From contig CP066691.1 in NCBI GenBank assembly GCA_016432485.1, forward strand, positions 347,762 through 386,708: a stretch of 38,947 nt of DNA. Direction: 5' to 3'. Below are positions 1 to 38,947 of the stretch, piece after piece. The position numbers and the translations under genes were made by a program. Source of the stretch: Candidatus Niyogibacteria bacterium. Its GTDB lineage: Bacteria; Patescibacteriota; Minisyncoccia; HO2-45-28. The notes under the pieces are model-generated. The model did not search any database. It saw nothing but the letters and a program-made list of their open reading frames with translations, and was not told where the DNA came from. Within the stretch, counting starts at the first letter, position 1. The number at the start of each line of letters is the position of its first letter.

Positions 1-381
1 GACTTGCGCCCGCGATTCCGGCGACTCGCCTGGTTCGATTGGCCTCATAAGTTCCGACAGGTTGACAACTGGCCGAATCTTGCCGAGATAAACCTCACGG
101 TAAATCCTGGCATGGAAAACAGGTTCTTCGCCTTCGGCGCGCTTCACGCTAAGGTTCTTGAGTGGCGTCCCGTAGCCACCATGGGCGACGAAATCGTCCA
201 CCGGAAGTGTACGGTAGCCACGCTTGGCATATTCGGCTTCCAGCTTCTCCCACTTGGCAAGCATGCTATCAAAACCGATGCACTCGCCCATGTAGATGTA
301 GCTCACCGCATGACCGAAAATCCGACCAGCTTCAGCGTAGCGCTTCTCGACCCGCTTATCAGTCATGAATCTTTCGAACAT
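1..381 (-). CDS. Hypothetical protein, 3'-truncated by the window edge (MFERFMTDKRVEKRYAEAGRIFGHAVSYIYMGECIGFDSMLAKWEKLEAEYAKRGY...)
   Basis: Manual translation: ATG at 381 with an AGGAGG SD at 388-393. The frame is open for 127 codons to position 1. It is absent from the ORF track because it has no stop in the window. Confidence 0.8.
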   Translation of the reverse strand, partial: MFERFMTDKRVEKRYAEAGRIFGHAVSYIYMGECIGFDSMLAKWEKLEAEYAKRGYRTLPVDDFVAHGGYGTPLKNLSVKRAEGEEPVFHARIYREVYLGKIRPVVNLSELMRPIEPGESPESRAQV

Positions 382-463
382 TGTTGGCCTCCTTTTTTTG
401 AAGAGCTTTTACTAAAATTCCTATGATGAATCTAGCACAAACCCAGGGAAATTACAATAACGA

Positions 464-491
464 AAACAGAAACCATTTCGAGTTTCTGTTT
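464..491 (-). terminator. Hairpin (AAACAGAAAC/GTTTCTGTTT), possible terminator downstream of the CYTH gene
   Basis: 10-bp perfect inverted repeat with an 8-nt loop, 35 nt past the stop of 526..1056. Confidence 0.4.
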
Positions 492-525
492 CAAAAAGTT
501 AACATGAAAAAATTTCTTTTCGTGC

Positions 526-1056
526 TCATTTTTCTGTTTTTTCGAGTAGCAAATCGCTATAAGAAACTGAAATAAGATCGGATTCGGAAATTTCAAATGA
601 TTTTAGATATTCATTACACTGTTGGAGCAGTTTTTCTTTTCCGATATCCCCACTGTCATCAATTGCTTCAATCTCCATAAATGTGCCGAGGTCTTGAACC
701 GTATCAATATGAAATTTCACATTATCAATAAAATAAATTTCCCTTTTCTTGTCTACAACCGTCAATACACCATTAGAATTAACCAATATAGATTTAAGTG
801 AGCTTTCTGGGAATGTTTTGAAAAGGATGATGTCTGATTGTTTGGGACCTTCTTTATTCTCTCGTTCATAATAGATCAAGAAGTTTTCTATCTTTCCCTC
901 ACGTAGTTTCAGCCTGCCATGATTAACTTTGAAATAAGTATCGACTTGATGGTCAGTTCCCTTAAAATCAGCATTGTGAGATTTCAAGAATTTTCGAATT
1001 TCTTCGTGGTTATTGCACTTTGCTTTTATCTCGATATTTATATGCTTCATATGCAT
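526..1056 (-). CDS. CYTH-domain protein, class IV adenylate cyclase (CyaB)-like / triphosphate tunnel metalloenzyme
   Basis: Motifs NIEIKAK (ExExK-like), QVDTYF, RLKLRE, KKREIY, HIDTVQDLGTFMEIEA and the C-terminal SYSDLL. The start may be the second Met (1050). Confidence 0.88.
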   Translation of the reverse strand: MHMKHINIEIKAKCNNHEEIRKFLKSHNADFKGTDHQVDTYFKVNHGRLKLREGKIENFLIYYERENKEGPKQSDIILFKTFPESSLKSILVNSNGVLTVVDKKREIYFIDNVKFHIDTVQDLGTFMEIEAIDDSGDIGKEKLLQQCNEYLKSFEISESDLISVSYSDLLLEKTEK

Positions 1057-1202
1057 GTGGGTCTATTCGATAATTAGTTTTCTGGCGGCGTGGGTCGGTC
1101 TAGAACCAACCGATATGAGATATCTTAAGGCTTTTTCGCGCTCTTTTCCAGTGGGCGTTTTGATGGGGGTCGGTCAAGGGTTGTTTGTTTGAGACGTATT
1201 TT

Positions 1203-1943
1203 CTAAAAAGAGTAGAATTGTTCTGTTTTTTGATTACAAGTCCCATCTTCATTCATATAAGAACTCTTTTCATCATAATAACTAGAAAGCCTTTTGACTA
1301 TCTCATTAAATCTGTATGATCCTTTTTCGAGCAATGCGTTTCTTAATTGAGATTCTTCTAAGTATGGGAAGGGATGAATTTGAACAAACTCTCCATCGAA
1401 GCTCCTTAATAATATCAAATTGTAGCTTGTCTTAATCTCTGGATTACCGCGTACTATGTATCTTATTTTTATTCCTATTGGAAATCCTTCTAGTGTTTTA
1501 CTTACTTCTAAGCCAAATTGATTTAAAACAATACACTCTAAATAGCCAACAAGATCCCCTTCTATGAGGTTGCCAAATTTTTCATGAAAACCACCTAGAG
1601 ACAAAAAAAATACTTTTTCAATAATATCTTCTTTCATCGATAGATTGTTCTTGGTAAGAGCAACTAGTGGTGTTGCTGTTGATGACGGAAGAATCCAATC
1701 TATTGTTACAGGAGAAAAATCATCGCCGGAATCTATGCTTATTGTTCCGCTATTTTGATCATAAATATATTTGAATAACGGACTTGTTCTTTGTCTTATA
1801 TCTTCGTTGCGTAAAGACGCGCTGAAAGAAATTCCCAAATAAAAAATAGCGATAGCAATAATGATATTGGTTAAGATGATAACCCATTGCTCCTTCATTT
1901 GTTTTTTAAAACTTGACCAAATTGCTATTAAAAAATTTTTCAT
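1203..1943 (-). CDS. Hypothetical protein with a single N-terminal TM helix
   Basis: 246-aa ORF, AT-rich, with hydrophobic segment WVIILTNIIIAIAIFYLGISFSA. Its start overlaps the upstream stop by 4 nt. Confidence 0.75.
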   Translation of the reverse strand: MKNFLIAIWSSFKKQMKEQWVIILTNIIIAIAIFYLGISFSASLRNEDIRQRTSPLFKYIYDQNSGTISIDSGDDFSPVTIDWILPSSTATPLVALTKNNLSMKEDIIEKVFFLSLGGFHEKFGNLIEGDLVGYLECIVLNQFGLEVSKTLEGFPIGIKIRYIVRGNPEIKTSYNLILLRSFDGEFVQIHPFPYLEESQLRNALLEKGSYRFNEIVKRLSSYYDEKSSYMNEDGTCNQKTEQFYSF

Positions 1944-2683
1944 GGTTTAAATTTTCTTAATGGTGCCCGGCTTCTCGAATGGACGCTTGATCGTACGAGT
2001 GACTTAAATTTATCAATAAACTCCTGTTTAAACATAATATGGTTAACCCCGTCCTCTTTTTTCTCCTCTATATAATTTGGAAGGGGCTGGGGCTTATGAA
2101 TACCGGGTTCGTCTGTGGCAGCTGTAATTCGTAGTCCGGGCAACGGCCTAATTCTCTGAGCAACTGCCGCTCCTACCTCCCGTCCTCCCTTTTTAAATCG
2201 CAAATGTATTGTCCATATACTTATAAATGGATTTTCGGTCTTCAGATATTCTCTCAAAAGCGAAATCCACTCCTCGCTTTTTTCGTGGTTTACGAACACC
2301 AGCAAGCTAAACTTAACAGGTTTGGTACCATATTGACTCTGCTTCTTTTTCACAACCTCTGTAAATTCATCGAACGATTTGAAATGTGGATATACTCCGG
2401 TCAATTCTACGGGCTCCATGCGTAATTTTTCAGGAGTTTCGCCAAATGAAAAAAAATCAAAGTCTGGATAAGCTCTTTCTGCTTGGTCATACTGTGCAAG
2501 CCACCAATCTTTCCCGGTATATTTTTTCATCGCCAGTACAAAAAAATAGGCCGCAAATCCTTCCCGGGCTTTCTTTACCTCTTCTTCTGAACTGCTAAAG
2601 AATTTTTCTGGGCCGACTTTCTTTAAGATTTTTTCTACTCGTTCAAAAAGAGTATGTGGATGTGCAAAAAATATTCCTTGCAT
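1940..2683 (-). CDS. Hypothetical protein, possible PD-(D/E)xK nuclease fold
   Basis: 247-aa ORF. The pattern E(helix)...PDFDF...VELT...KKK...Y...LLVFV resembles restriction-endonuclease-like cores. The fold call is inference. Confidence 0.6.
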   Translation of the reverse strand: MQGIFFAHPHTLFERVEKILKKVGPEKFFSSSEEEVKKAREGFAAYFFVLAMKKYTGKDWWLAQYDQAERAYPDFDFFSFGETPEKLRMEPVELTGVYPHFKSFDEFTEVVKKKQSQYGTKPVKFSLLVFVNHEKSEEWISLLREYLKTENPFISIWTIHLRFKKGGREVGAAVAQRIRPLPGLRITAATDEPGIHKPQPLPNYIEEKKEDGVNHIMFKQEFIDKFKSLVRSSVHSRSRAPLRKFKP

Positions 2684-2706
2684 ATATTTCTACTTAAAAC
2701 CTTTAC

Positions 2707-2801
2707 TTGAGCGCCCGGTCTCTCCCGCCTTCACTAAAGCTGCCTCCTTCGCCGAAGTGGCTACGAAGGCCGAGTCGGCGGGCAAGCGAACGGGCGCTCA
2801 A
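2707..2801. repeat. Nested palindromic REP-like element
   Basis: Three nested inverted repeats: TTGAGCGCCCG/CGGGCGCTCAA, CCCGCC/GGCGGG and CCTTCG/CGAAGG. Confidence 0.75.
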
Positions 2802-2811
2802 TCCTATGTAA

Positions 2812-3063
2812 TTACAAAAAATAATTCTTTAGCATTTTATTGATTGTTCTTCGTCCCCAGCCGCTCTTTAAATATTCTTCGCGCGATTTGGCATCTTTCA
2901 TGTTTACAAACGCTTCGTAGTATATAAGCTCGTAGGGGCGAAATGGTCTCGTGGCCTGACTCTTGCCACTATTATGTTCAGTAAGCCTCTTTTCAATGTC
3001 GGTAGTATATCCAATATATAAACTTTGATTTTTCTTGCTCTGTAGAATGTAAACGTAATACAT
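2812..3063 (-). CDS. Small stand-alone GIY-YIG nuclease family protein
   Basis: YYVYIL...LYIGYT..IEKRL.EHN.G....T...RP..LIYYE......A..RE..LK signature, 83 aa. Confidence 0.92.
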   Translation of the reverse strand: MYYVYILQSKKNQSLYIGYTTDIEKRLTEHNSGKSQATRPFRPYELIYYEAFVNMKDAKSREEYLKSGWGRRTINKMLKNYFL

Positions 3064-3144
3064 ATTTTATGGATGGCGTCGCGTAATAAATCAAAGATTT
3101 ACACGCGACAGCCACGTAAAAATTTTCGCAGAAAATTTTGTACG

Positions 3145-3232
3145 TGGCGGAGGCGGTGAGATTCGAACTCACGATGGGTTGCCCCATACCTGCTCTCCAA
3201 GCAGGCGCACTAGGCCGCTATGCGACGCCTCC
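3145..3232 (-). tRNA. tRNA-Ser(GGA), CCA encoded
   Basis: Acceptor stem GGAGGCG/CGCCTCC, anticodon arm CCTGC-TTGGAGA-GCAGG, long variable arm, T loop TTCGAAT, discriminator G followed by CCA. Confidence 0.96.
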
Positions 3233-3242
3233 TTTTTACATT

Positions 3243-3608
3243 TTATCTATTATTTTCTTGCCCTTCGCCCTCTTCGTTTTGAGATCTAATTTTCTCAATT
3301 TGTTTTCGGAGATTCTCCTTGTTCATCTCATTCCCGAGATATTCGGCAAACGGACTTCTCTGCGGGTCCTTCGCCGCTTCCTTGGCGTACGCAAAAAATT
3401 CGTAGGTCGTAAGCGTGCCTTCTTGAAATCTCCGCCACATTTCCACATCTTTTTGCGTTAATTTCTCGGGATCAAACGCATTATCTATAAAGTTGGCGGT
3501 ATTCAATTCTCTCGATTCTTCTTTCCTCTGGACCTCGCGTGCGTGTTCTTTCAGCTGCGCCAATTCCTCCTCTGGTGAAAACTGTTCTTCTAATTTTTCA
3601 AAACTCAT
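3243..3608 (-). CDS. Hypothetical acidic/helical protein, coupled to htpX
   Basis: 121-aa ORF whose ATG overlaps the htpX stop by 4 nt. Confidence 0.7.
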   Translation of the reverse strand: MSFEKLEEQFSPEEELAQLKEHAREVQRKEESRELNTANFIDNAFDPEKLTQKDVEMWRRFQEGTLTTYEFFAYAKEAAKDPQRSPFAEYLGNEMNKENLRKQIEKIRSQNEEGEGQENNR

Positions 3609-4507
3609 ATGTTTATTCCTCTTAATCTGGCAACTCTCTCTTCCGTCGGGGGGTGGGTCATAAATAATTTCGCAACCACATTATGCTTTTTACCATGCGG
3701 GTCGGAAATCCACAAATGGGCCGTGGCGTTATTAGCTGAACGCATCGGACGGGAATAGGCCGAAATTTTTTCAAGAGCTTTCGCGAGCCCCTCCGGATAG
3801 CGCGTAAGCATGGCGCCCGAAGCGTCTGCCAAAAACTCACGCTTACGGGAAATAGCAAGCTGAATCAGCATAGCTGAAAGCGGCGCCAAAATGGAAAAAA
3901 TAATTCCTATCAAAATCATCGCCGTGCCTCCTCCGCCGCGCCTGTCCTGATCTCCAAACATGCCCCTAAACCAAAGCGAGCGCATGAAAAAATCAGAAAG
4001 AAGAGCCACGAAACCCACAAGAACCACGACAACGGTTGATAAAAGCATATCGCGATTGCCGATATGCGAAAGTTCGTGCGAGATAACTCCTTCCAGCTCC
4101 GTGCGGTCAAGCCGTTCCAAAAGCCCCGTAGTTACGGCCACAACGGCATGCTTTGGATCGCGCCCCGTGGCAAAAGCATTGGGGGAAGGGTCGCGCACTA
4201 AATAAATTTTGGGGGTCGGAAGACCCGCGGTAATCGCCAGATTTTCAACGACATTGTAGAGTTCGGGCGCCTTGCTTTTTTCAACAGGTTCGGCCCGGCT
4301 CATTTTGAGTACCAGTTTGTCGGAATACCAGTAGGCCAGAACATTCATCACGATGCTGAACACTACAGCAACAATCAAAATGACATTACTTCCATATACC
4401 TGCGAGAAAATCCATCCGACGCCAATTACAAAAACCAAAAATCCGGCAAACAAAATCCAGGTTTTGCGGATATTTGATTCGCGGTGTTTATATAAATTAA
4501 CGGCCAT
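3605..4507 (-). CDS. htpX: Zinc metalloprotease HtpX (M48)
   Basis: PNAFATG, HELSH (HExxH), SRKREFLADA, FMTHPP and TM helices. Confidence 0.96.
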   Translation of the reverse strand: MAVNLYKHRESNIRKTWILFAGFLVFVIGVGWIFSQVYGSNVILIVAVVFSIVMNVLAYWYSDKLVLKMSRAEPVEKSKAPELYNVVENLAITAGLPTPKIYLVRDPSPNAFATGRDPKHAVVAVTTGLLERLDRTELEGVISHELSHIGNRDMLLSTVVVVLVGFVALLSDFFMRSLWFRGMFGDQDRRGGGGTAMILIGIIFSILAPLSAMLIQLAISRKREFLADASGAMLTRYPEGLAKALEKISAYSRPMRSANNATAHLWISDPHGKKHNVVAKLFMTHPPTEERVARLRGINI

Positions 4508-4638
4508 ACACTGATTTTACAAAATTTGCTGCAAAATAAAAGGGCAGACCTTCATCTGTCCTTCTCGTTTTGTTTTGTTCTTGCTTTGATTTTTTAAGCG
4601 GGGTTAATCTGGCAACAGGCTAGCGAGATTTTCCGCCT

Positions 4639-5151
4639 CTAAACTTTTCTTTTATGATCCGTTGCTTCAGTTAGCTTGAAAAACCACGGAACCACGATAC
4701 CCTCGTCAATAAAATGCAATATAAATCCGGCAAGCAGTGCGTTGGGCCAAAAACTTACAAATCCCAAAGACGGAAAAAGCAATGTCCACAACATCAACGC
4801 CCCGGCGTTCAAAAAGGGAGCTAGGGCCAAATAAAAGTTTTTTGTCAGTTGACGAGAAACATTGTGAGTTAGACCTTTATTCCTAAGTATCCCAACAATA
4901 TAGCCACCGAGAATCTCCAACAAGAAAACCCCTATAACAACGGCGCTAATCAAGACGATAAGCAGCGCTTGGAGAAAGTTTACAGCAGAATTGATATCGG
5001 GAAAAAGAGGGAATATAAACTTTACGACAATAGCATCCAAAAGGACGACGCTGAAAAACGCAGGAAGGTAGTATTTTCTCGAGCCGGGCATGACAAATAG
5101 AACTGCCCAAAAAAAAATGACAGCGACCATAAAAACCACAACAAGAATCAT
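4639..5151 (-). CDS. Hypothetical polytopic membrane protein
   Basis: 170 aa with about 5 hydrophobic helices; GGAGG SD upstream of the ATG. Confidence 0.75.
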   Translation of the reverse strand: MILVVVFMVAVIFFWAVLFVMPGSRKYYLPAFFSVVLLDAIVVKFIFPLFPDINSAVNFLQALLIVLISAVVIGVFLLEILGGYIVGILRNKGLTHNVSRQLTKNFYLALAPFLNAGALMLWTLLFPSLGFVSFWPNALLAGFILHFIDEGIVVPWFFKLTEATDHKRKV

Positions 5152-5196
5152 AGTTATCCCTCCGATTTATCAATGAAACCCATGTAAAGAATACCA

Positions 5197-5286
5197 AAAA
5201 CCGGCGCAAAAGAAAAGAGGGAGTCGAGGAAAGGGTTTTGGTAAACCTAAAATATAACAAACCTTGACGGCCGTTAAGGTTTGTTA
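5197..5286 (-). promoter_or_regulatory. Copy A of a repeated promoter/operator-like element
   Basis: 32-bp near-perfect palindrome TAACAAACCTT-GACGGCCGTT-AAGGTTTGTTA (5255-5286) plus the block AAAACCGGCGCAAAAGAAAAGA (5197-5218). On the minus strand it reads TGtTATATT (extended -10-like). Confidence 0.6.
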
Positions 5287-5350
5287 AGCAAGAAAAAAGG
5301 ATCTGCTTCATTTTTCAAATCTTTGTATATTTGTTAAGCAAAAAATGGAT

Positions 5351-5375
5351 AAAAAAAGCCGCGTCTGACGCGGCT
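5351..5375 (-). terminator. Intrinsic terminator after the second CYTH gene
   Basis: AGCCGCGT/ACGCGGCT stem followed by T7 on the minus strand. Confidence 0.75.
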
Positions 5376-5388
5376 CTCGTGCAAAAAT

Positions 5389-6105
5389 TTATCTAAAAAT
5401 TTCGGCAATGCTTTTTTCGCAAAGTAAACCTCCGAGCTGAAGCTCTTTTTCATATTCGTCTATCGTCGCAACCGCTCTATCTATTTTATCGGAGTTCAGC
5501 GGTTCAACCTCAACAAAAACTTCCAGCCTTTCCGGCGGTGAAATGCGCGCGGTTCTGTAAACCACTACTTCCACCAAATTTCCCGCGGGACTTTTCGTAA
5601 TCCATATGTTTCCGCTTTGCTGAACAGTAAAAATTTTGCACGAATCGGCAAGCGCGGCGATAACCGCCAAAAACGCCCCTATTTTTTCCGGATCTTCGTA
5701 TTTTACGCTCAAATTCAATTCCCCTCTCACCATATTAGACCCTTTGTTTAATTGAAACTTTACCGTGAGCTGCGGAGAACGGTTAGCGCCGACTCTATAA
5801 CGAAATATAAACTCGTCGCCGCCTCGTTCCATAATGTAGTACTGATCAACGCCAACAAAAGGAGTAAATCTTTCAACAGTAATTCCGCAATGTTTTAAGC
5901 GCTCTCCAAATCGTGTAATAAAATCGGTAATAACCAAATCCGTATTTTCACCGTTGGGAGTAAGCCAATACTTACGTTCAATCTCCATCATTTTCCTCGG
6001 TAATTTTGAAAGATCAAAAATCTCATCTGCGCTGCCTTGAGCGCCGATAACTAAATCAAGAAGAGCCGAGGCCTCAGAAAGACCGATTTTGCCTTTTTCA
6101 GACAC
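5389..6105 (-). CDS. CYTH-like (triphosphate tunnel metalloenzyme) protein with an N-terminal extension
   Basis: EIERKY (ExExK), DQYY, FRYR, LTVK, R.E.N, EVE and terminal SIAEI motifs. Probable GTG start at 6105 with an AGGAG SD; the ORF extends to 6153. Confidence 0.78.
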   Translation of the reverse strand: MSEKGKIGLSEASALLDLVIGAQGSADEIFDLSKLPRKMMEIERKYWLTPNGENTDLVITDFITRFGERLKHCGITVERFTPFVGVDQYYIMERGGDEFIFRYRVGANRSPQLTVKFQLNKGSNMVRGELNLSVKYEDPEKIGAFLAVIAALADSCKIFTVQQSGNIWITKSPAGNLVEVVVYRTARISPPERLEVFVEVEPLNSDKIDRAVATIDEYEKELQLGGLLCEKSIAEIFR

Positions 6106-6190
6106 CAGCACTCTCCTCTTTAAGAGAAGCTGAAACCCAGATAAATTTATCACACAAAGTTTGGCAAATCAATGATTTATGCTTTAGATG

Positions 6191-6269
6191 AAAACCCGCG
6201 CAAAAGAAAAGAGACTTTTAACAAATCATAATGTATAACAAAAGCCGACGGCCGTTAGTTGGTGTTTAC
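6191..6269 (-). promoter_or_regulatory. Copy B of the repeated promoter/operator-like element
   Basis: 6233-6269 matches 8580-8616 at 36/37 nt. The block AAAACCCGCGCAAAAGAAAAGA lies at 6191-6212. Confidence 0.65.
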
Positions 6270-6281
6270 CTCAAGCGGAAT

Positions 6282-6306
6282 AAAAAAAGTCGCGTTAAGC
6301 GCGACT
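6282..6306 (-). terminator. Intrinsic terminator after the HD-hydrolase gene
   Basis: AGTCGCG/CGCGACT stem plus T7 on the minus strand. Homologous to the 5351-5375 terminator with a compensatory base change. Confidence 0.75.
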
Positions 6307-6921
6307 CTCGTGCAAATTAAATTCCGAAGCCAAACGCTCTACTTCATTTTTCAAATCTTTGCAGATGGGATGATTTCCTCCTATAGCTTCAGATGCAAGC
6401 GGAAGTAAGTATTCGCGTGTTTCAATGACATATTTTACCTTTCTTTCAACTGGCCATATCCCAAAAGTTCGCAAATTATCCAAGCGGTCGCAGCATTTAA
6501 TAACCGGGACAACCACATTTGGATGGATTTTTATATCTTCAAAATATTTCGCGGGATCTTTTTTAATTTTTCTGACTGAGCCGTCGTATTCATAAAAGGT
6601 TGTCTCTGTTTTTGAAAGAGCGCAAATCGCTTCTTCGACCCCTGCTCCAAATAATTGACGAACAACGACCAACGGAATAAAGCTGTCCTCAAGAGCGTCG
6701 TGTAAAAGGGCGATAATTACGGAGTCAGCATCGTAACACCCATGATCCATAGTAAGAAGGGCGACCCGTCTGCAATGCTCAAAATATCTTTCGCCTCCGT
6801 CTCTTTTTTGCGTTCTGTGCACTTCCTTTGCCAACCAATACGCATGCGCCACGCGCAAAACATCTTCCGGATCGCCATTAAGCTGACGAACAACTCTTCG
6901 AAAAAATTCCGTCCGGCTCAT
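6295..6921 (-). CDS. Stand-alone RelA/SpoT-type HD domain protein (small alarmone hydrolase/Mesh1-like)
   Basis: H..Q.R..GERYFEH...VA, LLHDALED and IKCCDRLDNLRT motifs; no synthetase domain. ATG at 6921 with a GGAG SD; the ORF track starts at 6933. Confidence 0.88.
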   Translation of the reverse strand: MSRTEFFRRVVRQLNGDPEDVLRVAHAYWLAKEVHRTQKRDGGERYFEHCRRVALLTMDHGCYDADSVIIALLHDALEDSFIPLVVVRQLFGAGVEEAICALSKTETTFYEYDGSVRKIKKDPAKYFEDIKIHPNVVVPVIKCCDRLDNLRTFGIWPVERKVKYVIETREYLLPLASEAIGGNHPICKDLKNEVERLASEFNLHESRA

Positions 6922-6952
6922 TTGGTTCTCCAAAAGTTAGGAAACTCTAAGG

Positions 6953-7351
6953 TCATTTTACTTCCAAGAAGCCGCTATCCACAAGGGTTTTGACTTCTTT
7001 TTTCTTTAAACATTTTTTACATATGCCGCCAGGGGGGTTCTCTCTATTTTCCGCATTATCTAGAGCTAAAAATCGCTTGAATCTGTTTTCTAGTTCTTCC
7101 ACTGTTAAGGATGTCCACGCCCAACCAAGTTTTTCTCGCCACCTGTCCGAAGGCCATTTCTCAGAGGGCCGTTTCTTCAACAACCGGCCGCCGAAAACCT
7201 TTTCATCTCTGGGAATAATTCTAAAAATCCAACCACTTCCCCAGAATCGATGATAATCGCCTTCTTTTTCGATCTCTACGTTTTGGGTGTGAATTATTTC
7301 ACCAATTTTACACAAAACACATCTATAGGCAACCTTCTCTTTTATTTTCAT
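6953..7351 (-). CDS. Hypothetical protein with two CxxC pairs (possible Zn ribbon)
   Basis: CVLC near the N terminus and CKKC near the C terminus; lies in an operon-like run with its neighbours. Confidence 0.65.
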   Translation of the reverse strand: MKIKEKVAYRCVLCKIGEIIHTQNVEIEKEGDYHRFWGSGWIFRIIPRDEKVFGGRLLKKRPSEKWPSDRWREKLGWAWTSLTVEELENRFKRFLALDNAENRENPPGGICKKCLKKKEVKTLVDSGFLEVK

Positions 7352-7362
7352 GACCCCTCCTT

Positions 7363-7566
7363 TTACCAGAAATCTGGCATTGGAGAGTCTGGATCCGTAT
7401 ACATCATTTCGATATTTCCGGACCGAAGTTTGAAAAAACGAACTACACTAGCCGCACCGCACCTATAAAATTTATTAAGAATTTTTTGCTCCGCCTCTGT
7501 TTCGGCTGTCAATATGATTGTTTCGTTCTCGCTGTCAGCCGGTTTTCCTCGAAACCCAACTTTCAT
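7363..7566 (-). CDS. Small hypothetical protein
   Basis: 67 aa with an AAGGAG SD; first gene of the minus-strand run divergent from TrmB. Confidence 0.65.
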   Translation of the reverse strand: MKVGFRGKPADSENETIILTAETEAEQKILNKFYRCGAASVVRFFKLRSGNIEMMYTDPDSPMPDFW

Positions 7567-7716
7567 GGTTGTGTCTCCTTTTCAAAGAACTTCGTCTGCG
7601 ATACGGCCTATCCGTATAGCAATTTAAAAATAACACCATATTAAAGACTGTACTTAAACTTCCGACAAATCCGGCCGAGCTGTTGATTTTTAAGTACATT
7701 TTTGCTAAGATAGTGT

Positions 7717-7734
7717 TGACGAAAATTTTCGTCA
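7717..7734 (+). promoter_or_regulatory. Perfect 18-bp palindrome TGACGAAAATTTTCGTCA, candidate TrmB operator
   Basis: Lies between a TTGATT-17-TGcTAAGAT promoter (7683-7711) and the ATG at 7738. Confidence 0.55.
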
Positions 7735-7737
7735 GTT

Positions 7738-8478
7738 ATGGCAAAACGCATTTTAGAGGGATTAAACATAGATGAAAAAACCGAGCAGGTGTATCGAGCC
7801 TTGCTTTCTTTGGCCGACGCTCGGGCAGGAACAATTGCCAAAAAAACCGGCATAAAACGAACTAGCGTCTATTACACACTTGAAACGCTAAAACAAATGG
7901 GGCTGGTAAGCTCGTATAATGAGCGCGGAACCGAACGATTTTATGCCGAGCATCCGAGGAAACTAAAAGATTATTTTGATTCCAGAATCATTTTAGCCGA
8001 ACGGCTTATTGAAACGCTTGCTAAAGACATTAAGCCGCCCGTTGACACAGGAAATGTCCGCCTCTTTGAAGGAAAAGGAGGGGTGGAGAGCATTATTGAC
8101 GAAATTCTTGCAACCAAAGACAAAACCGTTCTTTCCGTGGGTTCAGCAGATAAATTTCTGACCGAGTTTGGGCATATGGGGTACGGGGCAAGGAGAAAAA
8201 AACTTGGAATATTTTCAAAAGCGCTTCGCTTTGAGACAGATAAAAAACACCACCAATTTGACCCATCAGGACGCCATCAAAGCAAGTTAAGCAATATTCG
8301 CTATCTTCCGCCGAATTTTGACTTTCCGGGCATGCTGCATATTTTTGACAATCGTATAGCGGTCATAACTTATGAGCGCGGAGGATTGGGTTTTGTCGTC
8401 ACAAGCCAAGAACTTTCCCAAATGATGCACTCTTTTTTTGAAAATTTGTGGGCTACTGCAAAAGGGGGGCGGGAATGA
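7738..8478 (+). CDS. TrmB-family transcriptional regulator (N-terminal wHTH, C-terminal effector/PLD-like domain)
   Basis: VYRALL...AGTIAKKTGIKRTSVYYTLETLKQMGLV HTH; C-terminal IFDNRIAVIT...FFENLW. Confidence 0.88.
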   Translation: MAKRILEGLNIDEKTEQVYRALLSLADARAGTIAKKTGIKRTSVYYTLETLKQMGLVSSYNERGTERFYAEHPRKLKDYFDSRIILAERLIETLAKDIKPPVDTGNVRLFEGKGGVESIIDEILATKDKTVLSVGSADKFLTEFGHMGYGARRKKLGIFSKALRFETDKKHHQFDPSGRHQSKLSNIRYLPPNFDFPGMLHIFDNRIAVITYERGGLGFVVTSQELSQMMHSFFENLWATAKGGRE

Positions 8479-8546
8479 TAAACAATAAAAAAACGAAATT
8501 ACCACATTGATGCTATCGCTACAACATGGTTAATTTGATTTTTTAC

Positions 8547-8616
8547 AAAAACCCGCGCAAAGAAAAGAAGCGGGGAAAAGTATAACAAAAGCCGACGGCC
8601 GTTAGTTAGTGTTTAC
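8547..8616 (-). promoter_or_regulatory. Copy C of the repeated promoter/operator-like element (orphan, pointing antisense into trmB)
   Basis: 36/37 identity to copy B. The minus strand reads TGtTATACT. No credible minus-strand ORF follows. Confidence 0.6.
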
Positions 8617-8639
8617 TTAAAACCAATTAAAATAAAAAG

Positions 8640-9197
8640 TTAAAACTTTACGCTCACCGCTTCGCGTTCTTGAGCCGAATCAACTTCAAAAAATTTTTCC
8701 TCGCCGAATCCGAAAATTGAAGCTATAAGATTTGAGGGAAAAGAATTAATCTTGGTATTCAGGTCGCGAACGGTCGTGTTGAAAAACCTGCGCGAGGCCT
8801 GAATTTTGTTCTCGGTATCGGCTAGCTCGCGCTGAAGGTCCAAAAAGTTGGCATTGGCTTTCAAATCAGGATAATTTTCGGCAACCGCGAAAAGTGTTTT
8901 TAAAGTGTTGGAAAGCGCGTTTTCCGCGCCTTCGCGTTCAATCGGAGTGCCTCCTGCCAAAGCAACTCGCGCTCTTGCTTCAGTCACGCCGGTCAAAACT
9001 TTTTCTTCATAGCGCATATAGCCCTTTACGGTTTCCACTAAATTGGGAATAAGATTAAATCTGCGTTTCAACTGGACATCAATATCCGAAAGCGCCTCTT
9101 GGGCCCGAAAACGCAAAGTGATAAAACGGTTATAAGCGTAAATAACCCACAAAACTATCAGAACAAATATGGCTATAATCCAATATAAAATCGTCAT
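8640..9197 (-). CDS. lemA: LemA family protein
   Basis: N-terminal TM, YNRF...SDIDVQLKRRFNLIPNLVETVKGY, AENYPDLKAN, ENKI..SRRFFN. Confidence 0.96.
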   Translation of the reverse strand: MTILYWIIAIFVLIVLWVIYAYNRFITLRFRAQEALSDIDVQLKRRFNLIPNLVETVKGYMRYEEKVLTGVTEARARVALAGGTPIEREGAENALSNTLKTLFAVAENYPDLKANANFLDLQRELADTENKIQASRRFFNTTVRDLNTKINSFPSNLIASIFGFGEEKFFEVDSAQEREAVSVKF

Positions 9198-9237
9198 ATG
9201 GCTTATGATAGCAAATTTATCAAGTCAAAACCAAAAT

Positions 9238-10881
<1,644 letters not shown>

Positions 10882-10991
10882 TTAAATTTTAGAGTGATAA
10901 AGTAAAAAAGTTTAAAAGTTTAATTTTTCGCAAAGTTTGTGTCGGGGTAGCCATATATTTGCTTAAATTTTAGGCGGAAGCCATATTTACA

Positions 10992-11294
10992 TTATTCAAT
11001 AATCGCCAAAACGTCTTCTTCTTTGGCAATAAGATATTCGCGCCCATCAACTTTTATTTCATTTGGGCCGTATTTTGAAAATAAAACCCTCTGGCCTTTT
11101 TTAAGACCGACCGGAATCAATTTTCCGTCTTCATCTCTTCGGCCGTCGCCAACCGCCACCACCCGACCCTGTTCGGGACGTTCTTTTTCGGCGGTGTCGG
11201 GAATGATGATTCCTAATTTGCTTTTGCCTTCAAGTTCTCCTTTGCTCAAGGGCTCCAGAAGAACCCTGTCGCCTAATGGTTTAATTTTGACCAT
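10992..11294 (-). CDS. groS: Co-chaperonin GroES
   Basis: IKPLGDRVL, GIIIPDTAEKERP, VVAVGDG, LFSKYG motifs. Confidence 0.99.
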   Translation of the reverse strand: MVKIKPLGDRVLLEPLSKGELEGKSKLGIIIPDTAEKERPEQGRVVAVGDGRRDEDGKLIPVGLKKGQRVLFSKYGPNEIKVDGREYLIAKEEDVLAIIE

Positions 11295-11327
11295 ATTTGC
11301 TTAAATTTCTAATTTCTAATTTCCATT

Positions 11328-11354
11328 TTAGCACTCTTGACCAAAGAGTGCTAA
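11328..11354. promoter_or_regulatory. CIRCE element (HrcA operator)
   Basis: Perfect TTAGCACTC-N9-GAGTGCTAA between the groES promoter and its start codon. Confidence 0.97.
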
Positions 11355-11370
11355 TTGATTTATATCCCCT

Positions 11371-11398
11371 ATTGTAGGCAAAACAAAACTATTGTCAA
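11371..11398 (-). promoter_or_regulatory. Sigma70-type promoter of groESL
   Basis: TTGACA-16-TACAAT on the minus strand. Confidence 0.7.
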
Positions 11399-11405
11399 GA
11401 GAGGT

Positions 11406-14270
11406 TTAAAGCCATTTGCCGGTATAGGATTTCTTATTCTTTTTCAGGTCTTCGGGAGTCCCTTCGCCGATAATTTCTCCTCCCATTCCGCCTCCCTCCG
11501 GCCCCAAATCAATAATCCAATCGGCGTTTTTTAAAACATCGGGGTTATGCTCAATTACTAAAACAGTATTGCCTTTATCAACCAAAGCCGCCAAGACCTT
11601 CAAAAGTTTCCGCACATCTTCAAAATGCAAACCCGTGGTTGGTTCGTCCAAAATATAAAGTGTCTTTCCGGTTGATTTTCTGGAAAGTTCCGTCGCCAAT
11701 TTGACTCTCTGCGCCTCTCCTCCGGAAAGATTGGTGGCCGGCTGACCCAATTTCATATAAGAAAGTCCGACATCGTCTAGTGTTTCCAATTTTGATTTTA
11801 TTTGCGGAATATTTTTGAAAAAGATCAGAGCTTCTTCAATGCTCATTGCCAGAACCTCGGCTATGTTTTTTTCATTGTAACGGATTGATAGCGCCTCCTG
11901 ATTGTATCTGGTGCCCTTGCATTCTTCGCACTCCACGTAGATATCCGGCAAAAAATGCATTTCAATTTTTTTAACGCCCTGTCCCTCGCATTCTTCGCAT
12001 CGGCCGCCTTTCACGTTAAAACTGAACCGCCCCGATTTGTAGCCCCTGGAGCGAGCTTCTCTGGTCTGGGCAAAAATTTCCCGTATAAATGAAAAGACGC
12101 CGGTGTAAGTCGCGGGATTAGACCTGGGAGTGCGGCCTATCGGCGACTGGTCAACCGTAATGACTTTATCTATGTTATGGACGCCCTCTATGGTTTTATG
12201 TTTGCCCGGAGCCGCGCGCGAACCGTAAAAATGCTGCGACAAAGCTCTGGCTAAAATATCATTGACTAAAGTTGATTTTCCGGAACCCGAGACCCCTGAA
12301 ACGCAAACCAAAGCGCCTAAAGGAATTTCAACATCAATATTTTTGAGGTTGTGTTCCGAAGCCCCGCGAATTTTGAGTTTTTTTAATTTTGAAAATTGTG
12401 AATTGGCAATTGAAAATTTGCGATCAAGTATCTCCACCCTTTTGCGCCCGGCAATATAGTCCCCGGTCAACGTCTTTGCTTTTTTAAGCCGGTCATAAGT
12501 TCCTTCAAAAATAACTTCTCCCCCGTGGCTGCCGGCCCCGGGCCCCAAATCAATAATCCAATCGGCGTTTTGCATGGTATGACGGTCGTGCTCAACCACC
12601 AAAACCGTGTTGCCCATATCTCGGAGATTTTTAAGCGTGGCAACCAAGCGGCTGTGGTCGCGCGGATGCAGGCCGACCGACGGCTCGTCAAGCACATAAA
12701 CCACCCCCGAAAGCCCCGAGCCGATTTGAGTGGCAAGCCGCACGCGCTGCGCCTCTCCTCCCGAAAGAGTGACCGAAGACCGGTCAAGCGTTATGTATTC
12801 CAGCCCGACATCAATTAAAAAATTAAAGCGTCTTAGTATCTCTTTAAATAACGGCGCGAAAGCATTCTTTTGGCTTTTGGGTAATTCTTTTTGCGATTGC
12901 TGTTTGATGAAATCAATTGTTTCGGAAACCGGTAAAGCCGACAATTCGGATAAATTCTTTCCGCCGACTAAAACCGAAAGGGCTTCCGGCTTGAGACGCG
13001 CGCCGGAACAAGCCGGGCAAATTTCCAGGCGCATATAGCGCTCGATTTCCGCGCGAGTCCATTCGGAATCGGTTTCTTTCCAACGCCGTTCCAGATTGGG
13101 TATAACCCCCTCAAATCCTTTTTCTTCAGCACTTTCTTTTTCTCCGTGCAAAATTAAATCAATAACTTTTTTGGGCAAATTTTTAATCGGCTCGTTTAAA
13201 GAAAAATTGTGGCGCGATGCCAAATCTTCAAGCATCCACCAATACCACGATTGGCGTCCGACGCGATGGGAAGCGCGAGACCACGGCTGAATGGCTCCTT
13301 CGGCCAAAGTTAAATTTTTATTGGGCAAGACCAAATCGGAATCAACCTCAAGCTTGGTGCCGAGGCCCGTGCAGGCGGGACAGGCGCCGTAAGGACTGTT
13401 AAAAGAAAAAAGCCGCGGCTCTATGGGCGGCAGAGAAACCCCGCAATCGGGGCAAGAAAATGTCTCGGAAAATAAAATTTCCTTAAAATTTTTATCGCTT
13501 GTTTTGGCGCCGCCGTATTCCTCGGCCGGAGCCACGCCCACAAGGCCCCTTCCCAAATTAAGCGCTATTTCCAAAGAATCGTGCAGACGGCTCCTGTCCA
13601 GATCGCCGGCTATTATTAAGCGGTCCACGACAACTTCTATGGAATGTTTCTTTTTCGGGTCAATATCTAAATCCAGCGCTTCTTCGGTCCTCATCACTCC
13701 GCCGTCAAAACGGACGCGCAAAAATCCCTTTTTTTGTATTTCGGAAAATATTTTTTTGTGCTCGCCTTTTCTGCCCCTGACCACCGGCGCCAAAATGAGA
13801 ACGGCTATACCCTTAGGCAAAGACATAATCTTGCGGATGATTTCGTCGGCCGTCTGCTTTTTAACGGCTTTTTGGCAATTGGGGCATCTGGGCTCTCCCA
13901 ATCGCGCGAAAAGCAAACGAAAATAATCGTAAATTTCGGTTATGGTGCCGACGGTTGAGCGGGGATTTCTGGTTACGGAGCGCTGGTCAATAGCAATGGC
14001 GGGACTAAGTCCTTCAATGGCTTCCACATCCGGTTTTTCGCGAAGACCCAAAAATTGGCGGGCATAGCTTGAAAGGGATTCCACGAACCTGCGTTCGGCT
14101 TCGGCATAAACGGTATCAAACGCCAGCGACGATTTGCCGGAACCGGAAAGACCGGTGATTACCACCAGTTTGTTTTTAGGTATTTCAAGCGATATATTTT
14201 TTAAATTATGGACTTTCGCGCCCTTGATGCGGATAAAGTCAACGAGGCCTTTTTTGTCTTGAGAGCTCAT
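11406..14270 (-). CDS. uvrA: Excinuclease ABC subunit A
   Basis: Two ABC modules ([26 protein letters not shown] twice) and Zn fingers. Start placed at 14270 because the track's ATG (14294) lies in a TTGACT-17-TATAAT promoter. Confidence 0.98.
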
Positions 14271-14366
14271 TTTAAAAAATGGACAATTATCCATTATATA
14301 GCCGCGTCAAGGATAAGTCAATGTAAAAGCCCCCGCCTCCTCACTGAGGGGGCGGGGACTTTATTT

Positions 14367-14849
14367 CTACGCCTTAAACCCAAGAACTGGCAGGCCTGAT
14401 TTAATCATCTTCCAGATATCGCCTGCGCGAGAGAACCCCAGAACGGCTGACGCGCCGAAAATGGTGAAGTGCAGCTGTTCGGGTATCTTTTTCACTTCAC
14501 CCCACCAAAGAAACTTGAAACCGGTGGCAGTGAAATAATCATGAATCACGAACAGCCAAAAAACATAAAGAAGAACCATCCAAAACTCACCCTTGAACCG
14601 GTCAATGTGAGCGCCATCCTCCTTTTTATTGGTCTTATTGATGCTCTTGGCGCCGAGACAAAACACCAAAAACATCAGATAAGCTAGGGTCGCTTCGGTG
14701 GTCAGCGCTCTGCCTGCCTGTACCAAACCCAGAGCATCGGCCAACAAAATCTTAATCCAGACAATTGTGGCAAAACCTCCCAGCCACCACAAAAAACAAC
14801 CCACGTTCAAGCAAAAATGCCTTCGAATCGCGACTTTAAGCTCTTTCAT
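14367..14849 (-). CDS. Hypothetical membrane protein (about 4 TM)
   Basis: Hydrophobic ORF; AAGGAG SD before the ATG at 14849; GC hairpin at about 14331-14357 downstream. Confidence 0.7.
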   Translation of the reverse strand: MKELKVAIRRHFCLNVGCFLWWLGGFATIVWIKILLADALGLVQAGRALTTEATLAYLMFLVFCLGAKSINKTNKKEDGAHIDRFKGEFWMVLLYVFWLFVIHDYFTATGFKFLWWGEVKKIPEQLHFTIFGASAVLGFSRAGDIWKMIKSGLPVLGFKA

Positions 14850-14883
14850 CACATTTCTCCTTAGAGATGTGGGATTCATTGAC

Positions 14884-14912
14884 TTGTCAAAACTTCAATT
14901 CAGCTATATAAT
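14884..14912 (+). promoter_or_regulatory. uvrC promoter, probably giving a leaderless mRNA
   Basis: TTGTCA-17-TATAAT ending 6 nt before the ATG at 14919. Confidence 0.6.
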
Positions 14913-14918
14913 ACCATA

Positions 14919-16223
14919 ATGGTAAATAAAAATCAAGTAGCTAATGCCCCCCTCACTCCCGGAGTATATTTCTTCAAAAATGGCGCGGGAAAAACCATAT
15001 ATATAGGAAAGGCGCAAAATTTAAGAATGCGCCTGATGTCATATTTCAGACACGATGATTTTGACAGCCGAAAACAAGCTATGCTCAAAGAGGCCTCAAA
15101 AATTTCCTGGCGCGAATTGAATTCGGATATTGAGGCCTTGATACAGGAGGCCGCGCTCATCAAAAAATATCGCCCGAAATACAATGTTTTAATGCGCGAC
15201 GATAAACAATATTTTTATGTCGCGTTTTCGCGCGAAAAATTCCCAAAAATTTATATAACCCACCAACCCCACCTTACTCGACATCCGATGTCGGGTAAGG
15301 TGGGGCCGTTTACTGACGGATGGGCGATAAAGACCGTTTTGAAAAACTTGCGCCGCGCCTTCCCCTACTGCCAATGCGCGATTATGGGCGGACTAAAACA
15401 TTCCCGTCCCTGCCAGCAAGCCGCGATCGGCCGCTGCCTCGGGATTTGCTGCCTGAAGGAAAATAAATGGCCCGAATTTTATCCGAACGCGAAGGCGCGC
15501 GCTGAAAAATATAAAGAAAATATAAAAATAATCAAAAAAATTCTTTCCGGAAATTATTCATCGGTTATTAAAAAAACGGTTCAGGATATGGAAGTCGCGT
15601 CCGCAGAAAAAAGATATGAAACCGCGGCCGAATTAAGAGACGCGATTAAAGCGCTTGAAAATATTTTCTCACACCGGCCGTTTTTATCCCGGGACGAAGA
15701 ATCGTGGCGGGAAAAAGGTTTGAATTATTTAAAAACAACTCTCGGATTAAAGGGTGCCGAAAGAATTGAATTTTTTGATATTTCAAACCTGCAGGGCAAA
15801 CTAGCCGTCGGTTCAATGGTTGTTTTTACCGGAGGCATGCCGGATAAAAAAGAATATAAAAAATTTAAAATTAAAACGCGAAGCGAACCGAATGACGTAG
15901 CCATGCTCAAAGAGGCGCTGATACGCCGTTTTAAACACGCGGACTGGCCGAAACCGGATTTGATTATAGTTGATGGAGGAAAAGCCCAGCTCAACACCGC
16001 TATATCTGCTCTCATCCCAAGTGGTCTAAGTCGGACTTGGACCATTGCGGCTTTGGCCAAGCGCGAAGAGGAACTATATTTGCCGAACGGACGCATTATT
16101 AAACTGAAAGACGGCCCGGAACCGCTTCTGCACCTCTTAACCTCTATGCGCGACGAAGCCCACAGATTTGCAATTTCTTATCATCGGAAATTGCGCGCAA
16201 AGCAAGCAATAACTCGATTATAA
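14919..16223 (+). CDS. uvrC: Excinuclease ABC subunit C, short form lacking the C-terminal HhH
   Basis: N-terminal GIY-YIG (PGVY..IYIGKA), Cys cluster, UVR helix, RNase H-like domain (FDISN, PDLIIVDGGKAQL, RDEAHRFAI). Confidence 0.93.
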   Translation: MVNKNQVANAPLTPGVYFFKNGAGKTIYIGKAQNLRMRLMSYFRHDDFDSRKQAMLKEASKISWRELNSDIEALIQEAALIKKYRPKYNVLMRDDKQYFYVAFSREKFPKIYITHQPHLTRHPMSGKVGPFTDGWAIKTVLKNLRRAFPYCQCAIMGGLKHSRPCQQAAIGRCLGICCLKENKWPEFYPNAKARAEKYKENIKIIKKILSGNYSSVIKKTVQDMEVASAEKRYETAAELRDAIKALENIFSHRPFLSRDEESWREKGLNYLKTTLGLKGAERIEFFDISNLQGKLAVGSMVVFTGGMPDKKEYKKFKIKTRSEPNDVAMLKEALIRRFKHADWPKPDLIIVDGGKAQLNTAISALIPSGLSRTWTIAALAKREEELYLPNGRIIKLKDGPEPLLHLLTSMRDEAHRFAISYHRKLRAKQAITRL

Positions 16224-16327
16224 GAAATTTAGAGAGGGGTCGGGAGAGAGCATTCTCTCCCGTGTAGGAAAACAGTCCGTAATTACGAGACGCCAGAAAC
16301 CGAGGGTTTCTGGGGAGCAAAGCGACG

Positions 16328-16351
16328 TCACCTACCACAAAAAACTCCGCT
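16328..16351 (+). repeat. 24-bp direct repeat, left copy (uvrC 3'-end-like)
   Basis: TCACCTACCACAAAAAACTCCGCT, identical at 16997-17020; the pair flanks hicBA. Confidence 0.9.
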
Positions 16352-16451
16352 CTGCCGCCTTGGCCTAAACTTAGTTTAGGCCACGATGCAAAAAACTTTT
16401 ATTTTAGGGTCTTTTTCTACTATGTTTTAGGCGGGCATATTTGGCGGTTTT

Positions 16452-16694
16452 TTATTCAGCATAAAATTCCTTTCTTAAATCGTTTTCGGAAATATATCTT
16501 AGCGCCTGATTATAAATTGCTTTTATGGTCCCGCGATCCAATTCTTTGTGGTTTGGAATGGTCATCGTCTGTTTTAAATCGCCAACGCGTCTTTTAAGTT
16601 TTATATGACTGCCTCTTTGGTTATCAACAGAAAAACCAAAGCTATTAAAAATTCTGATAACATCTTCGCCAGAAAGAATTTTTAATTTAGGCAT
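16452..16694 (-). CDS. hicA: HicA-family toxin (type II TA)
   Basis: GF...QRGSHIKL...TIPNHKELDRGTIKAI dsRBD-like HicA signature. Confidence 0.92.
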   Translation of the reverse strand: MPKLKILSGEDVIRIFNSFGFSVDNQRGSHIKLKRRVGDLKQTMTIPNHKELDRGTIKAIYNQALRYISENDLRKEFYAE

Positions 16695-16914
16695 TGACTT
16701 TGGCGGTCAGTTCAAAATTTGCCAAAACTGATGGTTCCGGGGCTAAATCAAAATCGGCCAGATTTTCGCCTTCTAACTGAAGCTCAACCGCCTCCTGGAT
16801 GTTTTTAGTTAAGTCATCGAGGGTTTTTCCTTGAGTTACAATCGGCAAATCAATGCCCTGTGCTATATACTGATTGTCGCCCTTATAAATATGAAACTGA
16901 ATAATTTTTTTCAT
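16687..16914 (-). CDS. hicB: Short HicB-family antitoxin
   Basis: YIAQGIDLPIVTQGKTLDDLTKNIQEAVELQLE partial RNase H fold. Overlaps hicA; probable start at 16914 (ORF to 16950). Confidence 0.85.
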   Translation of the reverse strand: MKKIIQFHIYKGDNQYIAQGIDLPIVTQGKTLDDLTKNIQEAVELQLEGENLADFDLAPEPSVLANFELTAKVNA

Positions 16915-16959
16915 TGGTTTTATTGTACTAAATTTTAAGAAATTAGTCAAAATCTGTTT

Positions 16960-17037
16960 TTAACCTCCCTTCGCGACGAGGCGCACCGCTTTGCCATCAC
17001 CTACCACAAAAAACTCCGCTTAAGCGCGATTACTTGA
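16960..17037 (+). pseudogene. Orphaned uvrC 3' end (LTSLRDEAHRFAITYHKKLRLSAIT*)
   Basis: Translates to a near-copy of the UvrC C terminus (LTSMRDEAHRFAISYHRKLR) with many synonymous differences. Confidence 0.88.
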
Positions 17038-17062
17038 CAATATGGACTCTTTGCCCTATACT
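17034..17062 (+). promoter_or_regulatory. secG promoter, probably leaderless
   Basis: TTGACA-17-TATACT, 7 nt before the ATG; the -35 overlaps the stop codon of the uvrC relic. Confidence 0.7.
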
Positions 17063-17069
17063 TAAATAA

Positions 17070-17291
17070 ATGGCGTTTATTAAAACTCTTTTGCCTTACG
17101 CCCAAATAGTTGTGGCTTTGCTCCTAGTTGGCGCTATACTTTTACAACAACGGGGAGTGGGCCTTGGTTCTGCTTTTGGCGGAGAGGGAAACATTTACCG
17201 CACAAAACGCGGATTCGAAAAAGTAATTTTCACAAGCACCGTCATTTTGGGAGCCATTTTTCTAATTCTTGCGATTTTGGGTCTATTCTAA
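17070..17291 (+). CDS. secG: Preprotein translocase subunit SecG
   Basis: ILLQQRGVGLGSAFGG...TKRGFEK plus two TM helices. Confidence 0.93.
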   Translation: MAFIKTLLPYAQIVVALLLVGAILLQQRGVGLGSAFGGEGNIYRTKRGFEKVIFTSTVILGAIFLILAILGLF

Positions 17292-17306
17292 ATTCCACAA
17301 ACATTT

Positions 17307-19064
17307 GTGTCCGTAAAAGAAAAAATAATATCTATTTTTCGCAAAAGCCGCGTTTTAAATCCGCCATCGGCTCCAGAGCTTAAACCGGCGCTTAAGAGCA
17401 TGGCGACCAAAGAAAAAGTCGCCCTCCTAATCCTGTTTCTGCTGCTTTTTATCGGCATCCTCGGCACATGGGTAAACCTGCAAAAAAGATTCGCCATGGC
17501 CATTCCAGTGGAGGGTGGAATGCTGCGCGAAGGCGTAATCGGAACTCCATATCTGGTAAATCCAATACTGGCCTCAACCGATGCTGACCGCGATCTTACG
17601 ACATTGATATACGCCGGACTTATGAAATCTGACGGCCTGGGCGGACTTGAAAAAGAATTGGCTGACGACTATTTAGTTTCCGAAGACGGCTTATCATATA
17701 CTTTCACACTGAAAGATAATCTAATCTGGCACGATGAAAAACCTTTAACCTCGGACGATGTGGCTTTTACCGTAAACGCGGCTAAAAACCCGGCGGTAAA
17801 AAGCCCGGTAAGGGCTAATTGGGAAGGAGTGGAAATAGAAATTATTGACCCAAAAACCCTGCGTTTTTTGCTCAAAAAACCATACGCGCCGTTTCTTGAA
17901 AACACCACTATAGGAATCATACCCAAACACCTATGGAAAAATGCATCGCCCGAACAGCTAAGTCTTTCCGAGTTCAACCGCCAGCCAATAGGCGCGGGCC
18001 CCTATGAAATAAATAGCGTCAAACGAAATTCCTCGGGAATAATAACCGCCTACGGCCTAAAATCGTTCAAGGCCTACGCTCTAGGTAAACCATTGATTCC
18101 AAAAATAGAAATGCTGTTTTATAATTCCGAGCCAGAAATGCTCGCTTCTTATGAAATCGGCGGCTTAGATTCTTTGGGGTCGCTATCGGCCGTAAACGCG
18201 TCAAAAATAAGAGGTTCCGAATCAAGCTTAAAAACCCTGATATTACCCAGAATCTTCGGCATATTTTTTAACCAGAATAAATCCGAAGCGACGCGCGACC
18301 AAAAAGTAAGACTGGCTCTGGATATGGCGACCGATAAAGAAAATCTGGTTAAAAACGTATTAAATGGTTTCGGTGTCGCGCTCAGCGGCCCGCTCCCTCC
18401 CGGAATTATAGATATAGATGAAGAACGCGAAACATCATTTGACCCTGAGGGCGCCAAAAATATCCTTGATGAAAACGGCTGGAAACTGAACGAGGAAAGT
18501 GGCATAAGAGAGAAAAACGCCAAGGGGAAAACAACCATTGAATTGTCAGTAGACATTTCAACCGCCAATACTCCGGAGCTGGTCAAAACAGCCGAACTTG
18601 TCAAAAATATGTGGCGGGAAATCGGAGTAAAAATGGAAGTGCGCCTTTTTGAAATCGGAGATTTGAACCAGAGCGTCATCAGGCCGCGCGATTACCAGGG
18701 ATTGCTTTTCGGGCAAGTGGTCGGCAGAGACCCCGATCCTTTCGCTTTTTGGCATTCATCCCAAAGAAACGACCCGGGCCTGAACATTGCGCTTTATGCC
18801 AACAAAACCGTGGATAATATTCTTGAAACGGCCCGAATAACGAACGACGCTGACGGCAGAAAAAATAAGTACGCGGATTTTGAAAAAGAGGTGGCCAAAG
18901 ACGCGCCGGCAACCTTTCTTTATTCGCCGTATTATCTCTACGTCGTCCCCAAGAATTTAAAAGGTTTTGATACCGGAATGATAACGGTTCCGGCAGAAAG
19001 ATTCGCCAACGTGAATAAATGGCATCTTTACACCGCTATGGTATGGAAAATATTAGTGAATTAA
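17307..19064 (+). CDS. ABC transporter substrate-binding protein, family 5 (OppA/DppA-like), N-terminal TM anchor
   Basis: NPILA...LIYAGL, YTFTLK....WHD.KPLTSDDVAFT, PIGAGPY, RDPDPFAFWHSSQ; GTG start. Confidence 0.92.
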   Translation: MSVKEKIISIFRKSRVLNPPSAPELKPALKSMATKEKVALLILFLLLFIGILGTWVNLQKRFAMAIPVEGGMLREGVIGTPYLVNPILASTDADRDLTTLIYAGLMKSDGLGGLEKELADDYLVSEDGLSYTFTLKDNLIWHDEKPLTSDDVAFTVNAAKNPAVKSPVRANWEGVEIEIIDPKTLRFLLKKPYAPFLENTTIGIIPKHLWKNASPEQLSLSEFNRQPIGAGPYEINSVKRNSSGIITAYGLKSFKAYALGKPLIPKIEMLFYNSEPEMLASYEIGGLDSLGSLSAVNASKIRGSESSLKTLILPRIFGIFFNQNKSEATRDQKVRLALDMATDKENLVKNVLNGFGVALSGPLPPGIIDIDEERETSFDPEGAKNILDENGWKLNEESGIREKNAKGKTTIELSVDISTANTPELVKTAELVKNMWREIGVKMEVRLFEIGDLNQSVIRPRDYQGLLFGQVVGRDPDPFAFWHSSQRNDPGLNIALYANKTVDNILETARITNDADGRKNKYADFEKEVAKDAPATFLYSPYYLYVVPKNLKGFDTGMITVPAERFANVNKWHLYTAMVWKILVN

Positions 19065-19087
19065 AATCTTAAATCTCCAAAATTTAC

Positions 19088-19171
19088 GCCCCCGTGGTGG
19101 AACTGGCAGACACGCAGCGTTCAGGACGCTGTTCCCGCAAGGGAGTAGAGGTTCAAATCCTCTCGGGGGCA
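19088..19171 (+). tRNA. tRNA-Leu(CAG), CCA not encoded
   Basis: GCCCCCG/CGGGGGC acceptor stem, anticodon arm CAGCG-TTCAGGA-CGCTG, variable arm, GGTTCAAATCC T arm. Confidence 0.95.
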
Positions 19172-19248
19172 CTAAATTCTGGCAGATAAAAATTTCATAA
19201 AAACAATTAATAAAATCATAAAAAATTAAAAAATAATAAAAACAACCA

Positions 19249-21036
19249 ATGATAAGAGAAAATAGGGAAAGAAGGCCGGTTTCCGCGAAAAGAGGAGGAC
19301 ACCGAAAAACAAGATCGAATTTTGTTTATCAAAATGGAAACGGCCAGCAAAAAAAATTCATACCGCCGGCCAAACCAGGCGTATTAAGAATAATCGCTCT
19401 GGGAGGATTTGCGGAAGTCGGACGCAATATGATGTTTTTTGAATATGGCGGCGATATTTTAATAATAGATATGGGACTTCAGTTTCCGGACGAAAATATG
19501 CACGGCGTTGACTACATCATCCCCAACATTTCATATCTGGAAAATAAAAAGGACAGAATAAGAGGCGTAATAATCACGCACGGACATTACGACCATATAG
19601 GCGCCGTACCGCAGCTGATGAGCAAACTTGGTAATCCCACGATTTATACCACACGACTAACGGCAGCCATAATCCAAAAACGCCAGGAAGACTACCCTTA
19701 TTCGCCGAAGCTGGACATTGAATATATTAATGAAAAAACCGAAACAAAACTCGGCGTGTTTACGATTCGTTATTTTCCGGTAACCCACAATATTCCCGAG
19801 GGCGTCGGACTTGAAATAGAAACGCCTGTCGGAATAATCGCGCACCCGGGGGAATTTAAATTCTTCTATGACCGAAAATTAGAACCTTTGGGACTTGAAC
19901 CGTTTAGACAGCTCGGCAAAAAAAATGTCCGGCTTTTGATGCTGGACAGCACCAAATCGGAAGAACCCGGACGTTCAGTGCCCGAATGGCAGGTTGAAGA
20001 AAACATAGAAGAATTGCTGAAAAAAGCAGGCGGCCGCGTGATTGTTTCAACTTTTGCCTCGCTCCTGGACCGCCTCACCCAAATAGTCCACATTGCCGAT
20101 AAGCTCGGACGAAAAGTGGCCGTAACCGGAAGAAGCATGCAGACCAACCTTGCCATAGCCCAAGAACTCGGCCTTATTAAATTAAAAAGAAAAACCATAA
20201 TCCCGATAAAAGAAATAGACGACCATCCTGACGATAAAATTGTCATCATCACCACCGGCGCTCAAGGAGAAGAAAACGCCGGGTTAACCCGTATGGCCTC
20301 CGGCTCTCACCGCGAAGTCAGGATTAAGCCGACCGATACGGTAATATTTTCTTCGTCCATCGTCCCCGGAAACGAAATGTACGTCCAGACGCTTCGCGAT
20401 AATCTGGCCCGACAAGGAGCCATAGTTTATCATTATAAGATTTTCGGCATTCACTCGGGAGGACACGCCACCAGAATAGAACTAAAAGAAACAATGGAGA
20501 TTGTTAAACCGCAATGTTTCCTGCCGATACACGGGTTCTTTTATATGAGGGCGGTCAATGCCAAGCTGGCGGAAGAAGCCGGAATTAACCCGAAAAATGT
20601 AGTGGTTCCGGACAACGGCCAGATTCTGGAACTGACCAAAGATTCCATTAAACTGCTGGACGAAAAAGTGCCGACTAATTACGTTATGGTGGACGGCCTG
20701 GGCGTTGGCGACGTTAAAGAGGTGGTTTTGCGCGACCGCCAGATGCTCGCGGCCGACGGCATATTCGTAATCATTGCCGTAGTTGACGCCCAATCGGGAA
20801 AAGTCCGCGGGTCGCCGGATATAATTTCCCGCGGGTTCGTATATCTTCGCGAATCAAAAGATCTTCTGCATCAAACCAGACTGATAACCAAAAAAATAGT
20901 TGAAAATGCCGCCCAAAATATGCACCCCATAAATTGGGCCTGGGTAAAAGATAACCTTCGAGACGATGTCGGCAAATTCCTTTTCCAAAAAACTCATCGG
21001 CGGCCGATGGTGTTACCCGTGGTGATTGAAGTATAA
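19249..21036 (+). CDS. rnj: Ribonuclease J
   Basis: ALGGFAEVGRNM, THGHYDHIG, beta-CASP STFAS, HSGGH, C-terminal RRPMVLPVVIEV; basic N-terminal extension. Confidence 0.97.
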   Translation: MIRENRERRPVSAKRGGHRKTRSNFVYQNGNGQQKKFIPPAKPGVLRIIALGGFAEVGRNMMFFEYGGDILIIDMGLQFPDENMHGVDYIIPNISYLENKKDRIRGVIITHGHYDHIGAVPQLMSKLGNPTIYTTRLTAAIIQKRQEDYPYSPKLDIEYINEKTETKLGVFTIRYFPVTHNIPEGVGLEIETPVGIIAHPGEFKFFYDRKLEPLGLEPFRQLGKKNVRLLMLDSTKSEEPGRSVPEWQVEENIEELLKKAGGRVIVSTFASLLDRLTQIVHIADKLGRKVAVTGRSMQTNLAIAQELGLIKLKRKTIIPIKEIDDHPDDKIVIITTGAQGEENAGLTRMASGSHREVRIKPTDTVIFSSSIVPGNEMYVQTLRDNLARQGAIVYHYKIFGIHSGGHATRIELKETMEIVKPQCFLPIHGFFYMRAVNAKLAEEAGINPKNVVVPDNGQILELTKDSIKLLDEKVPTNYVMVDGLGVGDVKEVVLRDRQMLAADGIFVIIAVVDAQSGKVRGSPDIISRGFVYLRESKDLLHQTRLITKKIVENAAQNMHPINWAWVKDNLRDDVGKFLFQKTHRRPMVLPVVIEV

Positions 21037-21123
21037 AAATCTTGACAATTTAATTTGTCTATACCATACTATTACCGGATGAAACGGGGCCGTTGTTATT
21101 AACCCATTCGGAGGGACAAAGCC

Positions 21124-21462
21124 ATGGAGTCTATGCTGAATTTTTTCAGCTTCCCCGAAATGTCTGTTTGGCTGCCGCCATTAAAAGCGACGGGTGTAAC
21201 GATATTGATATTTCTTTTTTTCTACGTTATCTCTAAAATTTTAGACGACGGCAATCTGAACAAGTTGGTAAAAAATGAAATAATCATAGGCAACCTTCAT
21301 TCTCGTTTGGAAGTTTTATCGGCCTTAACGACCGAAAAAAACGCGCTATTGGAAACGCTAATCAAAAACAGGCCGAAGGCCCTGCCAACCAAAGAGGCAT
21401 CAAGATTTGCAAGAGTGCAACAAGAGGCACGGGAAGTTATTCTGAGCCTTAGAAAACACTAA
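21124..21462 (+). CDS. Hypothetical single-TM protein
   Basis: 112 aa with a GGAGG SD, its own TTGACA-17-CATACT promoter (21042-21070) and a terminator. Confidence 0.75.
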   Translation: MESMLNFFSFPEMSVWLPPLKATGVTILIFLFFYVISKILDDGNLNKLVKNEIIIGNLHSRLEVLSALTTEKNALLETLIKNRPKALPTKEASRFARVQQEAREVILSLRKH

Positions 21463-21484
21463 AAAAACGGCCCGATGTAATCCG

Positions 21485-21520
21485 GCCTCAGCGCCCCAAA
21501 AGCGCTGAGGCAATTTTTTT
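21485..21520 (+). terminator. Intrinsic terminator
   Basis: GCCTCAGCGC/GCGCTGAGGC 10-bp stem followed by a T-rich tract. Confidence 0.8.
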
Positions 21521-21606
21521 ATTTTATCATTTCTGCACGATCGTTTTTTTTTGATGAAATAGATTTTTAACCTGCGGGGCTTATAATTTTTGGCTAATCA
21601 ACACTC

Positions 21607-21634
21607 TTGACAAATCATGTGTATTTGCTATAAT
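21607..21634 (+). promoter_or_regulatory. Consensus sigma70 promoter
   Basis: TTGACA-16-(TGc)TATAAT upstream of 21706. Confidence 0.75.
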
Positions 21635-21705
21635 GAGGAAAGTAAAAAATAGGTAAGGAAACGGCTCTTTTAACCAACGCGCCATGAGCGCGGAAAGGAA
21701 AAAAA

Positions 21706-22173
21706 ATGAACGGGTTGTGGCGGGTATACAGTACGGTGATCTTTGTTTTTCAAGCGATCGTCGGCGGCGTCACTTTTTACTTGACGGGGGGTTGTTATAT
21801 CGGGATTGCCCTAGCAGTCACCACGGCCGCCACGTGCATCTTATGGTTCATCACGTACTACCTCAGGTTCTTAATCGCAAGCTTTGCTGTGTCCGTCGCG
21901 GCCGCAACGACCCTTGCGGCCGCGTTCGCTTTCTTCCCCCCACCCTCCGGCCCATCAACCGGAATTGCTGTGTTTCTTGCCTCAATTGCCGCGATCAACG
22001 CTATATCCGCCGCGTTCTACGCGAAAAGAACATGCACATACAAAGAATGCGGGGAAGTTAAGGAGAGCTTTTTAGCGCGTCTCCTTATCCTTTTGCCCTT
22101 GGGCGTGGGAACGTTTTTCGGTTTAGCGATTTACCTTTACGGGAAGTTTCGCCGACAGCATATCGCGGTCTGA
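21706..22173 (+). CDS. Hypothetical polytopic membrane protein
   Basis: 155 aa, 4-5 hydrophobic helices, promoter, AAGGA SD and terminator. Confidence 0.75.
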   Translation: MNGLWRVYSTVIFVFQAIVGGVTFYLTGGCYIGIALAVTTAATCILWFITYYLRFLIASFAVSVAAATTLAAAFAFFPPPSGPSTGIAVFLASIAAINAISAAFYAKRTCTYKECGEVKESFLARLLILLPLGVGTFFGLAIYLYGKFRRQHIAV

Positions 22174-22188
22174 CGGCCGCGTAAATCC

Positions 22189-22220
22189 GCAGGGAGTCCG
22201 AAAGGACCCCTGCTTTTTTT
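22189..22220 (+). terminator. Intrinsic terminator with a GAAA loop
   Basis: GCAGGG(A)GTCC-GAAA-GGACCCCTGC plus T7, between convergent genes. Confidence 0.8.
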
Positions 22221-22228
22221 ATGTAATT

Positions 22229-25200
22229 TTAATTTTTAGTCGCGCTTTTCGCCTCTTCTTCTTCCGATTCCGCAGGAGCATAAATCTCGCCGAAGTCCTT
22301 TCTGAAGCCGGTTCCGGCGGGAATGATGCGGCCGATTATGACATTCTCTTTCAAGCCCCTTAATTTATCTTCTTTGCCTTCAAGGGCCGCGGAAATCAGA
22401 ACACGGGTCGTTTCTTGGAACGAGGCCGCGGCCAAAAAGCTGGACGACGCCAAAGCCGAGCGCGTAATGCCTAAAGGATGCAATTCCGTCTTAGCCGGCT
22501 TGGCGCCTTTAGATAATTTTTTATTCATTTCGATGATTTCGGCGTTTTCAACCACTTCACCCACGGAAAAATCAGTATCGCCGGGGTCAACCACCCTTAC
22601 CCGAGAAAACATTTGTTTAACTATCAATTCAATATGCTTAAAATTGGTGGAACTGCCTTGCGAAGCGTAAATATACGAAATGCCGGAAATAATATAATTC
22701 TGCGTCTCCTCTGCCCCGGCCAGATTAAATAACTCATGCAAATCAACCGCGCCATCAGAAAGTCTGGACCCCCGTTTTACCAAAGACGCTTTTGCCACCA
22801 GGATAGACCGGCCGAAAGGCACCCTGTATTCTTTTACCTCCTCTTTCTTGGCTTTTTTGGCCTGCTGGTCTATCAAAATCTTTATAATTTTATCCCGCTC
22901 GTTTTCCGTAATTTCCAAAACCGTGCCGTCATATTCGGAAAGTATTGCCGGACTTGCCGGAGAACGCATCTCAAACAATTCCTCAACTCTGGGCAGTCCG
23001 AGAGTTATGTCTCCGCCGGTGGCCACGCCTCCTGTATGAAAAGTGCGCATAGTCAGCTGCGTTCCCGGCTCTCCAATGGCTTGAGCCGCGACCACTCCGA
23101 CCGCTTCTCCGAGCCTGACCACTTCATTGGTTCCAAGATCGTAACCGTAGCATTGCTGGCATATGCCGCGAAGAGTTTTACAAGCCAGGGGGCTGCGCAA
23201 ATAAACTTCGTCAATTTCTGAGCGCTCCATCAAATCGGCATCATCAAAATTCAAAAGACGTCCTTTCTTGAAAAGAGTTTTTCCGTGTTTATCTTTAGCG
23301 TCATGCGCCAAAACTCTGCCGAAAACCCGGTTGGCAAATCCGCGGCCGTAATCATCTGAATCCTTGCGACTTACCCTCAAACCGGAAGCGTCCTTGCAAT
23401 CTTCTTCCCGAACAATCATGTCCTGGGCCACGTCAACCAGACGACGAGTAAGGTGCCCGGCTACCGAGGTCTTCAAAGCCGTATCGGCCGTGCCTTTTCT
23501 GGCTCCGTGAGTGGCGATAAAGTATTCCAAAACGCCGAGACCTTCTTTGTAATTGGAAATTATCGGGAGCTCTATAATGCGTCCGGCGGGGTTCCTTACA
23601 AGACCCTTCATGCCGGCCATCTGAGAAACCTGCGCCCAGGTTCCTCGGGCCGCCGAAGAAACCATGGTGAAAACCGAACCCAAATTATCCAGTGTTTTAG
23701 GCACAAGCTCGTTAACTTGCTGCATAACACCGTTCCAAATCTCAACTACTTTTTTATATCTGTCTTCTTCGGTCAAAAGGCCGTCAGAATATTGTTCCTC
23801 GACTTTAGTTTCTTCAAGCCGCGCTCCGTCAATAATGCCCTTTTTCTCTTCAGGAATTTTCAAATCGTCCATTCCCCAAGACACGCCCGAAATCGTGGCA
23901 TATTTAAAACCAAAGTCTTTTATTTTATCCAGAATCGCGGGTAATGCTTCTCTGCCATAATGGGCTATCAACATGCCGACAATGCGGCCCAAATCCTTTT
24001 TACTTACCTCGCTATTTATGAAAGAAAAATCTCCGGGCAAGGCGCTGTTAAAAAGAAGACGTCCTACCGAAGTTTCAAAGAAAAATTCTCCCTCATTTAC
24101 AACATCCCTATATTTTGGCGTATCAGTAACGCTAACTTTAATTTTGGCTCTTAAATCCACTGCTCCAAATTCATATGAAAGTATGGCCTCATTGGGGCTT
24201 GAAAACACCCCGGCTTCGCCTTTAGCTCCGGGCAAAATTCTGGTCAGCCAATAAATTCCCAAAACCATGTCCTGGGTCGGGTTGACTATCGGCTCGCCGC
24301 TTCCGGGTTTGGTTAAATTCCGAATAGACCACATCAAGTCTTCGGCTTCTTTTTGAGCTTGGTCAGTTAAAGGAACGTGAACCGCCATTTGGTCGCCGTC
24401 AAAATCGGCATTATAAGCCTGACAGACCAGAGGGTGGACCTGAATGGCATTTCCCTCAATCAATACCGGCTGGAACGCCTGAATACCCAGACGGTGCAAA
24501 GTCGGCGCGCGGTTCAGTAAAACTAATTTCTTTTTAATAACTTCTTCAAGGGCGGCCCAGACATCGGGCGTCGGCTCGTCTATCATTTTATTGGCTCCCC
24601 TGATATTGTGCGCGAATCCCTGAATTATGAGTTTGGAAATCACAAGCGGCCTGAAAAGCTCAAGCGCCATATGTTTCGGCAAACCGCATTGATGCAATTT
24701 CAATTCCGGACCGACAACGATAACCGACCGCCCCGAATAATCCACGCGCTTGCCCAAAAGATTCTGACGGAACCTGCCTTGCTTGCCTCTCAAAGCATCA
24801 GCCAAAGATTTCAACGCCCTCTTTTGCGCTTGGGCCGTTACTGCCGAGTGTCCGCGCCTAATGCTGTTGTCAAAAAGAGCGTCAACCGCCTCCTGCAGCA
24901 TTCTTTTTTCATTGCGGACAATAACTTCCGGAGCCGAAAGTTCAAGTAATTTTTTAAGGCGGTTATTCCTGTTTATAACTCGGCGGTATAAATCGTTTAC
25001 GTCCGAAGTCGCGTGCCTTCCGCCGTCAAGCGGCACCATGGGACGAAGCGCCGGAGGTGTTACGGGAATTACGGTCAAAAACATCCATTCGGGCCGAATG
25101 CCCGCGCGTATAAAACCTTTTATCAAAGCCAACCGTTTTAATATCTTTCTTTTTTCCTGCAATTCGCTTTCTTCAAATCTTGCCTCCAGATCGTCCCGCG

Positions 25201-25885
25201 TTTTTTTCAGGTCCATATCTTTGGCCAAACGATGCAAAGCTTCAGCGCCTATGCCGGCCTCAAAAATATCCCCGTATTTCAGGCTCAAACGATGATACTC
25301 AACTTCAGAAATAATCTGCTGGGGCTTCATATTTTCCAATTCGGCCTTTGTTCTTGAATACGCGTCTTTGAGCCTGTTCGTTTCGTCTTTTTTGGAAACG
25401 GCTTTAGATTTTTGTTTGTATTCTTTTTCAAGCTCGTTTAATTTCTGGGCTCTGGCTTCCTCATCCACTTTTATGATTATGTAGCTTGCGAAATAAATAA
25501 CTTTTTCAAGATCGGGCAGAGTTAAATCAAAAAGAAGCCCGATTCTTGAAGGAACCCCGCGCAAAAACCAAATGTGCGCCACCGGTCCGGCCAAACCTAT
25601 ATGCCCCATTCTTTCGCGCCTGACTATGGATCTGGTCACTTCAACTCCGCACTTATCACAAACTATGCCCTTGTAGCGAACCCGCCGGTATTTTCCGCAA
25701 TAACATTCATAATCTTTTTCCGGCCCGAAAATACGCTCGTCAAAAAGACCGTCCTTCTCGGCGCGTTGAGTCCGGTAATTAATCGTTTCGGGCTTCGTCA
25801 CTTCGCCCCTGGACCATTCCAGCATGCGCTCGGGTGAAGCCACCTTTAAAATTATAGATTGAAAATCAGTTGCTTTTGTTTCCAT
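22229..25885 (-). CDS. rpoC: DNA-directed RNA polymerase subunit beta'
   Basis: KPETINYRT, Zn ribbon, NADFDGDQMAVH active site, QLTMRTFHTGG. Confidence 0.99.
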   Translation of the reverse strand: METKATDFQSIILKVASPERMLEWSRGEVTKPETINYRTQRAEKDGLFDERIFGPEKDYECYCGKYRRVRYKGIVCDKCGVEVTRSIVRRERMGHIGLAGPVAHIWFLRGVPSRIGLLFDLTLPDLEKVIYFASYIIIKVDEEARAQKLNELEKEYKQKSKAVSKKDETNRLKDAYSRTKAELENMKPQQIISEVEYHRLSLKYGDIFEAGIGAEALHRLAKDMDLKKTRDDLEARFEESELQEKRKILKRLALIKGFIRAGIRPEWMFLTVIPVTPPALRPMVPLDGGRHATSDVNDLYRRVINRNNRLKKLLELSAPEVIVRNEKRMLQEAVDALFDNSIRRGHSAVTAQAQKRALKSLADALRGKQGRFRQNLLGKRVDYSGRSVIVVGPELKLHQCGLPKHMALELFRPLVISKLIIQGFAHNIRGANKMIDEPTPDVWAALEEVIKKKLVLLNRAPTLHRLGIQAFQPVLIEGNAIQVHPLVCQAYNADFDGDQMAVHVPLTDQAQKEAEDLMWSIRNLTKPGSGEPIVNPTQDMVLGIYWLTRILPGAKGEAGVFSSPNEAILSYEFGAVDLRAKIKVSVTDTPKYRDVVNEGEFFFETSVGRLLFNSALPGDFSFINSEVSKKDLGRIVGMLIAHYGREALPAILDKIKDFGFKYATISGVSWGMDDLKIPEEKKGIIDGARLEETKVEEQYSDGLLTEEDRYKKVVEIWNGVMQQVNELVPKTLDNLGSVFTMVSSAARGTWAQVSQMAGMKGLVRNPAGRIIELPIISNYKEGLGVLEYFIATHGARKGTADTALKTSVAGHLTRRLVDVAQDMIVREEDCKDASGLRVSRKDSDDYGRGFANRVFGRVLAHDAKDKHGKTLFKKGRLLNFDDADLMERSEIDEVYLRSPLACKTLRGICQQCYGYDLGTNEVVRLGEAVGVVAAQAIGEPGTQLTMRTFHTGGVATGGDITLGLPRVEELFEMRSPASPAILSEYDGTVLEITENERDKIIKILIDQQAKKAKKEEVKEYRVPFGRSILVAKASLVKRGSRLSDGAVDLHELFNLAGAEETQNYIISGISYIYASQGSSTNFKHIELIVKQMFSRVRVVDPGDTDFSVGEVVENAEIIEMNKKLSKGAKPAKTELHPLGITRSALASSSFLAAASFQETTRVLISAALEGKEDKLRGLKENVIIGRIIPAGTGFRKDFGEIYAPAESEEEEAKSATKN

Positions 25886-25903
25886 TGGTTTTTATTTATT
25901 TTT

Positions 25904-28900
25904 TTAAGCCTCTTCGGAAGAAACCGAGTTTAAAACCTCGCCCTCCCGAACGGCCTTTCGGGTTCTGGCGGCGATTGATTCTTTCAAACCGATTAAATCT
26001 ATGTCCAAGGCCAAACCTCTCAACTCGTTTAAAAGCACGTGGAAAGACGCCGGCACGTTAGGAGTTTTAAAGGGTTCGCCTCGAACCATCGCGTCATAAG
26101 CCGCCGAGCGTCCCAGGACGTCATCGGATTTTATGGTCAGCATCTCCTGCAAAACATGCGCCGCGCCGTAACCCTCCAGGGCCCAGACTTCCATTTCGCC
26201 GAAACGCTGTCCGCCTCCCTGCGCCTTGCCGCCCAAAGGCTGTTGAGTGATTAAAGAATACGGGCCGATTGAACGCATATGTATTTTATCCTCAACCATG
26301 TGATTGAGTTTAAGCATATAGATTTGGCCGACAGTCACCGGCTGGTCAAAGGATTCGCCGGTTCTCCCGTCAAAAAGTTTAACTTTACCGGATGCCGGAA
26401 TACCGGCTTTTTTAAGCTCCTCCCTGATTTCTTCCTCCGTGGCTCCGCGAAAAGCCGGGGTAATCGCCTGATAGCCCAATTTTTCAGCAGCCCACCCAAG
26501 ATGCGTTTCCATAATCTGGCCGACGTTCATGCGTCCCGCAACTCCAAGCGGGTTCAAAATGATGTCCACAGACGTGCCGTCCTCCAAAAGAGGCATATCC
26601 TCAACCGGAAGTATTTTTGAAATAACCCCTTTATTTCCGTGGCGTCCGGCAAGTTTATCGCCGACTGAAATTTTTCTGACCTCAGCCACTTCAATCTGAA
26701 TTTGTTTTATTATGCCTGTTTCAAGCGGATCTCCTTTTTCGCGCGAAAATATTTTCACTCCTACCACCCGACCTTTGCGGCCGTGAGGCATGCGAAGCGA
26801 TGTGTCTTTAACTTCTCTGGCTTTCTCTCCGAAAATAGCGCGCAAAAGCCTTTCTTCCGGAGTAAGATCGGCCTCTCCTTTTGGCGTAATCTTGCCGACC
26901 AAAATGTCTCCGGCCGTAATTTCAGCGCCTATACGCACAATGCCTTCTTCGTCTAAATCTTTTAATTTATCTTCGCCGACATTCGGAATATCGTAGGTTG
27001 TTATTTCCGGACCAAGTTTGGTGTCTCTGACCGCCGCGCTGAAATCCATAATATGGACCGACGTAAAAATATCTCTTTGAACCAATTTCTCCGAAATAAT
27101 CACCGCGTCTTCAAAATTAGCTCCGCCCCATGAAAGAAAAGCGACCAGAACGTTTTGGCCCAAAGCCAATTGTCCCGAATCAGAAGAAGAAACGTCGGAT
27201 AAGATGTCTCCTTTTTTAACTTTATCGCCGACGTTAACAAGCGGCCTTTGGGTGATGGTTGTAAAATCGTTGGAACGAAGATAATTTATGAGTTTATATG
27301 TTTTTTCTTTTTTGCCGGATTTAACCACAATTGTTGAAGCGTCTGATTTTTTGACCGCGCCGTCGTCGGTGGCAATAACCAAACGCCCCGAGTCCCGGGC
27401 GGCCACCCCCTCAACGCCGGTGGCAACAAGCGGAAATTGCGGCTGAACGCAAGGCACGGCTTGCCTCTGCATGTTGGAACCCATCATGGCGCGGTTAGCG
27501 TCATCATGGTCCAGAAAAGGAATAAGACTGGTTGAAATACTAAAGGCCTGAGTCGGCGAAACATCAAGAAAATCCACGGTCTCGCGCTTTATAATAGTGG
27601 GATAACCCTTCACCCTTGCTTCAACATCTTCATCCAAAATAACCCCCTGATCGTCATACCTGACCGAAGATGAGGCAATATTAAATTTAACTTCATCAAA
27701 AGCGTTTAAATAAATTATTTCTTTGGTTATCACTCCTTTTTTAACCTTGGCGTAAGGAGTTTCAAGTATGCCTAAACTATTAATACGGGTAAAACTTGAA
27801 AGATGCACTACCAGGCCGATGTTCGGACCTTCCGGAGTCTGAATCGGACAAATTCTGCCGTAATGCGACGGGTGAACGTCGCGTACTTCAAAACCAGCGC
27901 GTTCTTTAGTCAAACCTCCCGGACCCATGGCCGTAAGCCGGCGCAAATGTTCAAGTTCGGTCAAAATATTTTCCTGACGCATATACTGCGAAAGCTGGGA
28001 AGTTGTAAAGAATTCCTTAACAGCGGCCATAAACGGGCGGGCGTTAATCAGCTGTGCCGGAGTCAAAGTATTGATATCCAAAGTGGACATGCGATCCTGG
28101 ATTGTGCGCTTCATACGCATTATTCCGATTCGTAATTTATTCTGAAGCATCTCTCCGACTCCGCGCAAACGCCTGTTGCCTAAATGATCTATGTCATCGG
28201 GAAGAGCGGAAGGGTCATTATTCATCTTTATGATTTGGGACACTACATCCACTATGTCGGCCAAAGACAAAATCCTTGATTCAGCGCGGCTCTTTTCGGA
28301 TATGCCCAGGCGCGCGCTCATTTTATGCCGGCCTACGGCCGAAAGGTCATAGCGGTCGGAAGAAAACAAACCCTCTAAAAGCCCACGGGCCGTATCAACC
28401 GTGGCTAATTCGCCGGGCCTTAATCGTTTGTATATTTCAACATAAGCCTCATCGGTGTCGTGAGTTGAATCTTTTTCAAGGGTGCGCAAAATATATGATT
28501 CGCCGCCGTTATCAACCGCGCTGAATTCTTTTTTAATCCCTTCGTCGTCGGCAAGGCCAAGCATGCGCAAAAGCGCGGTAATCGCTATTTTTCTTTTGCG
28601 GTCTATTCTGACGTATATGGCGCCGTCCGGTTCGGTGGCGATCTCAAGCCAGGCGCCGCGGGATGGAATGATTTTAGCGCCGAAAAGCTTTCGACCGCCG
28701 TGAGCATCGGCAGTGAAATATAAACCGAAAGAACGGGCTAAAAGAGATACGACAACGCGCTCCACTCCGTTGACGACAAAAGTGCCCCTGGGCGTCATCA
28801 ACGGCATATCGGTTAAAAATATTTCCTGTTCTTTTATCTCTTTAGTGCGTTTATTGGTCAGGCGCGCCCGAAAACGCAGAGGCGCCTCATATGACAAATT

Positions 28901-29125
28901 ATGAGTTTTGGCGTGGTATTCGTCGCATTTTGGCTCATCAAAATAAAAGCCGGTGAAATCCAAACTTAGTTCTTTTCCGGTATAATCTTCTACTGGCGAA
29001 AATTCATCAAAAAGTTCTTTGAGACCGTGGTCTAAAAACCATTGGAAGGAATCTAACTGGGGGGAGGCCAGCGGAGGAAAATCAACCAACGGCGGCTTAT
29101 AGGAAGAAAAATATTTTTTCTCCAT
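25904..29125 (-). CDS. rpoB: DNA-directed RNA polymerase subunit beta (compact form)
   Basis: GTFVVNGVERV, GDKLAGRHGNKGV, GQRFGEMEVWALE. Confidence 0.99.
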   Translation of the reverse strand: MEKKYFSSYKPPLVDFPPLASPQLDSFQWFLDHGLKELFDEFSPVEDYTGKELSLDFTGFYFDEPKCDEYHAKTHNLSYEAPLRFRARLTNKRTKEIKEQEIFLTDMPLMTPRGTFVVNGVERVVVSLLARSFGLYFTADAHGGRKLFGAKIIPSRGAWLEIATEPDGAIYVRIDRKRKIAITALLRMLGLADDEGIKKEFSAVDNGGESYILRTLEKDSTHDTDEAYVEIYKRLRPGELATVDTARGLLEGLFSSDRYDLSAVGRHKMSARLGISEKSRAESRILSLADIVDVVSQIIKMNNDPSALPDDIDHLGNRRLRGVGEMLQNKLRIGIMRMKRTIQDRMSTLDINTLTPAQLINARPFMAAVKEFFTTSQLSQYMRQENILTELEHLRRLTAMGPGGLTKERAGFEVRDVHPSHYGRICPIQTPEGPNIGLVVHLSSFTRINSLGILETPYAKVKKGVITKEIIYLNAFDEVKFNIASSSVRYDDQGVILDEDVEARVKGYPTIIKRETVDFLDVSPTQAFSISTSLIPFLDHDDANRAMMGSNMQRQAVPCVQPQFPLVATGVEGVAARDSGRLVIATDDGAVKKSDASTIVVKSGKKEKTYKLINYLRSNDFTTITQRPLVNVGDKVKKGDILSDVSSSDSGQLALGQNVLVAFLSWGGANFEDAVIISEKLVQRDIFTSVHIMDFSAAVRDTKLGPEITTYDIPNVGEDKLKDLDEEGIVRIGAEITAGDILVGKITPKGEADLTPEERLLRAIFGEKAREVKDTSLRMPHGRKGRVVGVKIFSREKGDPLETGIIKQIQIEVAEVRKISVGDKLAGRHGNKGVISKILPVEDMPLLEDGTSVDIILNPLGVAGRMNVGQIMETHLGWAAEKLGYQAITPAFRGATEEEIREELKKAGIPASGKVKLFDGRTGESFDQPVTVGQIYMLKLNHMVEDKIHMRSIGPYSLITQQPLGGKAQGGGQRFGEMEVWALEGYGAAHVLQEMLTIKSDDVLGRSAAYDAMVRGEPFKTPNVPASFHVLLNELRGLALDIDLIGLKESIAARTRKAVREGEVLNSVSSEEA

Positions 29126-29245
29126 AAAAATATGAAAAAATTAAATTAAATAAAATAAAGACAACAACCCCTTCTTATCCCTATTTAAGAGGGTTTTTTA
29201 TTGTTTTTTGTTTAATTACTAGGGCAATTCAGCACCTAATAGTCT

Positions 29246-29273
29246 ATTATACTCCTCCTAAAATTCATGTCAA
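29246..29273 (-). promoter_or_regulatory. rpoBC promoter
   Basis: TTGACA-16-TATAAT on the minus strand. Confidence 0.75.
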
Positions 29274-29286
29274 GTCCTTTTTGACC

Positions 29287-29295
29287 TGTGGATAA
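29287..29295. promoter_or_regulatory. Perfect DnaA box (TTATCCACA)
   Basis: TGTGGATAA lies 13 nt upstream of the rpoB -35. Confidence 0.5.
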
Positions 29296-29298
29296 CCA

Positions 29299-30408
29299 TT
29301 ACCTTTCCCCAGCCGAAAAGGGAGAATTGATTTTTAGAGACATCAGAATGCCGAGTCCCAGAAAAAATACAAGCAGCGACGACCCTCCGTAACTGACAAA
29401 CGGCAGAGGCAAACCGGTTATCGGCAAAAAACCGATATTCATACCAACATGAATAAGAAATTGAGCGACCAAAAGCGCCCCCAATCCCACGGCATAGAGC
29501 CGGCCAAAATTATCGTTTAAAAGAGAGCCCGTTCTTGCCACTCGCCACACCACCAAAGCGAAAAAAATAAATAAAAACGTTACTCCCAAAAACCCCCATT
29601 CTTCGGCATAGGCGGCAAAAATAAAATCGGTCTGATGCTCGGGCAAAAATTCCAAACGCGATTGGCTCCCGAAACCTATGCCGCGTCCGTATAAGCCGCC
29701 GGAACCTATGGCGATTTTGGCTTGAATAGTGTGATAGCCCGCGCCAAGCGGATCCAGATAAGGATTAAAAAATGAATAAATGCGGGAGCGCTGATAAGGT
29801 TCAAGAAAAGAAAACCAAAGCAAAGACGCCAACAAAATCGCGGCCAGAACCAAAATAAAAAAATGCTTTTTTGAAATGCCGGATGCCATTATCATGGCGA
29901 ACCACAAAGCGCTTATTACTATTGCCGAACCCAGATCGGGCTGTAAAAAAACCAGCGCTGCCGGCAAAAAAGCGTATAATCCCGAAACTATTATGTGCTT
30001 AAAATTCGCGATCTCAATATGCCTGCGGGAAAAGTACTTGGCTAAAATCAAAATCAGGATAATTTTAACCAATTCCGAGGGCTCAAAAGAAAAGGCGCCG
30101 AACTTAAGCCAGCTGACCGCTCCTTTGGTTTCCTGTCCAAATATCAAAAGGGCCGCAAGCATTAAATTAACGGCGAAATAAATAAGAATCAGGGGCAAAG
30201 CGAAACGCAGCCATCTTAAATCCGCGAAGCTTATCCCGAAAAACAAAATCAGTCCCAGTCCTATCCAAATGAGCTGACGCCAAAAAAAATAATCGCCAGC
30301 TCCCTGCGGAGAAAAATCAAAGGACTTCATTGAAATCAGCCCCGCGGCCAAAAGCGGCATAATGGATAAAAAAAGAACCCAGTCCAATTTTTTGAAGTTC
30401 GCCGGCAT
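29299..30408 (-). CDS. rodA: SEDS family peptidoglycan polymerase, RodA-like
   Basis: GAVSWL..GAFSFEPSELVK, QPDLGSA, YQRSRI..F.NP..DPLGAGYH, LPEHQTDFIFA, GLPLPFVSYGGSS. Start placed at 30408 to avoid overlap with nadE. Confidence 0.93.
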   Translation of the reverse strand: MPANFKKLDWVLFLSIMPLLAAGLISMKSFDFSPQGAGDYFFWRQLIWIGLGLILFFGISFADLRWLRFALPLILIYFAVNLMLAALLIFGQETKGAVSWLKFGAFSFEPSELVKIILILILAKYFSRRHIEIANFKHIIVSGLYAFLPAALVFLQPDLGSAIVISALWFAMIMASGISKKHFFILVLAAILLASLLWFSFLEPYQRSRIYSFFNPYLDPLGAGYHTIQAKIAIGSGGLYGRGIGFGSQSRLEFLPEHQTDFIFAAYAEEWGFLGVTFLFIFFALVVWRVARTGSLLNDNFGRLYAVGLGALLVAQFLIHVGMNIGFLPITGLPLPFVSYGGSSLLVFFLGLGILMSLKINSPFSAGER

Positions 30409-30450
30409 CAACACCAACAGTATAACACCGACTAAACGGATATAAAAAAT

Positions 30451-30471
30451 GCCCCGACGCAAAGTCGGGGC
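30451..30471 (-). terminator. Probable terminator at the end of the NAD operon
   Basis: GCCCCGAC/GTCGGGGC stem followed by ATTTTT on the minus strand. Confidence 0.65.
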
Positions 30472-30478
30472 CTCGAAA

Positions 30479-32569
30479 TCAACCAGAGATAGTGTCGGGA
30501 ACTTTATCCAAGTCATCAAGCCACGGTTCGGCCGAAGCATCGGACGGCATCCGCCAATCCCCGCGAGGAGAAATGGCAATTGAACCGACCTTTGGACCGT
30601 CAGGCAGGCAAGAACGCTTAAACTGATTTCTGAAAAAACTTGAGAAGAAAACTTTGAGCCACTTCTTTATCTCGCCCACCGAGTATTTCTCTCCAAAAGC
30701 GCACAAAGCCATTCGCGCTATTTTAGACGGCCTGAATCCGAAACGTACGAAATAATATCCGGTAAAGTCGTGAAGTTCGTAGGGGCCGATAATGCTTTCG
30801 GTTTTCTGCGTAATCTTGCCTTTGTCCGGAGGCAGAAGCTCGGGTGAAATCGGAGTTTCCAAAACATCCAAAATGGATTCCCTGAAGCCGGATTCTTCCG
30901 CGAAAATCGTATCGGCCGCCCATCTCAAAAGATATGAAATCAGCGTCTTCGGAACTCCGGCATTTATGCCGTAATGGCTGGCGTGGTCCCCGAACATCGT
31001 GCAGTAGCCGATGAAAAGCTCGGAAAGATCGCCGGTGCCAAGCACAAATCCGCCCTCTTTGACCGAAACTGAAAATAAAATGTGTTTGCGCGCCCAGGCC
31101 TGAATGTTTTCAAGCGTTGATTTTTTCCTGCGCGTATCCGCGTCACTTCGTCCGTCACGCACCGCGGATCCGACTTCGGAAACGAAACTTTCAGCGTCTT
31201 CAATACCGATACTCTTGAAGGACAGCGCGACAAGTTCTTTTATCGGTATTTCACGGAAAGTCGCGCCTGCCGCGTTTATCATTTTGCAGGCGTTCCGGTA
31301 AGTCCGGTCAATCGTGCCGAAACCCGGCATGGTCAACGCGATAATATTGCTTCTAGGCAAACCTGACAGATCAATGGCGCGGATCGCGATATTTAAGGCG
31401 TGCGTCGAATCCTGCCCGCCCGATACGCCAATCACAATTTTTCTGCGGTCCGGCGGCAAAACTTCAAGACGCTTCATCAAACTTGTTGCCTGAATATTGA
31501 ATATCTCACGGCAACGCTCGTCTCTTTTTTGCGGATTTCCGGGAACGAACGGATGCGGATCTATTTCGCGTTCAAAATCAATATTCTCCGAATTACCCAT
31601 GGAATCGCTGAACTCAACAAGACGAAACTCCCTGGCATTATCAAAACCGTTTTGCCTGAAAGAACCCTGGCGCATGCGATCCGAGATAAGAGAATCCAAA
31701 TCAACATCGGCGATTATATGAGTTGAAATGCCGCTGAACCTTCCTGATTTTCTGAGCAACGCTCCCCTTTCGGCAATGTAACCGTCGCCGTCCCAGCCCA
31801 AATCGGTTGTTGACTCGCCAAAACCGGCCGCGGCATAAAGCTGAACCGCGAGATTCCGGGCCGACGAACCGACAACCAAACTTTCACGATATTCGGACTT
31901 GCCGACGGTTATGTTGGAAGCCGAAAGATTGGCCAGAACCGTAGCTCCGGCAAGCGCCGCCATGCTTGACGGCGGCACGGGCACCCAGATGTCTTCGCAA
32001 ATTTCGGTATGCAGAACAAAGTCCGGACGCTTAGCGGATTTAATCAGAATGTCCGAACCGAACGGAACTTTTTGGCCCAGCACGCTTATGATTTTACTTC
32101 TGGCTTCGCGGGCCGGAGCAAAATGGCGCAATTCATAAAACTCGCGGTATTCGGGCGGATATGATTTTGGCGTAACTGCCAGAATTTTTCCGCGCAAAAA
32201 AGTCACGGCGGCGTTAAAAAGCATTTCGTCAACCGTAAGCGGCAAACCGACCGTAACCATCATTTTCCAATCCCGCGTCAAAATAATAAGTTCTTTAAGC
32301 GCCGCAAGCGATGAACGGATAAGAGCGTCCGAAAGAAAAAGGTCTCCGCAGCTGTAACCGGTAATTCCAAGTTCGGGACAGACCGCGTAAGCCGCGCCTC
32401 TTTCATATACTTTTTTCAGCTCTTCAAAATGGCCACAAGCGTTCTTTGACGGATTTGCCAAGTACACTCTCGGAATAACCACGGCCACGCGAAGAAATCC
32501 GTGGTTTTCGACTGCCAGGAAATCTTTAATTTTCCTTTTTTCCATCTCATCCATGATTTTCTCCATCAT
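30479..32569 (-). CDS. nadE: Glutamine-dependent NAD+ synthetase (nitrilase domain plus synthetase domain)
   Basis: CPELGITGY, PKSYPP..EFYE, EICEDIW (E-K-C triad); GVSGGQDST, GTGDLSE, PISPEL, QFKRSCLPDGPKV. Confidence 0.96.
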   Translation of the reverse strand: MMEKIMDEMEKRKIKDFLAVENHGFLRVAVVIPRVYLANPSKNACGHFEELKKVYERGAAYAVCPELGITGYSCGDLFLSDALIRSSLAALKELIILTRDWKMMVTVGLPLTVDEMLFNAAVTFLRGKILAVTPKSYPPEYREFYELRHFAPAREARSKIISVLGQKVPFGSDILIKSAKRPDFVLHTEICEDIWVPVPPSSMAALAGATVLANLSASNITVGKSEYRESLVVGSSARNLAVQLYAAAGFGESTTDLGWDGDGYIAERGALLRKSGRFSGISTHIIADVDLDSLISDRMRQGSFRQNGFDNAREFRLVEFSDSMGNSENIDFEREIDPHPFVPGNPQKRDERCREIFNIQATSLMKRLEVLPPDRRKIVIGVSGGQDSTHALNIAIRAIDLSGLPRSNIIALTMPGFGTIDRTYRNACKMINAAGATFREIPIKELVALSFKSIGIEDAESFVSEVGSAVRDGRSDADTRRKKSTLENIQAWARKHILFSVSVKEGGFVLGTGDLSELFIGYCTMFGDHASHYGINAGVPKTLISYLLRWAADTIFAEESGFRESILDVLETPISPELLPPDKGKITQKTESIIGPYELHDFTGYYFVRFGFRPSKIARMALCAFGEKYSVGEIKKWLKVFFSSFFRNQFKRSCLPDGPKVGSIAISPRGDWRMPSDASAEPWLDDLDKVPDTISG

Positions 32570-33528
32570 GAACCGAGAATCTCTAGAATGGCTTTAGCGA
32601 ACACGCCCGAAACGTCAGCAACGACAATTCTCCGATCGGATAAGCTGGAGCCGAGATTTTGGCTCATTGGATGCGAATTGGTGGTCAGGATCACCCCCGG
32701 AAACGACGTAACAATTTTATGGAAGGCCTCGCCGTCGTTTATGGCCAAATGGCTGATAACGGCGTTAACGTCGGACGCGCCGTGATTCAAATACGCGGCT
32801 GCGGCATTTATCAAACTGCCTCCGCTTCTTAGCATGTCGTCATAAATTATCACGCGCTTGCCCTTAACATCACCTATGACTTCCGCGACCCTTGTGGTCT
32901 CGCCATAACGATCTTTATCAATCATGGCCATGCCGGCCCCGAATTTTCTGGCGAATGTTTTAACCCATTCTGGACGGCCGAGATCGGCCGAAGCGAAAAT
33001 TGTTTCTTGGGGGTTGGCGCACCAATTAAGTTTTTCCATCTCGTCTAAAAGAACTTCTTCGGCATACAATTCAAAACGCAGGCAATCGCCTTCAAAATAG
33101 TGCACAAAACCGGAAACATGAAGGTCCATCATCAGAAAAACATTACGCTTATCGCCGCCGGTTATAGCCGACAGCTGTTTTGCGACGGTTTTCGCCGTAA
33201 CAACTTCGCCCGGCTTTACGGCTCTTTCCATCGTCGAGTAGCCCATAAACGGAATCGCGTAAATGACGCGCTTTACGCCGTATTCGGCTAAAGCGCATCC
33301 GATCCGATAAACTTCAAGCAAGTTGGCGTCTGTGCTGGTGCTTGCGACAAAAATGACATCACGGCCCATGAGTCCCGAGCGGCTATCGGTGGAAATTCGG
33401 TAATATCTCTCGCCCCCTCCGAAAGTTTTCCTTTCTATTTCAGAGAGTTTTGGAATGCCTATTTTTCCGGCAATCAATCTGGCAAAATATTCGGAATCCC
33501 GCGTAGAAAAAATCAGGGGCTCTGGCAT
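32566..33528 (-). CDS. prs: Ribose-phosphate pyrophosphokinase, divergent
   Basis: TFGGGE, PFMGYSTMER, DLH, SADLG and YDDMLRSGGS map onto Prs motifs; AAGGAGG SD. Confidence 0.85.
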   Translation of the reverse strand: MPEPLIFSTRDSEYFARLIAGKIGIPKLSEIERKTFGGGERYYRISTDSRSGLMGRDVIFVASTSTDANLLEVYRIGCALAEYGVKRVIYAIPFMGYSTMERAVKPGEVVTAKTVAKQLSAITGGDKRNVFLMMDLHVSGFVHYFEGDCLRFELYAEEVLLDEMEKLNWCANPQETIFASADLGRPEWVKTFARKFGAGMAMIDKDRYGETTRVAEVIGDVKGKRVIIYDDMLRSGGSLINAAAAYLNHGASDVNAVISHLAINDGEAFHKIVTSFPGVILTTNSHPMSQNLGSSLSDRRIVVADVSGVFAKAILEILGS

Positions 33529-33645
33529 TGCCGTCCTCCTTACTGGTTGAGTTTACAAAGAACTTCCTTCTTAGAGCCGCCTACCCCTTGTAAGAAGCTC
33601 TATGAAAGAGCGGTGGCCGGCCCGAAAGCGGGCCACCGCGAGAAA

Positions 33646-34887
33646 TTAATATTTACACTCTTCAAAGGTCGTGTAGACGTAGCCGAAAATTTTCTTGAAT
33701 CTTTCAACGTCTTTCGGCCTTCCAATGGCTTTTGCGATGTTGTCGCTCAACTTTACAAGCCCTTGGCCACTGGCTTCAACTGTTTTCACCACCAGAGAAA
33801 GGGCTTTAAAACCGAGGTCGTTGGTCAAATTTGTGCCCCAGCCGAAAGTCGTTTTAATCCTGCCATTAAATTCTTTATATAATTCAATAATCGTATCAAC
33901 ATCCAAACCATCGCTAAAAACTATCATCTTTGTTTTCGGATCAACACCCATTTTCTCGTAAAAAGCAATTGCTTTTCTTCCGAACAAAAACGGATCTCCG
34001 GAGTCCTGGCGCAAACCTTTCCAACTCCGCGCCTGTTCAGCAGTCATATCTCCAAAAAAGAAATCTGTCCCGTAAGTATCGGTAAGCGCGATGGAAAGGC
34101 CGAAACCATATTCGTCCCACCAATCCCATAAAACCTTGCTATGAGAAGCGCGAATCGTTTCATCGCTTTCGCCCATAATGCCGGACATCACCATATACAT
34201 TTCGTGAGCCGAAGTGCCCATCGGCAAAAGTCCGTGCTTCATGGCCAAATACGTGTTTGATGTGCCAAGCATCTGACGCGGAATTTCTTCAGCCAAAACG
34301 CCAACGACGTAATCCTGCCAATCGCGACTAAAACGCCTGCGCGTACCAAAATCGCAAAAAGTTATATTGGGGCACTCGCAAAGTTTACCTATTTTTCCAT
34401 CCAAACGCTTTCGGCCTTCGGCAAAAACCAAATCCCGCCCGAAACGGCTTTCCATGGAAAGAAGCGACCGATAATAAAGTTCGTTCACTATCGCAAGCGC
34501 TATTGTTTCCCAGTAAATAGCGCTTGACCACTTGCCGGAAAATTCCAGCAAAAACTGGCCGTCTCTTACCTCCAAATCGTAATCCGGCAATTCCAGTCCC
34601 GACAAAAATTCAAGATAATCTTCTTTAAACATTCGCTCGCCATATTCGTTGGTGCCTCGAAGATAATGGATTTCCGTTTTATTGAATTTCAGTTCGCGCG
34701 CGTAATCCAGCTCGCGGCGCAAATCGCTTTCCGGAACGAAATGCGCGATCTGGATAGCTGTTGTTCTGTTCGTCAAAGCGTAACGAACCGGCACATCCGG
34801 ATAACGACGATAGACCACTTGTCCCATCGTAAATTTGTAAAAATCAGTGTCCAAAAGAGACCGGATTATTGGTTCGCGCTCGAGCAT
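33646..34887 (-). CDS. pncB: Nicotinate phosphoribosyltransferase
   Basis: SLLDTDFYKFTM, DFGTRRRFS, GTSN, GTSAHE, RQDSGDP, FSDGL, FGWGTNLTND, KLSDN. Confidence 0.96.
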   Translation of the reverse strand: MLEREPIIRSLLDTDFYKFTMGQVVYRRYPDVPVRYALTNRTTAIQIAHFVPESDLRRELDYARELKFNKTEIHYLRGTNEYGERMFKEDYLEFLSGLELPDYDLEVRDGQFLLEFSGKWSSAIYWETIALAIVNELYYRSLLSMESRFGRDLVFAEGRKRLDGKIGKLCECPNITFCDFGTRRRFSRDWQDYVVGVLAEEIPRQMLGTSNTYLAMKHGLLPMGTSAHEMYMVMSGIMGESDETIRASHSKVLWDWWDEYGFGLSIALTDTYGTDFFFGDMTAEQARSWKGLRQDSGDPFLFGRKAIAFYEKMGVDPKTKMIVFSDGLDVDTIIELYKEFNGRIKTTFGWGTNLTNDLGFKALSLVVKTVEASGQGLVKLSDNIAKAIGRPKDVERFKKIFGYVYTTFEECKY

Positions 34888-34902
34888 TCCGTTTTCCTCC
34901 TT

Positions 34903-36276
34903 TCATCCGGGGAATTGGCTGGACATGATTTTTTCGGCTCGGTCTGGCGGAGTCGCCAGTTCGGCTGCGGCAATCCGGCTTCGTCGGATTTTCATTTCAA
35001 TTACCGGGCCCTGGTCCGCGCCGTCAACGAAACCGTTAAGCGGTCTTTTGACCGGATCAAGCGTCCTCCAAGTAACGGTTGAATCAAGCGTAATCTGCGT
35101 CGCTTTCCAGTTGGGACGCGCCACATTGGAGCCGACCAAAGTCAAAACGGGCGCGTGAACCGGAACCGCCAAAGCGCCCATCGCTTTGGCGTAAGCAGTG
35201 GAGCCGGCGGGAGTGGCCGCCAAAATTCCGTCAGCCACAAGCAAAGGGATGCGCCGGACTCCGTCTATTTCCAATTCAATCCAAGCGGTTTGCCCCGCCC
35301 CCCTTTCAACCCAGACATCATTAAACGCCAACGCCCGTTTCGTCATTCCCCCCGCATCCGTAATTTCAACATAAAGCAAAGGCATCTGATCCAAATCAAC
35401 GCTTAAACTGCCGCTCAAAAGTTCACGAACGGCCGGACTTTCAGGGTCATTCATCAAAAATCCATGAGTGCCTTTGTTAATCCCGAAAAACGGAAGTCTT
35501 TCCCGCCAATGGCTTCGGATGGCATGCAGCATAAACCCGTCGCCTCCGATAACCGTAATCAAATTCGGATGGCTTGAATCTCTTAAACCCGAAACCCGAA
35601 CAAATTCTTCGGCTTTCGGGTTGCGGCCGTCAAAAAGAACTTTCGGACGAACCTCGCTTAAGACCAGCTGGGATCGCCCCGAAATTCGCGCTCCGCGGTA
35701 AAGACCGTGACGAAGAATATAATCATTGATTTTACGGTCAACCAATCCTTCAACGGACTCGCGTCTGAAAACTTTTTCCCGGGTTTCTGAAGAGCTTCCG
35801 GTAAATGCTTCGTAAAAAACCCTGCTTCTCGGCGGAAGGTCGCGATCAGCCATTTCAATACCTTGTCTGTAAACAACCGCGAAATTAAGCTCGCGCCAAA
35901 TTTCTTCCCCCCGTTCCCATTCGCGCTGAATAAAAGACCGGCCCTCGTTTCCGCCCTTAATCAAATCGGCGCCGACAATGTGCCAGATTTCTCCGCCGCC
36001 GCGAAACATTGCGTCAAGATTATGCGTGCGGGTAAACGTGCCCATTTCCAGATCAAAAAGTTCAACTCTTACGTTGGGTAAACCGCTAAAAGCCATATCA
36101 ACCATAGTCGCGCGATGCACAGGATCAATATCATTGACGGTCGGCTTATCCGGCCTAGGCCCGCAGGGAATGATAATCACTTCATCAAACTCGCGCGCCA
36201 CCATCTCAACAATAAGCCGGTGGGCAACGCGCGGAGGGTTAAAGCTCCCGCCGTAGATCGCGATTTTTTTAGTCAT
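34903..36276 (-). CDS. Fused nicotinate-nucleotide adenylyltransferase (NadD-like) and NAD kinase (NadK)
   Basis: N-terminal IAIYGGSFNPPRVAH...SSSETR; C-terminal IGGDGFML, GINKGTHGFLMN, FNDV, DGILAATPAGSTAY; single continuous 457-aa ORF. Confidence 0.9.
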   Translation of the reverse strand: MTKKIAIYGGSFNPPRVAHRLIVEMVAREFDEVIIIPCGPRPDKPTVNDIDPVHRATMVDMAFSGLPNVRVELFDLEMGTFTRTHNLDAMFRGGGEIWHIVGADLIKGGNEGRSFIQREWERGEEIWRELNFAVVYRQGIEMADRDLPPRSRVFYEAFTGSSSETREKVFRRESVEGLVDRKINDYILRHGLYRGARISGRSQLVLSEVRPKVLFDGRNPKAEEFVRVSGLRDSSHPNLITVIGGDGFMLHAIRSHWRERLPFFGINKGTHGFLMNDPESPAVRELLSGSLSVDLDQMPLLYVEITDAGGMTKRALAFNDVWVERGAGQTAWIELEIDGVRRIPLLVADGILAATPAGSTAYAKAMGALAVPVHAPVLTLVGSNVARPNWKATQITLDSTVTWRTLDPVKRPLNGFVDGADQGPVIEMKIRRSRIAAAELATPPDRAEKIMSSQFPG

Positions 36277-36501
36277 GCCGTTCCTCCCTTTCAGGGTGTT
36301 ATTTTTTTTAAAAGAACGCTTGCCTCAATTCGCCTCTCGGCTCAATTAAGGCAAGAGAATCGCAGCCAAATTTGCTTGTCCCGCCATTGGCGGGGTCAGC
36401 TAAAATTCTCTTACTTGTCCCATCTCGCCCCGCCGTCGGCGGGGTAAAGGCGGGAAAAATTCTTTTAAAGAATAACATAAAGTCAAGAAAAGATCAAGTT
36501 T

Positions 36502-36538
36502 TCCCCACCTTTTTGGCTTAAAGCCAAAAAGGTGGGGA
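36502..36538. repeat. Perfect 17-bp-stem palindrome
   Basis: TCCCCACCTTTTTGGCT-TAA-AGCCAAAAAGGTGGGGA. Confidence 0.75.
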
Positions 36539-36573
36539 TTTAAAATTTAATTCAAAGAACAACTTCATAAAAA

Positions 36574-38310
36574 CTACTTCATGCGAGCTGACCAAATTTC
36601 ACCTTCATATATATAGAGAACTCTGTCCCCGATATTGGTCAAAGCCATTTCCGTTGAAATCTGGCCGTCTTGAACGCGACTTACATTTCCGGTCGCGGGA
36701 ACAAACACATCCAGCTCGCCATCTCTGACTATCGCCGCGCAAACGCCTTTGGGCAAAATAGCGATGTTAATATCCGGGTCGTCGGTCTGTCCATGCCAAA
36801 CCCGGTAGCTTGCGTAAGTTTTGTCAAATGACAATTCAATTTTTTGATACTGTCCGTTTTTATCAACCGCTACGATGGATATAAATCTGGGCCCTGCTTT
36901 CGCCGATATTGGACATAGGCCGTCTAATTCCCGTACTCGTACTTGAGCGCAAGCGTTATCGCCGAAAGGAGCAATGATGAAACTTGCCCCCATCGCGTTT
37001 TGTATTCCCGCGCCGTCAAACCAGGTTATGGAATTTACCGTTGCTCCCCAGGTATTCCCGGCGGACATCACCGGCTTCAAGGCGCCTCTCACGACAAGTT
37101 CGCAGAGCCCGTCTTCTATCACGGCAAAAATCCTATTTTCATAACGGAGTATTTCTCGCACATTCAGATGAATTGAAAGTTCGGTTTCCTCAAAGTTAGC
37201 GGCGCTAATGAATGAGAATAACGGCTTAAATCCGTCATAATCGGCCTTAAGCCACCCTCTGCCTGCGTCAACTACTTCGCATTTCTTTGATTTTACCAGG
37301 CCAATCTCGCGCCTCGTATTAAGATCAATCAAACGACCAGATTCAAGCAGAACAACTCCGCAAGGAAAAACACGGATTGCTTTATCACTTTTATCGGAAA
37401 AAATTTTGTCGCAGATGAGCAAACCGCTGCCGGATATAACCGCGTGTTTGACTTGGACAGCTGGCGCCGTCATCAAACTCTTGTCGAAAGGCGAAGGAGG
37501 GATCGACCTTTGACCGTTTTGGAAAGTCGCCACATACCAGTCAAGGAGCTTTCCAGGAATCACGGAGAAATCGCGCACCGCGCGATTCAGACGCACGCCC
37601 GGAGAAAACACCGAAGCGTTGGCTTTCATCCGCCTCTCCAAATCACCCCGCTCAAAACCGTCAAGCGTACCTTTGTAAGGGTGTATGCCGGTATAAATCT
37701 GAAAGCTTACAACCCCCCAGGAAAACCAATCAGTCAGTTTGTTAAAATCCTTTGAATGCCAATCCCTGATGGAGGGCATAATCGCGCGCGCCGGCCATCT
37801 AGCAATCTGCCATGAATCAACATCAATAATTCTTGGTTCGGGGCCGCTATTCCGGGCAAGCACAGCTTTCCAATTTAACTCATTCGGGTCCACAAGAATC
37901 GCCCCAAAACTATGAGCAAAAGAAATCGTCTCCCTCATTCTGTCCGTTAAAATAGAGGCGTCTTTATCCGTAAAACCCTGACGCGCGCGAAAGTCATTGG
38001 TAAATAGACGCATAAAAGGTTCGCCTTCAACAAAATCCATATAGAATCCCGCCACCTTACCCCTTTCGTCAAAAACTAATCCTTTCGGCGCGACGATATA
38101 TTCATGCTTTATACCGGAAAGAAGTTTTATTTTCTCCGCCATATCATCGCGCGACATCTTTGTTGAATCCAAATACAGCTTCACGGCAGTACCATGCGCT
38201 CTGTAAATTGAGCCTTCGCCGCCAGTGGCAACATGATCGCCTGAAGGGTGAATCGTAAGTTCGCCCCGACCATCAAGTTTTACTTTGATGTTTTTCAGGA
38301 ATCTAGCCAT
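36574..38310 (-). CDS. Eukaryotic-like Ser/Thr protein kinase, YegI-like, with an unrecognised beta-rich C-terminal domain
   Basis: GGEGSIY, AVKLY, LVDPNELN, IIDVDSWQ, TDWFS and GIHPYKG kinase subdomains; no obvious TM. Confidence 0.88.
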   Translation of the reverse strand: MARFLKNIKVKLDGRGELTIHPSGDHVATGGEGSIYRAHGTAVKLYLDSTKMSRDDMAEKIKLLSGIKHEYIVAPKGLVFDERGKVAGFYMDFVEGEPFMRLFTNDFRARQGFTDKDASILTDRMRETISFAHSFGAILVDPNELNWKAVLARNSGPEPRIIDVDSWQIARWPARAIMPSIRDWHSKDFNKLTDWFSWGVVSFQIYTGIHPYKGTLDGFERGDLERRMKANASVFSPGVRLNRAVRDFSVIPGKLLDWYVATFQNGQRSIPPSPFDKSLMTAPAVQVKHAVISGSGLLICDKIFSDKSDKAIRVFPCGVVLLESGRLIDLNTRREIGLVKSKKCEVVDAGRGWLKADYDGFKPLFSFISAANFEETELSIHLNVREILRYENRIFAVIEDGLCELVVRGALKPVMSAGNTWGATVNSITWFDGAGIQNAMGASFIIAPFGDNACAQVRVRELDGLCPISAKAGPRFISIVAVDKNGQYQKIELSFDKTYASYRVWHGQTDDPDINIAILPKGVCAAIVRDGELDVFVPATGNVSRVQDGQISTEMALTNIGDRVLYIYEGEIWSARMK

Positions 38311-38947
38311 GTTTGCGCCTGCCGGTCGGAATTTTCTGCCCTGATAACGGCGTACGCAATGTCGTCTATCGGCCCCCGGCCTCTTTTTCTGGCATCTTTA
38401 ATGCCGCGAATCATGCGCCTCTTTGCGAACTCTCCCGCTAAATTTTTAAACGCCAGAAATTCAATAACAGCATTCTTCCAATCCATGCCGTCAATCTGCG
38501 CGATACCGTCAGAAAATAAAGCTGTAAGAGCGTTATTTTCCACATCCGAGGCATCCAAAAAAATCGTTATTCCGCGCATGCCCTCGCTCAACGTGAAATT
38601 TTTCACGCCGCCGAAAGTGAAATTGCCCTGATCCCAAATATAAATTTCTTCAGTCAATCGGATGGAATTCAGGTCTCCGCGGTGCGCGGCAACAAAACCG
38701 CCCAGGCCCCTTTCGGCATACGCGGGATAAAACGGAATATTATCGCTCCATTCAAACTTAGACATAAAGACACGCCCGGCGCGATTTTTAATCGCCAGAA
38801 CTCCGTCGCCCTGTAAATTTACATAGCCCCCGTTTGCGGCAAGGCAGGCGTGCAAACAAGTGGCAAGCATATCTTTTTCTTCCAGACCAAGCATACTGCG
38901 CGCGCCGGATATTACGGCTTTTTGCCACAGATTTACCTTTTCTACCG
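38295..38947 (-). CDS. PP2C-like (PphC/YegK-like) protein phosphatase, 5'-truncated
   Basis: LATCL...QGDG, LFSDGI and IDDIA motifs. The frame stays open from the track start (38894) to the window edge. Its stop overlaps the kinase start. Confidence 0.8.
   Translation of the reverse strand, partial: VEKVNLWQKAVISGARSMLGLEEKDMLATCLHACLAANGGYVNLQGDGVLAIKNRAGRVFMSKFEWSDNIPFYPAYAERGLGGFVAAHRGDLNSIRLTEEIYIWDQGNFTFGGVKNFTLSEGMRGITIFLDASDVENNALTALFSDGIAQIDGMDWKNAVIEFLAFKNLAGEFAKRRMIRGIKDARKRGRGPIDDIAYAVIRAENSDRQAQTWLDS

Follow-up and report, generated by a model that had tools for sequence, protein, structure and literature searches.

The uvrC-secG junction of a tiny groundwater CPR bacterium of Candidatus Niyogibacteria has probably been shaped by two separate integrase-free insertions into a uvrC end resembling that of the sister genome G001, which once ran straight into the secG promoter, with a Campbell-type circle as the probable intermediate of the hicBA insertion. 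The junction lies in the window, the whole stretch of 38,947 nucleotides analysed here, which belongs to a genome of 837 kb, and the order uvrC-secG is kept across the family.

Three stacked uvrC ends and the hicBA pair

The preliminary description had reported three successive uvrC ends, and all of their coordinates hold (Table 1), as does the exact 24-bp direct repeat (TCACCTACCACAAAAAACTCCGCT) that it placed in the second and third ends, on either side of hicA-hicB. A search of the 837-kb genome for further copies of this 24-mer, with up to 3 mismatches allowed, found none beyond those two. Reading of the sequence gave ...LTSMRDEAHRFAISYHRKLRAKQAITRL* as the end of the live gene, in which the UvrC_RNaseH domain is whole (positions 3-159 of the 159-position Pfam profile). 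Tail 1 had also been said to differ mainly at synonymous sites. It shares 70% nucleotide identity with tail 3 over 60 nt, and because only 3 of 20 residues are changed, the differences are indeed mostly synonymous. On its left side tail 3 begins abruptly.

Table 1. Features of the uvrC-secG region, with positions counted from the first letter of the window.
Feature	Position	Strand	Remarks
uvrC (live)	14919-16223	+	434 aa; GIY-YIG, UVR and RNase H endonuclease domains; without HhH domain
Tail 1 (copy A)	16147-16223	+	Replacement end ...MRDEAHRFAISYHRKLRAKQAITRL*; element-specific part from about 16172
Inverted arm	16215-16229	+	CGATTATAAGAAATT; reverse complement of 16172-16186 in tail 1
Structured core	16236-16326	+	GGGGTCGGGAG, hairpin 1, GTGTAGGAAAACAG, hairpin 2, CCAGAAACCGAGGGTTTCTGG, GGAGCAAAGCGAC
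Tail 2 (copy B)	16328-16368	+	Displaced end (V)TYHKKLRSAALA*; reading frame of 13 codons at 16330-16368; holds left 24-bp repeat copy, 16328-16351
Palindrome over tail 2 stop codon	16361-16383	+	Perfect 11-bp arms
Tail 2 palindrome and trailer	16361-16420	+	Trailer of about 35 nt, homologous to sequence past the native uvrC stop in G002
hicA, predicted toxin gene	16452-16694	-	80 aa; Pfam HicA_toxin (PF07927), E 1e-15, 58 bits (cut-off 27); G-S-H motif in ...NQRGSHIKLKR...
hicB-type, predicted antitoxin gene	16687-16914	-	75 aa; upstream of hicA, 8-nt overlap with hicA
hicBA promoter	16922-16950	-	TTGACT, 17-nt spacer, TACAAT; right edge of cassette
Tail 3	16957-17037	+	uvrC end LTSLRDEAHRFAITYHKKLRLSAIT*; reading frame of 26 codons at 16960-17037; holds right 24-bp repeat copy, 16997-17020
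secG promoter and secG	17034-17291	+	Promoter 17034-17062 (-35 TTGACA at 17034-17039, spacer of 17 nt, TATACT), with the tail 3 stop (17035-17037) inside the -35 box; gene 17070-17291

The second gene of the cassette was paired with hicA in more than 20 genomes. Its product gave a weak match to Pfam HicB_lk_antitox (E 0.015, under the cut-off), and sequence searches against NCBIfam and the PDB were uninformative. The AlphaFold model (pLDDT 91.6) retrieved 1wv8, 2yzt and the antitoxin 3k6q as the top Foldseek folds, with probabilities of 0.98-0.99 and a TM of about 0.6 at E values of just 0.03-0.1, so that the predicted fold of the 75-aa protein is of HicB type, corresponding to the partial RNase H-like N-terminal part of HicB. 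The C-terminal DNA-binding domain of HicB (RHH or HTH) is absent from this protein of 75 aa, which is single-domain like all 23 aligned homologues. The G+C content of the cassette is slightly lower, and composition decides nothing.

The preliminary description had further concluded that at least two events took place at this site and that no integrase is present. Both points stand. The genome encodes one tyrosine recombinase only (PF00589), a 304-aa open frame 231 kb away that occurs in all five genomes of the genus.

The empty site and the origin of each tail

Comparison with relatives revealed the predicted empty site, in which tail 3 would lie directly by secG. In G001, uvrC ends in ...ITYHKKLRLSAIT (longer, LTSIRDEAHRFAITYHKKLRLSAIT) directly on the secG promoter, and its stop codon falls within the secG -35 box. 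Tail 3 together with the secG promoter is 94.5% identical to this live uvrC end; the 4 differences all lie in the first 14 nt, and the remainder is identical through the secG promoter. Tail 3, already proposed to be ancestral on account of the overlap of its stop with the -35 box, is by this comparison the ancestral uvrC end. A second uvrC-secG junction free of any insert, with a different tail, was found in Logan contig L138. Within the species, empty-site variants were sought and none was found, as every contig with an identical SecG carries hicBA. The UvrC query of metagenome contigs yielded no extra close relatives (best match 53% identical).

The live uvrC reads as an obvious mosaic between species. 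Over its first 830 nt or so (to about 15750), the gene is about 98-100% identical to that of G001, identity falls beyond this point, and the last 75 nt or so are G004-like; secG is just 78% identical to that of G001, against the near-identical 5' part of uvrC. The segment 16147-16351, comprising tail 1 and the core, is 95.1% identical to G004, compared with 72.8% for the uvrC body, which bears out the earlier proposal that uvrC was regenerated with a foreign 3' end. Tail 2 with its trailer is similar to the native uvrC end of G002 (76% identity across 54 nt), and genus relatives that lack the gene-end element have uvrC tails of the tail 2 or tail 3 type. Judged by these identities, tails 1 and 2 are both foreign, tail 1 as the end brought in by a separate event.

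The uvrC end had also been presented as an att-like hotspot for toxin-antitoxin cargo, a claim that was retained in part. Different cargo occupies the uvrC-secG junction in G002, G003, G004 and contig L139; in G002 a second uvrC tail of about 250 nt lies past the cargo, and G004 has three uvrC tails. However, among 129 uvrC loci from the class and from metagenomes, duplicated tails are limited to this genus, and uvrC is therefore not a general attachment site. For the 24-mer, a dedicated att core is a less convincing reading than a recombination patch, the best-conserved part of homologous uvrC tails, since related hicBA cassettes at other loci have quite different repeats, made of other gene ends, on their flanks. 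Its 19-mer core, when searched in genome contigs, was genuine in G001 and G004 only, the other nine occurrences being in unrelated bacteria and close to the number expected by chance.

A dispersed gene-end element and a mobile cassette

Tail 1 belongs to an element of about 100 nt with a fixed layout: new gene end, inverted arm, hairpin core and displaced old end. The same layout was found at fusA, rpsG, rpmG, tRNA-Val, tRNA-Lys, tRNA-Glu and other genes, both in this genome and in relatives. The core is a dispersed repeat: BLAST gave 5 matches in its own genome, where motifs reveal further copies, as well as 6 in G004 and 4 in G006; it has a fold z-score of -5.2 and shows compensatory changes at five base pairs. 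No Rfam family was found for it, since the search of the whole window (gathering threshold) and of 11 element loci (E <= 0.1) returned only tRNAs, and a search of the literature on MITE-like elements in CPR found no paper.

The 15-nt arm at uvrC is 93% complementary to 16172-16186 (15/15 in G004), and arms complementary to the gene end likewise occur in the fusA, rpmG, rpsG, tRNA-Val and tRNA-Lys copies. Copy B begins exactly at the counterpart of the first nucleotide of the tail 1 arm target, as it also does in the fusA, rpmG, rpsG and tRNA copies. The uvrC arm itself matches the element-borne copy A and not the displaced copy B. In genomes without the element, rpmG has the B-type end and the same downstream flank; B is therefore native and A introduced. 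Copies A and B share 58-75% identity, too diverged for homologous exchange in the patch, and the first entry of the core into a gene end must therefore require another mechanism. The uvrC copy of the element is 95% identical to that of another species and directly adjoins the second, core-less cargo insertion. Tail 1 is accordingly the replacement end of a dispersed, structured mini-element and more than one further att product.

Of 401 genomes of the class, 48 contain hicBA homologues, but the family's 8 other genomes have none, a patchy distribution as expected for horizontal mobility. Direct repeats of local sequence flank hicBA at 13 of 25 loci in related CPR genomes, compared with 0 of 100 mismatched control pairs; at 12 of the 25 no flanking repeat was detectable. 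These repeats of 19-122 bp, each different, derive from local gene ends. Among them are a 52-bp stretch from the ksgA start, one of 86 bp from the start of an AbrB-like gene, and stretches of 32-122 bp from the 3' ends of three genes, one of them Mfd-like. At several loci, additional diverged homology is present on one side only, and at every repeat-bounded locus the flanking repeat abuts the cassette promoter. Recombinases were absent from all repeat-bounded units, and at uvrC the 24-bp repeats enclose no genes except hicB and hicA, with the promoter of the pair. The cassettes have no terminal sequences in common, and the core element was absent near the repeat-flanked relatives. On this evidence hicBA is a mobile cassette separate from the gene-end element. 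A transposon or insertion sequence was rejected as the source of these structures, since conserved ends and a target duplication of fixed length are lacking among hicBA repeats that vary from 19 to 122 bp.

Proposed mechanism, alternatives and known systems

In the mechanism that we favour, a small DNA unit would have recombined with the chromosomal uvrC end inside the stretch that survives as the 24-bp repeat. This unit would have consisted of the promoter, hicB and hicA plus a patch of uvrC end copied from a relative of the G002/G004 type (...LTSLRDEAHRFAITYHKKLRSAALA*, the terminator palindrome and about 35 nt of trailer). After DNA uptake, a single crossover of its circular form (Campbell type, RecA-dependent) would produce a left tail ending in donor sequence (tail 2), the cargo, and a right tail with a donor start and a resident end (tail 3); the mosaic seen in tail 3, in which the few differences from G001 precede an identical remainder, is the one expected of a single crossover. 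In the other event, the structured gene-end element (replacement end A, spacer, inverted arm and hairpin core) would have been placed exactly before ITYHKKLR of the then-live tail. Its most likely route to uvrC would be an ordinary allelic exchange by recombination with a donor resembling G004, with the left crossover in the uvrC body and the right one in the 24-mer.

We infer the circular intermediate, the RecA dependence, the order of the two events and the first entry of the core into a gene end. RecA and ComEC are both encoded in the genome, and the Saccharibacteria, also of the CPR, have been shown to undergo natural transformation with homologous recombination (PMC10633639). The search for a donor genome with a uvrC ending in ...SAALA* followed by hicBA found none. 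An identical patch of 24-49 bp is close to the lower limit for RecA-mediated exchange, which counts against the mechanism. As to how one cassette came to carry patches of many genes, imprecise excision beside a neighbouring gene end is offered as conjecture only.

Site-specific integration would instead make the 24-bp repeat an attL/attR core, with a tyrosine or serine recombinase either lost (a CIME-like remnant) or acting in trans (e.g. Xer-like). We consider it unlikely, although the exact direct repeats around cargo, together with a regenerated gene end, recall e14 in icd and the tycheposons, and several different cargos lie at the same junction within the genus. None of the repeat-bounded hicBA units has a recombinase, and the sole PF00589 protein of this genome, present in all five genomes of the genus, is encoded 231 kb from the site. 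The repeats of related cassettes, varied in sequence and length (19-122 bp) and at unrelated gene ends, are a poor fit to one att-specific enzyme; duplicated uvrC tails, moreover, do not occur outside the genus. The preliminary description had advised looking for the repeat in mobile elements, and its 19-mer core gave no match in 2.9 million viral contigs.

One close parallel among integrase-borne systems concerns the E. coli icd gene, where the DNA of e14 gives a substitute 3' end that leaves the gene intact, the new end differs mostly at silent sites, and a pseudo-end of 163 bp (icd') remains on the far side (PMC6379469). All three features recur here, in likeness to e14 (and phage 21). However, the 15-kb prophage e14 encodes an integrase and has a fixed attachment site, whereas the present units are of 0.2-0.7 kb and lack a recombinase, and units related to them occur at many different gene ends. 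At the tRNA genes of Prochlorococcus, tycheposons and other integrative elements integrate one after another, displacing the older ones outward, and partial copies of the gene end remain between the cargo modules (10.1101/2020.12.28.424599). Stacked integrations at one conserved gene end, with partial end copies left behind, are thus the likeness to tycheposons, but tRNA-specific tyrosine recombinases set the site there, while here no such enzyme is seen, the target is protein-coding and the repeats vary in length. CIMEs are integrase-less elements between att sites, such as those in Streptococcus thermophilus at the fda 3' end, that need the integrase of a cognate ICE and share its attachment site. 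They resemble the present locus in that direct repeats enclose cargo without recombination genes where a housekeeping protein gene terminates, but here the genome recombinases and viral contigs yielded neither a cognate element nor a shared att.

Integron gene cassettes often carry toxin-antitoxin pairs, and they too are small single-operon units that stack at one site and move between genomes. The present units nevertheless do not fit an integron cassette: no IntI or other recombinase lies near the array, conserved ends of attC type are not apparent, and what is repeated at the junction is the end of the adjacent gene, here the uvrC tail itself. The HicAB toxin-antitoxin cassette was reportedly described by Makarova, Grishin and Koonin in 2006. 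The present pair is like it in the GSH-motif HicA domain, in the overlap of hicA with a preceding gene for a HicB-type fold and in the patchy distribution across genomes, but it differs in a HicB of just 75 aa without a DNA-binding domain. To our knowledge, HicAB cassettes have not been described as flanked by repeats of the gene ends that they target.

Also improbable is an origin as scars of linear DNA, in which diverged DNA taken up from relatives would be spliced in by homology-facilitated illegitimate recombination, with one homologous and one illegitimate end, and would leave a stub of the resident gene end without any circle or self-targeting unit. In its favour, the genome has ComEC and RecA, uvrC is an inter-species mosaic whose first 830 nt or so are 99-100% identical to G001 beside a secG of 78% identity, and tail 3 has an abrupt left edge, but this reading leaves unexplained the direct repeats that abut the hicBA promoter at many gene ends, as well as the constant start of copy B at the start of the arm target.

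A single nucleic-acid-guided mechanism for both insertions, in which the arm of the core pairs with the target and directs strand transfer and the entry of hicBA is tied to the core, seems very unlikely. Its appeal lies in an arm complementary to the gene end in every copy, in the conserved core with compensatory stem changes, and in the rpsG-fusA spacer, where a 269-aa cargo gene lies between two cores of inverted orientation. Yet repeat-flanked hicBA relatives have no core nearby, and the uvrC arm fits the element-borne copy A rather than the displaced target B. We know of no catalytic activity or partner protein for the structured core, which also counts against such guidance.

Several Logan contigs stop at 16155, 16202 or 16461, beside the dispersed repeat, but an assembly chimera, named at the outset as a possible refutation, or a local tandem duplication by replication slippage can be practically dismissed, since the tails match different lineages and not one another, three Logan contigs from two independent runs (SRR12113425 and SRR12113426) match 15900-17300 throughout with 100% identity, and the same arrangement recurs over 16044-17300 in a strain variant from SRR12113390.

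With its empty site, foreign ends and independent assemblies, the locus is a well-resolved example of the integrase-free entry of DNA, as we propose it, at the end of an essential gene without disruption. Recognisable mobile elements are scarce in ultra-small CPR bacteria, although the genomes of these organisms are mosaic. In other genomes the same toxin-antitoxin cassette is bracketed by copies of many different gene ends, which suggests that genes may flow by a general route. If so, gene-end stubs could flag recent acquisitions in CPR genomes, and short gene-end patches might serve to deliver DNA into CPR organisms that are hard to manipulate genetically. More tentatively, it is conceivable that genes are generally captured in CPR without a recombinase, whereby any small unit, for instance a toxin-antitoxin pair with its promoter or a folded non-coding core, that carries a short mimic of a conserved housekeeping gene end becomes self-targeting and, after uptake, inserts in distant relatives. 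If this were true, the gene end would be silently replaced and the old end left as a stub, and cassettes would stack behind essential genes, integron-like, without a dedicated integrase; the inverted arm of the structured core might then fix the exact junction.

Two other candidates were considered. A diversity-generating retroelement was rejected, as the changes from tail to tail show no specificity for adenine and the neighbourhood lacks a reverse transcriptase gene. RAYT-type Y1 transposases are not supported as the engine, since their private palindromes are each unrelated to the core; such transposases occur upstream of secG in G003, and G000 has two.

Three uvrC ends and the empty site

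The preliminary description had placed three successive uvrC 3' ends in the window, with an exact 24-bp direct repeat flanking hicA-hicB and the stop codon of the third end overlapping the secG -35. All of these features were recovered at the claimed positions. The 24-mer has no further copy in the 837-kb genome, with up to three mismatches allowed. The cargo between its two copies consists of hicA (Pfam HicA match, E 1e-15) and an overlapping 75-aa gene with an AlphaFold model of pLDDT 91.6; the top structural matches of the predicted protein are HicB-type (1wv8, 2yzt) and the antitoxin 3k6q. The secG -35 hexamer contains the tail 3 stop codon, and the hicBA promoter, in opposite orientation to the secG promoter, is located immediately left of tail 3.

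Positions of the uvrC ends and associated features in the window
Feature	Position	Strand	Description
Gene between uvrA and uvrC	14367-14879	-	170-aa predicted membrane protein
Live uvrC (end, tail 1)	14919-16223	+	434 aa, ends ...LTSMRDEAHRFAISYHRKLRAKQAITRL-stop
uvrC inverted arm	16215-16229		pairs with 16172-16186
Core	16236-16326		hairpin-structured part of the gene-end element
24-mer, first copy	16328-16351		TCACCTACCACAAAAAACTCCGCT
Tail 2	16330-16368	+	13 codons, TYHKKLRSAALA-stop
Tail 3	16960-17037	+	26 codons, LTSLRDEAHRFAITYHKKLRLSAIT-stop
24-mer, second copy	16997-17020		TCACCTACCACAAAAAACTCCGCT

Two sequencing runs gave three Logan contigs that span 15900-17300 at 100% identity; in a strain variant, the uvrC body differs and the tails and cargo are the same. 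The three-tail arrangement is not an assembly artefact, and the chimera considered beforehand was not borne out. The UvrC in the window and its approximately 120 closest homologues have about 380-500 aa and no C-terminal (HhH)2 domain; UvrC of model bacteria has roughly 600 aa, including this domain.

Close relatives are recorded as Candidatus Niyogibacteria or Wildermuthbacteria (Parcubacteria, CPR), and the species-level collection comprised five genomes of the genus. Judged by uvrC, the closest is the sister genome G001: identity across the whole gene body is 91.6%, rising to 98-100% in the first ~830 nt. This genome has the empty site that had been predicted, a uvrC end (LTSIRDEAHRFAITYHKKLRLSAIT-stop) beside secG, with its stop codon within the secG promoter. 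A Logan contig from a further relative (L138) shows uvrC, terminator and secG without insert. Tail 3 and the secG promoter are 94.5% identical to G001, with differences confined to the first 14 nt. On the basis of the empty site, the L138 junction and this identity, tail 3 is the remnant of a resident, G001-like uvrC end, in agreement with its proposed ancestral status.

Comparison of 14919-17291 with G001 also revealed a sharp interspecies mosaic, secG being only 78% identical. The gene upstream of uvrC, with no match in Pfam or NCBIfam, is replaced in G001 by an unrelated ORF. In G001 uvrC (loci L004 and L034), an internal 27-nt tandem repeat, LVARAKLLSALVGRAKLL, coincides with a contig break at which the contigs overlap by 55 bp; the repeat is also found in strain L165 of the window's species and is absent from the window.

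A dispersed element at gene ends

The stretch 16147-16351 matches the corresponding region of G004 at 95.1% identity, against only 72.8% for the uvrC bodies. BLAST gave five copies of the ~105 nt that separate tail 1 from tail 2 in the own genome, six in G004, four in G006 and one each in G002, G003 and G005, and motif searches revealed additional copies of the core. Compared with shuffled sequence, the core folds far better (z-score -5.2). In aligned copies, compensatory changes at five base pairs preserve two hairpins, which lie around single-stranded motifs that do not vary. An Rfam search of the element gave no match, and it is apparently an undescribed repeat family of CPR.

The layout is the same in every copy: a functional gene end with its stop (copy A), a short spacer, an inverted arm complementary to the start of copy A, the core, and a second gene end (copy B) whose first nucleotide falls exactly at the homologous position. 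It was found at the 3' ends of rpmG, rpsG and an unnamed gene, at the 5' end of fusA, and at tRNA genes for Val, Lys, Glu, Gln, Trp and Asp. In genomes free of the element, rpmG has an end of the B type and its downstream flank is unchanged; B is therefore the native and A the introduced end at this gene. This also applies to uvrC, where the tails of element-free relatives are of the tail 2 or tail 3 type.

Some copies have further rearrangements nearby. In the own genome (C1:508750-509910), a 269-aa gene occupies the rpsG-fusA spacer and has a core on either side: a short variant with the displaced tail KFGHFAW-stop at the rpsG 3' end, and a full, inverted one at the fusA 5' end, a site with an exact 70-nt duplication. 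At C1:244700-244960, the displaced rpmG tail is followed by a tRNA-Trp 5' half cut at the anticodon and joined to a CCCCGCAGCTGCG(A)GG hairpin, then by an intact tRNA-Trp and the anticodon-plus-hairpin motif again; this hairpin also occupies the variable hairpin 2 in several cores. In G004 (contig C32, locus L052, locus positions ~760-1900), three tandem core copies 336 bp apart form a small array in which core, displaced rpmG tail and tRNA-Trp repeat as a unit.

The hicBA cassette and its proposed route of insertion

Homologues of the hicBA pair (50-81% identity) were found in 48 of 401 genomes of the class and in none of the eight other genomes of the family. Direct repeats of local sequence flank the pair in 13 of 25 loci, compared to 0 of 100 mismatched control pairs; no flanking repeat was detected in the other 12. 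The strong cases are gene ends: the ksgA start (52 bp), the start of an AbrB-like gene (86 bp), and the 3' ends of three other genes, one Mfd-like (32, 55, and 122 bp). In each of these, one repeat adjoins the cassette promoter; in several, additional diverged homology is seen on a single side. The units compared have neither common terminal sequences nor a recombinase inside, and relatives with repeats have no core element nearby. These comparisons point to hicBA as a mobile unit separate from the core element.

A single crossover between a circle, carrying cargo and a gene-end patch, and a chromosomal gene end would leave a left copy ending in donor sequence and a right copy that starts as donor and finishes as resident. 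The end of tail 2 (SAALA-stop), its palindrome and the ~35 nt trailer resemble the native G002 uvrC end, while tail 3 differs from G001 at its start and is identical over the remainder, as this crossover predicts. One-sided divergence also occurs in the two tails of G002 and in repeats around hicBA relatives. The genome encodes RecA and ComEC; its single tyrosine recombinase, present in all five genus genomes, is 231 kb away. Saccharibacteria, another CPR lineage, are naturally transformable, with homologous recombination (PMC10633639). For these reasons, recombination via a short homology patch is favoured over an att/integrase system; of the att-like integration without integrase proposed earlier, the lack of a recombinase in the unit stands. 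The 24-mer is in the most conserved stretch of the tails, and G001 and copy B of G004 share its first 19 nt. This would explain why both events have their junction there.

The most likely source of tail 1 and the core is a G004-like donor, through ordinary allelic exchange. The first entry of the core into a gene end would need another route, the divergence between copies A and B being too great for homologous exchange within the patch. No donor with uvrC...SAALA-stop followed by hicBA was found. Site-specific recombination in trans is a possible alternative to the homology patch, and the repeats may also be scars of linear DNA.

The closest comparison is with elements that insert into a gene end and supply a replacement for it. 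CIMEs, although integrase-less themselves, rely on a site-specific integrase and a fixed attachment site. The same dependence holds for e14 in icd (PMC6379469) and tycheposons at tRNA genes (10.1101/2020.12.28.424599), both of which bring a substitute end. The uvrC locus differs from all three in that the unit lacks a recombinase and related units lack a common site, as tests of both points showed. The locus is classed as a variant of "surrogate gene end" insertion, combining one copy of a CPR repeat family with a gene-end-mobile toxin-antitoxin cassette.

Occupants of the uvrC-secG junction

Other genomes of the genus carry different cargo at this junction. In G002, uvrC is followed by three small membrane-protein genes, a second uvrC end of ~250 nt, a small ORF and secG; G004 has related cargo and three uvrC ends, and in G003 a Y1-transposase gene bracketed by palindromes precedes secG. 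In a relative with 68% identical UvrC (contig L139), uvrC is followed by a different gene again. A survey of 129 uvrC loci, drawn from the class and from metagenomes, found duplicated uvrC tails in this genus only. The junction is a local hot spot rather than a widely used attachment site.

The ORF of L139 (3585-3704, minus strand, at least 39 aa, MGKDLTVAQSLLRGNEASEVLMILRARKYSQEQFKLGLA-stop) follows the uvrC terminator at the contig end. The G003 gene (L207, contig C97, 640-1406) encodes a 225-aa IS200/RAYT-like Y1 transposase with the HUH motif PNHYHLI, and its flanking palindromes are 24 nt long (GTGCCACACCGGGTGTGGCAC). Two RAYT-like genes of the own genome (C1:410437-411048 and C1:453611-454114) encode proteins that are, respectively, 33 and 29% identical to that of G003, and each gene is bracketed by a palindrome of its own (GTCCGAACTCGGTTCGGA... 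and TACGGACGTTCAACGTCCGTA) that has no relation to the gene-end core.

Follow-up and report, generated by a model that had tools for sequence, protein, structure and literature searches.

The final part of the window (the whole stretch of 38,947 nt that was analysed, from a very small, uncultured CPR bacterium), together with the 3.7 kb beyond its end, is best explained as a two-unit NAD salvage island, which suggests that NAD recycling here is controlled by protein phosphorylation. One unit would comprise nrtR and the genes for a nicotinamidase-like enzyme, a vWA protein, a PP2C phosphatase and a propeller-bearing kinase, with NrtR-type operators over both promoters. The other would be nadD::nadK-pncB-prs-nadE, served by a separate promoter and a covarying leader RNA and closed by a terminator ahead of rodA. 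We regard this anatomy and the assignment of the regulon as very probable. The full reading, an NrtR-controlled and phosphorylation-gated entry of nicotinamide into Preiss-Handler salvage, is on balance favoured, a judgement blended over its several parts.

A preliminary description of this stretch had named a run of PP2C, kinase, nadD-nadK, pncB, prs and nadE genes. All of them are minus-strand genes whose coordinates agree exactly or very nearly with those first assigned to them, and domain, profile and fold-model matches support their identities. The sequence beyond position 38947 was inspected as that description had proposed, and directly past the window end it was found to encode a protein of vWA fold, one resembling nicotinamidases and an NrtR regulator of the Nudix type. 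The features are given below; for the parts beyond the window end, the position in the locus sequence L002 plus 36238 gives the extrapolated window coordinate.

30451..30471, minus strand: terminator-like hairpin, 8 nt 3' of the nadE stop, ahead of rodA
30479..32569, minus strand: nadE, Gln-dependent NAD+ synthetase, 696 aa (NF002730, 801.3 bits vs cut-off 473), with CN_hydrolase and NAD_synthase domains (Pfam PF00795 and PF02540)
32566..33528, minus strand: prs, ribose-phosphate diphosphokinase, 320 aa (TIGR01251, 152.7 bits vs cut-off 113)
33646..34887, minus strand: pncB, nicotinate phosphoribosyltransferase, 413 aa (TIGR01514, 348.6 bits vs cut-off 269.55)
34903..36276, minus strand: nadD-nadK fusion, 457 aa, CTP_transf_like domain and NAD kinase domain
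36306..36414, minus strand: two-hairpin leader RNA in the nadDK 5' UTR (conservation and covariation)
36459..36497, minus strand: promoter-like region of the NAD operon, TTGATC/TTGACT ... TATTCT/AAGAAT (TTGACT-16-AAGAAT)
36503..36537, minus strand: very stable hairpin 3' of the kinase stop (17-pair stem, z -7.4)
36574..38310, minus strand: Ser/Thr kinase, 578 aa, Hanks-type kinase domain and beta-propeller
38295..38947, cut by the window end, minus strand: PP2C_2-type phosphatase, 296 aa (PF13672, E 6.7e-12 for the full protein)
L002 2948-3021, minus strand: structured hairpin in the vWA-PP2C spacer (z -3.7)
L002 3022-3771, minus strand: vWA protein, 249 aa (fold model and MIDAS residues)
L002 3793-4611, minus strand: nicotinamidase-like enzyme, 272 aa (invariant catalytic residues and PDB profile matches)
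L002 4792-4822, minus strand: cassette promoter TTGCCA-17-TACAAT, overlapped by the NrtR-type box TTAGTGTATAAAATACAATAA
L002 4833-5504, minus strand: nrtR, 223 aa (PF21906, 2.1e-24; PF00293, 1.1e-12)
L002 5521-5618, minus strand: two tandem nrtR promoters, with an NrtR-type box over each -10 element

In the NAD operon, pncB, prs and nadE all scored above their cut-offs, and pncB also matched NF003704 (446.8 bits vs a cut-off of 379). There is one copy of nadE in the genome, and the prs gene at this position was the only one detectable in the genome by tblastn. The fusion protein carries a NaMN adenylyltransferase-like domain at residues 1-200 and an NAD kinase domain at about 225-455, but all of its NadD and NadK domain matches fell below the curated equivalog cut-offs. 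Its NadD (H/T)xGH motif is non-canonical, reading PPRVAH within GGSFNPPRVAH, and the first His is variable clade-wide. The complete Preiss-Handler route to NADP, put forward earlier as established, is thus putative. The terminator proposed between nadE and rodA was found as a hairpin at 30471-30451, with an 8-pair stem containing 7 GC pairs, followed by ATTTTTTATA (-17.4 kcal/mol, z -3.5).

These NAD(P) genes, earlier described as an operon joined to the kinase and phosphatase genes, do not form one operon with them, to judge from the signals upstream of nadDK. The candidate internal promoter already pointed out (36497-36459) lies behind the very stable hairpin, and the promoter region is conserved in genome G002 as well as in G001, a genome of the same genus that is free of the cassette. 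The hairpin, with -33.9 kcal/mol over a 90-nt stretch, is also conserved in G002 and is likely the end or insulator of the cassette transcript. The leader RNA, which is more conserved than the coding sequence, was present in all five genomes of the genus, including the cassette-free G001 and also G003, where no cassette genes were detected. It contains a lineage-specific inserted hairpin (CCCCGCC-AAT-GGCGGG), and 13 sense-strand copies were found in 6 other loci, most of them directly 5' of nadK, pncB or pncA-like genes. In the covariation analysis, 93.7% of cells were paired and 27 of 28 pairs showed compensatory changes; no Rfam match was obtained at E <= 1. No NrtR box was found ahead of nadDK, pncB, prs or nadE here. 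With a promoter and a leader RNA of its own, no NrtR box, and signals that are kept where the cassette is missing, nadDK-pncB-prs-nadE is, as judged from sequence signals, a transcription unit separate from the cassette.

The kinase and PP2C genes belong to a four-gene cassette with the order nicotinamidase-vWA-PP2C-kinase. All four genes were co-oriented with small gaps in 71-74 of 79 loci of other genomes, and the loci short of four genes were located at contig ends. The hosts were many CPR lineages, some Proteobacteria, Chthonomonadaceae and two huge-phage records, the latter with all four genes in the same order. Across the 79 loci, the only recurrent neighbours were pncB (41 loci), nrtR (35), nadE (24) and NAD kinase (20), followed by PncA, PnuC, NadR and others. 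Full flanks were available for 37 loci; 32 of these had further NAD-salvage genes, arranged in at least 10 different ways, and pncB lay near the cassette in 10 different arrangements. Among 61 related genomes, just 9 encoded pncB. No NAD gene was nearby in 5 of these 37 loci, two from Bradyrhizobium included. The kinase/phosphatase pair is therefore evolutionarily tied to NAD salvage, as had been suggested, through a cassette whose first gene is nicotinamidase-like. The vWA-PP2C spacer was structured in 37 of 43 loci, compared with 34% of 147 control spacers. In the literature searched, we found neither a description of the cassette nor a link of NAD recycling to protein phosphorylation control.

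The cassette is patchily distributed within the genus and the class, which, together with its occurrence in several phyla and in huge-phage records, agrees with the idea of a portable module. It is absent from the whole genome of G001, and no cassette genes were detected in G003. In G001, nadDK-pncB is 95-98% identical without the cassette, and the same chromosomal slot is occupied by a different island encoding an AAA ATPase, a Pol-beta nucleotidyltransferase-like protein and a PurA-like protein. The kinase of G002, in a copy from a co-assembled MAG, appears disrupted. Because G001 does without the cassette and the G002 kinase appears disrupted, the cassette is dispensable within the genus and for the neighbouring NAD operon.

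Three NrtR-type boxes were found here, each overlapping a -10 element, at the nrtR promoters and the cassette promoter only. The box at the cassette promoter was the best match genome-wide (13 of 14 positions). A box with 12 or more of the 14 positions matching preceded the nicotinamidase gene in 26 of 67 other loci, compared with 2% of control windows, and across loci the boxes lay mainly ahead of the pncA-like gene, pncB, nrtR, nadK, pnuC and nadE. Members of the NrtR family dissociate from DNA in response to ADP-ribose (PMC2330246), and by analogy the NrtR encoded here is presumably responsive to it as well.

The kinase was modelled with a Hanks-type domain at about residues 1-275 and a beta-propeller at about 286-578 (pLDDT 80.8). 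Its Pfam Pkinase match was weak; the model matched LRRK2 kinase-WD40, CaMKII, ULK1 and PknS as well as the propellers of Vps18 and Nup133, and K44, D141, N143, D163 and D165 are invariant. At E <= 1e-30, 918 clusters at 50% identity matched the kinase. Its earlier label of YegI-like fits the kinase domain (hhalign with the YegI kinase domain 96.3%, E 1.5e-9) but not the C-terminal half with its propeller. The PP2C ORF overlaps the kinase ORF by 16 nt. The full PP2C gene (G000:C1 386056-386946) would reach window coordinate 39185, so that the window includes 216 of the 296 aa; D25, D42-G43, D127, D226-G227 and D274-D275 are invariant, and hhalign with E. coli PphC gave 93.4%. The vWA protein had no Pfam vWA match, but its fold model (pLDDT 84.4, pTM 0.83) gave vWA and integrin I-domain structural matches. 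It has the MIDAS residues D41, T43, S45, T114 and D150 and a near-invariant Ser/Gln-rich tail, and its profile comparison with E. coli YegL gave 63.6%. The three proteins are distantly homologous to E. coli YegI, PphC and YegL.

In the proposed mechanism, accumulation of ADP-ribose, a product of NAD breakdown, would turn on the first unit, as inferred from characterised NrtR proteins. The two units together would convert nicotinamide to nicotinate, NaMN, NaAD, NAD+ and NADP+, with PRPP supplied by Prs. The propeller may take the input signal, and the kinase and PP2C would phosphorylate and dephosphorylate a target. The most obvious candidate is the Ser-rich, near-invariant tail of the vWA protein; this protein, which bears a MIDAS, would then engage or release the nicotinamidase. 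This particular mechanism, with the vWA/PP2C/kinase trio as a reversible phospho-switch on the nicotinamide entry step, is put forward tentatively, and the substrate of the kinase could also be PncB, NadD-NadK or something unrelated.

The trio might instead report the state of an enzyme with different chemistry rather than control it, if the 272-aa protein is not a housekeeping nicotinamidase and acts on another amide (for instance a signalling nucleotide, NMN or nicotinamide riboside) or as a nicotinamide sensor. It exceeds the matching solved PncA enzymes in length by about 60-90 aa and carries an insertion that separates its metal site from WPxHC, and its Pfam Isochorismatase match was below the cut-off. 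Six cassette loci additionally encode a canonical 215-aa PncA, which hints that the enzyme of the cassette could be something other than a plain nicotinamidase. However, every catalytic and metal-binding residue of nicotinamidases is invariant (the triad D9, K157 and C207, together with D53, H55 and WPxHC), nicotinamidases accounted for every PDB entry that the family profile matched significantly (2h0r at 7.5e-9), and the commonest neighbour is pncB, which uses the nicotinamidase product. We consider such different chemistry improbable. Still less probable is that vWA/PP2C/kinase form an independent TerY-P-type signalling or defence system that merely travels beside the nicotinamidase gene. 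TerY-P triads do turn up in numerous unrelated settings (PMC10542128), the NAD operon of G001 works without the cassette, and a conserved hairpin separates pncA-vWA from PP2C-kinase. Against this, the four-gene order is kept across CPR, Proteobacteria, Chthonomonadaceae and phage records while all other neighbours change, the shared NrtR-type operator 5' of the first gene would control all four genes, and the kinase family has a beta-propeller in place of the Zn-ribbon or OB fold of described TerY-P types.

NADases release ADP-ribose and nicotinamide. The former would free NrtR from its operators (PMC2330246) and the latter would be consumed by the first cassette enzyme, so that the cassette and the NAD genes might rebuild NAD+ after attack by NADase toxins or defence effectors (SIR2, TIR), as a deamidating counterpart of NARP in CPR cells and huge phages. 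This possibility overlaps the two-unit explanation and differs from it mainly in selective context. The two huge-phage records, the patchy, HGT-like distribution and the different island in the G001 slot, which resembles variable defence hot spots, are in line with it, as is the statement attributed to Gao et al. 2020 in PMC10542128 that TerY-P-like triads can be stand-alone anti-phage systems. However, neither a NADase or toxin gene nor any known defence gene turned up beside the cassette, a PADLOC scan of selected genes, including kinase, PP2C and vWA, gave no significant defence-model match, the recurrent neighbours are ordinary NAD metabolism genes, and the described NARP1-3 pathways rely on other enzymes. 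A conflict or counter-defence role is possible, with the phage copies and the NrtR link as circumstantial evidence, but we think it rather unlikely. NrtR-controlled, phosphorylation-gated salvage remains the preferred reading.

Among known systems, NAD+ riboswitches of class I (nadA motif) and II (pnuC motif) likewise place a structured 5' leader, sometimes in tandem, before NAD genes; the nadDK leader differs in its two adjacent hairpins, the variable insert in the first loop, a conserved GUUCUUU-containing tail and the lack of an Rfam match. NARP pathways (NARP1, Adps and Namat; NARP2, Nampt and NMNAT; NARP3, PnuC and NadR; bioRxiv 10.1101/2024.02.11.579819; PMC13464706) are also gene sets that rebuild NAD+ from breakdown products or precursors, and the cassette shares with them its presence in phage records. 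None of their enzyme pairs was found in the window, the route of the island is the deamidating Preiss-Handler one (nicotinamidase, PncB, NadD, NadE), and unlike the cassette they have no kinase, phosphatase or vWA component.

The TerY-P triad consists of a TerY-like vWA protein, a PP2C and a Ser/Thr kinase (Anantharaman, Iyer and Aravind 2012, as covered in PMC10542128). The same three protein types are adjacent and co-oriented here, as in E. coli YegL-PphC-YegI (profile links of 63.6%, 93.4% and 96.3%, respectively), and in the cassette vWA the MIDAS is complete and the tail rich in Ser. In contrast to the types covered there, the cassette kinase has a C-terminal beta-propeller and neither a zinc ribbon nor the defence-type OB fold of Gao 2020. 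Pfam gave no vWA match for the cassette vWA, and PADLOC no significant model match for the three triad proteins; a nicotinamidase-like gene is the fixed fourth member; and the cassette lies under an NrtR-type operator amid NAD genes rather than Ter genes or restriction systems. In this it resembles known NrtR regulons, such as nrtR-pncA-pncB-nadD-nadE of Clostridium acetobutylicum (Rodionov et al. 2008, PMC2330246), with a Nudix plus winged-helix regulator, a first target of the pncA type that neighbours pncB, nadD and nadE, and 21-bp palindromic operators with a GT-N7-AC core that overlap promoters. The text of PMC2330246 does not mention a protein kinase, phosphatase or von Willebrand domain among NrtR targets, whereas here the vWA/PP2C/kinase trio is part of the regulated operon, and pncB, nadD-nadK, prs and nadE are box-free and follow a leader RNA instead.

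The window covers positions 347762-386708 of a genome assembled as a single 837-kb contig. In its last 8.5 kb, the minus strand carried genes for a PP2C-like phosphatase and a kinase, a nadD-nadK fusion (nadDK), pncB, prs and a glutamine-dependent nadE, followed by a hairpin, rodA and rpoB. The gene run given in the preliminary description, including the terminator before rodA, was thus recovered in full. The features on which the analysis was built are listed here.

Truncated by the window end, minus strand: PP2C-like open reading frame; full protein 296 aa, PF13672 E 6.7e-12
Minus strand: kinase, 578 aa, overlapping the PP2C open reading frame by 16 nt
36306-36414, minus strand: two-hairpin leader RNA before nadDK, with a conserved GUUCUUU-containing tail
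8 nt past nadE, minus strand: terminator-like hairpin

When compared with the NCBIfam models, pncB passed the NAPRTase equivalog threshold (348.6 bits, cut-off 269.55), and nadE (801.3 bits, cut-off 473) and prs (152.7 bits, cut-off 113) also scored above theirs. The NadD and NadK domains were recognisable, with scores under the equivalog cut-offs. Residues 9-19 of the fusion protein (window 34903-36276) read GGSFNPPRVAH, versus the NadD motif GGxFxPxHxGH, so that PPRVAH stands at the canonical (H/T)xGH. Across the clade, the first His of HxGH gave way to other residues (R, C, G, T, A), and the motif ended in HH in many members. This suggested an altered or shifted catalytic motif throughout one subfamily of NadD (and NadD-NadK) proteins, and from the motif NadD activity seems plausible, not assured. 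Like all other genes of the NAD block, prs was single-copy in the genome, and it is therefore the cell's only PRPP synthetase gene and no dedicated duplicate.

The next 16 kb of the genome were read as locus L002, in which position plus 36238 gives the extrapolated window coordinate. Three further genes were found on the same strand directly upstream of PP2C, encoding a von Willebrand factor A (vWA) protein, a nicotinamidase-like protein and NrtR. The preliminary description had proposed looking beyond 38947 for a vWA gene, PncA or a Nudix protein, and all three kinds were there. The vWA protein (249 aa) had no Pfam match, and its model was confident (pLDDT 84.4, pTM 0.83) and showed a vWA fold, with nearly all PDB fold matches being vWA or integrin I domains. 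The MIDAS residues D41, T43, S45, T114 and D150 were conserved. Its last ~20 residues were predicted to be disordered yet were near-invariant (SSQSQALGTGGPSQ), and this Ser-rich tail would be the most obvious candidate for a phospho-acceptor or docking motif.

The nicotinamidase-like protein, an isochorismatase-like protein of 272 aa, reached 22.8 bits with Pfam Isochorismatase, under the cut-off of 27. The profile of its family, however, matched nicotinamidases throughout among the significant PDB hits, and both the catalytic Asp-Lys-Cys triad (D9, K157, C207) and the Asp/His/His metal site (D53, H55, H123) were present and, together with WPxHC, invariant in 34 sequences. It is therefore a putative nicotinamidase, predicted from these residues to convert nicotinamide to nicotinate. 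NrtR combined an N-terminal Nudix-like domain (PF00293), whose Nudix box has lost the catalytic glutamates, with the C-terminal NrtR winged helix (PF21906). In PP2C, the metal-binding aspartates were invariant. The ~190-nt 5' UTR of the nicotinamidase gene (L002 4612-4792, minus strand) was 90% identical across three genus genomes, higher than the proteins on either side at the amino-acid level (82-88%); it contained about five hairpins with some pair-preserving changes, and had no Rfam match.

The kinase model (pLDDT 80.8) consisted of a Hanks-type kinase domain followed by a beta-propeller formed by the C-terminal 290 residues. Its top Foldseek match was a kinase-WD40 fragment of LRRK2; next came CaMKII, ULK1 and bacterial PknS, which matched the N-terminal half, and the C-terminal half matched the propellers of Vps18 and Nup133. 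The beta3 Lys K44, the catalytic-loop residues D141 and N143, and the DFG-equivalent aspartates D163 and D165 were invariant. In hhalign comparisons with E. coli K-12 proteins, the kinase family aligned with YegI at 96.3% probability, limited to the kinase domain, and the PP2C family with PphC at 93.4%. The vWA family aligned weakly with YegL (63.6%), over a region that takes in the Ser-rich stretch past the last helix. The earlier label "YegI-like" therefore held for the catalytic domain and failed for the C-terminal half, which is the propeller. Judged by these profile alignments, the trio is a distant relative of TerY-P and YegL-PphC-YegI. These assignments needed profiles and fold models, as searches of PADLOC and NCBIfam and single-sequence searches of the PDB were unproductive for the vWA protein, PP2C or kinase. 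In PADLOC, whose coverage of TerY-P models is unconfirmed, the vWA protein and PP2C had no match and the kinase only a weak one to mad6.

Full-length relatives of the kinase, ~55% identical, were found across many CPR lineages, and 918 clusters at 50% identity were recovered at E <= 1e-30 from a library of 1.84 billion proteins. A scan of species-representative genomes gave 79 loci. The nicotinamidase-like, vWA, PP2C and kinase genes stood in that order, on one strand and with short gaps or overlaps, in 71-74 of the 79, and the loci that departed from the order were truncated by contig ends. Among the hosts were many Patescibacteria, Bradyrhizobium, Micavibrio, Accumulibacter, Desulfosudis and Chthonomonadaceae; several public MAG labels are automatic and may be wrong. 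Two GenBank records labelled uncultured phage (485 and 595 kb) also carried the four genes with the order kept and other genes interspersed. A pattern scan of IMG/VR gave one 411-kb contig with nrtR and the cassette at CPR-like identity; because this contig is possibly a misfiled CPR genome, the phage claim rests on the two huge-phage records from GenBank. In the literature searched in full text, the cassette was nowhere described.

When all remaining ORFs in the 79 loci were clustered, the only recurrent neighbours of the cassette were pncB (41 loci), nrtR (35), nadE (24) and NAD kinase (20), with smaller sets of canonical PncA, NH3-dependent NadE, PnuC, NadR and a nucleoside deoxyribosyltransferase-Nudix protein. 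Flanks of 6 kb or more to either side were available for 37 loci; a further NAD gene was present in 32 of these and pncB in 27, which bears out by counting the linkage of this kinase family to NAD genes that had been suggested earlier. By contrast, of 61 related genomes only 9 had pncB and 3 the kinase. Inherited synteny could in principle produce such linkage, but in the full-flank loci the placement and direction of pncB with respect to the cassette took ten different forms, and the persistence of NAD linkage through so many rearrangements argues for a functional link.

Between vWA and PP2C (L002 2948-3021 in this genome), the spacer formed a stable hairpin (z < -2) in 37 of 43 loci (86%, median z -3.47), versus 34% of 147 size-matched control spacers (median z -0.95). 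In the present genome the hairpin is followed by GUUUUUCU. This suggested attenuation or differential mRNA stability between the enzyme-vWA and PP2C-kinase pairs, and the hairpin may set different expression levels for the two. In six loci (L026, L028, L029, L065, L068 and L084) the longest ORF over the nicotinamidase-like gene was 511-535 aa versus ~275, which reflects either a fusion at the N-terminus or an ORF called too long. Locus L109, from another family (genome G073; 5-460, 640-1059, 1717-2490), had a divergent vWA-like gene and two genes of the nicotinamidase-like kind, the leader RNA lying between them and nadD downstream, and the 3-kb stretch examined gave no kinase match; this may be a cassette in reduced or variant form.

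Around nrtR, inside ~0.8 kb, there were three palindromes of 21 bp with the pattern TTAGTGT-N7-ACACTAA, and their GT-N7-AC core is that described for NrtR sites (PMC2330246).

L002 4792-4812: NrtR-type box
L002 5521-5541: NrtR-type box
L002 5574-5594: NrtR-type box

One of the boxes, between nrtR and the nicotinamidase gene, was the best match to the pattern genome-wide and overlapped a TTGCCA-17-TACAAT promoter at its spacer and -10 element, while the remaining two lay over the -10 elements of two tandem nrtR promoters. The boxes were kept in both sister genomes carrying the cassette. Across loci, 26 of 67 had a box with 12 or more of the 14 positions matching in the 250 bp before the nicotinamidase gene, versus 2% of control windows, and boxes mainly preceded the pncA-like gene, pncB, nrtR, nadK, pnuC and nadE. 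ADP-ribose relieves DNA binding in two members of the family, the repressor being ADP-ribose-responsive in characterised relatives (PMC2330246), and by analogy NrtR is presumed to be released by ADP-ribose here as well. The second-best box match in the genome (12/14, window 8606-8626) lay far from any NAD gene, between ORFs 7738-8478 (plus strand) and 8640-9197 (minus strand), and is maybe a chance occurrence.

The kinase/phosphatase pair had been described as joined to the NAD operon, with the caveat that a candidate internal promoter may let the NAD genes be transcribed separately. In this genome no NrtR-type box stood before nadDK, pncB, prs or nadE. Directly past the kinase gene there was a very stable hairpin (z -7.4), then a promoter-like region, which is the one pointed out in the preliminary description, and then the ~110-nt leader. 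Both promoter and leader before nadDK were kept in the sister genome G001, which has no cassette, and the leader was kept in a second sister, G003, where no cassette genes were detected. The NAD operon therefore probably forms a transcription unit of its own, and the run would consist of two units, with the operator on the cassette side and a separate promoter and leader on the other.

Among the sister genomes, conservation was higher in the leader than in the proteins. With a covariance model made from the genus, the leader was recovered in 5 of 5 genus genomes and also upstream of a pncA-like-nadD pair in another family. A second covariance model added 13 copies, all on the sense strand, from six more kinase loci, and these mostly lay directly before NAD-salvage genes (nadK, pncB, cassette) and often several per cluster.

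L029, L030, L037, L039, L046, L070 and L109: leader RNA before nadK, pncB and pncA-like genes in CPR loci

In an alignment of 22 sequences, which was fitted to the covariance model and so favours structure, 93.7% of cells were paired and 27 of 28 pairs showed compensatory changes; none of 500 shuffles reached these values, and slid controls were far lower. Conserved G-U pairs on the coding strand argue for an RNA, not a DNA site. An Rfam search of the whole locus at E <= 1 returned only chance-level mir-186 and Ysr197, and no NAD riboswitch (nadA or pnuC motif). The leader is thus a candidate NAD-pathway riboswitch or protein-binding leader. When 400 random genomes of the phylum were searched, its own genome was the sole match; this search was uninformative because NAD loci are rare, and copies came from the targeted search of NAD loci. 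Two other ideas about the leader were dropped. The CCCCGCC-N3-GGCGGG hairpin, considered as a genome-wide REP-like repeat, was found in the nadDK leader only, and the GUUCUU tail motif, considered as a specific mark of all three leaders, was not counted because it is too common (86 copies in the genome).

Within the genus, the set varied from genome to genome. The present genome had it complete, with nrtR, cassette and NAD operon. G002, a co-assembled MAG, had the same order, with the kinase apparently split by stops and a frame change. G004 kept nrtR and the cassette, and its nadDK was a ~36-codon stub (MTKITIYGGSFHPS..., L018 148-300) between leader and pncB; the adenylyltransferase-kinase fusion has therefore been lost there and the cassette kept. 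G001 carried nadDK-pncB and nadE at 95-98% identity, and neither nrtR nor the cassette was found anywhere in its genome. The slot taken up by nrtR and the cassette in the present genome was occupied there (L016 2887-13068) by a different 10-kb island, encoding the following.

AAA ATPase (644 aa)
Pyruvate-kinase-barrel-like protein
Adenylosuccinate-synthetase-like (PurA-like) protein
Pol-beta nucleotidyltransferase-domain protein (640 aa)
Three proteins without Pfam match

The island may serve defence and mark a variable hot spot. In the 100-contig assembly of G003, leader, nadDK and nadE were kept, while kinase, pncA-like gene and pncB were undetected. Thus the cassette is an accessory module at a variable site, and the NAD operon does not need it. 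Faster evolution of kinase and PP2C was considered as a sign of conflict. The two were 61-69% identical to their orthologues in G002 and G004, and no such claim is made because this is not below the identity of nadDK, prs, nadE or rodA.

These arrangements suggested how the system might work. NAD consumption would yield ADP-ribose and nicotinamide. ADP-ribose would lift NrtR repression, as in other NrtR proteins (PMC2330246), so that the cassette is made, and the nicotinamidase would supply nicotinate to PncB, NadD, NadE and NadK, with the kinase, PP2C and vWA trio gating the nicotinamide entry step post-translationally. A possible role in conflict, as recovery from NADase toxins or defence systems or as counter-defence by phages, would agree with the copies in phage records and with the setting in a variable island. 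A wider and, in our estimate, improbable reading is that the tetrad controls entry into deamidating NAD+ salvage as a mobile valve gated by a signal, and is common to ultra-small bacteria and huge phages. If it were such a valve, the propeller would sense a cue of NAD breakdown or infection, the kinase would write and PP2C erase phosphate on the near-invariant Ser-rich vWA tail, and the phosphorylated tail or MIDAS site would clamp or release the nicotinamidase. Together with PncB, NadD and NadE, the valve would make up a fourth, Preiss-Handler-type NAD+ reconstitution route, fitted in this genome with two independent sensors, the NrtR repressor and, for the operon downstream, the new leader RNA.

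Triads of the TerY-P type occur widely, and in the literature searched no direct molecular target of them was found described. One triad sub-family (~900 protein clusters) would here be firmly tied to one metabolic enzyme within a defined regulon, and the cassette offers a triad of this kind a specific substrate and output that experiments can address. Bacterial NAD salvage would, in addition, be seen here under Ser/Thr phosphorylation control. NAD+ depletion and reconstitution are a current theme in phage-host conflict, and huge phages carry the same module. For CPR bacteria, the results indicated that making NAD(P) from vitamin B3 is an accessory capacity, which is acquired, exchanged and degraded even among members of a single genus and is governed by two separate cis-regulatory systems, one of them an uncatalogued leader RNA.

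In comparison with known systems, the locus resembles the published nrtR-pncA-pncB-nadD-nadE clusters of NrtR regulons, whereas the published text mentions no kinase, phosphatase or von Willebrand domain among the targets (PMC2330246). The leader differs from NAD+ riboswitch classes I and II in having no match to the Rfam nadA or pnuC motif. The enzyme pairs of the phage NAD+ reconstitution pathways (Adps with Namat, Nampt with NMNAT, PnuC with NadR) were absent from the window and the 3.7 kb beyond it, and NARP1, NARP2 and NARP3 use other enzymes and lack the signalling trio. The likeness to TerY-P lies in a vWA protein with MIDAS, an adjoining PP2C and an adjoining Ser/Thr kinase, all present here. 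The difference lies in the C-terminal half of the kinase, which is a propeller here, versus the zinc ribbon of classical TerY-P kinases or the OB fold of the defence type described by Gao 2020 (PMC10542128).

Follow-up and report, generated by a model that had tools for sequence, protein, structure and literature searches.

A NadD-NadK fusion protein with an R-x-A-H form of the ATP motif in a predicted nicotinate-to-NADP operon of Candidatus Niyogibacteria bacterium

The window, that is the whole stretch of 38,947 nucleotides analysed in this study, carries on its minus strand a gene in which a NadD-like nucleotidyltransferase is joined to a short-type NAD kinase. The open reading frame starts with ATG and is preceded by a strong Shine-Dalgarno sequence (GGGAGG) 6 nt 5ʹ of the start. 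It belongs to an operon with the order promoter-like site and leader, nadD-nadK, pncB, prs, nadE and strong terminator (Table 1), in which the ATG of nadE overlaps the stop codon of prs (ATGA).

Table 1. Coordinates of the NAD operon and of the elements of its fusion gene in the window.
Feature	Position	Strand	Basis and details
Promoter-like site (TTGACT-16-AAGAAT, 36486-36459) and structured 5ʹ leader	36277..36486	-	Promoter scan; fold z-score -5.1
nadD-nadK fusion gene	34903..36276	-	457 aa + stop; ORF list, domain matches, >120 collinear homologues, AF2 model
NadD-like nucleotidyltransferase domain, residues 3-195	35692..36270	-	End-to-end alignment with solved NadDs 8aih and 1kam
ATP motif GGSFNPPRVAH, residues 9-19	36220..36252	-	R16 codon CGC 36229-36231; H19 36220-36222
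Second ATP motif SSSETR, residues 161-166	35779..35796	-	Fits ISSTxxR; S162 nearly invariant, R166 invariant in alignment A1
Short-type NAD kinase domain, residues about 203-457	34906..35670	-	NF003406, Foldseek, 262-aa NAD kinases
GGDG motif of NAD kinase, residues 244-247	35536..35547	-	G244, G245 and D246 invariant, G247 nearly so in alignment A1
pncB (nicotinate phosphoribosyltransferase)	33646..34887	-	NF003704, 447 bits (cut-off 379); 15 nt 3ʹ of the fusion stop
prs (ribose-phosphate diphosphokinase)	32566..33528	-	TIGR01251, 152.7 bits (cut-off 113); 117 nt 3ʹ of pncB
Glutamine-dependent nadE	30479..32569	-	NF002730, 801 bits (cut-off 473); CN_hydrolase + NAD_synthase
Terminator-like hairpin and T-run closing the operon	30451..30471	-	8-bp stem, 7 GC pairs, then ATTTTTTATA (terminator scan)

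The preliminary description of this DNA had read the gene as a single polypeptide joining NadD to NadK, and Pfam, NCBIfam and PDB sequence searches all agreed in returning two domains. Pfam placed CTP_transf_like at residues 7-146 (41.9 bits, above the cut-off) and the N- and C-terminal NAD_kinase domains at residues 238-287 and 319-368, with PF01513 scoring just under its cut-off of 25.5 in the protein scan (24.2) and above it in the genome scan (26.6). The NadD models of NCBIfam matched residues 3-194; TIGR00482 reached 70.1 bits (positions 1-194; 72.7 bits in the genome scan), which is below its equivalog cut-off of 112.45. The NAD kinase model NF003406 matched residues 225-455 with 144.8 bits, also below its cut-off of 211, and no curated model among those of NCBIfam or Pfam described the whole NadD-NadK architecture. 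When compared with solved NadDs, residues 3-194 corresponded to residues 25-211 of 8aih (E 5e-13) and to residues 6-193 of 1kam (E 1e-12).

The AF2 model of the fusion, built with 35 homologues, was a compact two-domain body (pLDDT 90.2, pTM 0.89), in which the interdomain linker was continuous and confident, the confidence falling slightly at residues 191-200 and nowhere else. The kinase half had the two-domain NAD kinase fold and matched solved NAD kinases such as 7qvs, 1yt5 and 5dhp in Foldseek (TMt 0.75-0.79, E 1e-18), and residues 203-457 superposed with 262-aa NAD kinases at a TM of 0.9. The NadK motifs GGDG, N319-D320 and D349-G...T355..G358-S-T-A-Y362 were kept in alignment A1 and in 116 of the 120 best homologues; the motifs ND-W-ER and DG..T..GSTAY were likewise conserved in the fusion family.

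With respect to known enzymes, the NadD half is collinear with bacterial NadD (B. subtilis 1KAM, 8AIH, 2H29) over about 190 residues, and both have in common the GGxFxP...H and SSxxR motifs and the C-terminal GLY motif, as well as the pathway position between PncB and NadE. It differs from bacterial NadD in that the first histidine of the ATP motif is replaced by Arg (by Gly in most of the family), in its score below the TIGR00482 cut-off, in belonging to a distinct subfamily, and in being fused to NadK. Eukaryotic NMNAT and bacterial PPAT are members of the same superfamily in which the first His is also absent, its place being taken by Thr, not by Arg or Gly; neither is a close sequence match of the fusion (E~1e-5 for PPAT). 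For the kinase half, the best NCBIfam match was the short NAD kinase NF003406/PRK04761 (about 257-262 aa; Pelagibacter, Bartonella, Wolbachia), which has the same motifs, and the identity to alphaproteobacterial NAD kinase genes was 28-35% (tblastn). The fusion is set apart from this group by its score (145 vs 211) and by the N-terminal NadD domain that it carries.

The architecture turned out to be common. In a word-index search, all of the best 120 protein matches were 450-492 aa long, with a query coverage of 95-100% and an identity of 49-99%, and most of them had both Pfam domains. Their source names included 'NAD(+)/NADH kinase' (NCBI) and 'NAD kinase/nicotinic acid mononucleotide adenylyltransferase' (JGI). 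The tree placed the window protein inside this NadD-NadK fusion family, and the fusion also fell into an ESM Atlas cluster of about 700 members, among which Planctomycetota were the commonest. When only the NadD half was used as query, an exhaustive search delimited a distinct subfamily of 196 representatives at E<=1e-30, followed by a sharp drop; the best 150 representatives (at 50% identity) comprised 76 proteins of fusion size, 60 stand-alone, 4 in which the domain was C-terminal in a longer protein, and 10 of other lengths. The 830-836-aa representatives P0196 and P0264 had the NadD domain at the C-terminus. The preliminary description did not know the fusion as a characterised enzyme, and in this it was right as far as our literature search goes, which turned up no publication about a NadD-NadK fusion, an absence that is not proof; the NADK review PMC9763689 makes no mention of it. 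It had also asked whether the architecture is already common and characterised, and here the answer was divided, as it is common and annotated by pipelines, with no evidence of characterisation found. The NadD-NadK fusion is a catalogued, common and biochemically uncharacterised family.

In the ATP motif, the preliminary description had pointed to FNPPRVAH with a CGC codon at about 36228-36230; the motif and the codon were confirmed and the position was corrected by one base (Table 1). R16 aligned to the first histidine of the solved NadDs, i.e. to that of GGTFNPVHLAH (8aih), GGTFDPPHNGH (1kam) and GGQFNPIHTAH (2h29). Since Ala is usual at the third position of the motif (HLAH, HTAH), the change of His to Arg is the sole deviation in RVAH, and H19, the last His of the motif, was invariant in alignment A1. 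The motif had been described as an altered HxGH; the alteration is real, but it is not specific to this gene, as nearly the whole fusion family is without the first His and GxHH is the dominant form. The motifs of the best 120 fusion homologues were GxHH (105), AxHH (9), Rx[A/T]H (3), CxHH (2) and GxHQ (1), and the canonical first His was present in none of them. In a phmmer-anchored alignment of the best 150 NadD-half representatives, position 1 was occupied by G, A, T, H, C, S or R, there was hardly any variation in the last His, and the S....R motif was retained in 73 of the 76 representatives of fusion size. Arg at position 1 was rare, with one other case among these 150 representatives; it also occurred in P0002 and P0003 of alignment A1, and besides the congener with RVAH two relatives had RPTH. 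The signature of NMNATs given for the Giardia enzyme, GxFxPx[H/T]xxH together with ISSTxxR (PMC5889475), means that a variable position 1 is already on record, although R16 itself is neither the H nor the T of this signature.

On sequence comparison, the RVAH of the fusion is a natural lineage-specific variant, a rare Arg at a position that varies throughout the subfamily. In this NadD subfamily, with G-x-H-H as its usual form, the first His of HxGH would be dispensable. Within the tree clade of the genus, the RVAH sequences (the window fusion and its congener G301) were sister to a CPHH pair together with an RPTH pair, and Arg at position 1 went with loss of the position-3 His, Cys, Gly or Ala with its retention. 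This pattern suggests compensation, in which Arg probably takes over the ATP-phosphate contact of the lost position-3 His in this genus; as at most two evolutionary events stand behind the pairing, the compensation is something that we infer rather than observe.

The genome is a single 836,981-bp contig with a completeness of 98%. In it, the fusion was the only NAD kinase match and the only credible NadD, the other superfamily match to the NadD model being a 176-aa protein with 19.7 bits. This cytidylyltransferase-like protein (L003:1261-1791, minus strand; G000:C1 about 116.5-117.1 kb) has the canonical GGFDPIHVGH and is more like TagD or RfaE domain II than like NadD. NadA, PncA and PnuC were not found in the genome, nor was a second PncB/NAPRT/NAMPT, pncB being the only gene of the NAPRTase family, and the prs of the operon was the only Prs above the cut-off. 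With no other NadD or NadK, and with pncB, prs and nadE in the operon, the fusion is thus the sole candidate for steps 2 and 4 on the way from nicotinate to NADP. From this gap-filling argument, based on genome content, both halves of the fusion are most likely active despite the missing first His.

We consider it likely that the protein is a bifunctional enzyme of NAD(P) biosynthesis, NadD plus NadK, with a separate NadE acting between the two steps and with RVAH as a lineage variant. The N-terminal domain would convert NaMN and ATP to NaAD and PPi, the separately encoded glutamine-dependent NadE would convert NaAD to NAD, and the C-terminal short-type NAD kinase domain would phosphorylate NAD to NADP. 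PncB and Prs of the same operon would complete a self-contained route from nicotinate and ribose-5-phosphate to NADP. That the fused steps are not consecutive had already been remarked in the first reading of this DNA, and indeed the NadE that separates them is encoded by its own gene in the operon. The genomic context, in which the fusion is the sole NadD candidate and stands between pncB and nadE in the pathway, points to a preference of the N-terminal domain for NaMN over NMN.

Alternatively, the NadD-like half could be catalytically dead or regulatory, binding nucleotides so as to modulate the NAD kinase, with NAD or NaAD obtained from a host. Such a role would agree with the loss of the first His from nearly the whole fusion family, with the score of the NadD half below the NadD equivalog cut-off, and with the common lack of cofactor pathways in Patescibacteria, where NAD kinase above the Pfam cut-off was detected in 25 of 200 other genomes (completeness of at least 90%). 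However, the last His, GxFxP and SSxxR are conserved, and pncB and nadE would be pointless in the operon without a NaMN adenylyltransferase, for which there is no other NadD candidate. Moreover, among five large genomes of free-living type that carry the fusion, three had no other detected NadD and one had no other NadK; canonical copies accompanied the fusion in two. Eukaryotic NMNAT and PPAT are T-x-x-H enzymes and are active. Active members of the superfamily with T-x-x-H (for the motif, PMC5889475) further argue against a dead domain, and we regard this explanation as very unlikely.

It could also be that the N-terminal domain prefers NMN, in which case the fused steps would be consecutive (NMN to NAD to NADP) and the fusion would channel NAD. 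The GSFNP..xxH form resembles the motif of eukaryotic NMNAT, the predicted model is a compact body of two domains, and some NadD-family enzymes accept both NaMN and NMN. On the other hand, we found no source of NMN in the genome (no PnuC, no NAMPT-type second phosphoribosyltransferase), the operon supplies NaMN via PncB and includes the NadE required to amidate NaAD, and the nearest solved structures are bacterial NadDs that prefer NaMN, so that a preference for NMN seems slightly less probable still. Even less credence is given to a coupled or re-ordered pathway, in which the kinase would convert NaAD to NaADP and NadE would then produce NADP, or in which NADP(H) bound to the kinase would exert allosteric feedback on the adenylyltransferase; if true, it would mean that G-x-H-H / R-x-A-H marks a rearranged, subfamily-specific ATP site.

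There are precedents for joining such activities. In the archaeal bifunctional NADP phosphatase/NAD kinase (NF010678, MJ0917 type), to which the fusion is a weak match, NAD kinase shares a polypeptide with a second domain of NAD(P) metabolism. In place of a nucleotidyltransferase, the MJ0917 type has an inositol-monophosphatase-like NADP phosphatase as partner, the activity of which opposes that of the kinase instead of standing in series with it. HldE (RfaE) of ADP-heptose synthesis combines a kinase with a cytidylyltransferase-like adenylyltransferase for two non-consecutive steps, with GmhB acting between them. For the fusion, NadE would have the in-between role of GmhB; HldE differs from the fusion in its pathway, in the fold of its kinase and in domain order.

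Among species-representative genomes, the full-length fusion was found in Verrucomicrobiota (Prosthecobacter, Luteolibacter, Chthoniobacteraceae), in Planctomycetota (Planctomycetaceae, Fimbriiglobus, Limnoglobus, Gemmataceae) and in Acidobacteriota, three phyla in which the family is widespread, as well as in one Binatia MAG and one Patescibacteria MAG. It was present in three of the four other species of the window's genus (99, 69 and 62% identity), in none of the four other genera of the family, and in none of 300 evenly sampled genomes of other Patescibacteria. An operon uniting the fusion, PncB, Prs and, as far as the contigs extended, NadE was found in the genus of the window (with full synteny in G302), in a high-GC Patescibacteria-labelled MAG and in a Binatia MAG; in the loci of Verrucomicrobiota, Planctomycetota and Acidobacteriota the fusion lay apart from pncB, prs and nadE. 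The sequences of the genus formed a clade with 100/100 support, grouped with two other Patescibacteria sequences, and this grouping sat among clades of Verrucomicrobiota, Planctomycetota and Acidobacteriota, in a radiation that the tree did not resolve. The nesting among other phyla and the lack of the operon in the four other genera of the family make its horizontal transfer into the genus plausible; as the backbone of the tree is a polytomy, the donor cannot be named.

A 'Patescibacteria' MAG and a 'Binatia' MAG (L010 and L009) shared a near-identical PncA/fusion/X/PncB/Prs(/NadE) cluster with a GC-rich stretch 5ʹ of the fusion gene, and their fusion proteins were sisters with 100/100 support; one of the two may owe its taxonomic label to misbinning. 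Similarly, a 'Clostridia' MAG (L020) grouped with Blastocatellia.

A split form of the fusion was found in a genome of the same class (G314), where nadD and nadK (L099:1501-2100 and 2097-2846, plus strand) overlap by ATGA and encode a 199-aa NadD with the motif GGSLHPPGKHH and a 249-aa NadK. Ahead of this pair lie a gene for a PncA-like isochorismatase and the last part of an NrtR-like one. Given such a pair, the joining of adjacent, translationally coupled genes is the simplest and most likely origin of the fusion, and its benefit would probably lie in compactness and in co-expression at a fixed ratio of 1:1, not in substrate channelling. As a split pair exists in a related genome, a single indel could mimic a fusion, but the frameshift and the erroneous base call for Arg which the preliminary description had allowed for are almost certainly not the explanation, in view of more than 120 full-length collinear homologues (50-68% identity) from four or more phyla, the fusion in three of four congeners, the identical RVAH in the independent assembly of the 99%-identical G301, the Arg in P0002 and P0003 and the RPTH of two relatives, and the continuous, confident linker of the model. 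In another genome of the same class (G333; L102:1510-3543, minus strand), NadE (CN-hydrolase plus NAD synthase) was fused ahead of a NadD of the GxHH-type subfamily in a protein of at least 677 aa with the motif GSGCNPPAIHH; in this case the fused steps are consecutive.

The protein of the window is, judged from its sequence, an ordinary and biochemically uncharacterised bifunctional NadD-NadK, and what is noteworthy is the NAD(P) operon in Patescibacteria and the series of motifs. Pipelines often label the fusion just 'NAD(+)/NADH kinase', so that NadD can look missing in the genomes concerned, and recognition of the N-terminal NadD half fills this apparent gap in the NAD pathway. The operon would provide one genus of Patescibacteria with a complete route from nicotinate to NADP, and the fusion is unusual here mainly because such an operon is rare in the phylum. 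A complete NAD(P) operon also bears on the extent to which the ultra-small cells of Patescibacteria depend on hosts for cofactors. The series HxGH / TxxH / GxHH / RxAH may be viewed as a natural experiment on the question which residues of the nucleotidyltransferase signature are indispensable. A phage pathway of the NARP1 type (Prs-like Adps plus Namat) was considered for the locus and rejected, the window being chromosomal (rpoB/C, groEL, uvrA) and PncB and Prs passing their NCBIfam cut-offs.

The 5ʹ leader of the operon was compared among four loci (window 36277-36486, minus strand; L105:9477-9700, minus strand; L106:2887-3110, minus strand; L097:1-214, plus strand). It was 88% identical to the leader of a congener whose fusion protein is just 61% identical, and it contained two conserved hairpins, the second being followed by a U-run in an attenuator-like arrangement. 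The Rfam scan (E<=1) returned only chance-level matches and no NAD riboswitch, and the alignment fold of the four leaders showed no compensatory changes in the hairpins. The leader may be an undescribed cis-regulator of the NAD genes.

Two genes lie 5ʹ of the operon on the same strand, both syntenic in congener G302: one encodes a 578-aa protein (36574-38310) whose N-terminus resembles a protein kinase only weakly (22 bits for Pkinase, under the cut-off), and the other is an ORF of 199 aa (38295-38894). A strong hairpin and the promoter-like site stand between them and the NAD operon, so they probably form a separate transcription unit.

We also noticed a GC-rich mini-hairpin, CCCGCC-N3-GGCGGG(ACAAG), in the leaders (window 36380-36394 and 36429-36443; L106 about 2900-2925). 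Its copies stood at varying positions and numbered none in G303, one in G302, two in the genome of the window (G000) and three in G301, and the strict pattern occurred nowhere else in the genome. Copies distributed in this way look like a small palindrome that has been duplicated or inserted locally.
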